The notes below the pieces were generated by a model, which made no database searches, had not been told where the DNA came from, and saw nothing but the letters and a program-made list of their open reading frames with translations. DNA of 64,000 nucleotides from Trichosphaerium sp. ATCC 40318 (Eukaryota; Protista; Tubulinea): contig JALMLS010000344.1 of NCBI GenBank assembly GCA_038496445.1, positions 62,001-126,000 of the forward strand, given 5' to 3'. Positions 1-64,000 of the stretch are shown piece by piece; positions within the stretch are counted from its first letter, which is position 1, and each line of letters opens with the position of its first letter. The translations under genes were made by a program, and so were the position numbers.

Positions 1-2044
1 GGCGGCCTTTTCACTATTATCATTGCAGTATCTAGATTACTGGTTGCTCGTACACCAGCATTTGATGGAGCGAAACGATTGGACCATATTTTTCGACGTA
101 TGGATGGTACACTCGCAGTAACTGTTATTATAATTGCAATTACTATAACACAAACAATAATAATGACAACAGTTGTGATGAGTATGATGTGGTTACCTTC
201 TTTGCATGTGGACGTCAATAAGACATAAAACATTGAGTTTCGTGATCCTCAAGAAAAAAATAAGAAAACAGTGCGGCATGTCTTTTTGAGTACGTTGTAG
301 GAGTTGTAGTTCTGTACATTTATCTGGTGGAATTGCAGTGGCCGTTACATCACATTCTTCTTCCCAGTTCCAAAAGTTATAGCCTTCGAATGGAGGCAGG
401 AACGATGTTGGTCTTATACTTAAATCTGTTACATCTGGGCACTTAAACATTGTAATATTCGTAGTTGTATCAACTTCAAAAGTGACGGTATTGATTGTGA
501 CATTATCTATAAGTATTTAGCAACAATGAAAGTTGTATTCTGATAAACATAAGAAGAGGAAGCGCACTGATGAATATAACAGGCCCAATAACAATCACCG
601 TTTCATTTGCGAGTGTCACTGGGTCAGGAAATACAATAACACCATTATCACAAATCGCTTTTGGGTGAATAGGCTCAGGGCAGGGTTTAGAAGGAGCTTA
701 AGATGGTTAGCAAGTCTTTAAGGTTGGTATTGGTACCATTGCTTGCAGGTATTATCAATTCAGAAGGTCCACTGCCTTGTGACTGTTGTGTGGGAGGTAT
801 GGGATTAGCTGTTGTTGGTGCTATGGTTGTAGGCTCGTCTGTGGAGTTTGATGGAGGAAGTGACGGTGTAGAAACAGCTTCTGTTGGAATCATCGTTGGT
901 TCTGAAGGAGCTTCCGTTGGCGCAACAGTAGTTGGCGCTTCAGTAGGATCAATTGGGGTGAGAGTAGGCGAGGTGGTTGTCGGCGTTGGTGATAGTGTAG
1001 TTGGTTGTAAGGTTGTCGGAAGTATTGTCGGTGACAGTGTCGTTGGAGGCAACGTAGATGGAGGTGGTTCCGTAGGTGATAGCGTAGTTGGCTGTAAGGT
1101 CGTAGGGTGTATAGTTGGTGATAGTGTAGTTGGTTGTAAGGTAGTCGGATGTATTGTCGGTGACAGTGTCGTTGGAGGCAACGTGGTTGGATGAGGTTCT
1201 GTAGGTGCAACTGTGGGTGATGCAGTTGGAGGAAAATCAGGTTGACCTGATAAGAAACATTAGGTTAAAAATAGAACAATCAATTGTCTCAACAGAGTTC
1301 CAAGAAAATGTTGATTGTGGAGCTGTTCCAGTGCATACCCGGGTTTAGCATACAAAGTGATTTCATTGTTAGTTCTCCCCAATCGCTTGCATCATTGTTA
1401 TCTGTCAGGGTAGTTCTCATAGCACCAGTGGCTGTTGGAAAGTTATATCCTGATCCTGTCCATTCAGCTTCATCTGTGAACCTACCAACTTTATTTTAAT
1501 GAGTATCACGCTGAAGTAATGAAGTGTATTCGGGAAAAAAAACGTACAAAATGGCCCTAAAAGGGCATAGTCAACCTGTGTACCTGTGTCATCTCTTAGC
1601 ATGATTTCTAAACCTTCTGTTGTCGCAAAGTCTTCTATTGTGATGTCTAATTCAATCATTGGGCAATCAACACTGACGTCTACACGTCATTAGTCTACAA
1701 AAAAACAAACGAGACCGTACTTACCTTTCCTGGTTACTACCAGTAGAGAGCTTGGATAATACGTAATATCTGGAAAGGTTATCCTTGGCTGAAGTCTTGT
1801 ACCAACAGGTGTTGTTAACACAATGTCTAGAGTCCAACCACCGACATTAACGACTTCAGGGCCTGTATTGGCTAGTTCAATAGCATTTTGGTCCGTAGAT
1901 GATAAAACTCGATGTACTTCGTTTATAAGTATCTACAATAGCAAAATTTAGGATAGAGTAGCGTTTACTTGCACGTGCAGCGGTAAATACTGGATTAGTA
2001 TATAAAATGGATGCTATTAATACTAGCGCGAATGTGTGTCTCAT
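1..2044 (-). CDS. Type-I membrane protein: signal peptide, lamin-tail-domain (LTD)-like N-terminus, Pro/Thr mucin stalk, TM helix; C-terminus runs off the window
   Basis: ATG 2044 gives signal-like MRHTFALVLIASILYTNPVFTA. The next exon reads ILINEVHRVLSTDQNAIELANTGPEVVNVGGWTLD, the LTD pattern (INE..IEL.N....V...GW.L). PTT repeats lie at 860-1240 and a hydrophobic helix VVIIIVCVIVIAIIITV at about 120-175. Introns are GT-AG. Confidence 0.7.
860..1240 (-). repeat. Coding tandem repeat (PTTLSPT/PTTLQ) forming a mucin-like stalk
   Basis: Near-identical DNA blocks recur about 129 nt apart, e.g. TATTGTCGGTGACAGTGTCGTTGGAGGCAACGT at about 1024 and 1153. Confidence 0.9.
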
Positions 2045-2330
2045 GGGAGACGTGCTTCAAATGTGGGACTTCCGGAAGCGCAGCAATCAATGAAATCTTA
2101 GTACTCTATTTGACTAGTTCCTTTTCGTGCTACTTGTTGTTAATCGCGTAAACTATCACGTGCTATGAGATTATTGTTGTCGATATTGTATTTACAATGC
2201 ACGTGCAGTGAGTACTTCGTTTGACCTGCAAGGTCATCTGTTGTGTCCCACAATACATCTAGCAGCTTATTATACCAGGGTTCTGCGGTATTATCGTTAT
2301 TTAATGTAGTAAGCTAATTAATATAAAGGA

Positions 2331-3056
2331 ATGTCAATAGATGATGAATCTCTTGTGCCTCTGAAGGATGACGCTGAATACCATGACAATGAGAGGTAAA
2401 TAACGTAGTTTTTGTAATAACTTACAAAAAACACTTAGCAAAGATGACATTATCACGTGGGCATACGAGAAGGATAGATTATGGAGTTTCTTAGATGCAG
2501 AGTATGGCGGTTGGCATTCTAGACGTATGTTGGTATTCAAACTATACGCAAAATGGATAAGCATCATTACTGTTATCAGTACGACCTTTTTTTGTGATGA
2601 AGTGACTTTCTGACACGTTTTTTCTTTCTTGTAGTATTTGTTCTCGCTTCTATATTTGCTGTGGTAATGTCTGGTCGGTATCTAAGCGTTGTCTTTATTT
2701 TTCTGTTTTCGTTAGCGACTGCTTTACTGATTTTGCTTGTATTTTACACGATCGTAAAAATACCCTACTACTTAGCTACCACTATTCCAAATCCTACTAT
2801 TACTATATACCCTGATAAGCAGATATGCTTTCTTAATAATACTATAAAGTATGATGATATAAGAGTTGTCAGTATGGATGATGGGTGGTGTCTGGCTCTA
2901 GAGATAAAAAAGACTCAAAAAAGTTCCAAAACAAAGTATATTCCTATCCCAATTGGACACTCTGAGGAAGCTATTGATATGTTTATTGAGGAGGATGAAG
3001 AAACACATATGAATCCATGGAATCAAGACTTGCTTGGTAGTGACCAAGAATTATAA
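2331..3056 (+). CDS. Small two-TM membrane protein with a C-terminal PH-like (YcxB-like) soluble domain
   Basis: MSIDDESLVPLKDD..., two GT-AG introns, two hydrophobic helices, then TITIYPDKQICFLNNTIKYDDIRVVSMDDGWCLALEI...YIPIPIGHSEEAIDM. Confidence 0.6.
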
Positions 3057-3367
3057 CATTGGTCACAATGAACACGACATTACAAGTTTTGTTTTTGGTG
3101 TATGTGAATCAAAGTTGTTCGGGTGGAAAAGGTCTTCCAAAATTCGTAAATGCTAAAAAACCCTTGACTACATGGTATTCGCATTCGCACCAATCTTTTT
3201 TCACATTTCTTTGGTTAAAAGGTAGGGTTTTTGTATCTACTCCAAAACTTTAGCTACACGTGCTATAGGTGTTTATTTTTAGTCTAGTTGTAACAAGAAA
3301 TCACACTGACTGGGTTGGATTTTTTCTCAATTTTACAATAAGAAAAAACCTCTCGCGTTTGCGACAT

Positions 3368-6300
3368 ATGAGCTCAAACCCCAGGCATTCTAGTAGTTAC
3401 TTGGGGAAGATATACGTAGAGGTATTATCTGTACGAGGCCTTTCCCACAAAGGATCTCTATGGTCAGGTGCCTTGAATTTAATACTTGTAAGTACGTCGT
3501 TTTGTAGCACGTTTTATGGGCAAAATTAGAGCTATTTAAAAAAATGACTAATACATCCAATAATAAATATCAAAAACCGCGTTTTATTTGCCGCCCATGT
3601 CGTCTTGTAACCAAGACTATCAAGTAAATGGCGACATTATGGTTTTTTGTTATTAAGTATGTAGTCTTGTAATCCTATTTGCTTGGGATTATTGTATTCT
3701 ATTGTATTACGTAACGACAAATCCAAAATGTTTTCAAATAACTCTTATTCTCCGATGTTACAAAAAAAATCCTTCGGGTTTTTTTGTTTTTCTTTTTGTT
3801 TTACTTCGCCTGTATCAAACTAGGATTGTACTAATTAACGCGTACTCATTCAGGAATGCAAAATTGGTGGCACAGGATGCTCTACAAGTGCTATACATGG
3901 TGCTGAGCGCAGTTGGAACGAAGATTTCGTGTTGTACGTTATTTTTTTCTCGTTGTAATTTCTGTTTCGCAAATTGCCTTTTTCGCTCTTTTTTTAATCC
4001 GTCACGTGATTTTCATTTTGCGTTTTCTCTCGAAAGATTTTTTAAATGTTTTATTTTTAAACGCGTGCGAACGTTACGACGCTAGTCTATATGTAATAAT
4101 GAGGTTAGCACGCTCACTGATGAAATGGTTAATAAACCAATGTTGTTCTCGCTCCAAACTCATCAACGCCTTACGAAAAAGATAATTGGCACCTTTGAGT
4201 TCCCTTCAAAACAGCTTAATGATGGTGAGCGTATAGCAGATTGGTTCAAGTTTACAAAGAAAGATAAATTCAATGGAGAAGTATACTTGACCTTCCTGTA
4301 TACATACAAGAAAGATTTGGTACAAATGCTTTATATCCATACTTCGTTTTAATGCGTTTATACGCGAAAGTCGCTCTAACAGTTTTATAGACAGGCAAAA
4401 CGCCCTTGTTTTGTGCTGTGAAGGAAAATAATTTGGGCTTGGTAAAGGAACTTTTGGATACGTCTGTACCTGAAGAAGTAAATGTAACGGATAGGAATGG
4501 TTGGTCGCCCTTTCATAATGTCTGTTCCGAATTCAATAGCGTTACGGCTGATCTTATCATCGAGTTTCTTCAATTTAAAGGCCTAGACGTAAACGCGAGG
4601 AATAACGACCATAATGCGTGCTTGCATTACTTCTGTAGGTGAGTGCAGTTAAAATTACGAAAAAACCAAACCACATTCACTTTTTTAATGAAATTTCGTG
4701 GTGTGATTTAATCACGTGCTTTTAGATATTTCAGCGACCCTGACTATGTCGCTGATTGGAAGACATCAAGAATATGTAATTTATTCAAAGAGCAAGGTAT
4801 AAACCCGAACAATCAAAACGACCACATACCATTAAGTTGATTTTTTATACTTACTTTAACAAAAATAGGCTGTGACTTTAATATTCAAAATAGAAGCGGA
4901 GAAACGCCATTACACAAAGCTTTATACAATAACTCCTTGAGGTTTCTCTTAGTTTCTTGGCTTCTTGGAGCTGATGTTGCTGATGTATCTATCACTAACA
5001 ACAAAGGTTAGTAGAAACAGAAGCGAACTTGTCCAATTTAAAAAATATCACGTGTAGCGATGTTATTTTTAGAATTTTTTATTACTCCCGTGCAGTACGT
5101 TTTTTTTTAAAAAATGAGTTTTAGGGGAGACCGTTGTACATTATGCTTCTCGATTCGGTAGGCTGGATCTTATCTCGAAGTTGTTAGAGGTAGATTTTAT
5201 ATTTTAATTTAATTTAAAACTCAGTTCAATTGAACTGCAAGACATTTTAAATAATTCTTTTTATTTCAGCATGGCGCACCTTTTACTTTGAGGAACAACG
5301 AAAGAAAAACGGCTTTAGATATAGCAAAAGAAATGCAACACATGGAAGTATTTCATGCTCTAAACAAGGTATTCATTGTATCAAACTTGTCAGGTTTTGT
5401 ACGCTAACAATAATAGTCCAAACAACTGTATGATTGGCTCAAAAAAGTTCAAATGGTGCACTATTTTACACAGTTCATAACGAACGACATTCAAAGGGAT
5501 ACAGTCAATCAGCTATCTGACCGACATTTTGAATCAATTGGCGTAGATCCTAAAGTATAAGAGCGCTTTCTTGTACTGCAATGATTAATTTTGTTTTTTT
5601 TATTTAGGACATTCCAATTCTTGTCAAGCACGCCAAGAAGAAGAGTAGAACTAGAGATACGCTATCACCTATTCCAGAGTAATAGATTCTTATGATTAAA
5701 AAAAAGCTAAAAGCGAGGTAGTTCTAGAAATAGACGCGGTAGAAATAGAAGGTCTGATACATCTGTATGGAACAAAAACAAAAAGAAAGTCTATGCAAAA
5801 AGGAAGCCAAACAGTATCCCAGATTTTCGTGACTTTGTATCTGGCTTATCAAAGCGTGGTTGGGTAATCGAAGCCCGTGATTTAGAGTATACACAACTAA
5901 TTGGACAAGGACAAGTACGATTATATTCTGACCACACAAAAGTCTTCTCACTTAAGAAATAGTATGGTTCAGTGTATCGAGGTTTGTACACGCCTTCAGA
6001 TGGAAAGAAAAAAGGGACTACGGTGGCCATAAAATTTTTCAAAACGTCTGGCCTGCAGGACGGCAGCTTCGAGGTTCGAAATTTTGCTTCAAGAAAAACG
6101 TGACGGTTTTTTTAGGAAGTCAAGAAGGAGTTCCATATTATGAGTTTGATTAAAAGTCCACATGTTGTTCAAGTCTTTGGTTTATGTTGCCCTAAAAACA
6201 ACGAGAAAATCATGCTTGTAATGGAATATTGTAAACACGGGTCCTTGCATCATCTGTTAAAGTGCGTACTTTACGAGTGTATTTTAGTAACCTTGTATAG

Positions 6301-7341
6301 TCAAGAGGGTCGCCAGTTATCATGGAAGCGCGTGCATCGTTTCACAAGAGAAAGCGCAATGGGTAACAAAAAATATTGAGTTGACATTACTGTTTTTAAA
6401 TCTTGTTTAGGTTTACAATGTCTTCATGAATGGCGTCCTCAGATTCTTCATAGAGATATAAAGTACGTGTAATATAATTTAGTTTGAATTATCTAATTCT
6501 TCAATAGGACACACAGTATCCCTAATAGCGAGCGTTGCTCATAGCAATGGTTTTACTTTTTTTTTCTTTTTTTTTTCTAATAGTTATTATCTTAACAAAT
6601 GTGAGACATGCTTGTGAGCAAGAATCTTCATATAAAGGCAAGTGTCTCTTTTATTTGTAAGTACAATTTAATGACTCTGTTTATAGATTAGCGATTTTGG
6701 AACGTCGCGATTGAACACAGAAGGATTACGTGCTAGTAACCGCCGAATGGTTGGTACAGTTGCGTACTCTGCGCCAGAAACTTTTAAAGGGAACTTCACA
6801 GACAAATGCGATATCTACAGCTTAGGCAGTACGCATCTTTTAAAATTAAAGACCTTGTTCTTTCTCTCATTCTTATTATTTTCTTAAAGTGGTTATATGG
6901 GAAATGATATATCGTGTATGTAATGGAAAGTACTTGCACCCTTTCGGAGAATTCCAAGATGTATCTATTGATCTTCATATTATATCAAAAGTCCTAGATG
7001 ATGAGTAAGTGACATTGTTATTTTGTTTGTTCAATACAATTTCTTATTGTTCTTTAGCAAGCGCCCAACGATCCCTGTAGACTGTCCAGCGGCGTGGGCA
7101 GAAATTCTTCGTAATTGCTGGGATAGAGACCCTAATAAAAGGTAACGTGAATCTCACGTGAAGCATATAAGAGATGACATTTTGTCTTTAGACCAACAGC
7201 GAAACAACTTGTTGAAATCTTGGAGCACGTTGAAGTACATGGTAAACGCTCAAGAGATGGTGTGAGTGAGAGTTCATCATCTGGATACGTACGCATAAAA
7301 TACATTTAGAAGACACTAATTTACTTTTACAGTACGACTAA
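3368..7341 (+). CDS. C2 domain - ankyrin repeats - SAM domain - TKL-family protein kinase
   Basis: C2: GKIYVEVLSVRGL..SWNEDF..DWFKF..GEVYLTF. ANK: NGWSPFHNVC, SGETPLHKA, GETVVHYA. SAM: LYDWLKKVQMVHYFTQFITNDI..QLSDRHFESIGV. Kinase: GQGQYGSVY, VAIK, HRDIKTHNML, SDFGTSR, GTVAYSAPE, KCDIYSLG. Confidence 0.9.
6516..6605 (+). other. Candidate U12-type (minor spliceosome) GT-AG intron after an 8-nt microexon (6508-6515)
   Basis: 5' site GTATCCCT; branch-like TTATCTTAAC about 10 nt before a GAG 3' end. This splicing restores HRDIK-THN-MLV. Confidence 0.7.
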
Positions 7342-7482
7342 GAAATGTATGAAAAAAAAAAGATTGCCTGAATTCAAAAAAACCCAAAAGGGTCATGTAC
7401 AAACGAGAAAGTTCAAAAATACTTTGAGTAAACTTTCTTACAACAAAAAAAGAACTGGTTACTTAGTAAGTGTATTACTTTT

Positions 7483-8375
7483 TTATTCCTCAAACATGTC
7501 TATTTCTACAATTCCTTCTACAGGAGGAGTGTTCATACTCGTCTTTTGTTTCACAGCTTCATTTAAGCTTCCTTTAAGCTTCTTTACCATCGCCTCTGCT
7601 TCGTATAGTCCTACTTTTTTTGTTATTAGCCTCTTCAATGGTGAGATTGTTTTATAACGTACGTGGATCTTGCAGCTTCTTGAATAGCTTGATACGTAGG
7701 TTGTGGCAATGAAGTTGCACGCGAATTTTTTCTCGTGTATCGCGAATAAGCATGGCCTTAATATTTGCCTCGTCAAGGCCCTATTAAAACGTCAACAAGT
7801 TGTTGAGATTTAGTAGGATTTGTCATCTACGCACAAATAATGCTTGATCATAGCACTCCTAAATCGCTTGTTAGTACTTCACTGAAGTTTAATCCTGGTC
7901 GCTTACCAGTTTGTAGCAGTCAACAGCGAAGTTTAGCCAGTCGAGGTATATTATCTTTGGTGAGTTGTAAAGTATCTCAAAAGTACAAGCCAACCTTGTT
8001 ATTGTCAGTCTGTAAGTATTTTAAACAGTTCTCGTACTTTTCTTTTGGGAATTCCAGTGCATCAAAGCACGTAAGTAGGCACTTGTAAAAGGGTATTTTC
8101 TGTTTACCTTCAGGGTGCCTTGTGTTCATGAGTACTTGTCTAATCTTTTGTTTAATTTCACTTGTCTACAAGCTGTCAGGAATATCTTAATTGAATGTAT
8201 TGTGGTATTGACCTCCTGGGGGCTTAGGAATATCTCATTCTCTAAAAAATAGTCTCTCACCAAAACGTCTAGCTCTGTGTAGCTGCAAGATTAGTTCTTT
8301 CAATTTCACTCAGCATTTATTGTACCTTTGCGAGTAAAGTAGGCTGGGTACCTGTTCTAGCAGAGCAGGATTCAT
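7483..8375 (-). CDS. Hypothetical protein (about 190 aa, multi-exon)
   Basis: Exons join in frame through GT-AG introns: MNPALLEQVPSLLYSQ/SYTELDVLVRDYFLENE.../...EIDMFEE*. No family recognised; start uncertain. Confidence 0.5.
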
Positions 8376-8586
8376 ACTTGAAAGCAAGATTGCTTTGAAA
8401 CTATCATTAAGCAAGTAAACAAAACTTAACATTTGACTCATTAAGAATGTGTACGTTGTAAAGTATGTTCACTCAAAGGGATCACTTCTAACTACTTTTC
8501 GTTGCACTCCAACGAAAAAACTGTGAGAACACGGCAAATAAGGTAACAATCATTTTTTTATTTTATTTTAATACAAGTCCAGTCAC

Positions 8587-9368
8587 TTAGAAAGCAGATT
8601 TTGGACGTTTTGCGAGATAAGCCTTGAGTGGACCTTCTTCGACCTTAGTGCGGAGTGCCTTCAAACCTGGTGTTTTTTCCAAAGCAGCTGCGACTTTGTC
8701 TTGGGCATCAAAAAAGCCACACAAGTGAACAAAGCGTGCGTCAGCAAGACTTGGTTTCTAAAAAGGAGTAAGAGACGGATTATTGATCAAAAAAATAAAA
8801 GACTTGTAGACGTACGTCACCGACGAAGTATCCTTTGCCGTTTGATTGGTGAATAGCCTCAATGAATGCGAGGTGTTTTGGGAGCGTCTCACTGAAAAAC
8901 TTTGCTACAGCAGCATCTTTTTCAGCTTCTTTTTTAGCTGCGTTGTATGCTGTGAAGATGTCGTTGATGCCTTCACCAATGGAATCGATGATAGCGGCTT
9001 CAATGTCATTTGCGCCAAGCAAGTTCAAACGCTTTGCCAAAAAGCGTTCAATGGCACGAGATTGAGCGACTTGTGTAGCTAATGGAGTTAGTTGAGTTCA
9101 TTTCTTAAAAAACGGAAACAAGAAAACGCCAACTGACGAAAACTTTGCAAACACACTTACTTTTGCCACCTTCGGTTACGTCAAGGACAGGCATTTGACC
9201 AAAAGGTGTTTTAGGCTTCAAAGCTTCCCAACCTTCTTTTCCTTCAATTTTGTACGAAGGGATGGCGTAACGCTCATCCGCGTAGGCTTGGTTGCCTAGA
9301 GCGAAGACAAATCGGACAACTTCGGCTTTGCCCATGATGTTAAAGTAGTGAAGTGTGTATGTGGCCAT
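8587..9368 (-). CDS. Glutathione S-transferase (sigma-class-like)
   Basis: YTLHYFNIMGKAEVVRFVF, KPKTPFGQMPVL, AQSRAIERFLAKR, YFVGD/KPSLAD, C-terminal YLAKRPKSAF*. Two introns. Confidence 0.92.
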
Positions 9369-9734
9369 GTTGTTACTGTTGTGTTGTTGACTGTTAAATG
9401 AGTTTGAATGTCACTAAACTTTGGTCACCAAATCCATTTGCGGAGTAAAGTGCGGGCTGTTCATTCAAAGATTCTCCCACCACAGGACAGTTCCGAGGGT
9501 AGGTTCTCCTGCTTTATGCTTTAGGGAGAAACTATTTAAAGTGCTACATGACGAATACGTGGAGTACACAAGTACGAAGCAAGAAAATACATCCAAACAC
9601 TAAGAACATAATAGAATAAAAAAAATAGAAGCTAGTTTAATAGATATAAGCACTATACATTACATACGTGACTTAGCACGTGTTTTTTTAGTTGAGGTTT
9701 TTTTTTTGCATGTTTTTGTTGAAAAACAAAGTTA

Positions 9735-11312
9735 TTATGCAAAGGCGTAACCTAACCCACTTATTGTGCTATGACATGCTGCACAAAATACTTTGTCACC
9801 AGATGTTCTGTATGCACTTGTGATAGGGTTCATGCATTGAACGCAAACAAAACATGATTGACACATTGTCTTGCCGTTTACATTGAAAATTTGGCCTTCA
9901 ATGATTTGCTTACCACACGAACAGCGTACTGAGTTTTGTGTGGTATAGCAATTTTGGCAAAACATCTTGCCTTGGTAAGGATAAAATGTTACACCAACAA
10001 GGGATGTTCTACATTTTGTACAAACAAAACACTCAGTGTTGAACGTTTTACCTAAATTATATTTAATCAGAAAAAAAAGAATAATAAGGTAAGGAGGTAC
10101 CCATAGCCTTAATGAAGTTGCCAAGAATTTGTTTACCACAATTACAACCACAAGCATTGGATTGGGCAGTTGGCTGTGGATTTTGAGGCGGTACACTTGA
10201 AGAAAAAATTAATTGATTGTCTTGCAAAGAAAAAAAACACATTCAAACAACGTACTATGTATTTGATGGTGGTGGCGCTGGTTCATCTCCAAGAATAGAA
10301 TCCATCAAATTATTTAACATATTATCTTCTTCATTGGTTGGGGTACCAACTTTCCTCATCCTGGCAGATGATTTTGGCACTGACATTCTGACACTTTGTT
10401 GTGTTCTCTGTTGTGTTCTCTGTTGAGAAACTGGAGGTTTGTGTGACATACGCATAGATTGCTGTTGCATACGAACTGATGGCTGTCTTGACTGAGGGGT
10501 ATATCCAGCACCGGCACCACCATCAGGCTTTTGTTTAATATAAGCATTCAAGTGTCATAACAAATCGAGTAGCAGTATTCACGTACTTTATCATCCGCAA
10601 GCTCTGCCATGAGATTCTCAAGTTCAGCGTCTGATATATTACTATAGCTTACACCAGAGGCAGTTGACGCTATTTAATATTAGTACAGTATACAACAATG
10701 CAAACAAATGTAATATAAAACGCCTAAATTTACGTACCACCACTGTAGCGACTCATTGGCGCTGGTTGTCCTGTAGGTCTGTAACTGGGTCTTTGGCTTG
10801 CTCTACCATAATTTGAAGCACTGATAGCAAGTGAGTACTAAAAAAGAAAACAGACATAAAAAGAAGTTGCACTATTTACCTTTGAGAAGATAAATTAATA
10901 CCACCAGTTGCTGGTGTGCGAGGTAGAGGTACATTAGACTTTCCAGGTGTATACGTATTGTCCAATTCCAAATCATCAAGTAAATGATCAATTTCGGAAT
11001 CTAGTGATGACTTTGGTCGTGATCGCGTGCTACTAGGGTGTTACTACAATTTTTATTTCTTTTTCGGTTTCTTTTGACTCGGAATGGTTAAAAGTGTTAA
11101 CCGTACGATATTCTGGTAGCTGTGGGTGGTGCATTGGGTACTAGTGTACTGTCGAAATCGTAGGAATCGAATGAAAAGTCTTCGCTAGCCCTTTTGGTCG
11201 TAGGTTCTCTGGGCGAAGATTTCGCTGAGCCGACGGCGCTTGTGAATGTAAGGTCGTCATTTAATTCATTCATCAACGAATCAAACTCATCTAGGGTGTT
11301 TCTACGGCTCAT
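9735..11312 (-). CDS. Paxillin-like adaptor: LD-like motifs plus two C-terminal LIM domains
   Basis: LD-like motifs LDEFDSLMNEL, IDHLLDDL, LENLMAEL, LNNLMDSIL. LIM patterns CGKQI..ECFVCTKC..FCQNC and CSCGKQI..CFVCVQC..FCAAC. Confidence 0.82.
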
Positions 11313-11405
11313 GGTTATTTGTAGGCGTTGTGTGGTGCAGGTGGTGAAGTGGGGTGTTTTTTACGACTTGGCGAGACCGTTACTTTCAACCCGCTGACGC
11401 ATACA
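11313..11405. promoter_or_regulatory. Very short divergent intergenic region, putative bidirectional promoter
   Basis: Only 93 nt separate the LIM gene ATG (11312, -) from the predicted malic enzyme ATG (11406, +). Confidence 0.45.
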
Positions 11406-14400
11406 ATGCTCCAACGCGCGTTAACATCAAGATCTAGATACGTCACTCAAAGGCGGAAGCACAGAAATAATGCAGTGAGTAACTGATTTATCTTAACACT
11501 TGTTGACACCATGTAAGCGCCGTAAATATGCGTCTGAGATGTCCTTTAGCGCCTTTAAAGCTCTTCAAAAAGAAACAAACTGTGAGTGTTTGAAAACCTT
11601 GAAAACATCGCCTGAATAACCTTTCTAGTTGGTATTGCTGAATTACAATCTATGCGAAACATGTACAAGCGCCACGCTAACGGCCAACATCAAATGGACA
11701 AAAAAGACTTTGCAGCGGCAATGAGCTCGTTGGGTACGCATTAAAACGAACTCCGCTATTTTTGTAGCTCGCTAAAGATTTTAAGGTATCAAGTCCCTCT
11801 CTGCTGTTGCAGAAGGCGCTTTCAATGCATTCGATAGAGACAATAACGGTTTTGTAGACTTCAGGTGTGCAAAAATTAGAAACCGCTTTTTTTTATTTCA
11901 CCTTTTTTGAAAAAGATCCAGTAGTCACGTGGTGGTACCCCAAGGCTTAGTTTATATTTAGAGAATTTGCTGCAGGTATGTCTGTTTTGACAAGAGGAAG
12001 TGACGAAGATAAATACGCATGTAAGCTACTTGTGAACTTTTTTAGTTAAAATCCTTGCTTGTTACACTTTTTCCACAGTTGCCTTCGACATGTGGGCAAA
12101 CGAAGATGGGTACCCTACATCCGCACAATGTTTATTATTAATTTTATAATAGTCGCCTTAACCGTGATGAGACAAGAAAGTTCATAGAGTGCACTCAACA
12201 CGCTGAAATGGACGATGTCACTTTTGAGAATTTGTTTTGTTCTATAGATAGTAATGGTGATGGAGCAGTGACGTACACTACAAGTCTCTTACACTGTATC
12301 CTTCTAAACTATATTATAGGCTTGCAGAATGTAAGAGGGGCATAGCAAAGAGTCAACTTGTCTCTACTTCGGAGCCAGAAGATGAATCTTTAACAGGCTT
12401 TACAAGTTCAGAGAAAAAAGTTTTGTCAATACTTTGGGAAGGCTCAACGAAGTCAAAAGGTTCAACCAACTTCTTAAATATCTACCACTATACCTCATAT
12501 CAAATATCTAGGTGATACTATTGTGACTCAAAACCAAGAAAAGGACGCTGACGTTCTGTACTATGTATCAAAGGGTTCAGTTCAGGTACGATATTTTACA
12601 GTTGTTGTCGTTGGGGCTAATTCTGTTTGTCAAGTTAACTAGAAACGATGTTGTTGTTGAAACTGTTGAAGAAGGTCATTTCTTTGGTGAGGAGTGTATG
12701 TTTGTTTCCAAGTATGCAACAGGAGCAGTTGCAAATACAGATGTTGTTCTACAATGCATAAATACATCAGATTTGCTTCCTTGTACGTAATCTACAAGCT
12801 ATGTAGTGGTTCTTTATTTACTTTTTAGTGCTTCTTCATTCTCATGAAGGTGTTGTTAAACTTGTTGAGGTTAGTTAGGCATTCGTTAAACAAGAACAAA
12901 GGTTAGCTTACTGTTGTTTTTACTGTAGCGTTTTCGTAAGGATTGCTCTCAACGCTTTCATAATATTACAATGCTTGGTATCAAGCATGAAGCTTTGCGT
13001 GCTGATGAAGAACTTACAAGCATCACAAACAAGCTCATGACACAGCTTGCATTAACTTATCATTCTTTGGGAGCCAAGGGAAAACTCGTACGCGTTATAA
13101 ATTGCATTGTAATGGAACTTTTTTTTAACTTGTTGTAAGGGTATTACTACAACAAAACAAGTCGGTTCCGCAGAAGATCTGAGTATTGCATACAGTCCAG
13201 GTGTTGCTGAACCTTGTATTGCTATGTAAGTATAGTTCGTGATACAAGAAACTCACTTTTCTTCGCAGCAAGAATACTCCTGATTTGGCTTATGAATATA
13301 CAGCCAAGTCCCATTTGGTTGGTGTTGTATCGAATGGTACCATCTTCAACTTAAACATTAGTTTATGGTTAATTTGCTCGTAGGTACTGCTGTACTAGGT
13401 CTTGGTAATATTGGAGCGCTTGCTAGCAAGCCTGTTATGGAAGGAAAAGCCGTTTTATTTAAGAAATTCGGTGGTTTAGATTCTTTTGATATTGAGGTAC
13501 ATCTTTTAAGGCTGTTTTTATCGAATTAACTGTTCGGTAAAGGTGAACGCAAATGATCCACAAGCGTTTGTAGATATATGTTCTTCCCTTGAACCTACTT
13601 TTGGTGGTATCAACATCGAAGATGTTAAGGCTCCAGAGTGTTTTTGGATCGAAAAAGAAGTTCAAAAGAGATGCAAGATTCCAATCATGCATGATGATCA
13701 ACATGGTCCGTCGCCGTTTTATGTTGCGTAATCAAATAGCTTATTAATAATAGGTACTGCTATTATTGCGGGTGCTGGTCTATTGAATGCGCTTAAACTG
13801 GTTAACAAGAAAATTGAAGAAATAAAGGTATGCTTCTTTCTTTTTAGTTTTGCGCAGCTATACAAATTACTAAATAGAGTTTAGGTAGTTGTATGTGGTG
13901 TTGGTGCAGCCGGCTTTACTTGTGCACGTTACTTTGTGAGTCTTGGTGTCAAGAAAGAGAATTTATTCTGTGTTGATGTCAATGGTGTCATTTACAGTAT
14001 GTTCATAATAGTAGTGTTTAGTCTTCTAACACTTTTGTTTAAGAGGGTCGTGATGATCTCACACCGGATAGTTACCTCCAGGAAGTAGCACAAGAAACTG
14101 ATAAAAGAACGCTTGCTGAGGTAGTTCAAGGAGCTGATGTATTTTTGGGATGCTCTGCTGGAGGTCTAATGAAGCCTGAAATGTTGAAAAGTATGTAGAA
14201 CTGCCTTTTGTGTTACGAATATGGCTAACTTTTTTTGTACCTAGCAATGAATGATAATCCGCTTGTATTCGCCTTGGCTAATCCAAGACCAGAGATTTCT
14301 GTTCCTAGAGCTAGACAAACACGCTCAGATGTGATTATGGCGACAGGTAGATCAGACTTCCCAAATCAGATTAATAACGTGAGTTCTCTTTCTTTCTCAT

Positions 14401-14896
14401 TGTTTTTCTTTTGGCCGCTTACGTATGTTGTATGTAACTTGAATTTACTATTTTTATATTAGGTATGCGCTTTCCCTTATATCTTCCGTGGCGCTATTGA
14501 TGCTCGTGCAACAGAAATAAACGAGTACGAGCTTTTTATTACCTGTGAGGTTTTTGTTAACTCTTGTTTTCTCTCTTTAGAGACATCAAACGTGCAGCAA
14601 CTAATGCGATTGCAAAACTTGCTCAAGATGGTGACCAACCGTATGTTATTAATTAAGGTTCTTTATGCCTTCTATAGTACTAACATGATGTAGTTTTGGC
14701 CCAGATTACATTATTCCAAAACCATTCGACCCTCGTCTTAAAATTGAAGTGTCTTCTGCTGTTGCTCAAGCTGCAAAAGATTCAGGTATGCTTAAATAGC
14801 CATATGGTTGTTATTTTAATATTTGGTGCAGGTGTTGCTACAAAAGAGCTTGATATTAAGGAATACAGGCATATGTTGAGAGAAGAGAAAGTATAA
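11406..14896 (+). CDS. Fusion protein: mitochondrial-type presequence + NCS/calcineurin-B-like EF-hands + cNMP-binding-homology domain + bacterial-type (MaeB-like) malic enzyme
   Basis: About 23 GT-AG introns join into one frame. N-terminus [31 protein letters not shown] loops [12 protein letters not shown] and [12 protein letters not shown]. cNMP-like [22 protein letters not shown]. Malic enzyme motifs [118 protein letters not shown]. Confidence 0.92.
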
Positions 14897-15375
14897 TCCA
14901 AAAAGGAACTTAAAACTACTGAGTTCAAAAAACAGTTCATCTTAGACCATAAATATTCAAGTCGTACCCGAGCTCATGTTACAAAAATAGTATGATTGGG
15001 TTATAATTTCTGAGCTAGAAAAGAGTAGAATATTAAACACTTTTCGTATTCATTTATTCAATGTAAATACAAATTCACGGTTCCGGATAATCCCACAAAA
15101 CTAACAAGAACCTAGAACCTTTCGACTTCAATTTGTATTGATCTTGTTTCTTTTTTGATACTACAATTGCTAAGTTACACATCGAATACAGGGAATTTAT
15201 CTCAGTGTAAACTCAAGTGCGGTAGTAAGAAGTCTATGGTTATTTCACCCAGTGGCATTCTGCAACAAAAACAAAACATAATAGCAATATTTTCGTTGAT
15301 CACTACATCAAGTGTTACAATTACACTAGCTAAAGGCAATAGCCGAAAAGAAAATAGTGAATTTGGACAGATTTA

Positions 15376-17340
15376 TCATAAGCTTTCGCTTTCTTCTTCG
15401 TTTTGTTTTTTCTCCTCCTTTTTCTCAAGTTCCTCTCTCAAAGTACTGATAACTTTATTTGCTTTGTAGAGGTCGCTTTCAGCCTTTAAAGCTCTACGTT
15501 GCCAAGGAAGTGCCAATTCTGTTTCCTTCATTATTTTGTCTGCCATTATCTTTCTACGTACAAGGTTAGGTACATTAACCACCTCAATTTATCGTACCCG
15601 CTAACAATTAAATCTTGGGTATTGCACATTTTATTTTTCTCGGAAAGAAGCGTACTGAGGATAGCTTAAAAAAAATAAGAATAAAAAGAGAAACTATTAA
15701 TAGCGTACAATCGTGGCCTATTTTGTCACAAGTTAATCCACAAGCTTTAACAAACATCTCAAGGTCATAGCAAACTTGAGCATGGTGCATTGAAATTCTG
15801 GCGTCATTATGAAAGTGAGAGTTTCGGTGCTTAACAAGATTCCTAAAAAATGCCAAGGCATTTTGGCTACAATGCATCACCCTAGCCATATCGTCCCACA
15901 GTTGTTTGGTATACCACCTACCTTTCTGTTTGTATTGGAGCTCAGCGCTCCATTTTGAAATATCATGTAGTAAGTTCTTAAGGGGAATTCGAATTGCTTT
16001 TTCGCCAAGAGTATGTAAATACACTTGATTTAAGGTCATACAGGCCAGAAAACACATATAGGTGACAACGCTTGAATCTAAAAACAGCTTCGTCATTTTA
16101 GATAAGGTTGTTTGGTTATAGCAGTTGTATTCTATACTCATAGTAGGTGCACAGATCTTGTCGTAGTTACTAGTTTGAAATAAATAAACTATAGCCACAA
16201 GACTTTTTTACGTACACAGTGCTTATTTTCCGTGGATCGGGCCTAAAGTTCATAAATATTCAAGTACAAAACTAATCCATGATTGATTTGTCAGCGCAAA
16301 CTTACGCGAATATAACAAAAAAGTACCTTACTGGTGCTTGCTCAACAGGCGCTTGTTGGAGTGGGGAAGCTGCAACCGTAGTTTGGTTTCTAGAGTATGG
16401 TGAGATAAACAGTAGGAGGGAACATTGTTAGGTTCACGACGGTAAACAAATCTTATACATACTGAGGTAGGTTCTGATGCGAGTTCCCTGGCGGTTTGCT
16501 TGTATCCGAACTAAATACCAGCCGTTATTGGTGTTACGTTATTGTAAAATGACTTACTTTGGGGCTCTATCACGTGGTGTGCGTGAGTTACTTTTGAACC
16601 GAGGTTCATGATGTGGAGGTTTTACGAAGGGTCTTGATCTTTTGCGTCTATGAAGACTGTGAGATTAGGTATGTAAACTCTCAAAATACGTACTTAGTTT
16701 TACCTCGGTTGGCAAAAGGGGGTAGTATATATGGCGAATGACGCATACTATTGGTTGTAAGACTAAATTGTTCACTATAGCAACGTACTGTCCGTATGTA
16801 TTTGGAGTCCTACAAACGCCAAAACGTTTGCCACTGTATCCTAAACGGGTAAGAAAGAGCGAGTATTTTGTTAAAGATACCATTGTTAACACGTTCATCA
16901 CGACGATCGTTACTCCTGTCATCACGGTGGTAATCATCACGTGTTCCAGCATGCCTACCATCATGTGTGTCGTCTCGATGTTCATGTTGACGGTTGTTAT
17001 GTATATCATTAGGGTGGTAATCACGTGACGGACGCCCAAATGAGTACTGTGCTCTACTGTGTGTTAGCTTGTTTTAACTTGTTTAAACTTGTCAACGTAC
17101 TCGCGCTCAGTACGTGCATCATAATGCACTGGTTCAGGGTATAAGGAAGGTGTTGTATCACATCGCGGTCTACCTCTTTGAGGTTCTACGGCGATCAGAA
17201 TTTGAGAGCCTTTAAAAGTGCGTACGAGAATAGCTGTGATTGCTTTCTTTAAATCCTGTAATAGGAGGTGAGTTTGTTACATTGCTCTTTGTAGTAGAAT
17301 ATGGCCTAGAGCGATGCGGTGAACTATCTCGGTGCGCCAT
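15376..17340 (-). CDS. Low-complexity (R/D/H/S/P-rich) N-terminus + putative HEPN (Swt1-like) domain + C-terminal coiled coil
   Basis: The exons I traced join in frame from MAHRDSSPHRSRP. The helical core LKNLLHDISKWSAEL...FFRNLVKHRNSHFHND...CYDLEMFVKAC carries RNxxxH at 15809-15826. An E/K-rich coiled coil ends the protein. Confidence 0.6.
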
Positions 17341-18823
17341 TATATCACGTGTTGCATGCTTCGTAGGCAGAGGATGAATCTGTTTTTGAAAAGAACACAA
17401 AACCCGAAAAGGAAAACATAAAGTTAATAAACTGTTGTTCAAATTGGTTCTACACTTTTTATTTTGCCGTTGACGCTTGGAAACACCACGAAGACCCTAA
17501 TAAGCTTTAAGTACAGCTCAGTTGTTAAAATTTAACTAAAACTAAAGAGTTTCATCCGGAAACACACAAATATCAATAATTCACGCACAGTGTTTCGAAC
17601 CATGATGATGCGAGGTGTTTTAAAGTGATTTTAAGAATTCCAAAAATGCCTCATCAATCACGTTTTTTATCCAATTTTCTGAGGACTTTTTCAAACTTTT
17701 TGTGTATTGATGGTATTGTCATGTGGTATGTGCTGGAACTGTTTTTGTTGAAACATGAGATTGGTATTGTCTGAAAACACGTCTGAAGGTGTTTCACGTG
17801 ATTTAAGTTTCACGAATACAATACTACATACAGCTAGAACAACTCATGCTCAGTCTTATACCGGAGATTTTAACTCTCGGAATAACCTAATTCAGATATA
17901 TACTGCACACTCTGTATATTATCGTGTATGGGGAAAGAAGAATCGGCATGGTAAAGCACTGACAAACCTCACAATCACGTGTGACCATTTAAACTATTTC
18001 AACCAAACGTATTTTTTCAGTTTCTGTTTTCGTTACATTATTTGTTGTTCGTCCCTATTTGTATGTTGTCCACTTTGAACGTTATATCACCCTTCAATTA
18101 CAGTGGCAGTCGTTGTGAAATATACTCCATATTAGAAGGCTCGGGTAAATATTTCCAGCGTATTTGAATAATCACTTCGCGGCAACTGAAATTCTAAAAA
18201 TAGTGTGAACACACGAACTGTACCGCAATATGTGCTTTATTATAGAAGCTCTAAATGTATGCATTGTGTAATAACATATATGGTACGACTATTCACATGT
18301 CTAGACCAGTAACATGAAGTTTTTGGGATGAACAATTTGAGATGTTTGATGAATTAGTTTCAAACAAAAATTGAACTCCCATCTACATTGGATGGTAGCT
18401 ACAATAAGACATTATACAGGCAAATGCAAGCTAGATTTCGAAGAGCGTAAAATGTGATCTTCATTCATTCATAAGTAAGGCCATGACTTGCTAATCGCTC
18501 GTAGTACTCTTGTCTCCTATGCTTTCGTGTTATCAAAAACAGTAATAAATAAGTTCGGAGAAAAACTTCATCGCTGAAAAAAACCCAACAAAAGCCAAAA
18601 CACAAACCATATCTGCCAAGAGAAAAGACAGAAAAACTAGATTATACTTCAAAGCCAAAGCGTAAAACATCACATAAAAACAAAGACAAAACCTAAAACA
18701 AAAGAACCTCCCACGAGAATAATTCTGGACTATATGAAGCAGGATGATGAATCTTAATAAAGGGGTTTAGGGCCTCATTTAAATGTAAAGTTTTCGTTTT
18801 ATTATTATTAGGTTTTTGTTTTT

Positions 18824-21800
18824 TTAAAAAGTAATGAGGCATGGCTTGTAGCAGTACAAATGGCTATTACTACTCATTACGTATGTAGTATTCTCATTTA
18901 CAAATACACCTCTAACCTTACAATACTCTGCAATATCTGTATATTGAACTACTGTATCCGGGTGCTAAAAAACAAAGAAGTCAACAAAAAGTACAAACAA
19001 AAGTTTTGTTGTTGGAGCATTACTTTTGGTCTGAATAAAAATCCTCGCTTTCCTGCGAATATCCAAGCGTATAATCTCTTGTCAAGTCCCATAAACGTAG
19101 TCATAGCATTTATAGAGTCTTTCGTAGTTAACGCACAAGTGCTTGTCCGTTCAACGTTATTGTATTTTATCTACAAAGTGACTTAATAAGTTTTTTCTGA
19201 TGACCAAGCTACGTACTGAAAAGTCGTATACTAAATACTGGTTTGAATCTTTTAGTGATATCCAAAGAGTATCTGAGAACTTTATTACAGAAAATGCTTC
19301 AATTTTGTTCCCAAGATCCTATGTAGTGATGAGAAACAAGACTTGTTTGTGGACAAAATAAAGTACGTACCTTTGGTTTGTTAATATCTATCTTACTTAC
19401 ATCAAAATGAGGGCTCACAATGTACACGTGTTTAGCGTTTCTACTAACTGCGTATATTTCATTTCCAACGTTTTTGGCCTAAACAAAAAGACTGTAAGTG
19501 GCAAGCAAAAAAATTGACATTTGACTTTAATATCTCAAAACAGAGCAGAGTACCTTTGAAGTATAGCAGGCTATTGAGATATGTTTCTTGGATATTTTAT
19601 GTTCATTTTCAATCTCATAAACAGTAGGACAGTGTGTTGCACTCTAGGAAGATGAATGAGATGGGAAACTGTGTTTTTTTGTTTCACGTGGTAATAGGAT
19701 TTCACCAACAGAAACAAAGGACACTCATCCTCTAATACCTTGTATTTCCATACATATATGCATCCATCTCTATCAGCAGTGATAATATTTTCATGTTGTT
19801 CAATTAACATCAAAATATCGCTTTTATGATGGTTAAGAGTAGCTTTAAGAGCTGCACTCTAGAATCGAGTTAGTAGCTAGAAAAAAAAAAGGAATCAAGG
19901 CAATTTAATTCTAACCCTTCTGTCGTAGAGGCGTATAGTAGATCCTTCTATTACCCATACAATAAACTTCATTTGGCGTATGTGGTGGCTATGAATAATC
20001 TAAAAAGAAAGAAATAAGAAAAAGCTGGACCTTGCCGGTTTTCTATTTACAAATCTTTATACCTTAATCGGTGAGCTGAATTTTCCAACGTTTTTGATTA
20101 CTTCAAGCTTCTCAAAGCTTGATAATATTACTAGCCTTCCATCGTAACACCCTGTCCATATACCACCCAACGTTTTTAGTATACAAGTTACATCATAGTC
20201 ATGTGTTGGAAGTGTTCTTAACGAAGAGGAAAAAAGTAAGAAAAAAAAACCTAAAAAAAGTTCTCGTTGTGTACTTTTCAAGGTGAGCGATCTTTGAAGC
20301 TGAGTTTACAGGTACTGACTGTTTCTTCCTCTTTATTTTAACGCGTATAGATTTGTGCTTGAAACCTGCAAAACCATATTCTTGATATGCCTACAAAGGG
20401 AAGCAATGAGTCAGAAAAAGATGCTTGGTGGAAAGCAAAAAAGGACTAGGTGGAGCGAACTTACTGTGCCTAGTTTTTCTCTAATGATTGTAAACGGCAT
20501 TCTTTCATTTGGGTTATTCTTCCAGCAAGATGTCATAATATCTCTTACAACATCTGATAGCGCAAGAGGTATTTTTGGTCTCGCACCCTAAAATTGTTTT
20601 TTATGTCTTACTTAAAATTCTAAGGTTACCTTTATTATACTTTGTGCTGGTTCTGCTGGTGTATTTATCTTCATTATCCTATAATACTTCCCATCTCTTT
20701 TATAAAGCTTGAATTCGTCGATCATACTTGACATGACTTTCTGGATATTGTTCAGTTAAACAAACTTTTGAATATCCAAAAAAAAAAAAGAAGGTGGTTT
20801 CAAAAAACGTACTTTGTCTTTCACTGCCTCGACTTCTTTTTCTTCCCATAGAATACCTCTAAACTCTTCACCAGAAAAAGGTTTCTTTCTTGTAAATATT
20901 TCATAGAGAACAATACCATAACTATAAATATCACTCTTCTCATCATAACTTCTATTCTCCAATAATTCTGGTGCTTGCCATTCTGTGTTAAGTGAACTGA
21001 CTTGCGTAGCACGTGCTGATTGCGTAGCTAGACCAAAATCACCCACTTTTGCTACTACATCATCATCTGGGTTTCTGCTCATGATGAAAACGTTGGGTGA
21101 TCTCAAATCTCTGTGTATTATAGGAGGTTTCATTGTTGATAGATATTCCATAGCTATTGCGACTTCCAGTGCAATACGTAGCTTAAGGTTTTCGCTAAAA
21201 ACAAATTCTTTTGCATTATATAAGTAATAACAAAGAGACTTTTCTTTGATGAACTCCATGACCTTAAAAAAAATAGATAAACATTTTCAAAAATCTCAAC
21301 ATTTTTTCCTGTCTTTTCCCTCACGTACCATGTACAACGGAGGTCCTATAGCGTATCCATATAGATTAACCAAAAATCTACAATCGCTTATTTTGCTATT
21401 AAACAGAACGAGGTAAGCAAAAAACCTCAATCCAGCAAGTAAAAACCCTGTTACCTCATCATGTACAACTCGTGGGAAAACTCTCTAAATTTCTCCTCTA
21501 CTTACATTAGTATCTTCGAAATATCTCCTATTTTGTGATTCTGGTACCTTTGTCATCGTCCACTGGTACCTTGAGTTCTTTAACAGCAATGGTGGTATTT
21601 GGTACGCCATCAACTGTACATGCAGCCTTATAGACTTTACCAAAACCACCTTCTGCAATAAACTCCAAGCCATGGATATCATCAAATCTAGGGATAGAAG
21701 AAAGAGCGATATCAGGTGCTACATCTAAACAAAATACAATCAATAATTTTTGTAAACACTAATAATACGATGGGTAATCGAGAGACAAGTACCTTCGAAG

Positions 21801-24800
21801 TTTATCGCTTCATCAAAAGTGCTAGTTTGATGAAATTTCTCAACCAAATCGTTGAATGGTATCTCTTTATCCTATCCCACACCAGTTAAAATCACATTTA
21901 ATATAATCTACGCTTACCTTCCCTACTATGCATATGCGTTCACATTTGATAGCAACATAATCATTTAGAAGACTGTCAACAATTTCAATAACCTCTGAAA
22001 AAATATATCTGACTTTCAGCCTATTTATAAAAAAGTTAGTCTACCCCTTACTATTACTTTAGACACCAACGTACTGGACAGATTGTGGTCCCCACGCCTT
22101 TATAGTTAACTCTTTTAATACAGGATTTATAGAAATCAAACACTTCTCCTGACTACAAGACGTTCATTAGAACAGATGGAAAATTAAAAAAAGCAGTTAA
22201 AAGTGAGTTTGTAATCAAAGCAAACTTACTTGGCGGTATTATTTGAACTTCCCCGGATAAGAGCCCGAGACTTCCACACATGACATAGGTGTTCATAAGC
22301 ATAAAGTAATCGGCTAAGCAACTAAATATAGTGTCAGATAAAGAATGAAACACAAATTAACATACTCTGTGGAACAAATTTTCTGGCAATGCAACGCGAT
22401 CCCTTGTAGATCTGAAACGATATAAACGGACTATTCTTGATTCTGCTGCATCGATTTCTTCCACATGTGACCAAAGAAGACTCGGTACAAAACTGTGGTG
22501 AATGTCTAAATAAAAAGTATAAACTAACGAATGAGATGTAGAAGTAAAGGGTACCTTTACAAACTTCTACTAGACCAAATTTTTCGAACATGCGAATCAA
22601 GTGAACGTGAATAGATGGAGGATATATGTTTTTATCCCATACAGAACGCAGGTTTTCATGTGGTAAAAGGGCATTGCCTTTTTGGTACATGAATAAACAG
22701 AACACTTTAATAAATTTGTTTTGGGCGTACTGATAAAAATATCTTTTCCAAGGCTTGTAATCACGTCCATTGAGTTATTCTACGGTAATATTAAGAAAAC
22801 ACCTTAAACTTAGTAAATTTAAACCAAATCATACCAGCCACTCTCTATCAAGTACGATCAAGTCACGCAGTTTATCCTAAAACAAAATTAGGAATATTTC
22901 AAGAATATTGAACAAAGAGGTCTTTTTTTGTCTCAGTGGAGCTTACAAGATCGAACCAAATGATGATACCAATACCATGAAGGAATCTAGCTATATCTGC
23001 TACATAAGCAGTTGGTACAACTTGAAAAGCAATAAACTCATCCCAAGTAAGAAAAGGTTTTTCCTTTTTTTTTTCATGAAGTTTCTGAGCCAACTCTCGA
23101 TAATGGTGCTTAACCATAAAGTGTTTGTTATCATAAGTCAATTCAGGTGATGATTTCCTTCCTCTTGATCTTCTAGGTCCTTGTGGTACTGATTTTGACA
23201 CGTTAACATATTTCTCCTTTACAACGTCCAATATCGCTTCTTGAAGCGCTTGGTCTTTGAAGCAGACTGTTAGCTCAAAAGTTTGTTGTCTCTAAAAAAG
23301 TAGCTTTCCGTACTAGAAATTTCGCCATCTTCTTTGCTGACATAGACAAATTTGGGATTGTGCTTATCTGGATCTCCAGCAGGAGTATACATTTCAATAC
23401 CTAATAGATATAAAAAAAACTAAACAAACAACTTTTTGCTTCCTAAGCGTACGTCTCCGTCTAGGTACTGTTCCTTTATTTGGAAAAGCAAAACTCTCTT
23501 TTTCTTCTTGAATGATTATTGGTATCATGTACGTTTTAGGAAGTTCTGATTCATGCCTATCTTTCAAATAAGCCTTTTTTTTTTTTTTTTCGATTTCATT
23601 CGATATGTTCATTTTAAACTAACGCACGTGTTTGATGGCATGAAAGAAACCGGAGAAGATGATATACGATCAAGCCATTTTCGAAGTCGATCACAAAAAG
23701 CCACATTATCTTTTGTCTCTTGAGGTGTGAAAGCATACAAATAGACTGTTGCTCCACCCAAGAAATACCGATACGCCTCCTTTGACTGAAAGGCAATTAA
23801 TATAAATGCTTACCAAAGTGTTTCTAATCTCTACGCGTACGTCTATTAACAAGTTAATACACAGGAAATAAAGTAAAGGAGAATCCCGTACAAGTTGAGG
23901 TAATATCACAAACAGTAAAATTAAATCCTTCCCAAGTTACATGAGTTATATCTACGCCTGCAACCTCTTCGTCTATATGGCGGTAATCACTAGCACGTAT
24001 ACAATTCATTATATGGGTAGTATCAGCCTAATAATATGAGCACAAAGAATCAAGGAAAAAAACGGAAACAAATAAGAAAATGAAAAGATAACTTCTAAAG
24101 AACGTACGTCTTCACCGCCAATAAGAACTACCCGGAAATGTTTCCATGGTGATTCCAGACTCATACTTTTTGTTCTTTTTGAACTGCTGTATACGAGTAT
24201 TATATTATAATTACATCACGTGATAAAACTCGATACGAGAAAAAAAGCCGTACAATGCTCTCTTGGTTTTAGATGAAGAAATGAGTACTGTTTTAATGTT
24301 CAATTCGTCGGATATGCAACCAGGATGAAGCGTATTCCCTTGAAGATCTAAATGCTTCAAGTTAGGCATACGCTCTAAACTTGCAAGTAAATCCAATGGT
24401 AAACGGTCCATGGCATTGTTACTCAGATTAAGAGATGTCACTGACGAACTCAGCCTTAAGATTTCATTAGAGAGGCAAATCTGATATCACCTTAAACGTT
24501 TGTACCTATGTAATGGAAAGTATCGCATTAAGCCATTAGACAAGTCAAGAGAAACTGAAGCTAAACAAATAAACAAATAAGTTTTTAAGAATCATATCAT
24601 TGTTAAAACTTCTTTTTTGAGCCTACACGCATCACTCGTAACAGCTTCTAACCAAGTGGCTACTTCATCACATTTAAATTTTTTGGCTCGTCCCCAAGCG
24701 TCCTAAGTGGTACTTAACAACAAAAGACCATTGCTTGGCTTGTCTTGTACACGTGTTGCGTTTGCTAAAATATCCACTTTTTCATCCAGTAGTCTGCCAA

Positions 24801-27359
24801 CAAGTGCGATATGATTCTCTCCAACACTTGACAACAAAAGTCCACGCATAAGCCTCGTCTATTGTCAACAACCAATGAGTATAAACCAGTATTCCAGCAA
24901 CTATACGTTTTTTAACACGTACGTCTATTTCAACTAAATTTGCTGTTGAAAAAATCTTGTTATTGAAGCACATGCGTTGTATTTTTGTTACCTAAAACCG
25001 GTAAGTTAAGAAAATCTAAGTTTTGCCGGACACAAAAATGTCTTACGTTTTCATGTTCTATCCTTTTTGGTAGCCTTCCAAGGCTTGTCAAAGTCGTTGA
25101 AAATCTCACTTGTTCGCATATACTTTTAAAGCAATCTTTAGGTAGATCACAGTCTCCAATATTCATTTTAACAAGTGAATTACTGTTAGTTATCAACATC
25201 GATATTGCTTCAATATCCTCACACGAGTTAGAATCAATTACACTAACGTTCCGGATCAAAAAAAATTTTAAAAGGAAAAACGAAAAGATAGGTACAAGAT
25301 TGCTTAATTTCCACTTAAGTATGCCTAGTTCTTTCAAAGATGTAGAAGCTCTCAATAGCCTTATAACATCTTCTGATTGTCCAGCACTTCTACCAATATC
25401 CAAAACTCTCAACGAGTTATTCTGTTCGAGCAAAGAAGCCAAATAGTTTACTCCTTTTGAAGTTATGTCATTTGTTTCCTAACAACTTGCTTAGTCTCAG
25501 ACATTCCTATAATTTCGCAATCCGTACAAGGTCAAGCTTCTTTAGTGTATTGTTATGTTGTAGATTCGTAGTTATAGCTTCTACTCCTTCACTCTGAGCG
25601 TTGTTTCGAGCAAGATTAAGTTCTTTAAGAACAGTATTTCTTACTAGTCCTTTCGATAGTTCTGCCACGCCTAGCTTTCTAGTTAATCAATAATCGTGTT
25701 TAATGTGAAACTATGTACCTTTTGGACCTAGCTCGCAATTTGATACGTCCAGATGAGTCAAGGATGAGCTGACTTTCAGAAATTCTGCCAAATGTTTTGC
25801 TGCCTGTTGAATGTTGTTAAAAAGTGCTAGCAAAGTTTCACAAACCTTGCAACTCAGTATATTACTAGACAGAGTTAATATTCTTAGTCGCTCCCTAGAT
25901 ATATTTGATAAGCTATCAAAGAATGTAGGTTCATCCAATCCAGTATCATCGAGGTGGAGAGCGCTGCAAAAAAAATGTTAAAAAATTGTTGTGTTTAAAC
26001 GCGAGAAAGGTTACGTTAAAGATGTGTTCTTTTCCAGTGCAAGTATAATATGTTTTACGCCTATATTACCCCCTTCATTCTTTGATAGATTCAACTCTCT
26101 TAGAGTGTAATTTCTAGGAAACAAAGTCGCCAGCCCGGAGAATCCGCGTACAATGTTAGTGTTCGAAATATCAAGAACTTGAAGGCAAGTATTTTCTTGC
26201 AATCCCTACGCAATTCAGTAAGTTTAAGGTATCACAAACTACTTCTAACAGTTGATATCATTATGCCACCTTCATTATCGAGGTTTCCACTGACTTTTAG
26301 CTCAGTCAGTGAGGCGAAGGGTAAGCATTCTGAGAATATTTTAATGCATTCTTCATTGTTAAAGTAGCCAATATTTAAAGTTGCCAAAGACTTGTTTTTC
26401 TGCAACGCGTTTGCGAGTTTTGTCACTGAATTTTTATCTAATGTATTGTTTTCAACGTTGAGGTTACTGAGCGTTGTATTCAGACCAACTGCATCGAAGA
26501 CAGCACCAATATCATCAATACTAAAAAAAGAAACAACGTCAACATCTAAAAAAAGAAGTTTTGTTCTTGATCTCACGTGTTTGTCTTTCTTTTTGTATTC
26601 GAAGATATGTCTATGCTTGTAAGAGATATAGTATGTGATAGTACATGTGTAAGAAGCTTTGCATTCCCACAGAGATGAGATTTTCTCAAATTTAATGTTT
26701 CTAGAGTTGGTAATGCTCCAAAAAACGAAAATAGCTCCAACACCAACTACCAAGTTAATAAAAGTGAACAAAAATAGTTTTTTAAGTACCTGACTAGTAC
26801 CAGCACTAGCAGTATCGAGCGATTGATCAAGCGTGACGAATGACAAGTCGATACATGTTAGCCAAGTAACTGTTTTTTGTATTTTCGAAATAAAACCGCT
26901 CAAAGACGGTAGAGTTATCTTCAATCTATCCAAAAGTAACTCTTTGACATCACTGGCCTAATGATTGTAAGTAGGAGTAATCAGTGTACAATGAGCCAGG
27001 CATTACTTCATAAATGTGCTCTGATAGCCACTCTATAATGTCAGAATCACCCGCTGCTTTGTTCGTGCGCAGAAAATCGAAAAAAGCCTGAACAAGAAGT
27101 ATCAGCGATTAACGCTACTCGGAAGCATTACCTTCTCAAGTTTACAACAATGGTGGGTAGCATTTGGTCCAAAAAGCCTATCACGTGATTTTAATAAAAA
27201 CCATAAAAATACAACCATAGAATCTCAACTGGTACGCACTTGACTTTGTGTTGGCACTCTCTAACTGAAAAGGAGTACCCTAAAAACGTTATTATTTTTA
27301 TAGTTCCCTCTAGAGTTTTATATGGTACCTCGCCGGTAACTCCAACGTAACCTCCTCAT
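18824..27359 (-). CDS. Roco-family kinase: CARMIL-type/RNI-like LRRs - degenerate Roc - COR - kinase - WD40-like
   Basis: Many LxxLxLxxN repeats (NTTLSNLNVENN, NTVLKELNLARN). COR: ARFLHGIGIIIWF, DFIVLDREW, LIRMFEKFGL. Kinase: AEGGFGKVY, IAVKEL, HRDLRSPNVF, GDFGLA, WQAPE, KSDIYSYG. WD-like: IWTGCYDGRL, IITADRDGCIYVW. Start uncertain. Confidence 0.88.
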
Positions 27360-27399
27360 ACAACTAATGTTTTGAGGGCGATAATGGGCTGTGAATTGA

Positions 27400-28420
27400 A
27401 ATAAGCTCAAAGAACAGGGTGGACCGGTTTTAGTTTATGACCAAAACTAGACGTAGTACTATAGGGGAATTGTTGTCTGGTGAAGGAAGTATTACATCGA
27501 TAACATTAGGTAAATAGAAACAAGGAAAGTGTTAGGTTTAGCAAGTTGTGTTTATTTAATGTTACTTTTATCACAAATACGTCATATCATACTGGTTTTC
27601 GTGTGAACGATAGTGATCGCTATTGCTGTTCTGTGGTTATGTGTACTACTCTAGATCCTTCTATAGAAGGTGCCATCATAGCTTTAAAAAAAAGTACATT
27701 AGCTTGTACACAAATATGCTTGATGTACCTCATAACCTTCAAGTAGCCACTGAGTACATTGTAAAAGCCAAGTAAGATGAGTAAGTTATATCACGTGCTC
27801 CCATAAGGATATCGTGAAAATGAGTTTAGTGTACTTTTGGCTAGCTGTTTTGAATTTAGTTGAAAAGGCAGGTCAATTCCAGCTGTAGTTTGGATGAAGT
27901 AACGTGACGAATCTAGGGAAACATTTAAAGATCCCTGAGCCTCCATCACCAGCTATTTGTTCCTTGGATAGCGTACCAATTTACCGTTGCCAATTAAACA
28001 CAAATCTAACTCAGGTAGAAATCTTGATTTGTTCAAAAAAGCAGTACTTACATCCAGCGGATTTGTCAATTGCAGTTTGTCTTTTAACTCTGTCAAATAC
28101 TGAAATTGATTTGATGTATTCCACCAAAATCCAGATTGATGTTTGAACCTTGGCTCGCTGTTTTGCAAGTTAGGTCAAAAAAACCAAGAATAAAATGTCA
28201 CCTTTTTTGAAAATTTAAAGGTTCCTCTCCGTACTTATCATCCCACTCAAATTCAGGATATATGGAATCTGAGCATGCTCAATATGGATGCTGGTACCCC
28301 ATGAGACATCAATAATTCTATTGATATACCAAACCAATCATCAAGAGTTGTGAAATACAATTTTTCACCAGTCCTTTCAACATGCTCGCGCTTATCTCCG
28401 ATCACGTGACTAGACAACAT
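27400..28420 (-). pseudogene. Decayed coding segment with two copies of a Trp-patterned repeat (GFW..N..L...L....DWY..YP..W), co-oriented with and directly upstream of the Roco gene
   Basis: Fragments KLYFTTLDDWFGIS, IYPEFEWDD, FKHQSGFWWNTSNQFQYLTELKDKLQLTNPLD, WYA/SKEQIAGDGGSGIF..LHPNYSWN*PAF. Joining them needs frameshifts near 28265 and 27965, and there is an in-frame TGA at 27873-27875. Confidence 0.5.
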
Positions 28421-28568
28421 TCGAGCGTCAGGTTGGTTTTGTAACTTATAACGTTAGATTGAAGATAAAAAAACAAAGATGCTATACCCATTGTTTACCG
28501 GGCGAAATGCACAAAAAACGGGTTCAACGATTTTCAACATAACGGCCGATCTAACAGCGATAGACAGT

Positions 28569-29438
28569 ATGGCCTATCAATACCCTACTAATTACCAACA
28601 GGGTTACAACCCTGGCGCATACGCTGCGCAACCCCAATACCAGTACGGTGGTCAACAACCAATGTACCCACAGGGCCAGCCAATGGCCCAACCGATGGGT
28701 CAGCCAGGTTATGGGGGATACCCAGGTATTTAGAAAACCACAACTTTCTAAACGCTTATTATTTAACCAGGTGGAGCGCCTATGCATCATCAAGGAGCAC
28801 CAGGTGGACCTATGGGCGCGCCAAGTCCTTACGGCAACCAAAACCAACGTACGTTCATTTATTTTAACTACGCTAATTTATTGTAGACGTTAAAATGACA
28901 GTTGGTGGTACGCACGCCAAAATTAAAAATTCAGTTGTGTTTCACAAGTTTTGTCGTTAAATACATCCAAAAACGCAAAACCATCTTGCCTTGTTGCCCA
29001 ATGCGTTAGAAAATTTTGTTTAACACATTTTCAGGTCATGGTGGTAACATGAAAGGCGGAAAAGGCTATGGTAACAAAGGCTACGGTGGCAGCTACGGAG
29101 GTTCGTTAAAACTATTTATAGTGAAGCTACAACTCGAATTTTGAGATTTTCTGGTTTTTTTTTCTTCTGTGAACGCAGTGCCTCAACAGCGGCCTGACAC
29201 CGTTGTAGGTAACAAATACGGCCGTGGATATGGCGGCGGCTATGGACATGGCGTACAACATGTATCTGTTAAGCGTAAGGGCTACAAACAAAAGAAATTT
29301 AAAGGCGGAAAGAAGTTTAAAGGTGGAAAGAAGTTCAAGGGTGGAAAATACAAAGCCAAGAAATTCAAAGGCGGCAAGAAGTTCAAGGGTGGAAAGAAAT
29401 TCAAGGGTCGTAAGTACAAGGGAAAATTCAAGTGGTAA
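28569..29438 (+). CDS. Gly/Pro/Gln/Tyr-rich protein with a C-terminal (GGKKFK)n cationic tail, GPRP-like architecture
   Basis: Four exons: MAYQYPTNYQQGYNPGAY.../GAPMHHQGAPGG.../HGGNMKGGKGYG.../NKYGRGYGGGYGHG..KKFKGGKKFKGGKKFKGGKYKAKKFKGGKKFKGGKKFKGRKYKGKFKW*. Codon usage is strongly biased. Confidence 0.8.
29292..29435 (+). repeat. 18-nt coding tandem repeat encoding GGKKFK
   Basis: GG(C/T)GG(A/C)AAGAA(G/A)TT(C/T)AA(A/G) units with synonymous variation. Confidence 0.85.
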
Positions 29439-30132
29439 ATGTACTTTACAAGTTAAACGTCACAAAGCACGTAACATAATCAAAGACGTTAAAATAAAAC
29501 TGAAAAAATGCTGGCCAAGTCGGGTCAAAATTTAACAATTACAAACGCAGTCTTCAGAGTCAGAGCCATTACGTAATGAGTATGTTGTTTTCTTAAACTC
29601 ACTTTTGTTCTCAAACTAACCTACAGTCTTGCTGTGATGCCCTGTGCGTATAGTTGAGTGTCACGCAAGCTGCAGAGTTGAGAAATAGTACTAACAGCAT
29701 GAAATGGTCTAATAGAACTTAGGTGATTCAGAGGAAGAACCTCTGGAGCCTACTACGCCACCTACGCCTAAAAAGCGTATTGAAAGCGTAATTCACTACC
29801 AAAAAAATATATGGTCGTTTGGAGCGAAGCTTTTGGTTGGTTTTGGAGGTGCGTTAGCACTGCTTGTGTTAATTGTACCCCCATACAGAGAATTAGCCGA
29901 ACGGTTTCTAGATTACTTGTTTCCACTCCCTGTCGAAACATTTTAGTAACCGTAGCATACTTGGGCCCTTCAGAAAAACAAAATGTCAATTAGTACAAAA
30001 ATTGGTTGTAACTAGTTACGCCCATTGTAAATAATACAACGCCATGTTCCTTCTTACTGTTTTTGCACTTCCTTATAAACTTGTTACTTATCACTCGCGC
30101 AAAGGGGAACTTACACAACGCTACAAGTCCTA

Positions 30133-32190
30133 ATGGCAGAAAATTCCAACTCTGAACCAGTGAAGAAGGATAACAATGCGTTACGCCAACTCATTTTGGC
30201 TGTACAGCGAAATACAACACTTACCCCTAGGGAAAAGGCCAGAAAGATACAAGTACCGACAAGCGTAGTACTACACATTTATTAATGTAATTCTCTACAG
30301 GATTTAATGACGGCGTCCTATCGTGCCTCTGCACAAGATAGTAGCCATGGCAACGCACAAAAACCTCCTTCAGTCTCAATGCGGGTAAGTAACGTTTTTC
30401 GGAGCTATACACGACGTAACTGCTTGTGGCATTGCTTAGGCGTGTTATTTCAGCACCTGTCTTTTTCTCTGAGATTGTTGTACAACACCACTAACTACCT
30501 GAAAGGATGATGGCGAAATGGGTTGTAGCCATTATTATCGCGGTTGTATGATAAAAGCGAATTGCTGTGGCAGCTTTTACCCATGTCGCTTCTGTCATGA
30601 CGCGGATCAAGACCACAAGATAGACAGGTACGCTATAAACCTATTCTTGTTTTGGGCAAATTCTTCCCAGCAGCGCATCCCTTAATACACCCACAATAAC
30701 TCGCCTTACGCCATGCCTTACATAAAACATCGTAACGTAACGTTTACGCCACCATTGAAAAAACGGCGAATATTATCTGTATTTTCTTTATTGTTCAATA
30801 ACTCACCTCGTTTACGCCTAGATATGCGACAAAGGAGATGTTTTGCTTTTATTGCAAGCGTACAGGTAAATTCCCGAAAAGCCAACGAAAACTTTGTGTT
30901 TACGCCCGTTTTTTCTTTAAAGGACCTATTGCGAAGGAGTGTGTACATTGTAAACAAGTTTTGGCTTCATATTACTGCCCTACGTGTAAATTTCATGATA
31001 ATACACCAGGAAAGAATATCTATCATTGTGATCAGTGCGGCTTGTGTCGTGTCGGTAAGTATTCTCATAACTGCTCTTTTTACTTTTTATTGTGTAATTT
31101 GGGTGTATAGGAAAAGGATTAGGTATAGATTTTAAGCACTGTAATTCTTGTGGAACTTGTATAGACATCTCGTGCGTTTTGTTAATTTTCTTTGATGCTT
31201 TTTTTTTTTGCTTTTTTTTTTGGCGTTTATTTTCTGCTCTACCTCTGAAGAGGCCTAACTTTTAATGTTGTAGTATTTTTTATAATCATAAGTGTATTGA
31301 AAGAAACATGAAGTCAAACTGCCCTGTCTGTACTGAATTTCTATTTACATCTGTTAAACCAGTGTCTATTCTAAATTGTGGACATATGATGCATGTTCAC
31401 TGCTTGAAGGAGTACCAACGAGTAAACTATACGTGTCCTATTTGTAATAAGTCTATGTGGTACGTCAGAGCGGATTTTTTGTTGCTGTGCATTTTAAAAA
31501 CATCGTTTATTAATGTAACACTCAAACAAGGTTTTTCTTTTCGTTTGTTGATTGCCAGGAAAATCTCATTATTTTCTCACTATTTTTTTTTTCGAACCTC
31601 TCGAGTCTCTTTGTTGTCAGCTTTGTTTTATTTTTATCGTATTGTTTTTTGAAGTGGTTTTTCTCTTTCTTTGCTTATGTTTAAATAGTGATATGTCAAG
31701 CCAATGGGTTCAACAAGAATTTTTAATTAAAATGCATCAAATGCCTGAAGAGTTTGCAGATACAACTGTTTGTATAATGTGTAATGATTGTAATGTAAAG
31801 GCTACTGTGCCTTATCACTTTGTTGGACATAAATGTGCTAAATGTGGTGGGTTTAACACACGAGTACTAGAGCGGTTTAACATGCCACCACCAGAAGTTT
31901 TTATGGTACGTTTCCCATTCGTTTTGTCTGTTAAGATATATTCTGTTTAACGTATGCTTGTGTGTACTCATATTTATAAACAGGGTTCAGTCCAACAGTT
32001 TAATCAAGATGTACATAATGGAGGCACACCTGGAAGTGCGTGGAACAGAAAAACTGTTGTCTTTTTTTCGTATAAAATTTACGCGTTCTAACTTTGCTGT
32101 TAAGTGCTTATGGATCTCGAACCTGATGTTGACGAGGAGGACGAATCTGATGAAGATGAATTCGAAGCCATGATTGACGAGGATGAATAA
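30133..32190 (+). CDS. RCHY1: CHY zinc finger / RING-H2 E3 ligase (Pirh2-like)
   Basis: GCSHYYRGCMIKANCC..YPCRFCHD, YYCPTCKFHD..IYHCDQCGLCRVG, HKCIERNMKSNCPVCTEFLFTS..CGHMMHVHC..YTCPICNKS, IMCNDC..YHFVGHKCAKCGGFNTR. Confidence 0.93.
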
Positions 32191-32579
32191 ATAAATGACT
32201 TGTAGAATAATAGCTGTTTTTGTTGCTTTCCACCACAATTCACACGGAATTCTTTAATCTAATGGTATATAGTGTAACTAATGCTTATAATACCTAAGAC
32301 CCCGAATAATACAAAGCCACCAACTGGTGACCATCACGAGATTCATAAAGGCGTTAGACTTATTTTTTTTGTGCAAAATCAATCAGGCGCTTTGCCGAAT
32401 GCTCTGGTTGTCGATAAAAATGCAAGCTTCTAGACTTTCAATCAGTAAGTAATATAGTGCCACTGAAGGTCATACGAGAAAGGTAATGGACTTTTAGAGT
32501 CACAAAAAGGAGCATGCATCATATAATTTATTTACATTTCTAAAGTACAAGTTTTGGTATTTTTTTGCTGTTGGTAAAC

Positions 32580-33209
32580 TCAGTCGTTGTCAATAGGTTC
32601 TACTGACCCATAGTGGATTTCGTGTACGTGTGATAAGTATATTGTTTTTTCATGCGGAGCTCTTTGTGGATCAATCACAAGCGGTTCTTTACTTGCAGAA
32701 GAGAATATTACAATCCTACATCTGAACATTTCTGCAAAAGAGAACAATGTTAGTTGATCTCCCCAAGTTCCATCCTTCGCCATATAATCGCAATATTTTT
32801 TCCATGACGAATGACGATCTCTTTCCAAAAAGTGCTTTAGTTTAGCTCCATTTGGTAGCACGTGATTTGAGTTTTTCCTCATCCAATTTGTAATAATCTC
32901 TCTAAGTTTACCATGTAATTCCTTGTCATCCCAAACTTGATCACACAGAGCAGAGAATTGACAGTTTCCATCTGCTTCGATTTTTGTTCTAGGTCTCATG
33001 TAATAACACTTTAATCGATCTTGAAGTGTTTTTTCTTTTTGTTGGTACGGTGTAAGACGTTCGAATTGTGGTTCTGTATCGTATTCTTCATCATCTGAGT
33101 CGTTTATCTTTGGTCCGAGTGAAAAGACCTTAAAGTCATCGAATTCATCCCAAAAACTTGTAGGGGTTGTTTGATGCGTATGGGGAAAGAAAAAATTGTG
33201 TAATAGCAT
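32580..33209 (-). CDS. OTU-family deubiquitinase, intronless
   Basis: Catalytic loop IEADGNCQFSAL, GTWGDQLTL, and His loop HEIHYGSV. Confidence 0.9.
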   Translation of the reverse strand: MLLHNFFFPHTHQTTPTSFWDEFDDFKVFSLGPKINDSDDEEYDTEPQFERLTPYQQKEKTLQDRLKCYYMRPRTKIEADGNCQFSALCDQVWDDKELHGKLREIITNWMRKNSNHVLPNGAKLKHFLERDRHSSWKKYCDYMAKDGTWGDQLTLFSFAEMFRCRIVIFSSASKEPLVIDPQRAPHEKTIYLSHVHEIHYGSVEPIDND

Positions 33210-34224
33210 AGTTTTGTTGTATCTTTCGTAGTGACGTTAAAAAAGTGTGCCGAAAAACTGTGAAATTCCACTCAAAGAATGGAATACTCAATGACTTTTT
33301 TCTGTTGATTTTCAAAAAAAACTGTTCTAAATTGTTGTTAAGGTTATCAGATGTTCGTTACAACAAAACCGAAATTGCTGTTCGAAAAAATTTATGGAGT
33401 TTCTGTGAAATCTCAAATAAATTTCATTTCGAACGACAATCCTTTTGCAAGTAGCTAAGCCTGCAAGTAGATAGTTAACGGATTCTACTACTATATCAGG
33501 GCGCATTACTGATTCCGTTATTGTAGCTTAGTGCCAGCTGACAAAGCTTCACGATGGGTTGGAATACTCTGCAAACAGCCTTCTAGAAATAACAGCACCA
33601 GAACATGCTATACCACGAAAGTGTTTGAGAACCTCTCACACTAAAGCTTGCGTAGCGAGTAACACTAACTTAGATTGCACAAACCCAAAAATATCACAAG
33701 TTGGGTAGAATCTGTTGATCAACTTTATGAGCAAAAAAGAGCAATTTGGAAATTCCGTTTTGGCCAAAATTAGATCATATGTCTTTATACAGACTACTCG
33801 CAACAACTTTTGTTCGGCAGTATTTAAATGTCGTGTAGTTGTTGTAGTTTCTTGATATTACGAGGTACGCTTACGCGCAATCCCAATAGTTGCACTCGTT
33901 TAAAGGCTATAAAGGAATCGACAGAAAAAGCGCCAAATTAGTTTTTTTTAGCGCGGTTCGCTACAAAACGTAGTTCGCGTAGTCTCCTGCATTGTATACG
34001 TTTTACGCTGTTTTCACGCGACAAATGACATTCTTAATTTAAATACTTGATTTTGTCATTCTTTCTCAAGAATTGTTCAAATCGCTACAAATAGTTGTGT
34101 TAGGAACCACACTGCGTGTTTGAGTAAGACTTAAAAATAAAACCGAGAAACTCGTGAAGCAAAAACTACACGAGTTTCAAAAACTCATAAACCATCTACT
34201 CGAACCAACTAAACCACACCTCCA

Positions 34225-34698
34225 ATGCTCGATTCTATCAAACAACGTTTCGCCTCATTCTGCAACGTCTTCAAGAAGAAGAAGAACGGCAAGGGATCTA
34301 AAGCAAAGTACGCCACCGACGACGACAATATTCTCGGAGAAGGCGCCAGTAACGCTGCCCACGCTTGCACGAACAGCAGCACCCAAGAGCCTATGGTGTC
34401 GAAAGTAATTCAAGATGACCTCCCCAAAACCGAAGTCAAACTGCTCAATACGGTCCTCCCACACGCAGCGAAGCTCCAGAGCAACGCACAGTCTGAAAAC
34501 ATAGTGCAACCAACAAAGGTGCTTAAAACCTCGCCAAAGGCGCCAGCCGTCATACCACCATTGGCTACAAGCGACGCACTCACTTTGGCGATGTACAAGC
34601 AACCTCTAACGGCTGATCCTTACGAAGACATTGTCGAGGACATGTTTTGTGCAGTGGTTGAGGAGTGGGCTCTTGAGCAAGGGATAGATTTATCCTAG
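34225..34698 (+). CDS. Truncated kinase-like protein (subdomains I-VIa only), intronless
   Basis: ILGEGAS (Gly loop), MVSKVI (beta3 Lys), KTEVKLL (alphaC Glu), SENIVQ (HPNIV-like), EDIVEDMFCAV (alphaE), then EQGIDLS* where HRD would be. Confidence 0.65.
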   Translation: MLDSIKQRFASFCNVFKKKKNGKGSKAKYATDDDNILGEGASNAAHACTNSSTQEPMVSKVIQDDLPKTEVKLLNTVLPHAAKLQSNAQSENIVQPTKVLKTSPKAPAVIPPLATSDALTLAMYKQPLTADPYEDIVEDMFCAVVEEWALEQGIDLS

Positions 34699-35107
34699 AC
34701 CCAAACCTACAAAAAACTAATGTAAATAAAAAAATACTTGTACTTTAAATAATAGACTTGATTTTCTTTATCAAACGATGTTTCTTTATTTCGGACACAA
34801 AAAAATTGTCATTTCTAGTTAGTGCAACTACTCGCATGCACGGTTGAAAAAAGTTTGCGTTTAACGTACCTTTTTTCCAAAGCATTGCAGATGATTGTTT
34901 TTAGGCTTTTCTTTCGCACGAGTTTAAGAATAGCACGCTGAGGTGTTTAAAGTCACGTACTAAGTGTACTCGCATGGATACTCTAGATTTTTCGAAGTAG
35001 AATATGTTGGTTATTCCAGAACACTTTGCACCAAGCAATATTGATTTGATGTATTGTAATAATTACTGTCACGTGACAAAAATAAAAAATGATAAAAAAA
35101 AGCTTGT

Positions 35108-36168
35108 TTACACAGTTTTATTGAACAATGAAGGAAAGTAATACCGTCTTTCATCTGGTCCGTCATCTATCCATGCTATTCCTGTACTCAATAGGAGATT
35201 CTAGTTGAACAAGTCTTAGTTTCATCAGAAAACCAAAAAAAAATTACCAATGCAATAGAAATACGATTGTCGTCCCAACTTAGCTCCTTTTTCAGTTTGC
35301 CTTCTGTCACGTATGCATCTGTCTTGGGGTAGAAATCAGTAATCTTGGTTTCGTAAAATAATCTAATTGTACGTACTTCTGCTACTAGTAATACAAAAGA
35401 ATGATCTTGTGATAACTCACAAGGAACAGATTGAACCATTTTTCTTGATCCTACCTTAATAATACCAAATCCATCACCAAGCTCTCTCAAGTGTTTAACG
35501 GAGCGTTCTATATCATCACTATTTCAAAGTGACAAACAAGCTTTACAAGGGAAGAGTGTGGTCCACACAGGAAGATGGTTTTTTGGGGTTTTTTGACACG
35601 TACATTGAAACGTTCTGGCCTTGGGCACCTCTTGCACCTTTTTGAAGTTCTACCAGCAAGTCTTCTATAGCTATAATACCTCCATTGATGTTCCTTGTGC
35701 GAATGCATATTTCTACAATTTGGACGCCGAGTTCGTAATAAAAGCTTCCAATACCGAGCAAGTTTGCCCACATACCCTTTCGCGCTATTATATGGTGTAA
35801 GTGTCAACAGCAATTTTCGATTATGCTGTTTGGCTTACACATCAATGGATCAACACCAATTCTACTGCACATATCATTGAAGTGTTTACGAACCACTGGG
35901 TTACTGTTTATGGCGTCTTTATGTTTTCTAGCAAACCGTTCAAGGTGTTGTTTAAAAACTGTCATTTGTTCGCCCATCTATGGCTATTGGTATCATTATT
36001 GGCTAAATTAACGTACTTCACTACGTTTTTGTGTAGAAAGCTCTTTTCCATGCTTTTTAAACGCTGCCTGTGTTATATTATAAGTAATGTGGCGTTATTA
36101 CGTTGCAATTTTACCAGATTGCTTCGTTTGTTACGTAACGCTGCTATGCCAACGCCCCGTCTCTTCAT
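35108..36168 (-). CDS. SNF8: ESCRT-II subunit Vps22/SNF8/EAP30
   Basis: MKRRGVGIAAL, LERFARKHKDAINSNPVVRKHFNDMCSRIGVDPL, WANLLGIGSFYYELGVQIVEIC..NGGII, MVQSVPCELSQDH, WIDD..YYFPSLF. Confidence 0.95.
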
Positions 36169-36577
36169 TATTGTATGACGTGCTGTAAAGCACTATTTTA
36201 ACGGTTCAAAAGTCGGGTATTGATTCACCCACTGCGTGGTTTTAGGAGTAAAGGCACTTCAGCAAACTACATACATCATCACTCGTTTAAACCTGAAACA
36301 AATTTGACGCTTTTTTATGTACATTCTAATAGCGCTGGCGTGTGGGTTGAGGTACTTTAGTAATCTTACCGCTAGATTTTGATAAGCCGCGCTTTTTAAG
36401 TACAAAACAAATTCAATAACTCAAGTGTCGAAGCTACTACATAACCTAGTACAAACAAGTATGTCTTGTTGCTGTTTTGATAGGCCACGTTGCAGATTAG
36501 ACTGCTACATGGCTTTCTTCGCCTTTAAAATGCTCTACGTAATGCTGATAAGATCCTTTAGAGTAGTATTCGCTTTC

Positions 36578-39545
36578 ATGAACAATCAACTCAAGTGCTT
36601 TCTGTGGCCGACCCAGTCAGGAGATAACTGCGTTCCGGTACATTCTAGCCAGTCCACATGTCCGAGTATAAATACTTATTCGCATAGGAACGCGATTTCG
36701 ACGGTCAAAAGGTTAAAAACGACGTCGCTATATGTTTTCCAGGCGGTACGCATAGTTTTTAAGGCTTTTTGTTGGAATTCCATGTAAAGTGCATCACTTC
36801 CTAGCGACCTTAGTATACCCCTACTGCGAGCCAAAATATATAGAGGGTTTTTAGATCGGAAGTTCTATAGCCTCCTTTGCACGGAAAAAAGAACTTTAGC
36901 CCAAATATTTCTAATAACGCTGCTAGGTGGTTGCAGGGCGGCTTCGTGCAGTTTGGGACAACTAAAAGCATTGTTTGAACTTAAATTGCTTTCGCACGTT
37001 GACTACATGTCGTGTGTCAGTGGTGGCTCCTGGACAGCCAGTACGCATACTATAATGATGAATTACGCGTAGTAACTTCGATTCTAGTTGCGTGGACATA
37101 CTTGCCGGCATCTGAAAATCAAGAAAATTTTTTGGGTGATTGGGACCCAAATACGCGTACATATAAACGCCTAACAAAAGAAACCCTCGATAAACCAAAC
37201 GTAAGTACTCACCTTACGGAAAAAAAAAAGGCCAACTTTTCATTTCCCATTTGTTTTGCTTTTAACTGTAACTACGGTCTATTAAACCATTACTCTAGGG
37301 TACTCACGCTGGATCCCTTTTGGGAGTAGACGATATTGTTGAGGATACAGCAGCGGTAAAGCAAATTCAACTTTTTTTGATTCTCAAAACATTATCTCTT
37401 ACTCCTTTTTTTAGGAAGCTTACCATGGTAAGTCCACCTCTCGTTATTGTTTAATTGAGTTTTAAATAATATGGGAATTTATTTTTTTTTTAGGAAGCGA
37501 TGCATATTCTCGTGCCCTTGGAGGCGTTTGTTTGAAGGTATGCTTAGACATAATATAATTTTTCTTTTTTGTTTATGTTTTATGTTCTTAGCCATACGGT
37601 TTGGACGATGGGAAACCTTTCACGTGGGTCAAAGAAAGCGTTAACCGCCTGGCTAGTCTAAATGGTAATAATTTTTTTTGTCGTTTGCGAGTACTGACGC
37701 TGGTAATGATAGACGAGAAGCCTGAAGACATGGAAAAAAAAATTCATTACGCACGTGCTTGGCAACAATTGTTTTTTTGAAGCTTGTGAAGCCTAACATT
37801 GCCTGTAGGTTGAACGTGATCGTCCATTCCTTATATCTAATATGACAGTTATTCTTAACCCATGGACACCTATGAGTAGTATTGAAAAGCTACCAATGGA
37901 AGCAACACCTCTTTATACTGGCATGCGTGGCTTCTTTAAAAAAGTACGTCATAAAATAACGGATGTAGAACTTTTTTCTTATTTTGGATTAAAAGGCTGG
38001 TGGTGGTTTATGGAGTTATGGGAAATCTCTAGATCTTGGTGGTGGTCTGGTGGAGGGTATTGGATTCAATACATGTACGTTAATAAGCGCAATGCATTGC
38101 TAGAAGTGCTAAGGTTCGTAAACTAAGTTAATGTTTAGCATCTCCTAAAATGATCACAGAAGCGTCTTTAGACAATACTCTAGAAGTATCTGTAAAAGCT
38201 CCTTCTAATGCATTTACATTATATAACGTACTGGGTTCTACATCTGCAGCACCAGAACTTCATGCATCTTGGATGCATATGAACTATTTCTTTCCTCAAT
38301 ATCGTGTAAGTTTTTTTTATATTTTTGACTTTCTATCCCAGCAACAAACCTCAGTATCGTTAAATGTAATTTTTAGATGTGGCCAAACTATGAAGATGCT
38401 ACTAAAACAACACGTGGATCAGGAGGTAAATATAACATCTCACAAAAGGAGAGCTTAGCGAACTCTTTTTTTTCTTTTTGACTTGGTTCTTTTTTTCTAC
38501 CTAAGTAGATGATGTCTTACTGTTCTTTTATAGATTATAAGTACAGTGTGGGTGATGGCGGTATATTAGATAATACAGGATTGTGTTCTGTTCTATCACG
38601 CAAAGTTAAAAAAGCAATCGTTTTTGTGAACACCAACTCGTAAGAAATTTGTACCTTTTTTTCTGATTCGAAATAAAAACCTTTGTGACGCTTACCTCTT
38701 CTTAGGCCTATTGAGAAGGATGGTGACACATATAAATGCGATAATTATATACCTAACTTGTTTGGATTCCAAGGAGATGGTGCCATGAAAGGAATGATGA
38801 AACTAATCTATGATGGTACACTTTTTAATCAACCGCACTTTTTTGTCAAAAACTTAAGAATTTTGGTTCACTTTTTGTTTTGGGTTTTTTTTATTTTTTC
38901 GGGTTCTAGTTTGCTTACAGCGTTGTTTATAGGTAATGATAAGAGGTGTCATGTTCTAAAGGATGATGATAAACACACAAAGTTTAATGAACTCATGGAA
39001 GGTCTTTTAAAGAGCTCAGAAACATCAAACGTAAGTTGTTCTTCAAAAAGAAACTGAGATCAGAAAAATATCTCGACATTTGTGTTTTTTTCTCAACTTT
39101 TTATTTTAGGGCGCACAAATCTATGAGGGTGAATACGAAGTTGTTAAAAATGATTTTTATAATACTTCACCATATACTGTAAAGATATTATGGGTGTATC
39201 TAAACAATAATCCGTGCGTCAACCGAAGAATAATGAAAAAGATTTTTCACTTTTTTTCCATTTTTTCCGTTTTTATCTTTTTCTTTTATTTTGTGATATG
39301 TGATTGACCCTTTTGTGTATAGACAATTCAAGGATGATCGTTATAAAGATGATGAGGATGTTAAAGAGGCTATTACTGATATGGAAAAGAAAGAAAACTT
39401 CCCTTACTTAGCAACTTTTGCTGAGAATATTAAGAGGTTTATATTTGTTGGTTATACACAAAGACAAATTAACTTACTTGGTGATATATGCTACTATAAT
39501 ATTATGAGTAATGCATCAAAGTTTGAGAAGTTCGTTAAGACTTAA
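36578..39545 (+). CDS. Patatin/cPLA2-lysophospholipase superfamily acyl hydrolase
   Basis: Oxyanion motif VAICFPGGGCRAA, nucleophile YMSCVSGGSW, catalytic Asp motif GDGGILDNTG. Many short exons, including a 13-nt exon at 37415-37427. Confidence 0.82.
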
Positions 39546-40756
39546 AAAGAGTTCAAACAACAACGAGAAAAAACAAACAATCGAAAACTCACATGTTTTT
39601 TTGATGTGTTTTTTTTTAACGTTGTTTTTGAATGGAGTTCTCAAAGTTACCGAAATGCTTGGGTGCTTACGGAATGGGACTTGTATGTAGTATGTAATGT
39701 ATATATGTTAGAAATAAAAATGATATTGTAATTAAAACGCACATGTTTCTGCCCATGTGTTTACAAAAATATAAAACTTTCATTGTACTAGTACACTTCA
39801 CTATAATGAATTCGCTATGGTCTTTTTAAACCATACTCGATAACACTTTTGTGTTGTTTTTTATATTAAACGTACACTTGGCGCTCAAATTAAAACTTTG
39901 GAGTTAAGCTTTTATCCTTGTATCTAGAGTAGCCAAGGAAACAAGTAGTCAAAATAATTCACACTATGGCAATCTTTTTGAAAACACATTGCGTTCTGGT
40001 GCCGTCACTCCGTCCGTTGAACACAAATGGCTTTGAACTCAGAATTCTATATTACCCTCCCAACGTCGTTTTAACGTTGTTTATTATTTCGGGTGAGGGT
40101 CGGTGCGTTCTGGGTCGATAACGCCATTGTGTGAATGCACATATTTGTAAATTCGGCACGCTTGCTTCCCCAAAAAAGATCGTTGTTATCGCCATGGTTA
40201 TGTATAGCGAGGACATGTATACGTAGGGAAAGAAAAGATGACGATACACGAGGAGCAAGCGAGATTCCCAAGAATCCATACAAATACCTAAAAAGCTATC
40301 CCCAATAAGTGCCAGTATTGTGACAAAAAAACGTAATTCTTGAGAAAATACAGAAATAACACTGTTGACGCTATATAAGAATGGGTTTACGAATCGTCAT
40401 CAATTAGAACTCAGGCGTACCTACCTTAGTACTGTGCTAATTATTGGCCAAGTAAAAGGTACAGTAAAACCCCGAGATAGTGAAATTAGTAATCTTATGT
40501 TTTTCCGCCAGTTTTCCCTCAACCAAAAGTAACCGTTACCATGCTTTCTTGGCGCCAACTCGACGGGTTGCGGCTGTTCCAGTAAATTCTGTTCTTTGAA
40601 AATTAACTCCCGCTAAATCACTGCTCCAGTGTCACGTTAGCGTCACGTGATCAAAACGACACCACGTGGAACAAAAAAGTCCTCGTGAATTTTCTGGTGA
40701 ATTCGTATAATATTTGGTCATTATTTAAATCCTCAACATACACCACAACTCATCTC

Positions 40757-41355
40757 ATGCATACCTACGACATACGCATTGTAAAGCAAACAGGCTTCTG
40801 TTCAACTGACTACATCCGCTATGAACTTAGTGTTGGTGGTACGTCGTTTGAGTTCGACCTATAATTTTAAGAAAACCAAAACCAAAAAAAAAAAAAAAGC
40901 AAAGCGCTAGCGAAGTTTCGGTTACGGTTCGTTTTACTTACTCCTAGCGTAGGCGCAGTATACTTCGGTGACCAATTAGCTGATAAACATTTGAGCGTTG
41001 TATTTCATAACGTCGCTTGGGAAAAGGGCGCCAAAGGAACCCTAACACTTAAACCAAAGGTACGTTATCAATGATGCTATCATCACCGAAAAACCCAAAA
41101 ACTGCGCCGCACAATTTTCTCTTTACTCCTAAAGTACTATGTACGTATCTAACATACTTATTATAGAACGGCAAGAGCTTTGAATTTGACTTGGAGCCAC
41201 CAGAGTGCTTGAAATTGTACAAAAGATGTGTTGACAGAATTCACGTCAAAGTAATGTCACCAACACATGGCCTACAAGTCCGTAAAATTTGTTTCAGATT
41301 GAAATGGAAGACAGCCGATAGGCGCCAACGCCACTTAAACACATCACGTGGTTGA
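40757..41355 (+). CDS. Small beta-rich hypothetical protein (about 125 aa, 3 exons)
   Basis: MHTYDIRIVKQTGFCSTDYIRYELSVG/GAVYFGD..TLTLKPK/NGKSFEFDLEP..RG*, joined by two GTACGT..AG introns. Confidence 0.6.
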
Positions 41356-42488
41356 GTAAAGCGCGAAGTAAGTTTGTAAAAAGAAAAGAAAACTGTGAAT
41401 ACAAAAAACCTTGTAAATAAAACAAAGGCTCTATCCCAGCCTTACAAATGGGAAATTTTTCAACCTATAAACTTGAGATTTTGGTTTTGTCCTCAATGAA
41501 TATTCCATTCACGATGAGAAAAGCGTTTGCTGAATCTTTCCAGAATGTATTTTCTGAAAATTCTTAATCAACTATGGGCGACTATGTGGTCATCCTTTAT
41601 GTACCCACTCTATTTAACTAGCCCAAAGTTGCACTGTTGCAGGAACTTTGATGATACCGATCGCTGCCTACATCCATGCATTTTCCACTCCCAGTCATTC
41701 GCGCTCTGTCCTCTTATAAAAACGTGTAGATATATCTTTGGAAAATCCATCTTATAAGCTAGGAACTTATGGTGGTCGTTTAATATAATAATATCATCAA
41801 TGCGCCATACAGCGTGCTTCTTTAAAATACTTTTTTGTTGTAATAGTGATTACGCTTAACGAAGAGTTGTTAGATTGCCTTTACTATCATGCATCCTCTG
41901 TGTGAAATATATCAAGTTCGCACATCCACATACATTATCATCTACATCCCCGGTTGGTAGGACATGTGGCGTCCTCTTTGGGGATGACGCACATAAGTTG
42001 GATAAGGAATAGGTTCCGTTCTAGCATAAACTGACCTTTCTTCCTTTTTTCTGCTTTGAATGAGTGCCGTATTCTCCTTCAAAGCATTCAAGGAAAGACA
42101 GTCAGCGATCAAATCACTAACTATTGATACTACACTAGTTTTACTTGAGTAATGTGCATGTAGGAATGATAAAAAAGAAGGCGTTCTCAAGCATTGAGTG
42201 ATGATAATAAATGGGAAAGGAGTGCAATAATCTGGCAGTTTTTATTTATTTACATGAGATGGTACATTGTTTTTTAAGCCAAGAAAACTATCAAAAAAAA
42301 AAATGAATGTGTGCTTTCAGTTTACAACTGCTTCATTCTCACAGGTTTAGTAATTAAACCTGTGCACATTTTTAAGAATGTAGTAAGGAGAGATGGGTGT
42401 ATGTAGGTCATCAAGACAAAAAGAATAGTGCTAGAGACAAAGGGCAAAAGAGTTGGCTCAGAGACACCAAAAAAAAAAACCAACATTT

Positions 42489-44352
42489 TTAGACTCCATT
42501 AGTGAAGTGTAGTGATGTCTTATGACTTCTGTACTCGTGTTTAGATCTAGCGGGTATACGTGCCAGTTGATTTGGCAATGTTGGTGTGCTGTGTCTTCTT
42601 CCAGATGTAGGACATCTTCTTTGTATTTGAGATAGTGGTTTAGTAATATTCTTTGTATCTGGGTGACCAGCCCACATAAACTATTTCGGTAAACGTTAGT
42701 AAAAAATCACAAAAAAAAAGTAAAAGTTTTTGTTGTCGGATCACCATTGACAAGATACTTTTTTTTTGGTGTTTTGTATTGAAGATATATATTGTATTTA
42801 CCATTTTTTTTGCAATAGTTTGTCAAAACAATAAGCACGGTGTTTTAAAGAGTTAGATTGTTTTTTTTTTGAAACTCGATTTTTTTCGGTTTTTTAGGAT
42901 TTTTTTTCTTTGTTTATTTTACGTACCGATACACCCTTGGCAATCTTCATTATGTTTGATGTTAGTGATAACCTTTTTGAATCGTTAACAATGAGATAGT
43001 CTTTTGCTGATTTGCTGCATATAAGCCATGAATAATGAGGTATAATTGTTAAGTTATGATTTTCCTTCAAATCCCAAAACAGGGCATCAATGCCATTACT
43101 AATAGACGCATACATTTGCTCATCAACAATACACGGACCTATAACAGCGTTAGCAGATCAACTAAATCCGAAATAAACTAAGGTTTTTGGAACAGAAAAA
43201 GAGCGAAAAAAATCAAAAAAAAAAAAGAAAACAAGTCATGGCGATTACTGTCTCAAAACAGCGCTGTAATACACTAAAAATACGTCACTATTGCCGTATA
43301 GTATATAGGCTGCACTTTGATTTAAAAAACAATACTCTCAGGTCACCAAATCCTTGTAGTTGCAAACCAAAAAATAAAATACAAAAATCTCTTATTTTCT
43401 CACCCAATATTTTTTGTAGTTTGACTTTCATCACTTCAGCGCCAACACCTGTATAATGAGATACTCTAACAAATATTTTTTCTTGATTTAATCTTGGGAA
43501 AAACACAGGTGTCTTCAAATCCTCCTTTCTTATCAATGTATCTGCAGGACTATCAAGTACACGCTCGAATGATTGTACAATTAATCGAGCAATCTCAGTA
43601 AAAGGTACTTGATACTTTATGATCGTTTTACGCATACCATTAATCAATCGCGTATCATTCACTTCAGCTAGGCGTTTTTGAAGTATATTATCTAAGATAT
43701 ACGAGTAAACGGCCAACGGTTCGTTATTATATGTAGTAAAAAGGGAACAGATGGTTGGTATCAGAGCTTAAAGCCTAAAAAGGATGCTGTCGTTGAAAAA
43801 TTAACCAAAACAGGGTGTTTTTCTCGAGAAGCTACAACCTATTATTGCCAAGCGCGCGTACCTGTGATGACGCATTGCTCAGGGTCTGTTATGCAATAAA
43901 ATTCAGCTTCCTTTGCTAGCTTCTCGACGTTAACCCCAGCCAAGTCCCACTCGCCTACCAAGGTTAAGAGACAGGTTTAAAACAATTGTGATGCATTAGC
44001 CAAAATAGGGTTTTGGCCATCGCTTACCAGTACGTAAGTAGTCTACAAAGAAATGAGTACACAGCATAAACTGACTATTGTACCCAGTATGTATTCAAAA
44101 TACTTTCCATTGCGATCAATAAAGTAATTTCCATCCCTATCCTTTAGTGCAGGTACCTGGTGAAGTATTCGTAAGAGTTCCTTTCGAATGGTTCGTCTGC
44201 CGCACATTATTCGATAACAATGCCGTAAAGTAGTTCTCTAGATGACCATTACGCGTAAGCGTATTTTTGGTGGTTTGATATACAATGCCACCAATATTTA
44301 GGCCAATTATCCCTGTACTTGATGTATTATCAGCTTGAGATGTTTCGCTCAT
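42489..44352 (-). CDS. KCTD-type BTB/POZ (T1) domain protein
   Basis: IIGLNIGGIVYQTTKNTL..YFTALL..DGNYFIDRNGKYFEYIL/DYLRTG..LAKEAEFYCI. 3' exons approximate. Confidence 0.82.
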
Positions 44353-44560
44353 AAGCCCATGCAAACCTACATGATTATACAGCCAAAAACCAGCAAGTTG
44401 TAAAGTAGCCAAGTCCAATCACAAATACTGCACAAACCCTCAAGAATTATACTGTCATACGAAAAAAATACAGTGATAGAAATGATCGGTCACCTGTGGT
44501 GAATAAAATACATCAACACGATTTTTTTTATTTTACAATTTAAATGGCTTTTTGCGAGGT

Positions 44561-45782
44561 TCAACTGAATAGTTGTTCTATAACAAGCGTTATAGCAATG
44601 TCAATGCCTTTGATATGACATAAAGCTTTGAATTTACTTGCAAGCTGTGCTACATTATTATAACTCTTCGTTCTGTCGCGTGCAGCTACGGGAAAAAAAT
44701 AGCTCCGTTAGTATTGTAACAACAAAGCCAAATTGTGTGAAAAAATTTCGACAAGAAAACAAAAGTCACTTATAAAAACGTCATGTAAACAAAAATCAAG
44801 TTTTGACATTTTTTTGTATCGTACCTTGGCTAAACATTGGAAAAAGGTTTACACTATTTGATAAAATGCCTGTAGCTGTTACAATAATCCTCCATGATAT
44901 TGTAGCGCGATAGGGAAGGTTACTACGATAAATATTTAGCATTCGCCACCCACAAAAAAAGAAAAAAAACCAAAGAATGTCAATGTAAATGACCTACCTA
45001 TTTGATAAATCCAAGGCATTTGATAACTTGCCACCAGGCAAAGTTACAATATCAGGGTGTTCTTCTTTGAATGAACAAAAAAGTTGGCCCCTCTGTTTGA
45101 CACGCTCAGCGTACTGTGCAAATGTTCTCAAAAATTTAAATACAGAGTTATCTTTTTCTGTGCTAAGGCGTTATGAGCTTGTAAAAAATACTAACATAGA
45201 ATACATACCATGCAATAATATCCTTTAGTTCGTGCTCAATCTCTGGCTGCACACGAACCTTTACTTTAGTGACAGATAATGAAACTTCACTGACAATAAA
45301 AATTATTTGAAAAAACAGTCCGTGACTTTCACCACGCAAGGTGTAGCGCTTTTGGCGTTCATCTTTAGGCGATATTAGAGGTAAAATACATAGTATAAAT
45401 GTCAAACGTTAAAAATTTGTTGAGAAATTAGTTTTGGCGCAATTTCGTTGACATTTGTTGCTGAGTGCGTACCAGTATCGTTTATAAATACATGTGATAC
45501 ATGGACAAACCGAATGCCGGTAAAATTTGCTAAATGGCTTATATTCGCTTCTATTACGTCAGGTTTGACCATCTTTTCGCTCTTTTCTGCCTTTAGGTAT
45601 TCTTTGTTGTTTGCTGCGATCAGGAGGTCGTGCAATTCAGGAAAATGCTCGTCGTTAAAAGTTTGAGCTAAATAGCACTCAATAAAAGCGATATTATTCA
45701 ATATGCGGTTTATCGTACGAGGTTTTTCTAAAGCTTGTTCTAAAGCTGCTATTTCTTCGCGCAACGCTCGTTGTTCTGTCAT
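44561..45782 (-). CDS. CENPP: Centromere protein P (CENP-P/Ctf19)-like, N-terminal coiled coil + tandem RWD
   Basis: Resembles CENP-P as I recall it: FTGI, RYTLRGESHGLFFQIIF, EL..EKDNSVFKFLRTF..QRGQLF..FKEEHPDIVTLPGG, ISWRIIVTATG, FKALCHIKGIDIAITLVI. Confidence 0.72.
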
Positions 45783-46053
45783 GAGGGCGTTTCTTTTCTC
45801 CTTTTTCAGTATTTAATTATCGCGCGGTAGTTTCGTTTAGTACCTTTAACATATGCGCGTATCGAGGCGTTGTAGCCTGTTGCGCACCAGCCAATAGCAT
45901 TGGTCGGCTGTCAATGTTGTACATGCTGTGTGGGTTGGTGTAACGGCCGCATGTCAAAAAAGTAAACAGGAGTCAATTACTTTTTGCTATGGGATTTCAA
46001 ATAACAATTTTGTATTAATGACGCACCCTGGAAATCATTTTTAATAGTATACT

Positions 46054-47070
46054 ATGGAAGCGGGCACCCCACGCCCAGATTCGCTTATTCGCATTAATGT
46101 TGGTGGAGTACGCTATGTTACAACTAAATCAACGCTAGATTCAAAGGTATAGTGTGAAATTCTGATAATGGCTGAAATTCTGTTTAGGGTGAAAATTTCT
46201 TTACTCGCATGATAGATAACCATAAGTCTGGTAAAATGCATACACCCATGGCAAGTGTTTTCGTGTATTGTAAAAAGTTGTACTGACAATTTTAATACAG
46301 GATGAAAAGGGCTACTGGTTCGTTGACAGGAATGGTAAAGCGTTTGAGGCTGTATTAGAGTTCCTACGCACAGGAGAAATTTTCTATCCGTCAACATGTA
46401 CAAAGGAACAAGTTCTACGCGAATTTGACTTCTACGGCATTGGTGAGACGTCAGTTATATTTTTTGTTATTTTTTCGTTTTGTCGCATCTGTAACAGATT
46501 CCGGCTAACTTCAGTGTTTAGATGTGCCTCCTATAGAGGAAGTAAACCACCCAACAGATTTTTTGACAGAGATACTTGATTTAAAGAGTAAGCACGTGCC
46601 AAAATCAGTACAAGACTTCTTGGATGATCACTGGTACGTAAACACTTATGTCATTATGAAAAAATTAAATAAACAAAACCGTTGTTAGTAACCCTTGCCT
46701 CTAACAACTCCTCAAAAGGGCAACAATATTCGAATTTATGAAAAATCAAGTCGTTGTTGGCATTGATTACTTCTCGTTCAGCTTCATGGAACGCAATAAC
46801 CGGGGCGAGTGGTTTTTACGCATTGCCTCAAAGAACATTATCACGCGTAACTATGGGCGCGATTTTCCAAACCAGCTATGCCAAGTACTACGCGAACACT
46901 ATGGTTTCTTAACAACTATGACAACATCAGCAAACACTTCATTTATAATTACTATTTATTTCAAACCCTCATCTACAGCAGAACGTATGTTTTTGTTCTT
47001 TGATAAGAACGCACAGTTGAGACCAGTTGGCGGACTTGATAAGAAAGAAAAGTGGCGAGTAGCATTGTAA
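46054..47070 (+). CDS. KCTD-type BTB/POZ (T1) domain protein
   Basis: LIRINVGGVRYVTTKSTL/GENFFTRMI../DEKGYWFVDRNGKAFEAVLEFLRTG..EFDFYGI. Includes a GC-AG intron at 46251-46300. Confidence 0.85.
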
Positions 47071-47295
47071 TAAGAATTCCACAAAAAAGTGAAAATAAAC
47101 CCCACGTGAGTTAATATCGTTGTAGTCAAAGCTGTAGGACTACCTATGAATAACACACGATCTTTACATGCATGGGGCACTGTCAGGAGGCTCGATTGCA
47201 GGCCTTAATTATTGCAAAGTCATAAATAGTCTTGTAGCACATTAATTGTAGTTATTTGTCTCTAATTTCAACCCGTTACGCGGAGGGAGTGCACC

Positions 47296-49808
47296 ATGTC
47301 TACAAAATCAAAGTTTTGGAAGAAGCGCCGGCGTGACCTAACAGAACTAATTATGAACAGCGACGGCTCTGACCTGAAGGATATAGAGTCGTTTATTAAA
47401 CGTAAGAAGGATGCTGTTTCAAAACCCAACGAAAATGGCATTTACCCTATACACGCTGCGTGTGGACACAGATCGGCCAGGGAGCTTATAGATTTGATAA
47501 TGGCAAACGGTGGAGATATTAATGTTCTAGACGCAAACCAAAAGACTATTCTGCATCACGCCGCTAAAGCAAAGAACGGAGGACTGTTTCACACTCTTAT
47601 GGTAGACGATCGAGTTTCAAGTACGCAACGGACCCTTTTCTAGTTATTCCTTACTCTGTAAACGCGTGTGGTATCATTAACGCCCAAATTATTGTAGTCG
47701 TTGACAAACTCGACAAAGACCGCAATTCTGTAGTACACATGCTTTGTATTCATTTCAGCGACACACTTTTTTCAACCACTCTTGACAGTTCGCTTAAAGT
47801 ACGTACCAACTAAGAAATACTCAACTAATCGGCTTAAAACAAGAGTGGTGCTGATCTAAACGGACAAAACTCTCACGGAGACACTCCTTTACATCTTGCT
47901 TGTCGTAAAGATCACCATCGTATTGTTTCTATGCTACTAGACAAAGGAGCAGAAGTGAATATCACAAATGGTACCCACCTCACTTTTCACACTTTTCAAC
48001 TGTTTTTACAAAAGCCGTTTACAAGTCATGTAGAAAACGGTGAAACACCACTTCATGATGCCGCAAAATCTGGCGGAGAGTATGCAGATACAATTATTCA
48101 GCTACTGATTAAGCATAACGCAGACAAGACTATAGAAGGTAGGATTTTGGTGGTTTTATTTAAATATATCTATGGTTTTATTTTATACTGACATTACTTA
48201 AAGGTGTTAATGGTACACCTGTGCAAGTTGTAAAAAATAAAAACGACAATGTTAAAGAGTTACTTATGCCTCCACAGAAGGTAAAACCAAAGGTAAGATG
48301 ATATATCATGACTCTTTTTTCTTCTTTGAGTGAAGTCAAGTTCTGATCTCATTTTTTTTGATAGAAAGATAAATCGAGTGATAAGATTGTTACGTCCACA
48401 CAGACTCTCTCAGAGCGTCGAAAAGCAATACCATTTCTATGGGAAATAGACTTTAAAGAAATAGATTTTAAAGAGAAGCTTGGTGCAGGAACGTTTGCAA
48501 CAGTTTATCGGGTACACTTTTGTGAAATATGTTTTTTCACTTTTTTTTTTTTCATTTTTCACAAACATCAAGCCCTCCCCATATCAACTTTTTTAATAAT
48601 GTTCTTATATTTGCAATTATATATATTTAATTAAGAGCTAGGCACATTGGAGGGGTGTTGAAGTCGCTGTAAAGAAACTTAAGAAGCAATCAGTCACAGA
48701 TGTCGAATTCGAGGATTTCTTGAATGAAGTTACAATAATGACTAAACTACGGCATCAAAACGTCCTGCTCATTCTTGGAGCATGTCTAGAACCTCCAAAC
48801 CTATGTTATATAGTTGAGTATATAGCTAAAGGAAACCTCCACGACGTTTTAATACGTGAGAAAGAGATGCCTTTCACAAAGCGCCTGAAGCTTGGTATTG
48901 AGATATCTCGTGGTCTTCTTTATTTACATAGACATGAACCACCAGTTCTTCATCGTGATTTAAAGAGCTATAATATTCTGGTTGATGACTACTATCATTG
49001 TAAACTATCAGATTTTGGAATATCTAGGGAGTATGTTGGTGGAGAAGGTTAGTTGCGACTTTTTGGGTTTTTTTTGATTTTTTTTTGATGATCTACAAAA
49101 CGCTTAGCAAGTACTAATCGTTTCTTAATCGTTTTTCACAGGTAAAGGTAAAGCACCTACTGCGATTGGAGCATTAAATTGGCTTGCACCAGAGCTTTTA
49201 GAAGGAGATCCTTTCACAGAAAAATGCGATATTTACTCATTTGGTATGGTGCTATATGAACTCGTAACAGGTAAAAAGAAGCACTATCGCATGTTTTAAT
49301 TGGTTGTACTTACATTCCGTGTATTTATATACCTGTAGGCCGTATTCCATACGAGGACTTGGACAGCTTATCCGTAATACGCGCAATCGATACAAATACT
49401 CAACCTGGATTACCAGCTGGTATTGATCCAATGTATAGACAAGTTGTAGCTCAGTGTTTGTACGTCTTTTTCTTTTATTAGCGTGAATGACGTTACATTG
49501 GCTACAATGCGCTTATTTGAGCTCAAAAAACCCAAACCTGTCAGCGGTGTTTGTCTCCCTTCGCACGAAAAGCGTCTTATTCGAAAAACCGAAGCAAACT
49601 TCTTTGGTTTTTGTATGCTCTACACTCCCAAAAAGGCGTTTCGTAAGAGCTTTTTTGGACGGTTTTCCTACCCTTCTCTCTTTACTAATGGACTTCTTGT
49701 AGACATAAACAACCTAGACAAAGACCACCTATGGAGATTATTTATAAACGGTTAAGGGATATTGATCTGAAAAATACGAGAAAAATTAGTGGACCAATTG
49801 TGACGTGA
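47296..49808 (+). CDS. Ankyrin-repeat TKL-family protein kinase
   Basis: ANK: NGIYPIHAAC, KTILHHAAK, HGDTPLHLAC, NGETPLHDAA. Kinase: LGAGTFATVY, VAVKKL, HRDLKSYNIL, SDFGISR, NWLAPE, KCDIYSFG. Confidence 0.92.
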
Positions 49809-50242
49809 TAGTTTTCGCTTTTTTCTTTTGTAGATTTTTGAGTTAAAGCAGAAAAAAAAATGAGCTTACCATAAATCGATACTATTGTACAATCTTGTAT
49901 TATTACGCTCGCCAAGGCTGAATTAAAAAAAGAAACACGTGTCGAACTATTTACGACATACAAAAAAAAAAATCTATCGGATTTATTTTTTAGCGAGATT
50001 GTAAATAACTCGCTTCAGCATTAATTTTATAGATTTCTTTTTTCTTGTGTTCACGTAGGAAATTATTTTCCGTAGTGTATGTGGTTTATTTTATCTATTG
50101 GTGTACATAAGGTCATGTCATTGATAATTCTATTTCTCCGGTTTTTTGGGTTTTGGGCTTCAAACCCTGGTTTTCACAAAATTTTGTTCGGGCGAATGCC
50201 TCGGCAACTTGTTGAAGAAGTCAATATTTTTGTATAGACCAT

Positions 50243-50902
50243 ATGACAGAAAACCATTATGTAGAAGCGTTGGATATGAAAAAACAGCATAAACAAGATT
50301 TTTTAGATGCCAAAGCGTCAATGTATGATTGTATGGAGAGGCTTCAAGAAACGTATAGTCAACATTTTATTGGTGATGAGAAACGAAAGAAGAGTGGTAA
50401 AGCTATATTTACAGTTAAAGAATATGAATGTCTTCAAAATATTTTAAGAGTCAAAGAACACTCGGATAAAAAAAAGCTTATATCTGAAGCAAGGGACGTA
50501 GCTAAAGGTAAGAAACCTAACGATGATTTTTATGTGGTTCATCCTTCAGCAACGAAACAACAATCAAAGAAACCAACTGATGATGATTATTTTATTCTAC
50601 CAACAGCAACAAGCACTTCAATAGAAGATAGTGATAAGGAACAAGCAGAGGATAGCCTTTTAGAAACAAGCGTACCTGTAACAGATAATATAGACCGTAA
50701 TTTTCCAACTTCTATACATACAATGATAGCACCAGTGAGTAATTGGACCTTGAATGATATGGAGGTACAAGAAGGAGAAAATTCAATACAGCTGTTTTTT
50801 TCAAGTATGGATACGCCGCTGAACAGCCCAGTTATAGACAGTGATAGGGATGAAGCTTTTGTAGTAGAAGAAGGTTCATGCTATAACGAGTGTAGTAAAT
50901 AA
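50243..50902 (+). CDS. Hypothetical protein, intronless, acidic low-complexity C-terminal half
   Basis: 219-aa ATG-initiated ORF in AT-rich DNA with a short internal duplication KKPNDDFYVVHP / KKPTDDDYFILP. Confidence 0.55.
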   Translation: MTENHYVEALDMKKQHKQDFLDAKASMYDCMERLQETYSQHFIGDEKRKKSGKAIFTVKEYECLQNILRVKEHSDKKKLISEARDVAKGKKPNDDFYVVHPSATKQQSKKPTDDDYFILPTATSTSIEDSDKEQAEDSLLETSVPVTDNIDRNFPTSIHTMIAPVSNWTLNDMEVQEGENSIQLFFSSMDTPLNSPVIDSDRDEAFVVEEGSCYNECSK

Positions 50903-52258
50903 ATAACCTACGCAACACTTTTGGTTCGAACAATGTCCTTGTCAATGACATGTCATATTTTTATTTTTGGTTGCCCGGAAATCGTTCCCCGTCGCTGTTA
51001 GAGTACCAAAGGCTATACTGGAGTCAAATTTTCGTGATTTAAGCTATCAGAAAAACAGTGGCCCGATAGGTCGCTCAGGACTAAACGTACTTAGGTGTAC
51101 AAACAAATTGTCATGCTTTAGAGTTTGTCATTGGCTTTTTTGTGAAACATGAATGAAAGTGCACGTATATTAGTTCTTCCATGGTGACATGTCAAAGAGC
51201 AGGTGCGAGAATAGTTGGTATTCGTAAAAAAAAAAGAACGTCGTGGGCAACATTTGTTTGTTCAATATCTTTTTTTTTCATCAAGTAAACTATTCCGAGA
51301 AGACAATACATGCACGTGTTGTACATGGATACTACCCACTGTAAACTTGCAGTTTAATAAGACAATTCTCAATTTTTCCATTGGTATTGCTTGTCAGCGT
51401 AGATGCGCCAGTAGTACCAGTAACGCGGAGCGTTGTCCATCCTTGCCGGTTTTACCCAAAGCCAAATTTTGTTTTATAAATATTAGCAACTCGTGGTGTA
51501 GCGCATTCTTCCACCAACAAAGACGCCTTCAGGAACTTTAGCTACTTTATTCAATTAGATAGTTCTGTTTGCTTGGTCAAGTCATCTGCCGATTTAGACA
51601 CAAAGTCCAAAGGATCGTGTCAGTACATCCATCCACCTTGGCAAGTTGTCGCAAGCACACTTCCATATTTTCACTTATAATCATCACTTGGGCGTTTTAG
51701 CCACCTTAGATTACAGGCATGTCTAATAATATTACGTTATAACATTGTCCGTGATTTTAAGGTCATTGACGTTTCAATATAGCGTACCAAAAAACCCTTC
51801 ACTCATACTCAAACTTGCTTAGGCTTGTTCTTAAACCAAAGGCACTCCTGGAAGAAATTGCCTACCAAATGATGTACAGAAACAATAGGCGTTCGCCAGG
51901 TTATTAATGCACATTTAATATCTGACAGTTCCTGTGAGATTAGGTGACGTCCTAGCTAGAGGGATGATAGTTCGTTTTTAAAACCGGCTACGCACTCTAA
52001 CCTCTTGCACCTTCGCGATTGATAAAATACTAACAATAAAACTTGACAATCTAGTGTTAAAGTATTCCTAGCGGCGGGCATCTTGTCATGCCACAGCAGA
52101 GCTGTGCCAAATTTACAAAAAAGAAAACTTGACAATCTGTTTTTTTGGCACGTGCCTTGGCCTTGCTTAAACGTTTAAGCTGTTCACAAAGTTATCCTGA
52201 AACATACAACCAAGCACTTCGTGTCACTTAAAATAACGTAGCTACAATTCAGTATTGG

Positions 52259-53246
52259 ATGGAGCAAATTAAAAACGAAACTACAAATAGGTACAGATAT
52301 AATTTAAAAAAAGATTTAATATGCAAAAAGACAAGTAATTCATAAGGTTTGCATTACAGAATACAGTTTTTGAAGACTCGTGGCTTTAATTTCGCGAAAA
52401 GTAGTGCAAACCCATGGGACCTTGCTACTCAAAATATTGTATTTTGATCATTTGTAACATAATCTTAGTAACGGATCAAACCTCCTAAACTTACCGAATG
52501 AGATTCTGGTACATATTTTACTTCAAGTACAGACTTCTAGGTTTTCAGCAGCTCAAAGTTGTTCTACGTTTGCATCACTCATTCACAAGGTTGCCGGATA
52601 CTGTAAGGTCAGAGTGTCAAACTATGAATCGGCCATAGCGATCAGTAGACATCCAGGAATACTCAAGCACTCTCGCGTCTTTGTTTATAAAGCCAATGAC
52701 AAGATTATAAAAGCACTATCTGGCGTTCATACAATTAATCTCAGCAACACATCAGTGTCTGATAAGTGTATCAAAGCGTTGGCAGGAGTTCATACCATTA
52801 ATCTAGGCTATACTCCTATTACCGATGAAGGTATTAAACACTTGGCTGGCGTTCATACTATTCATCTCAACGGCACTACAGTATCCAGTGAAGGCGTAAA
52901 ATTTCTGGCAGGTGTACATACAATTCATCTCCATGGTACTTTAGTAACTGATGAAGGCATCAAAGCATTGGCAGGCGTACACACCATTGGGCTCAATCGT
53001 ACCTCGGTTACTGATGAAGGTATCAAAGCCCTTACTGGCGTTCATGCCATATACCTCGAAGAAACGGCAGTTACAGATGAAGGAATCAAATCGTTGGCAG
53101 GTGTTCACACCATAAGTCTTCGTAACACTTGTGTTACTGACGAAGGAATCAAAGCACTTGTAGGTGCTTATGCCGTTTTTATTGCATACACTTCTGTAAC
53201 TGCTGGAGGTGTTAAAGCACTAAAAGGCACAAAATTTTTTGGATAA
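52259..53246 (+). CDS. F-box + 22-aa leucine-rich repeat protein
   Basis: In frame upstream of ORF 52614 lies the F-box NLLNLPNEILVHILLQ..AAQSCSTFASLI. About eight VTDEGIKALAGVHTIxLxxT repeats follow. The first exon is probably 52259-52290 (alternative ATG 52321), spliced to the AG at about 52468. Confidence 0.78.
52695..53225 (+). repeat. 66-nt coding tandem repeat (LRR)
   Basis: GATGAAGGNATCAAAGC..TGGCAGGNGTTCATAC-like units recur with a 66-nt period. Confidence 0.88.
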
Positions 53247-53616
53247 GACATGAAGAACTTTTTCTTTGCTTCGTACTCCAGTGTTATGTACAAAATGCGA
53301 CATAGCAGCATTGCGCAGGAATTTGGGTGGCTATAATTAGGGTGTTTTATGATAGACTTAGCCAGAACCTTTAGTATTACGTTACCAAAAGTGTCCTTCC
53401 ATCCAATAAATACGTGCAAAGTCTGTAGCAATAAATATCATTCCCTAGTGCTCTAATGTGACCCAGCTATTTTTATCTCACAAACAATGCTACGTGATGA
53501 AGTGGTATCTATCAGTTAAAATGTTTAAGAGCTGTGGGAATGATACAGTAAGTAGCTTTGTTTTTATTTTACGGTTTAGTACAAAAAAAGATGCTTTTTT
53601 TTTGGGCACTTAGTGA

Positions 53617-56600
53617 CTACGAAACTTGCAATAAGTCACAGACTTGCTCAAAATCAGGTCTATCGTCTACATCAATTTCAAAACAGTGTTCCATTACAAC
53701 AGCAATACCATCTGGTGTACCTTCTGGTACACCTGGGTTTATCTTTTCTGTCATTATCTTATAACCAACCTCAAGTTGATTTGCATCAGCGAAAGGTGCA
53801 TCACGTGCAAAAATCTCATGCCTACAAGTCAAATTTAGTATAAAATATCCAAAACATTAGAAGTATGCATAAGTTTCAACTAAAGACTACAAACAGCATT
53901 TGAGTTACCAATACTGAATGTGAATTGGTTACATCAATGTATTTTTGAGCAAAACGGAAAAGTGGTATTTTGATTGAAAAAGAGTGATTTCAGATTGAAA
54001 TAGGTTGAGTTAAATTTAAAGGGATCGATTGAAATACGGAGTAAATAAAAGGAATGTTGTGATTTTGTTTTTGATAATATGGACGAAGAAGAAAAAGACT
54101 TACAATGTCACTCCAAATGCCCAAACATCTGACTTTGTGCTGTATTGTCTTGTTTGTAGTGCTTCAGGTGGCATCCATCTAATAGGCACACCATTATCTG
54201 CACTTGTAGCTCCTTTCATCGAATACTTATCTACTATTCTAGCCAATCCAAAATCAGCAACTTTAGCTACTTGTTTTTTATCAAGAAGTATATTCCTGCT
54301 CGCCAAGTCACGATGCTTCTTCAGTATTAGTACTCACAGCAAAATAATAAGAAAAAAAAAAGATTGGAAACTTACTATTATATTATTTAAGTGTAGATGT
54401 CTCATGCCTCGTGCAATATCTCTGTAGTTAAAAATTAACAAATATAGCCGTAGTCACGTGATTCTTAAAAAGTATAGATGTACAGATTTAACACAAGGTA
54501 AAAAGTAGCTGTGGAAAAAAACTCGTACTTGATCCATCTGACTGCTATTGCTGGGTCAATTTCATCAGATCCGTAGACTATTGTCTCTAGTGATCCTCCT
54601 TCCATAAAATGCATCACAATAGAGTGATTAGGAAGAACGACACCAATCAGACCGAGAATATTCCTGTGTGGTGGCAGCTTCATCATAACACCAACTTCAT
54701 CCTGAATTAAGAAATTGTAAATACTGAAGTAAATCTGGAAAACAAGCTTGTTGCATAATCTCACAAAGTCAAAAGAAGCTTAAATTTGGCCACTCCTGTG
54801 TATGCTTTGCAAAGAAACTATTTCTGCGAAGAAAAACAACAAACGTACCATGAAATTAGCATTAAATTCCGCACTACTGACATTAGGTCTTTTTATAGCT
54901 ACCTTCTTTCCTTTCCACATACCTAAAATATACACGGTTATACTCTATACTATGTAGGTTATTTCAAATACACTTACCAACTTCTACAACACCAGAAGAA
55001 CCTTTTCCAAGTTCACCCTGAATTTGTATATCATCGGCTTGTATTATCACATAACCTTTGTAAGGTGTACTGTTTTCTCTCATTGTGTTTGGAAATAAAG
55101 AGTATGAACTCTCCTTTGTAATAGCTGTATACACAAAAACAGTAAGCAACAGTGAGGTATGTCAAAAGTTGTAAAAAAAATACATACGCTTAAGTTCAAC
55201 ACTGCTATCTTCGTCTTCTACTGAAGAAATGTTTAAAGACTTATCCTTAACACAAACACATCTGCAGAAATAAAATACAACAGCAAGCAGTATCACGAGT
55301 ACTATCATGCCCACAGCACCAATTGCTATACCAGCTATTATTGACGCACTAAGAGAAGTTGATGAACTTCCATCAGAATAAGGTAGTTGATCGAGACCAA
55401 AAGCAAATTCAAGCTGTTAAAATCCAAAAGTTAGTGTATGACTAGGCAAGTAGAACGTTGTACAGGCGTATCATTCACATCAATAGCAAAAGTAAAATCA
55501 GCACCACCTTGTATTGTCTTTGGAGTGATAGTTACATTAAAATAGAAGCCCTTTAAGAATGGTCAACAAATACAAATCACAAAAAAAAAAAAATATCAAG
55601 TGTTAAACTCTTAGTGGTTACTATCTACACGTACACCTAGATCTTCTCTACCATTCGCTGAAAAAAATGTTCCGCGCCAAGTACCAGTAACAGGTACCCT
55701 ACAATATTTAGTCAACGGAGTCTGTCATTGAAAGAAAACGCGAAAAAAAACCAATGTACTTTGGTATTAGAAAACGTAAATTTCCAGCTTTCGGTCTCAA
55801 TAGAACTGAAACAATAGCCCCTTCCTAACGTAGTTTAGCATTTTGGATACAGTCTTTGTTGTATTTATTTGTCTTACTGTAATAGGGAAGTGATCAATGT
55901 CGTGCAAAGCGCAACCATTTGGAACTGTGAACGAGCAAAAGAAAATATCAAAGCTATCTACACTCGCTAATCATACGGTTAATGAGTTACATAGATTTTC
56001 TTATTCCCAATACGTACGTTCATGTGTTACACCACAAGCATTAACCTAGTTCAACATAAGCTTAGAAAAAAAACAACAACAAAAGGACTAAAAAAGTGGA
56101 AACAAAAAAAACTCGTTGAAGTTTATGTACTTGAAAGCGAGGCAAAATAAACCCTAAGACATATCCATCATTTGGTATTGTAACACCAGCAGTTAATATC
56201 CATCTCTGAAAGGGACCTATGAAAAAGAACAAGAGAGTTAGGAGTGAGTTTATAAGGCATGAAAACGTTGGGGAAGAAAAAAAAAAAAGACACGTGCTTC
56301 TGATTGCTGCAGTAAAGTATACTAAGCTACTTTCTGATGCTGATTGATAATCTGGTGAAGGACTAATTTGAGATTCAGCAATGAATATTGCATCTTCATT
56401 GGGAAATATCCAATCATCACTTATTTCAAGTATTTGTTGAACGCCTGTTCTTGTTTTACTGTCAAGGTCTGTATCAATAGAAGCAATAACAATTCCGCTT
56501 CCTTTTGAAAGAGTCAAGTTCATAACGTTATTCAAGTCTCCTTTATAGACACCAATCATCGTTGCCTTTGTTTTACCAGGTGATAATGTGTTTTGTACTC

Positions 56601-58313
56601 CATCAACAAACCACACATTCTATACATTCGCGTTAGAGTGAGTAACAATAAGATAATACTTACAGGTGGGTCATTTTGTACTAGGCATTTTTCGTTTTGA
56701 TTCCATAGATTATGCGTATTGTTGTTGCTAGTTACTACCTTTTGTAATACTGGAAGTCCTGTGGCTACACTATGGGATATCTTTTGATACATCAAGTCGG
56801 ATACATCTCCATTTTGCATTGGAACAATAGCCTCTGGAATACAAGTAAGAATGGATATAGCGTTGTTACTTGTTTCTACTGCAACGTACGGCGTCTACCA
56901 AGGACGTTTTCTCTTACTATTTCGGTGACAGAAATACGACCAACTAGAAACAGGTGCTCAACACGTGTGATATAATAATGTGGTCCCTAGCTCGAAAAAT
57001 TAGTTGCCGAAAAGCCAAAAAAAAAAAAGAACATACAGTAGTTTGTTCAGGTAGTACTACTGACTCTTGAACAGGGTCACTTCCTGAATTTGCAGTGAAA
57101 GTGGTAAGACTCTAGGCAAGTAAAATTAGGCTTTTGGTACTTTAGGGAGGTATTATACATACAATGTTGCCTGTGATATTACTATTAAATCCATAATAGA
57201 ATGAAAAAGTTGTTGCTGACACAACTTTGTTTGCTGCAAGTGATCCAAAAGAAACATTCTGTAATATGTATGTAACAAACCACCTTTGTACATTTAAATC
57301 ATAACTAAGGGTGTATAGAAAGTCTGTAGCGACAGAAAAGTTTCCAAAAGTCTTTCCTAATTTTTTTTCAGCGTTGACAATCAAAAGACCTTGTGGCATT
57401 GGTACCTCCTACAACAAGTGGTCTCACTGTCCTTGAACTTATTACAGTCTTCGCTCCAGTCGATACCATCTTCATAGAGAACGTTGGAAACGAAGAGTCA
57501 GTTCCAAGCGAAATAATGTTCTGCATCGCAGTGACTACATTACTTTCTCCAGTTAAGCTCCATATGCTCATTGTGCTAAAATAGAAGAAAAACTGAGATG
57601 TCCCATTAGTTTCGGATGTAATCTGTGAGATATTGCTGTTCTGTATTCTCGTAGGTTCAATGATAGCAATGAGACAGCTACCTTGAGCTTCTCCGCCAAG
57701 CAGAAACTCTGGTACAGGTGAAGTATTGAATAGAGTGGCATTCTCTGTACTGACATTTGAAACTGCTGTAGATGCTATAAAAGCGCAATTGGAACCTGCT
57801 AGCTGAGGTATAGCAAGTACAAGTACGAAAGGAGTTGGTTTGACCGTTAATCTTTTCCAGTTGACTGATCCTTCGTGTTTATCGAAACGTGCGAATCCGA
57901 CGCGCTCATTCGACGCGTTAAACGAAGGAGCTAAGTTAGACGCGAGAGGAAAGTCATTTATGATTGAAGTGTTGCTAAACGCTGAGAGAGCAAAGTGACC
58001 TGTCACTAGAGATAGGTTGTTAGTATACTATTGTTAAACGGAAGCAAGTTTAAACGATAAAGAAAATTTTGCTAATAAAAGTATAAACGGTTGTATTAAT
58101 AGTACCAAGGATGTTGTTTTGTGGCGTATTTAACGTCGTATCCAAAGAAACAGTTGTACTAGTCGGAATAGCCTCATTAAATACGATTAACTGCCCTAGA
58201 AGGAGTCAAATACACTAAAGGAAGCAATTGGAATGAATAGTAACGTTACCTTGTGTAATAGACGAATAAAGCGCTAACAAACAAAATATAGTTAACGCTT
58301 TTAAGCGCTGCAT
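53617..58313 (-). CDS. Receptor-type kinase with tyrosine-kinase signature: signal peptide, large extracellular region, TM, kinase
   Basis: Signal-like [21 protein letters not shown]; [27 protein letters not shown]; kinase [58 protein letters not shown]. Confidence 0.88.
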
Positions 58314-58625
58314 GTGGTGAAGTGTGGGCGGTGTTATAATCTTACTAAAAAAGGAATACATTTGAAAATGTTTTTCTTGTTTTTTCAATTATTACTTTTT
58401 TCAACCCAAGTTTTAACTTCACAATAACCTAGTACTAAGGACTATAGTGCGTAACTAGGAACACAGCGTTGCTTCGATATAAAAGAACTAAATGGGAAAA
58501 AGAAAGAAAGAAAATCGATTTAAGTTCTCATTTAGAAGTACACTGTTTTTTAGTTTTTATTGTTTCAAGAGCACGTCAAGTAAGCACTGAACACGTATCT
58601 TATAAGATAACACCTCACATCTCTT

Positions 58626-61600
58626 TTAGTCTGCGAGAATTAAGAGTTCAATAAATTTGTGCTCTTGCTTTTGGCTTTGATAAATTACATTGGGGTTACT
58701 CGAAGGACAAGTCAACAAGCAAGGTGCCCATACGACTGCTAGATTACTAGCAGGCATCTTTGTTATTTCAACATTTTCTGGGGAACAAATCTTACGCAGA
58801 AACTTAAGCAAGTACGTAATAACCTAAAAGATACCAACGTAAGAACAATATCCAGAAAAATACAGAAGCAAATCCCAAAAAAAACAACGTACTCGTCTAT
58901 GACTTGTTGGTAATTCCTTTACAAGTTGTATTGCGTTTTCTGACTTGAATATAGTGCCTAGAATAACATTTAGCATTAACACAGTTTCAACAGTATTTCA
59001 AAAGAGCGTACGTGTACAACGAGTATACATAGATGCTGGAAACAATGGTTCTTCAAGTTCTCGAAACCATTGTTTGAGGAGAGATGCTCCTAAGGAACCA
59101 TTTAGTTGTCAAAAAAGACAAAAAAAATATTTCGTACCGATGTGCGCTTCGCGAAGCTTGAAAGTATAGTCATCTGACTCTATTTGCTGCTTTACATCAA
59201 GCATTTCTCCTACAGTACCAGGTATACGGAATATACCTTCTTGACGATATGCTAACCAACTGTTAGATACTTGTTCAAAAAACTAAAAAATAATCACTGA
59301 TACCTTGTAGTCTATTTAACTCTTTAATCAGTGATTGTAATATACGTGGGATAAAGCTATCCTCTGCTACACTCATAATATCGTCAAGTGCACCACCGTA
59401 CACTGAAATGTCAAATGGCCTCTTACGAGCTTGTGACAGAGCCTCCATAGTAGGAAGTAACTGCATTGTGCCTTGCCTTCCAATAAGTGGAAGTCTTAAA
59501 AAAAAATCAATATTTTCGCTGCAGCAAACAAAACATCATGTTTATGTTCCTACTAACCTTCTTGCGCAATACTTGGCATAAACTGGCACCAATTGCTCTT
59601 CTAGTTTTTGAGCTTCAATAAAGTACTGTTTTAGCCAAGCTTCTAAAAAACAGTAAGTACAACAAAAAGTTATTAAAAAAAAGTTCAGCGTTTTTGAAGT
59701 TTGTGTTCACATGCCTAAATCACGACTTGGAGGAAAGTATTGAATACATACTGACATTAAAGCCCATCCACTTTCTAAAGAATCTCTAAAAAAATAAAAA
59801 ATGAGAACCAACCAAAACATGTACTAAAAAACCAAACATTTCGTACATGTCGGGATTAAGATTAGTCTGTTTACAAAGCTGACAATATATTTCATCCTGT
59901 AGTTCTGGGAAACGTATTGCTACGTTTAATATCTTTCTGGCAAAGTATTCCGGAGAATATTGTCCTTTGGGTAACCTATCACCCATGTAGAACTTAAAAC
60001 ACACGTAAGTTACTTAAATTACAACAAAAACAAGCAAGTACTTACTTGAATATTCTTGAACACCTCGCTAGCTTCCTTCTTTGCAACTGTCTTAACACGA
60101 AGCAGAGAAGAAGATGGTGGACTCTAAAACATAAGTTAAAAACAGCAAGCAACAATAAATGCACTCACTTTACTCCATTGCAAAAGTCTCATTACTGGTA
60201 GAGTCTTTCGTCTCAAGAAAAATCCCTTCTTAATAGTCTTAAAGTACTTCTCTGCGTATCCTTGTAAACAAAACAAGTTGATATCATTCTGCAGCGTATT
60301 GGGCAGTCTAACAGATGTAAGTTTCAGAAAAAGCAATAGAGTAAGCGCACTTATTAAATGTTGTTCCTTGAGCAAACGAATGAGCTCTATCCATCTTTGG
60401 TTTCTTTTTTTCTTGTCCAGGAGCCGCCACTGCAGTCATAGTAGATGCACGAGTCATACGTGAAACATCAACTGAGGCTAGACTTGAACTTGCTAGCGGT
60501 GATGTACCTAGCGGCGATATAGTAGCACGTGGTCCACTTGCTAGAGGTGATGATGTTCGTGGAGGAGTAGGCGGTGCTCTTGAAGACGCTACAAGATCTC
60601 CCTCAAATGCAACGCGACGCTCCGAGCGTTCTGAAAGTGGTGGAGAGACAACAGACTTTAGTTTCTAAATAACATAAATTCAATGTTGCCGAAAAGAAGA
60701 GAAAGTAATCATAATATAACTTACTCTTCGTTCTTCAGATTTACGCCTGGACGACTTCCTACGTGCCCATGATCTAAAAGATGTACCCACACTCTTTGAT
60801 TTATCGTGCTCGTAATGCTGATTCCACGTATTCGCTAGGTCATTTCCTTTTCTAATTAAAGAATATGAGTACTCAAAAAAAGGTGCTTTTCAACTTACGT
60901 TGGCTTTGCTGGTTCAGTTTCTATTTGGAAGGTACCACGTCTATGTACTTCGGCACTTGGTTGCTGCGTAGGTTGTAATGACAATGATCGCGCCGCTTCC
61001 TGAGGATGTGTCTTCTCTGGTACTTGGTGGAAAGCACTACGAGATAGCGGCGATCCAGAGCGCTTAATACCAGGAGGTAACTCTGTTGGCAACTCTGGTT
61101 CACTATTAGTAACATCCATTGGCGGCGCAGGGCTTGCAGCTCTTGGAGGTTCTAAGGGAATGTCTGGTTTTTCTGGTTCAGGCTCTTGCACAGGAGAAGG
61201 TTGTGGCTGGACACCATGTGGATTAAAGTAAGAATATCCTCGTCGCATGCCTGGAGAGTTCATAGGAGACATTTTAGCTTCTTCCTCTTGTTCTTGAATA
61301 TGAGGAGAGAGCACTGACGGTTCTTCCAGCACTTGCTCTTCGCCAATATTCGACTTGAACTGATTTATCACTGACATCATACCTCCAACCTTTGGAAAAT
61401 ATGATTTGTTTTGAGTTGGCAGTCTGTGAAAATAAGATAAGAACATGTAGGTACAATGAAGACTTACTTTTTTGCAGGTGGAGCTCTGGAAGGAGGTCCG
61501 TTTGAGGAAGGCTTCCTAGAAGAAGGTGGCTGTCTTGCTGGAGGTGCATCAACTGAAGGTGGCACTGGACGCTTTATTAAGCGTGGTGGGGCCTTTGCCT

Positions 61601-63672
61601 TTGGAGGTACTGGCCTTGTCAGCATACTACCGCGTTTTGATAGTGTCTTAACACCAAGTGGCAGGTTAGCACGAGGAGACAGCTCGCTTGTTCTTTTAGG
61701 TGGAGATCTTGGTGGAGGTCTGTTTGGCGCTGGAGAGCTGACTCTCTCAATGTGAGGCTCCATCTGAGGACTGCTGGGTGGTGGACGCTTTGGAGGAGGC
61801 GACGTAGAATGCAATTGAGGATTGAAAGCCTCTGTTCTTGGAGAATGGTGTCGAGGTGAAGGGTCTGCTGGGCTCGAAGAGCGTAAGTTAGGAGGAGGTG
61901 CCATCTGCGGAGGTGTAGGTCTCCTAGTAAGAACTGGGGGCGGTCTGCGCGGTTGATGTAGGTCTGCCTTGGTTAAGGAAGAACTCCGAAGCTTATCGTT
62001 TTGTTGTGGAGTAGGTCGCGTGAATCCCATTACTCCATAAGATAGTCTGTTTCCTGGTTTAAGTAATCCCTTAGGAACTGTATTAATTTTTGAGCTTGCA
62101 CCAACACTCATGCTCTTTCTAATTTTTAATTGAGGAGAGCCTGTTGGCTTTTGTGCAATAGATATTGTCGAGTCAAAACTTGAACTTTTAGTAGGAGCTT
62201 CAAAGAGTTTTCCCGGTTCGTGAGTAGTGAACAAAGGTTGCTGTACTGTGCTCGATTCTGTAACTGGTACTGTATTTACTGAGGCTCCCTATAAAAGGAT
62301 TAATTGGAGGTACAAGCAACAAACAAGTCGTACATTTGAACCCTCAATGTTTTCTGCACCAGCAGGCGACAATGGCTGAGGTGTGGCGTTTTGAATAGGC
62401 GGTAAACGGATATGGTAAGAGTTTGGTGCTGAATCTGCAGTATCCTCAAAACCTAATGTTGAAGCAGTCCCAGAAGCACGGCCATGAAAGGTCAGACCAC
62501 TTCTGGGAGAAGTTGAGAATACGTGAGTAGGCGCTGTGCGGGCAGGCGGCTCTGATTCAGGCACTAAAATAGGCTCTGACCTTACAGTTGAAGTAACTGG
62601 CTCAATTACTACTCTTTCATTTCTTGGTGCTGGTGCAGCACGCGCTGGTGGCGCCTGGTCGATCACATCAGGCACAGCACGAGCAGGTACCATAGGCACA
62701 GTACGGACAGGTGGTCCATCACCTGGAGCCTCAAGTGGTACCACTGGAAGCACTGGAGCTGCGCGCTTAGGAGGACCAGATACATCCTTTTTGATGCATT
62801 GTAACTGTGGTTTTAATTCTTGTTGAATTGGTTCTACATAAACCAGTTGAGTATCTGGATTACATTTATTTTTCCCATACCTGTGACGCTTGTATCTGCA
62901 CCACCTCCAATATGTGTATGAGCGACTTGACTATCAATCTCTCTTACCTACAATCAGTTAAATATTTGCAGTGTTACTTTTAGAATCAGTACATTTTGAT
63001 AAGGTACTTGAGCTTTTTGCCACGACGTTGTACTTGGTGATTGTGAAGTAGGAGTAGTAGACACTTGGGGTTGCACATGTGTTACGGGTATATCGACAGG
63101 TGCTGCTATTGACAAGTTTGCAAGAGCTTTCGGGCGGGCAGGAATGAATGCGCTTTTTGGTTGAGGTGTAGGCGCAGTAGGAATTGGCTCTACTTCATCT
63201 ACAAGCGCTACAGAGCTAATCAGTGGCTCTTGAGGTGGACTGACATTTTGTTGAACTTCAGTATCAATACTGGCATTATTTACGGTTTTTTGAGGTTGTG
63301 TTTGTTCGTGAACCGTTTCGACGTTGGATTCCGGTACATTCTCTTCTTTAACTTCTGTATCAGGCGCGTCTAACCACTGGGAATCGAATTGTACACTTGG
63401 AATATGAGGTAAGTCGTCAACGTTACTGTAATCGCCTAAATCGAGCTCAAGTTCTTGTGCGTCACTGGCATCAACTTTTATATCAATATCTGGCAAAGAG
63501 TTCGTTTGCTCTGTGTCTTTGGTTAACTATACTGCATAGTAGCTTAAAATAACGTACCGGGAAGCGATTGGTCCGTAGTAAATGCCGAGTCAAGCGCACC
63601 AGTCATCTGCGACAGCATATCATCGAGCTTACCCAATCCAAACGTTATTTCGCGTATCTGGTCGTCATTCAT
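58626..63672 (-). CDS. Long Pro/Ser-rich N-terminus + MyTH4 + RhoGAP (ARHGAP39-like)
   Basis: MyTH4: FKNIQ/FYMGDR..LQDEIYCQLCKQTNLNP..GWALMSVCIQYFPPS. RhoGAP: EGIFRIPG (arginine finger), ASLLKQWFRELEEPLFP, KMPASNLAVVWAPCLL. GC-AG intron at 59643-59714. Confidence 0.9.
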
Positions 63673-64000
63673 AGTGCTAAAACCGTATATTATAAATAAA
63701 ACATTTTTTTGCGTTAATAGATTAATTTGGTAGTAAGTGTACGAGCCACTGGCGTAGTGTACACTACTGAATGAACTTGGTATGTCTAATGTGGCGAGCG
63801 CAGCTAGGAAAAGATTTACGTACCTAAAACCATTAACTATTTGGGTGAATGTGCGCTAGTTGTAGAGTGCGCTCTAAATATGCGTGCAGCGTTTGGCTGC
63901 TTAAACATAAAACAATTAAGTAAAGTTTTTTCGCTAAAGCATTCCACTTTCTCCACTAGGCAGTACCACTATTCTATTCTCTGCAATACCGAATAATGGC

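Follow-up and report, generated by a model that had tools for sequence, protein, structure and literature searches.

The forward strand of the window, a 64,000-nucleotide stretch of contig JALMLS010000344.1 from Trichosphaerium sp. ATCC 40318, carries at 11406..14896 one nuclear gene, spliced into an mRNA for a 754-residue protein made up of an EF-hand module, a CNB-fold domain, long helices and a class-II malic enzyme. The coding region (754 codons plus stop) is divided among 24 exons, where exons 1-6 lie at 11406-11474, 11518-11581, 11629-11733, 11786-11864, 11962-12020 and 12079-12109; exons 7-12 at 12153-12272, 12320-12459, 12512-12585, 12635-12782, 12829-12869 and 12929-13087; exons 13-18 at 13140-13225, 13269-13336, 13384-13496, 13543-13705, 13754-13827 and 13885-13996; and exons 19-24 at 14044-14190, 14245-14378, 14463-14524, 14581-14640, 14694-14785 and 14832-14896, and all features described below are on this same strand. 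The introns are GT..AG in 23 of 23 cases, with lengths of 43-97 nt (mean 53), and the spliced reading frame, rebuilt from the genomic sequence, has consistent phases and zero internal stops. This bears out the first-pass annotation, which had proposed about 24 exons, phase-consistent and free of stops, encoding roughly 750 residues as a fusion of EF-hands, a cNMP-binding homology domain, a linker and a complete malic enzyme, an arrangement that now also has transcript support.

Support for 21 of the 23 introns comes from spliced RNA-type contigs of public runs, in a tiling drawn from several runs and at least three organisms or strains, with no contig spanning the whole gene. A 1627-nt contig of run X4 extends from about 12679, in the CNB domain, via the linker and the entire enzyme into the 3' UTR, beyond 15000. 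Introns 3 (11734-11785) and 4 (11865-11961), both within the EF module, have no RNA cover and are placed by frame and homology only. An acceptor for exon 2 at about 11539/11549 was replaced by 11518 on the RNA contigs, which adds RRKYASE in frame and brings the protein to 754 residues. For exon 4, an in-frame acceptor at 11813 that would drop IKSLSAVA was rejected, as orthologues carry a segment of equal length there; this joint is without RNA cover.

A fusion artefact, in which an EF-hand/CNB gene and a neighbouring malic enzyme gene were merged by eye or through transcriptional read-through, is close to refuted and carries only a negligible probability. The incomplete tiling and the two uncovered introns would allow it; however, the X4 contig links the CNB domain, linker and enzyme in one open frame, neither a stop nor a start context lies between the domains of the spliced frame, and proteins of other eukaryotes, derived from cDNA and assembled independently, align with the fusion protein from end to end at 43-57% identity, with the same order of parts in transcriptome- and genome-derived proteins of about 10 named species. 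Bacterial homologues also have the CNB domain, linker and enzyme in one ORF, in a gene that sits in an ordinary bacterial gene neighbourhood. Given the end-to-end orthologue alignments and the spliced contigs, the layout is far beyond chance, and since one contig is not enough to establish a single protein, that conclusion is carried mostly by the spliced frame, which is open, and by the orthologues. With exon 16 as query, a representative protein search returned no 100% match, and the window's own protein therefore seems absent from protein collections. For structure prediction and several searches its place was taken by P0163, the closest full-length orthologue (55% identical to the window protein), which was modelled as a monomer with pLDDT 88.5 and pTM 0.79 for the full model and 84.7 and 0.76 for the sensor part alone.

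The protein begins with a basic presequence (aa 1-30; 11406..11538), recognised from its composition, with 10 Arg/Lys against one acidic residue, and from the joint between exons 1 and 2 (11474>11518), which is present in run X1. The start codon is the first ATG after a divergent neighbour, and 27 codons before it lies an in-frame stop; the N-termini of the Pyxidicula, P0275, Creolimax and Pycnococcus proteins are likewise basic. Judged from composition only, this presequence is probably a mitochondrial targeting peptide, in line with the mitochondrial enzyme proposed in the first-pass annotation.

The presequence is followed by a four-EF-hand module of the NCS, CBL or calcineurin-B type (aa 31-190; 11539..12362), an assignment that had been made earlier and that agrees with Pfam, sequence and fold matches. 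Pfam EF-hand matches were obtained on exon pieces of the window gene and on orthologues, and the module of P0163, which is 41% identical to that of the window protein, matches PDB sequences of calcineurin B, GCAP1, NCS-1 and hippocalcin at E 1e-11 to 1e-17. In the P0163 model it forms eight helices in four pairs, with calaxin (Z 16.2), CBL2 (15.1) and NCS-1 (14.9) as fold matches. In the window protein two of the four Ca2+ loops are canonical by pattern match, EF2 (aa 96-107; 11833..11965, interrupted by intron 4) and EF4 (aa 168-179; 12247..12329, interrupted by intron 7), and the joint 12272>12320 inside the EF4 loop is present in runs X2 and X4. EF1 is non-canonical, and the EF3 loop WANEDGRLNRDE (aa 131-142; 12093..12171) is defective on alignment with orthologues, where a one-residue deletion places Trp at loop position 1, without the Asp of that position, as opposed to the WD.D.DG of the orthologues. 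This deletion is not an error of the splice model, because an X4 contig covers the chain of exons 5-6-7-8. Among the relatives, the EF2 loop is kept in amoeba-type, Creolimax and Pycnococcus-type orthologues and the EF4 loop in non-chlorophyte orthologues, and EF2 to EF4 are canonical in most of the latter, across distant lineages. In core chlorophyte members EF4 is lost and EF2 is altered, so that not every member of the family may be under Ca2+ control. For the window protein itself, with its two canonical loops, Ca2+ is the probable input.

It is also conceivable, if quite unlikely, that the N-terminal module of a real fusion is a constitutive structural or oligomerisation element, in which Ca2+ would matter perhaps only for stability and no switch would operate. 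The defects of EF1 and EF3 in the window protein and the further loops lost by chlorophyte members are consistent with such a role, and the high pTM of the models suggests a rigid sensor-enzyme assembly; on the other hand, canonical EF2, EF3 and EF4 loops have been kept over distant non-chlorophyte lineages, and the proteins of the NCS/CBL/calcineurin-B class, in which the module falls, act as switches. Such a role, with Ca2+ serving stability only, has been proposed for the EF-hand domain of the diatom isocitrate dehydrogenase PtIDH1, where deletion of this C-terminal domain broke the dimer and abolished activity, and the Ca2+ sites affected calcium tolerance, not switching (PMC7460673). Against a need for such an element in the present protein, class-II malic enzymes dimerise without any module of this kind (PMC7902834).

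Downstream of the EF-hands, a connecting helix leads into a CRP/CAP-like CNB-fold beta-barrel (aa 191-303; 12363..12848), recognised from fold matches of the P0163 model and from Pfam scores of orthologues. Pfam cNMP_binding (PF00027) gave E 1e-4 and 22.6 bits on window exon 10 alone, against a cut-off of 27.5, and orthologues scored 28.7 (Pyxidicula), 33.4 (Tetraselmis) and 55.5 bits (bacterial P0139). Residues 195-321 of the P0163 model match CAP with Z 14.7 and rmsd 2.2 over 121 residues, and further matches of this fold are Vfr (Z 14.3), SthK (12.7) and the PKA regulatory subunit (11.8). In the same model, alignments to the EF family end at residues 201-209 and those to the CRP family start at 186-195, ranges that give the first and last aligned residue only, and the helix 195-204 lies inside both, which suggests that the EF module and the CNB domain share this one helix.

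The first-pass annotation had regarded a cyclic nucleotide as a second messenger sensed by the enzyme, a claim that the family alignment makes unlikely. The phosphate-binding cassette (aa 264-279; 12683..12730) is degenerate, with Gly-Glu kept and the Arg replaced. This phosphate-binding Arg (in Arg-Thr/Ser) is found in 20 of 25 bacterial proteins that combine a CNB domain with malic enzyme, as opposed to none of 21 eukaryotic members, the window protein included, and the cassette sequence varies freely among the eukaryotic members, with no conserved replacement motif seen in the family alignment. Because the Arg is missing in all 21, cyclic-nucleotide sensing is unlikely in the eukaryotic members, and for the window protein as well. 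An explanation that appears unlikely is that the CNB fold is still a ligand sensor, for a cyclic nucleotide bound non-canonically or for a metabolite, and serves as the main regulator alone or with Ca2+. In its favour, the model shows an intact fold with good confidence, and among the nearest neighbours of this fold are, besides CAP, NtcA with 2-oxoglutarate and CooA with haem. The Gly-Glu of the cassette is retained in the window protein, and metabolites are the usual controllers of malic enzymes (PMC7902834). However, loss of the Arg throughout the eukaryotic members, together with a freely varying cassette, looks like relaxed constraint on the pocket.

Between barrel and enzyme lie two long helices (aa 304-352; 12849..13054), a counterpart of the CRP C-helix and then a helix leading into the enzyme. 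In P0163 they are modelled at residues 292-318 and 326-345 with pLDDT about 90, and CAP aligns to the model through CAP residue 136, which we take to be in the dimerisation helix of CAP. This linker segment is homologous in the bacterial proteins with CNB domain and malic enzyme, and in the window gene it is spanned by the X4 contig.

The remainder of the protein is a class-II malic enzyme (aa 353-754 plus stop; 13055..14896), as indicated by Pfam and by matches to MaeB. PF00390 (malic) was matched on window exon pieces at E 5e-10 and 6e-5, both malic and Malic_M were matched on orthologues aligning end to end, and the matches of P0163 to MaeB structures have E 1e-143, 55-57% identity and, for 6zn7, TM 0.92. 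The catalytic Tyr381 lies in AYSPG (13188..13202), in the N-terminal crossover segment; its counterpart in the MaeB of Bdellovibrio, Tyr52, is contributed to the active site of the partner subunit (PMC7902834). Catalytic Lys436 in MEGKA (13437..13451) corresponds to Lys107 of MaeB, the metal and proton-transfer residues Glu478/Asp479 in NIED (13612..13623) to Glu149/Asp150, Asp503 in HDDQHG (13690..13755, interrupted by intron 16) to Asp174, and the dinucleotide-binding motif GVGAAG (aa 536-541; 13897..13914) to 207-GAGASA-212 (PMC7902834). The joint 13705>13754 within HDDQHG is present in X4. These motifs, like the NCS-like signature and the two Ca2+ loops, were all found where the first-pass annotation had placed them. 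With all catalytic residues conserved, the malic enzyme domain is complete for catalysis as far as can be read from sequence. A PTA domain and the hook insert specific to MaeB were not found, the protein ending a few residues past the enzyme and having a 12-residue gap at the hook against 9KRU and 6ZN4. As for the cofactor, Asp233 and Arg242 among the NADP determinants of MaeB are kept in the window protein and Lys250 is changed to Leu, so that the preference predicted from these determinants is ambiguous.

The architecture, for which the first-pass annotation had proposed a search, is also present in further amoebae and in green algae, as well as in a relative of animals. Full-length relatives occur in Pyxidicula, Creolimax, Pycnococcus, Tetraselmis, Pyramimonas, Myrmecia, Tetradesmus, Scenedesmus and others, and about 20 eukaryotic proteins of this layout are present in public databases under automatic names only. 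Shorter eukaryotic proteins (Amoeba proteus P0172; P0170, P0165 and P0166) start inside a domain and were set aside as 5'-truncated assemblies, which give no evidence for isoforms without EF-hands. CNB domains joined to malic enzyme without EF-hands are found in Planctomycetota, Myxococcota and metagenomic bacterial entries, where identity to the window protein is about 50% from residue 190-200 to the end. On the tree of enzyme domains, one split (100/100) takes in every enzyme with a CNB domain, and inside it the eukaryotic EF-bearing fusions have a split of their own (98/91). The eukaryotic fusions are thereby a conserved, uncharacterised family that groups with the bacterial proteins. In full-text literature other than subscription journals, no paper was found on malic enzymes with EF-hands or cyclic-nucleotide-binding domains, eukaryotic or bacterial, in agreement with the earlier statement that no malic enzyme with EF-hand and cNMP sensors had been described. 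The earlier proposal of an undescribed system thus holds in that the proteins are uncharacterised; it does not hold as a peculiarity of the Trichosphaerium genome, in view of the eukaryotic proteins of the same layout and the bacterial core of CNB domain and enzyme. A word-dependent search with the N-terminal region of P0163 as query matched Pyxidicula alone, a result that is no measure of the range of the family. In the ESM Atlas, clusters with EF-hand and cNMP_binding appear in diatoms as sub-threshold leads (0.87).

The reading that we favour, with a probability of about 0.6, is that the fusion gene is as described above and that a Ca2+-driven relay in its product tunes malate-to-pyruvate flux. 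Both Ca2+ gating and the mitochondrial location of the enzyme are what we infer from the loops and the presequence. In class-II malic enzymes, the N-terminal crossover segment of one subunit gives the catalytic Tyr to the other (PMC7902834). The fusion enzyme would likewise act as a dimer, and its crossover segment would be attached directly to the C-helix of the sensor; with the crossover hanging from this helix, a CRP-like movement of the CNB domain and the C-helix pair would shift Tyr381 and the closure of the active site. In the bacterial proteins, this movement would probably be driven by a cyclic nucleotide, which they probably bind through the canonical cassette of 20 of the 25. In the eukaryotic fusions, the nucleotide site appears to have decayed and the EF-hand module to have been added, and as the first helix of the CNB domain seems to belong to this module as well, Ca2+ at EF2 and EF4 could drive the same relay. 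Malate-to-pyruvate flux and NAD(P)H production, probably located in the mitochondrial matrix, would thereby be tuned by Ca2+; for the shared helix and the relay, we infer from aligned ranges and secondary structure only.

A more specific account, which we put forward tentatively and at slightly less than even odds, is a sensor swap, where a bacterial enzyme under cyclic-nucleotide control would have entered eukaryotes, lost its pocket and gained a helix-sharing NCS-type EF module, with Ca2+ now acting through the C-helix on the Tyr-bearing crossover. The bacterial proteins, with the pocket intact, and the eukaryotic fusions, with the pocket decayed, make up a before-and-after pair that could show a relay kept while its input was exchanged. 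The family is of more value here than the Trichosphaerium locus, because its members are already in public databases.

Malic enzyme is a source of NAD(P)H at the node of malate and pyruvate, and its known controls are metabolites or the acetyl-CoA-sensing PTA domain of MaeB. In several protist and algal lineages, a built-in Ca2+ sensor would couple carbon flux and reducing power directly to Ca2+ signals. Among animal matrix dehydrogenases, PDH phosphatase, IDH3 and OGDH sense Ca2+ without EF-hands. If the sensor swap is true, Ca2+ would control the mitochondrial supply of NAD(P)H and pyruvate through EF-hands in amoebae, green algae and ichthyosporeans, independently of these. EF-hands are also built into mitochondrial glycerol-3-phosphate dehydrogenase, the external NAD(P)H dehydrogenases of plants and fungi, and the Aralar/SCaMC carriers. 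In the diatom NAD-IDH PtIDH1, EF-hands are likewise fused to an enzyme of central energy metabolism (PMC7460673). However, PtIDH1 and these other EF-hand dehydrogenases and carriers differ from the window protein in enzyme, in domain position and in type of EF-hand, and none is known to have a CNB-fold relay domain.

The closest characterised likeness on the enzyme side is MaeB of Bdellovibrio and E. coli (6ZN4, 6ZNG, 9KRU, 9KRW), whose catalytic domain is likewise class-II and which is a dimeric enzyme fused to a non-catalytic domain, serving allosteric control in MaeB (PMC7902834). MaeB carries its sensor at the C-terminus, as a PTA-type domain that senses acetyl-CoA by way of a hexameric ring, whereas the sensor of the window protein is N-terminal and consists of EF-hands and a CNB fold. 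The bacterial fusions, known from database entries only, for example under the name 'malic enzyme/CRP-like cAMP-binding protein', share a homologous CNB domain, helical linker and enzyme, but they are without the EF-hand module and the presequence, and the canonical form of their cassette is GEM.LF...RT. The CRP/CAP-FNR factors (CAP, then Vfr, FixK2, FNR and NtcA) are the best structural match of the CNB domain with its long C-helix and share the order of sensor barrel, dimerisation helix and output domain; their output is a helix-turn-helix DNA-binding domain, while that of the window protein is an enzyme, with the nucleotide-binding Arg absent. The EF module resembles NCS-1/frequenin, KChIP, hippocalcin, GCAP, calaxin, CBL/SOS3, calcineurin B, CHP and CIB, which likewise form a compact four-EF globule with a degenerate first hand. 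A trailing helix may also follow EF4, as in these proteins, whose alignments reach model residues 201-209. They all exist as subunits of their own that attach to their targets without a covalent bond, many of them N-myristoylated, as opposed to the module of the window protein, which is internal and covalently part of the enzyme, with the basic 30-residue presequence before it, the rest of the enzyme after it and no myristoylation site.

An EF-hand module, a fold of the CRP-like cyclic-nucleotide-binding (CNB) type and a malic enzyme are joined in one predicted protein at 11406-14896 on the plus strand of the window, and this fusion represents a form of regulation not yet described for a well-known enzyme, with the window locus as one transcript-supported member. 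The fusion architecture proposed in the first-pass annotation is borne out by the reading frame, by spliced contigs and by end-to-end orthologues, and every motif quoted there was located where it had been placed. The accompanying gene model, read from the sequence as 24 exons with 23 GT..AG introns of 43-97 nt (mean 53), agreeing splice phases and no internal stops, stands except at the boundary of exon 2, whose start is moved by RNA to 11518, adding seven in-frame residues and giving a predicted protein of 754 aa.

Transcript support was obtained by mapping contigs from four public sequencing runs (X1-X4, covering at least three coded organisms or strains) to 11300-15000; these contigs lack introns and are therefore from spliced RNA. 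Nineteen exon joints are explicit in them, while intron 6 is supported by the lengths of the pieces in an X4 contig and intron 5 by a 13-nt loose contig end that matches the last bases of exon 5; no contig of the four runs covers introns 3 and 4 (11734-11785 and 11865-11961). A 1627-nt X4 contig extends from about 12679 in exon 10, within the CNB domain, to past 15000, crossing linker exons 11 and 12 and every enzyme exon, and exons 1-3 and 5-10 are tiled by other contigs; the contigs are a mix of several runs and organisms or strains, and a few of them have single-base differences. It is nearly excluded that two separate genes have been wrongly joined, as such an artefact is opposed by the contig that bridges CNB domain and enzyme, by the uninterrupted reading frame, by the orthologues with the same layout and by the bacterial homologues in a single ORF. 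Contigs of X2, X3 and X4 carry single-base changes relative to the window (T>C, C>A, A>G) at 13178, 13454, 13460, 13623, 14324 and 14327, with low contig depth at these sites in X2 and X3 (about 2); these differences appear to reflect variation among strains or alleles of the organisms sampled, not editing.

The ATG at 11406 is the first past the start of a divergent minus-strand gene (10700-11312, ATG at 11312, protein beginning MSRRNTLDEFDSL), and an in-frame stop lies 27 codons upstream of it. The two genes are arranged head to head, with 93 nt and no further ATG between their start codons, and they probably have a very short bidirectional promoter in common. Because the N-terminus of the window protein is basic, with 10 Arg/Lys and at most one acidic residue in 30, mitochondrial import is suggested, and we infer a mitochondrial location; comparable basic N-termini are present in the Pyxidicula, Creolimax and Pycnococcus proteins and in the database protein P0275, and are lacking in the core chlorophyte proteins.

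Pfam families were scored directly on exon pieces, and whole-protein analyses were carried out via relatives. EF-hand matches fall on exons 4 and 7 and malic matches on exons 15 and 16, while cNMP_binding on the exon 10 fragment (E 1e-4, 22.6 bits) is below its cut-off of 27.5. A HMMER scan with exon 16 against 1.84 billion representatives returned several proteins, 770-905 aa long, whose matching segment is placed around residue 470-580, as in the window protein; three of them (P0003, P0070 and P0015) carry EF-hand families, malic and Malic_M, and in P0003 and P0015 the cut-off for cNMP_binding is reached as well. Over its whole length the window protein can be aligned with these three and further members at 43-57% identity, the closest full-length relative being P0163 (55%). 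An AlphaFold2 model of P0163 has a mean pLDDT of 88.5 and a pTM of 0.79 (84.7 and 0.76 for the sensor part alone, residues 1-350). In fold searches with this model, residues 17-209 match calaxin (Z 16.2), CBL2 (15.1) and NCS-1 (14.9), followed by CIB2, KChIP2, calcineurin B, CHP2 and GCAP3, and residues 186-321 match CAP (Z 14.7, rmsd 2.2 over 121 residues), Vfr (14.3), FixK2, FNR, NtcA, CooA and the CNB domains of PKA/PKG and of channels. Taking only first and last aligned residues, the EF-family matches end at 201-209 and the CRP-family matches start at 186-195; helix 195-204 lies inside both ranges, and the model therefore suggests that the EF module and the CNB domain have this one helix in common.

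The enzyme part of P0163 matches the malic enzyme domain of MaeB, a bacterial hybrid enzyme with a C-terminal PTA domain (TM 0.92, 55-57% identity). On an alignment with Bdellovibrio MaeB and its structure paper (PMC7902834), Tyr381, Lys436, Glu478/Asp479 and Asp503 of the window protein correspond to MaeB Tyr52, Lys107, Glu149/Asp150 and Asp174, and its GVGAAG to MaeB 207-212; the same paper names NADP determinants of MaeB, among which Asp233 and Arg242 are kept in the window protein and Lys250 is replaced by Leu. The window protein is a class-II malic enzyme and no MaeB hybrid; it has neither the MaeB-specific hook insert nor a PTA domain. In four core chlorophyte relatives (P0015, P0160, P0161 and P0162), a low-complexity insertion of about 110-200 residues lies close to the C-terminal end of the enzyme domain, in roughly the position of the MaeB hook insert.

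The sensor module is like those of the NCS/CBL type, but it lacks myristoylation and is not a free subunit. Its EF2 and EF4 loops are canonical, in EF3 the loss of one residue places Trp at loop position 1, and EF1 is non-canonical, as in NCS proteins and calcineurin B. EF2, EF3 and EF4 are canonical in most non-chlorophyte relatives; in core chlorophyte relatives EF4 has been lost and the last EF2 ligand is altered. The eukaryotic fusion enzyme is probably gated by Ca2+, as judged from sequence, although the EF module may instead serve structure or dimerisation, as has been argued for the EF-hand domain of a diatom IDH (PMC7460673). The CNB domain has a CRP-type fold, but its nucleotide cassette is not canonical: in bacterial fusions of CNB and malic enzyme (CNB+ME) the cassette is GEM.LF...R-T/S, and its Arg is present in 20 of 25. 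This Arg is absent from all 21 eukaryotic members, including the window protein, and the segment varies freely among them. The cyclic-nucleotide sensing previously attributed to the protein is therefore not upheld. Some other ligand may be retained by the fold, given that its CRP/FNR relatives bind 2-oxoglutarate or haem. The same four chlorophyte proteins also carry a 9-10-residue insertion within the decayed phosphate-binding cassette.

In CRP, the C-helix serves dimerisation and transmission, and in the window protein the first of two long helices corresponds to it, with the crossover segment of the enzyme directly after them. In class-II malic enzymes, which are tight dimers, this N-terminal segment brings the catalytic Tyr into the active site of the partner (PMC7902834). 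A shift of the CNB domain and the C-helix pair would thus be well placed to move Tyr381 and to open or close the active site. Bacterial CNB+ME would probably be triggered by a cyclic nucleotide; the trigger in the eukaryotic fusions, under Ca2+ gating, would probably be Ca2+ binding at the EF module, relayed via the helix apparently shared with the CNB domain.

The full-text literature, with most subscription journals outside its coverage, yielded no publication that describes a malic enzyme with an EF-hand or CNB domain, in line with the earlier statement that no described example was known. The layout is not unique to the window, however, as a profile search found about 20 eukaryotic proteins with it already public; these sequences carry automatic names, and as far as databases are concerned the fusion is therefore not a new family of genes. 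They include proteins from the amoebozoans Pyxidicula operculata and Amoeba proteus (5'-truncated), the ichthyosporean Creolimax fragrantissima, the green algae Pycnococcus provasolii (GHP03157.1, 'EF-hand domain-containing protein'), Pseudoscourfieldia marina, Tetraselmis chui, Pyramimonas parkeae, [Myrmecia] bisecta, Tetradesmus obliquus and Scenedesmus sp., and several metatranscriptomes. The same search returned about 30 proteins, 557-618 aa long, that combine cNMP_binding, malic and Malic_M and lack EF-hands, labelled Planctomycetota, Myxococcota or metagenomic; one such bacterial gene lies amid ordinary bacterial genes, and the bacterial CNB+ME proteins are about 50% identical to the window protein from its residue 190-200 through to its C-terminus.

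In an unrooted maximum-likelihood tree of 85 enzyme domains, one branch sets apart all CNB-bearing enzymes (100/100). Within this group, 23 eukaryotic members lie on one side of a branch (98/91), adjoining the bacterial CNB+ME protein P0196, and the window protein is placed with amoebozoan and related metatranscriptome sequences. The simplest reading is that the eukaryotic genes come from one bacterial CNB+ME ancestor, to which the EF module was added and in which the nucleotide pocket was lost. A separate clade (100/100) is formed by bacterial proteins of about 837 aa with two tandem malic enzyme units (P0173-P0192, P0200 and P0209), one of them labelled candidate division NC10; theirs is a further unusual layout for a malic enzyme. 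P0214 (NCBI MDP2436447.1), a partial EF-hand and malic enzyme protein labelled 'MAG: archaeon', probably comes from a eukaryotic contig that was assigned to an archaeal genome bin, because its layout is of the eukaryotic type. ESM Atlas clusters of eukaryotic proteins of 259-287 aa, commonest in diatoms, combine EF-hand and cNMP_binding and match the sensor part at 0.87; they may represent the sensor as a protein of its own or pieces of fusion proteins.
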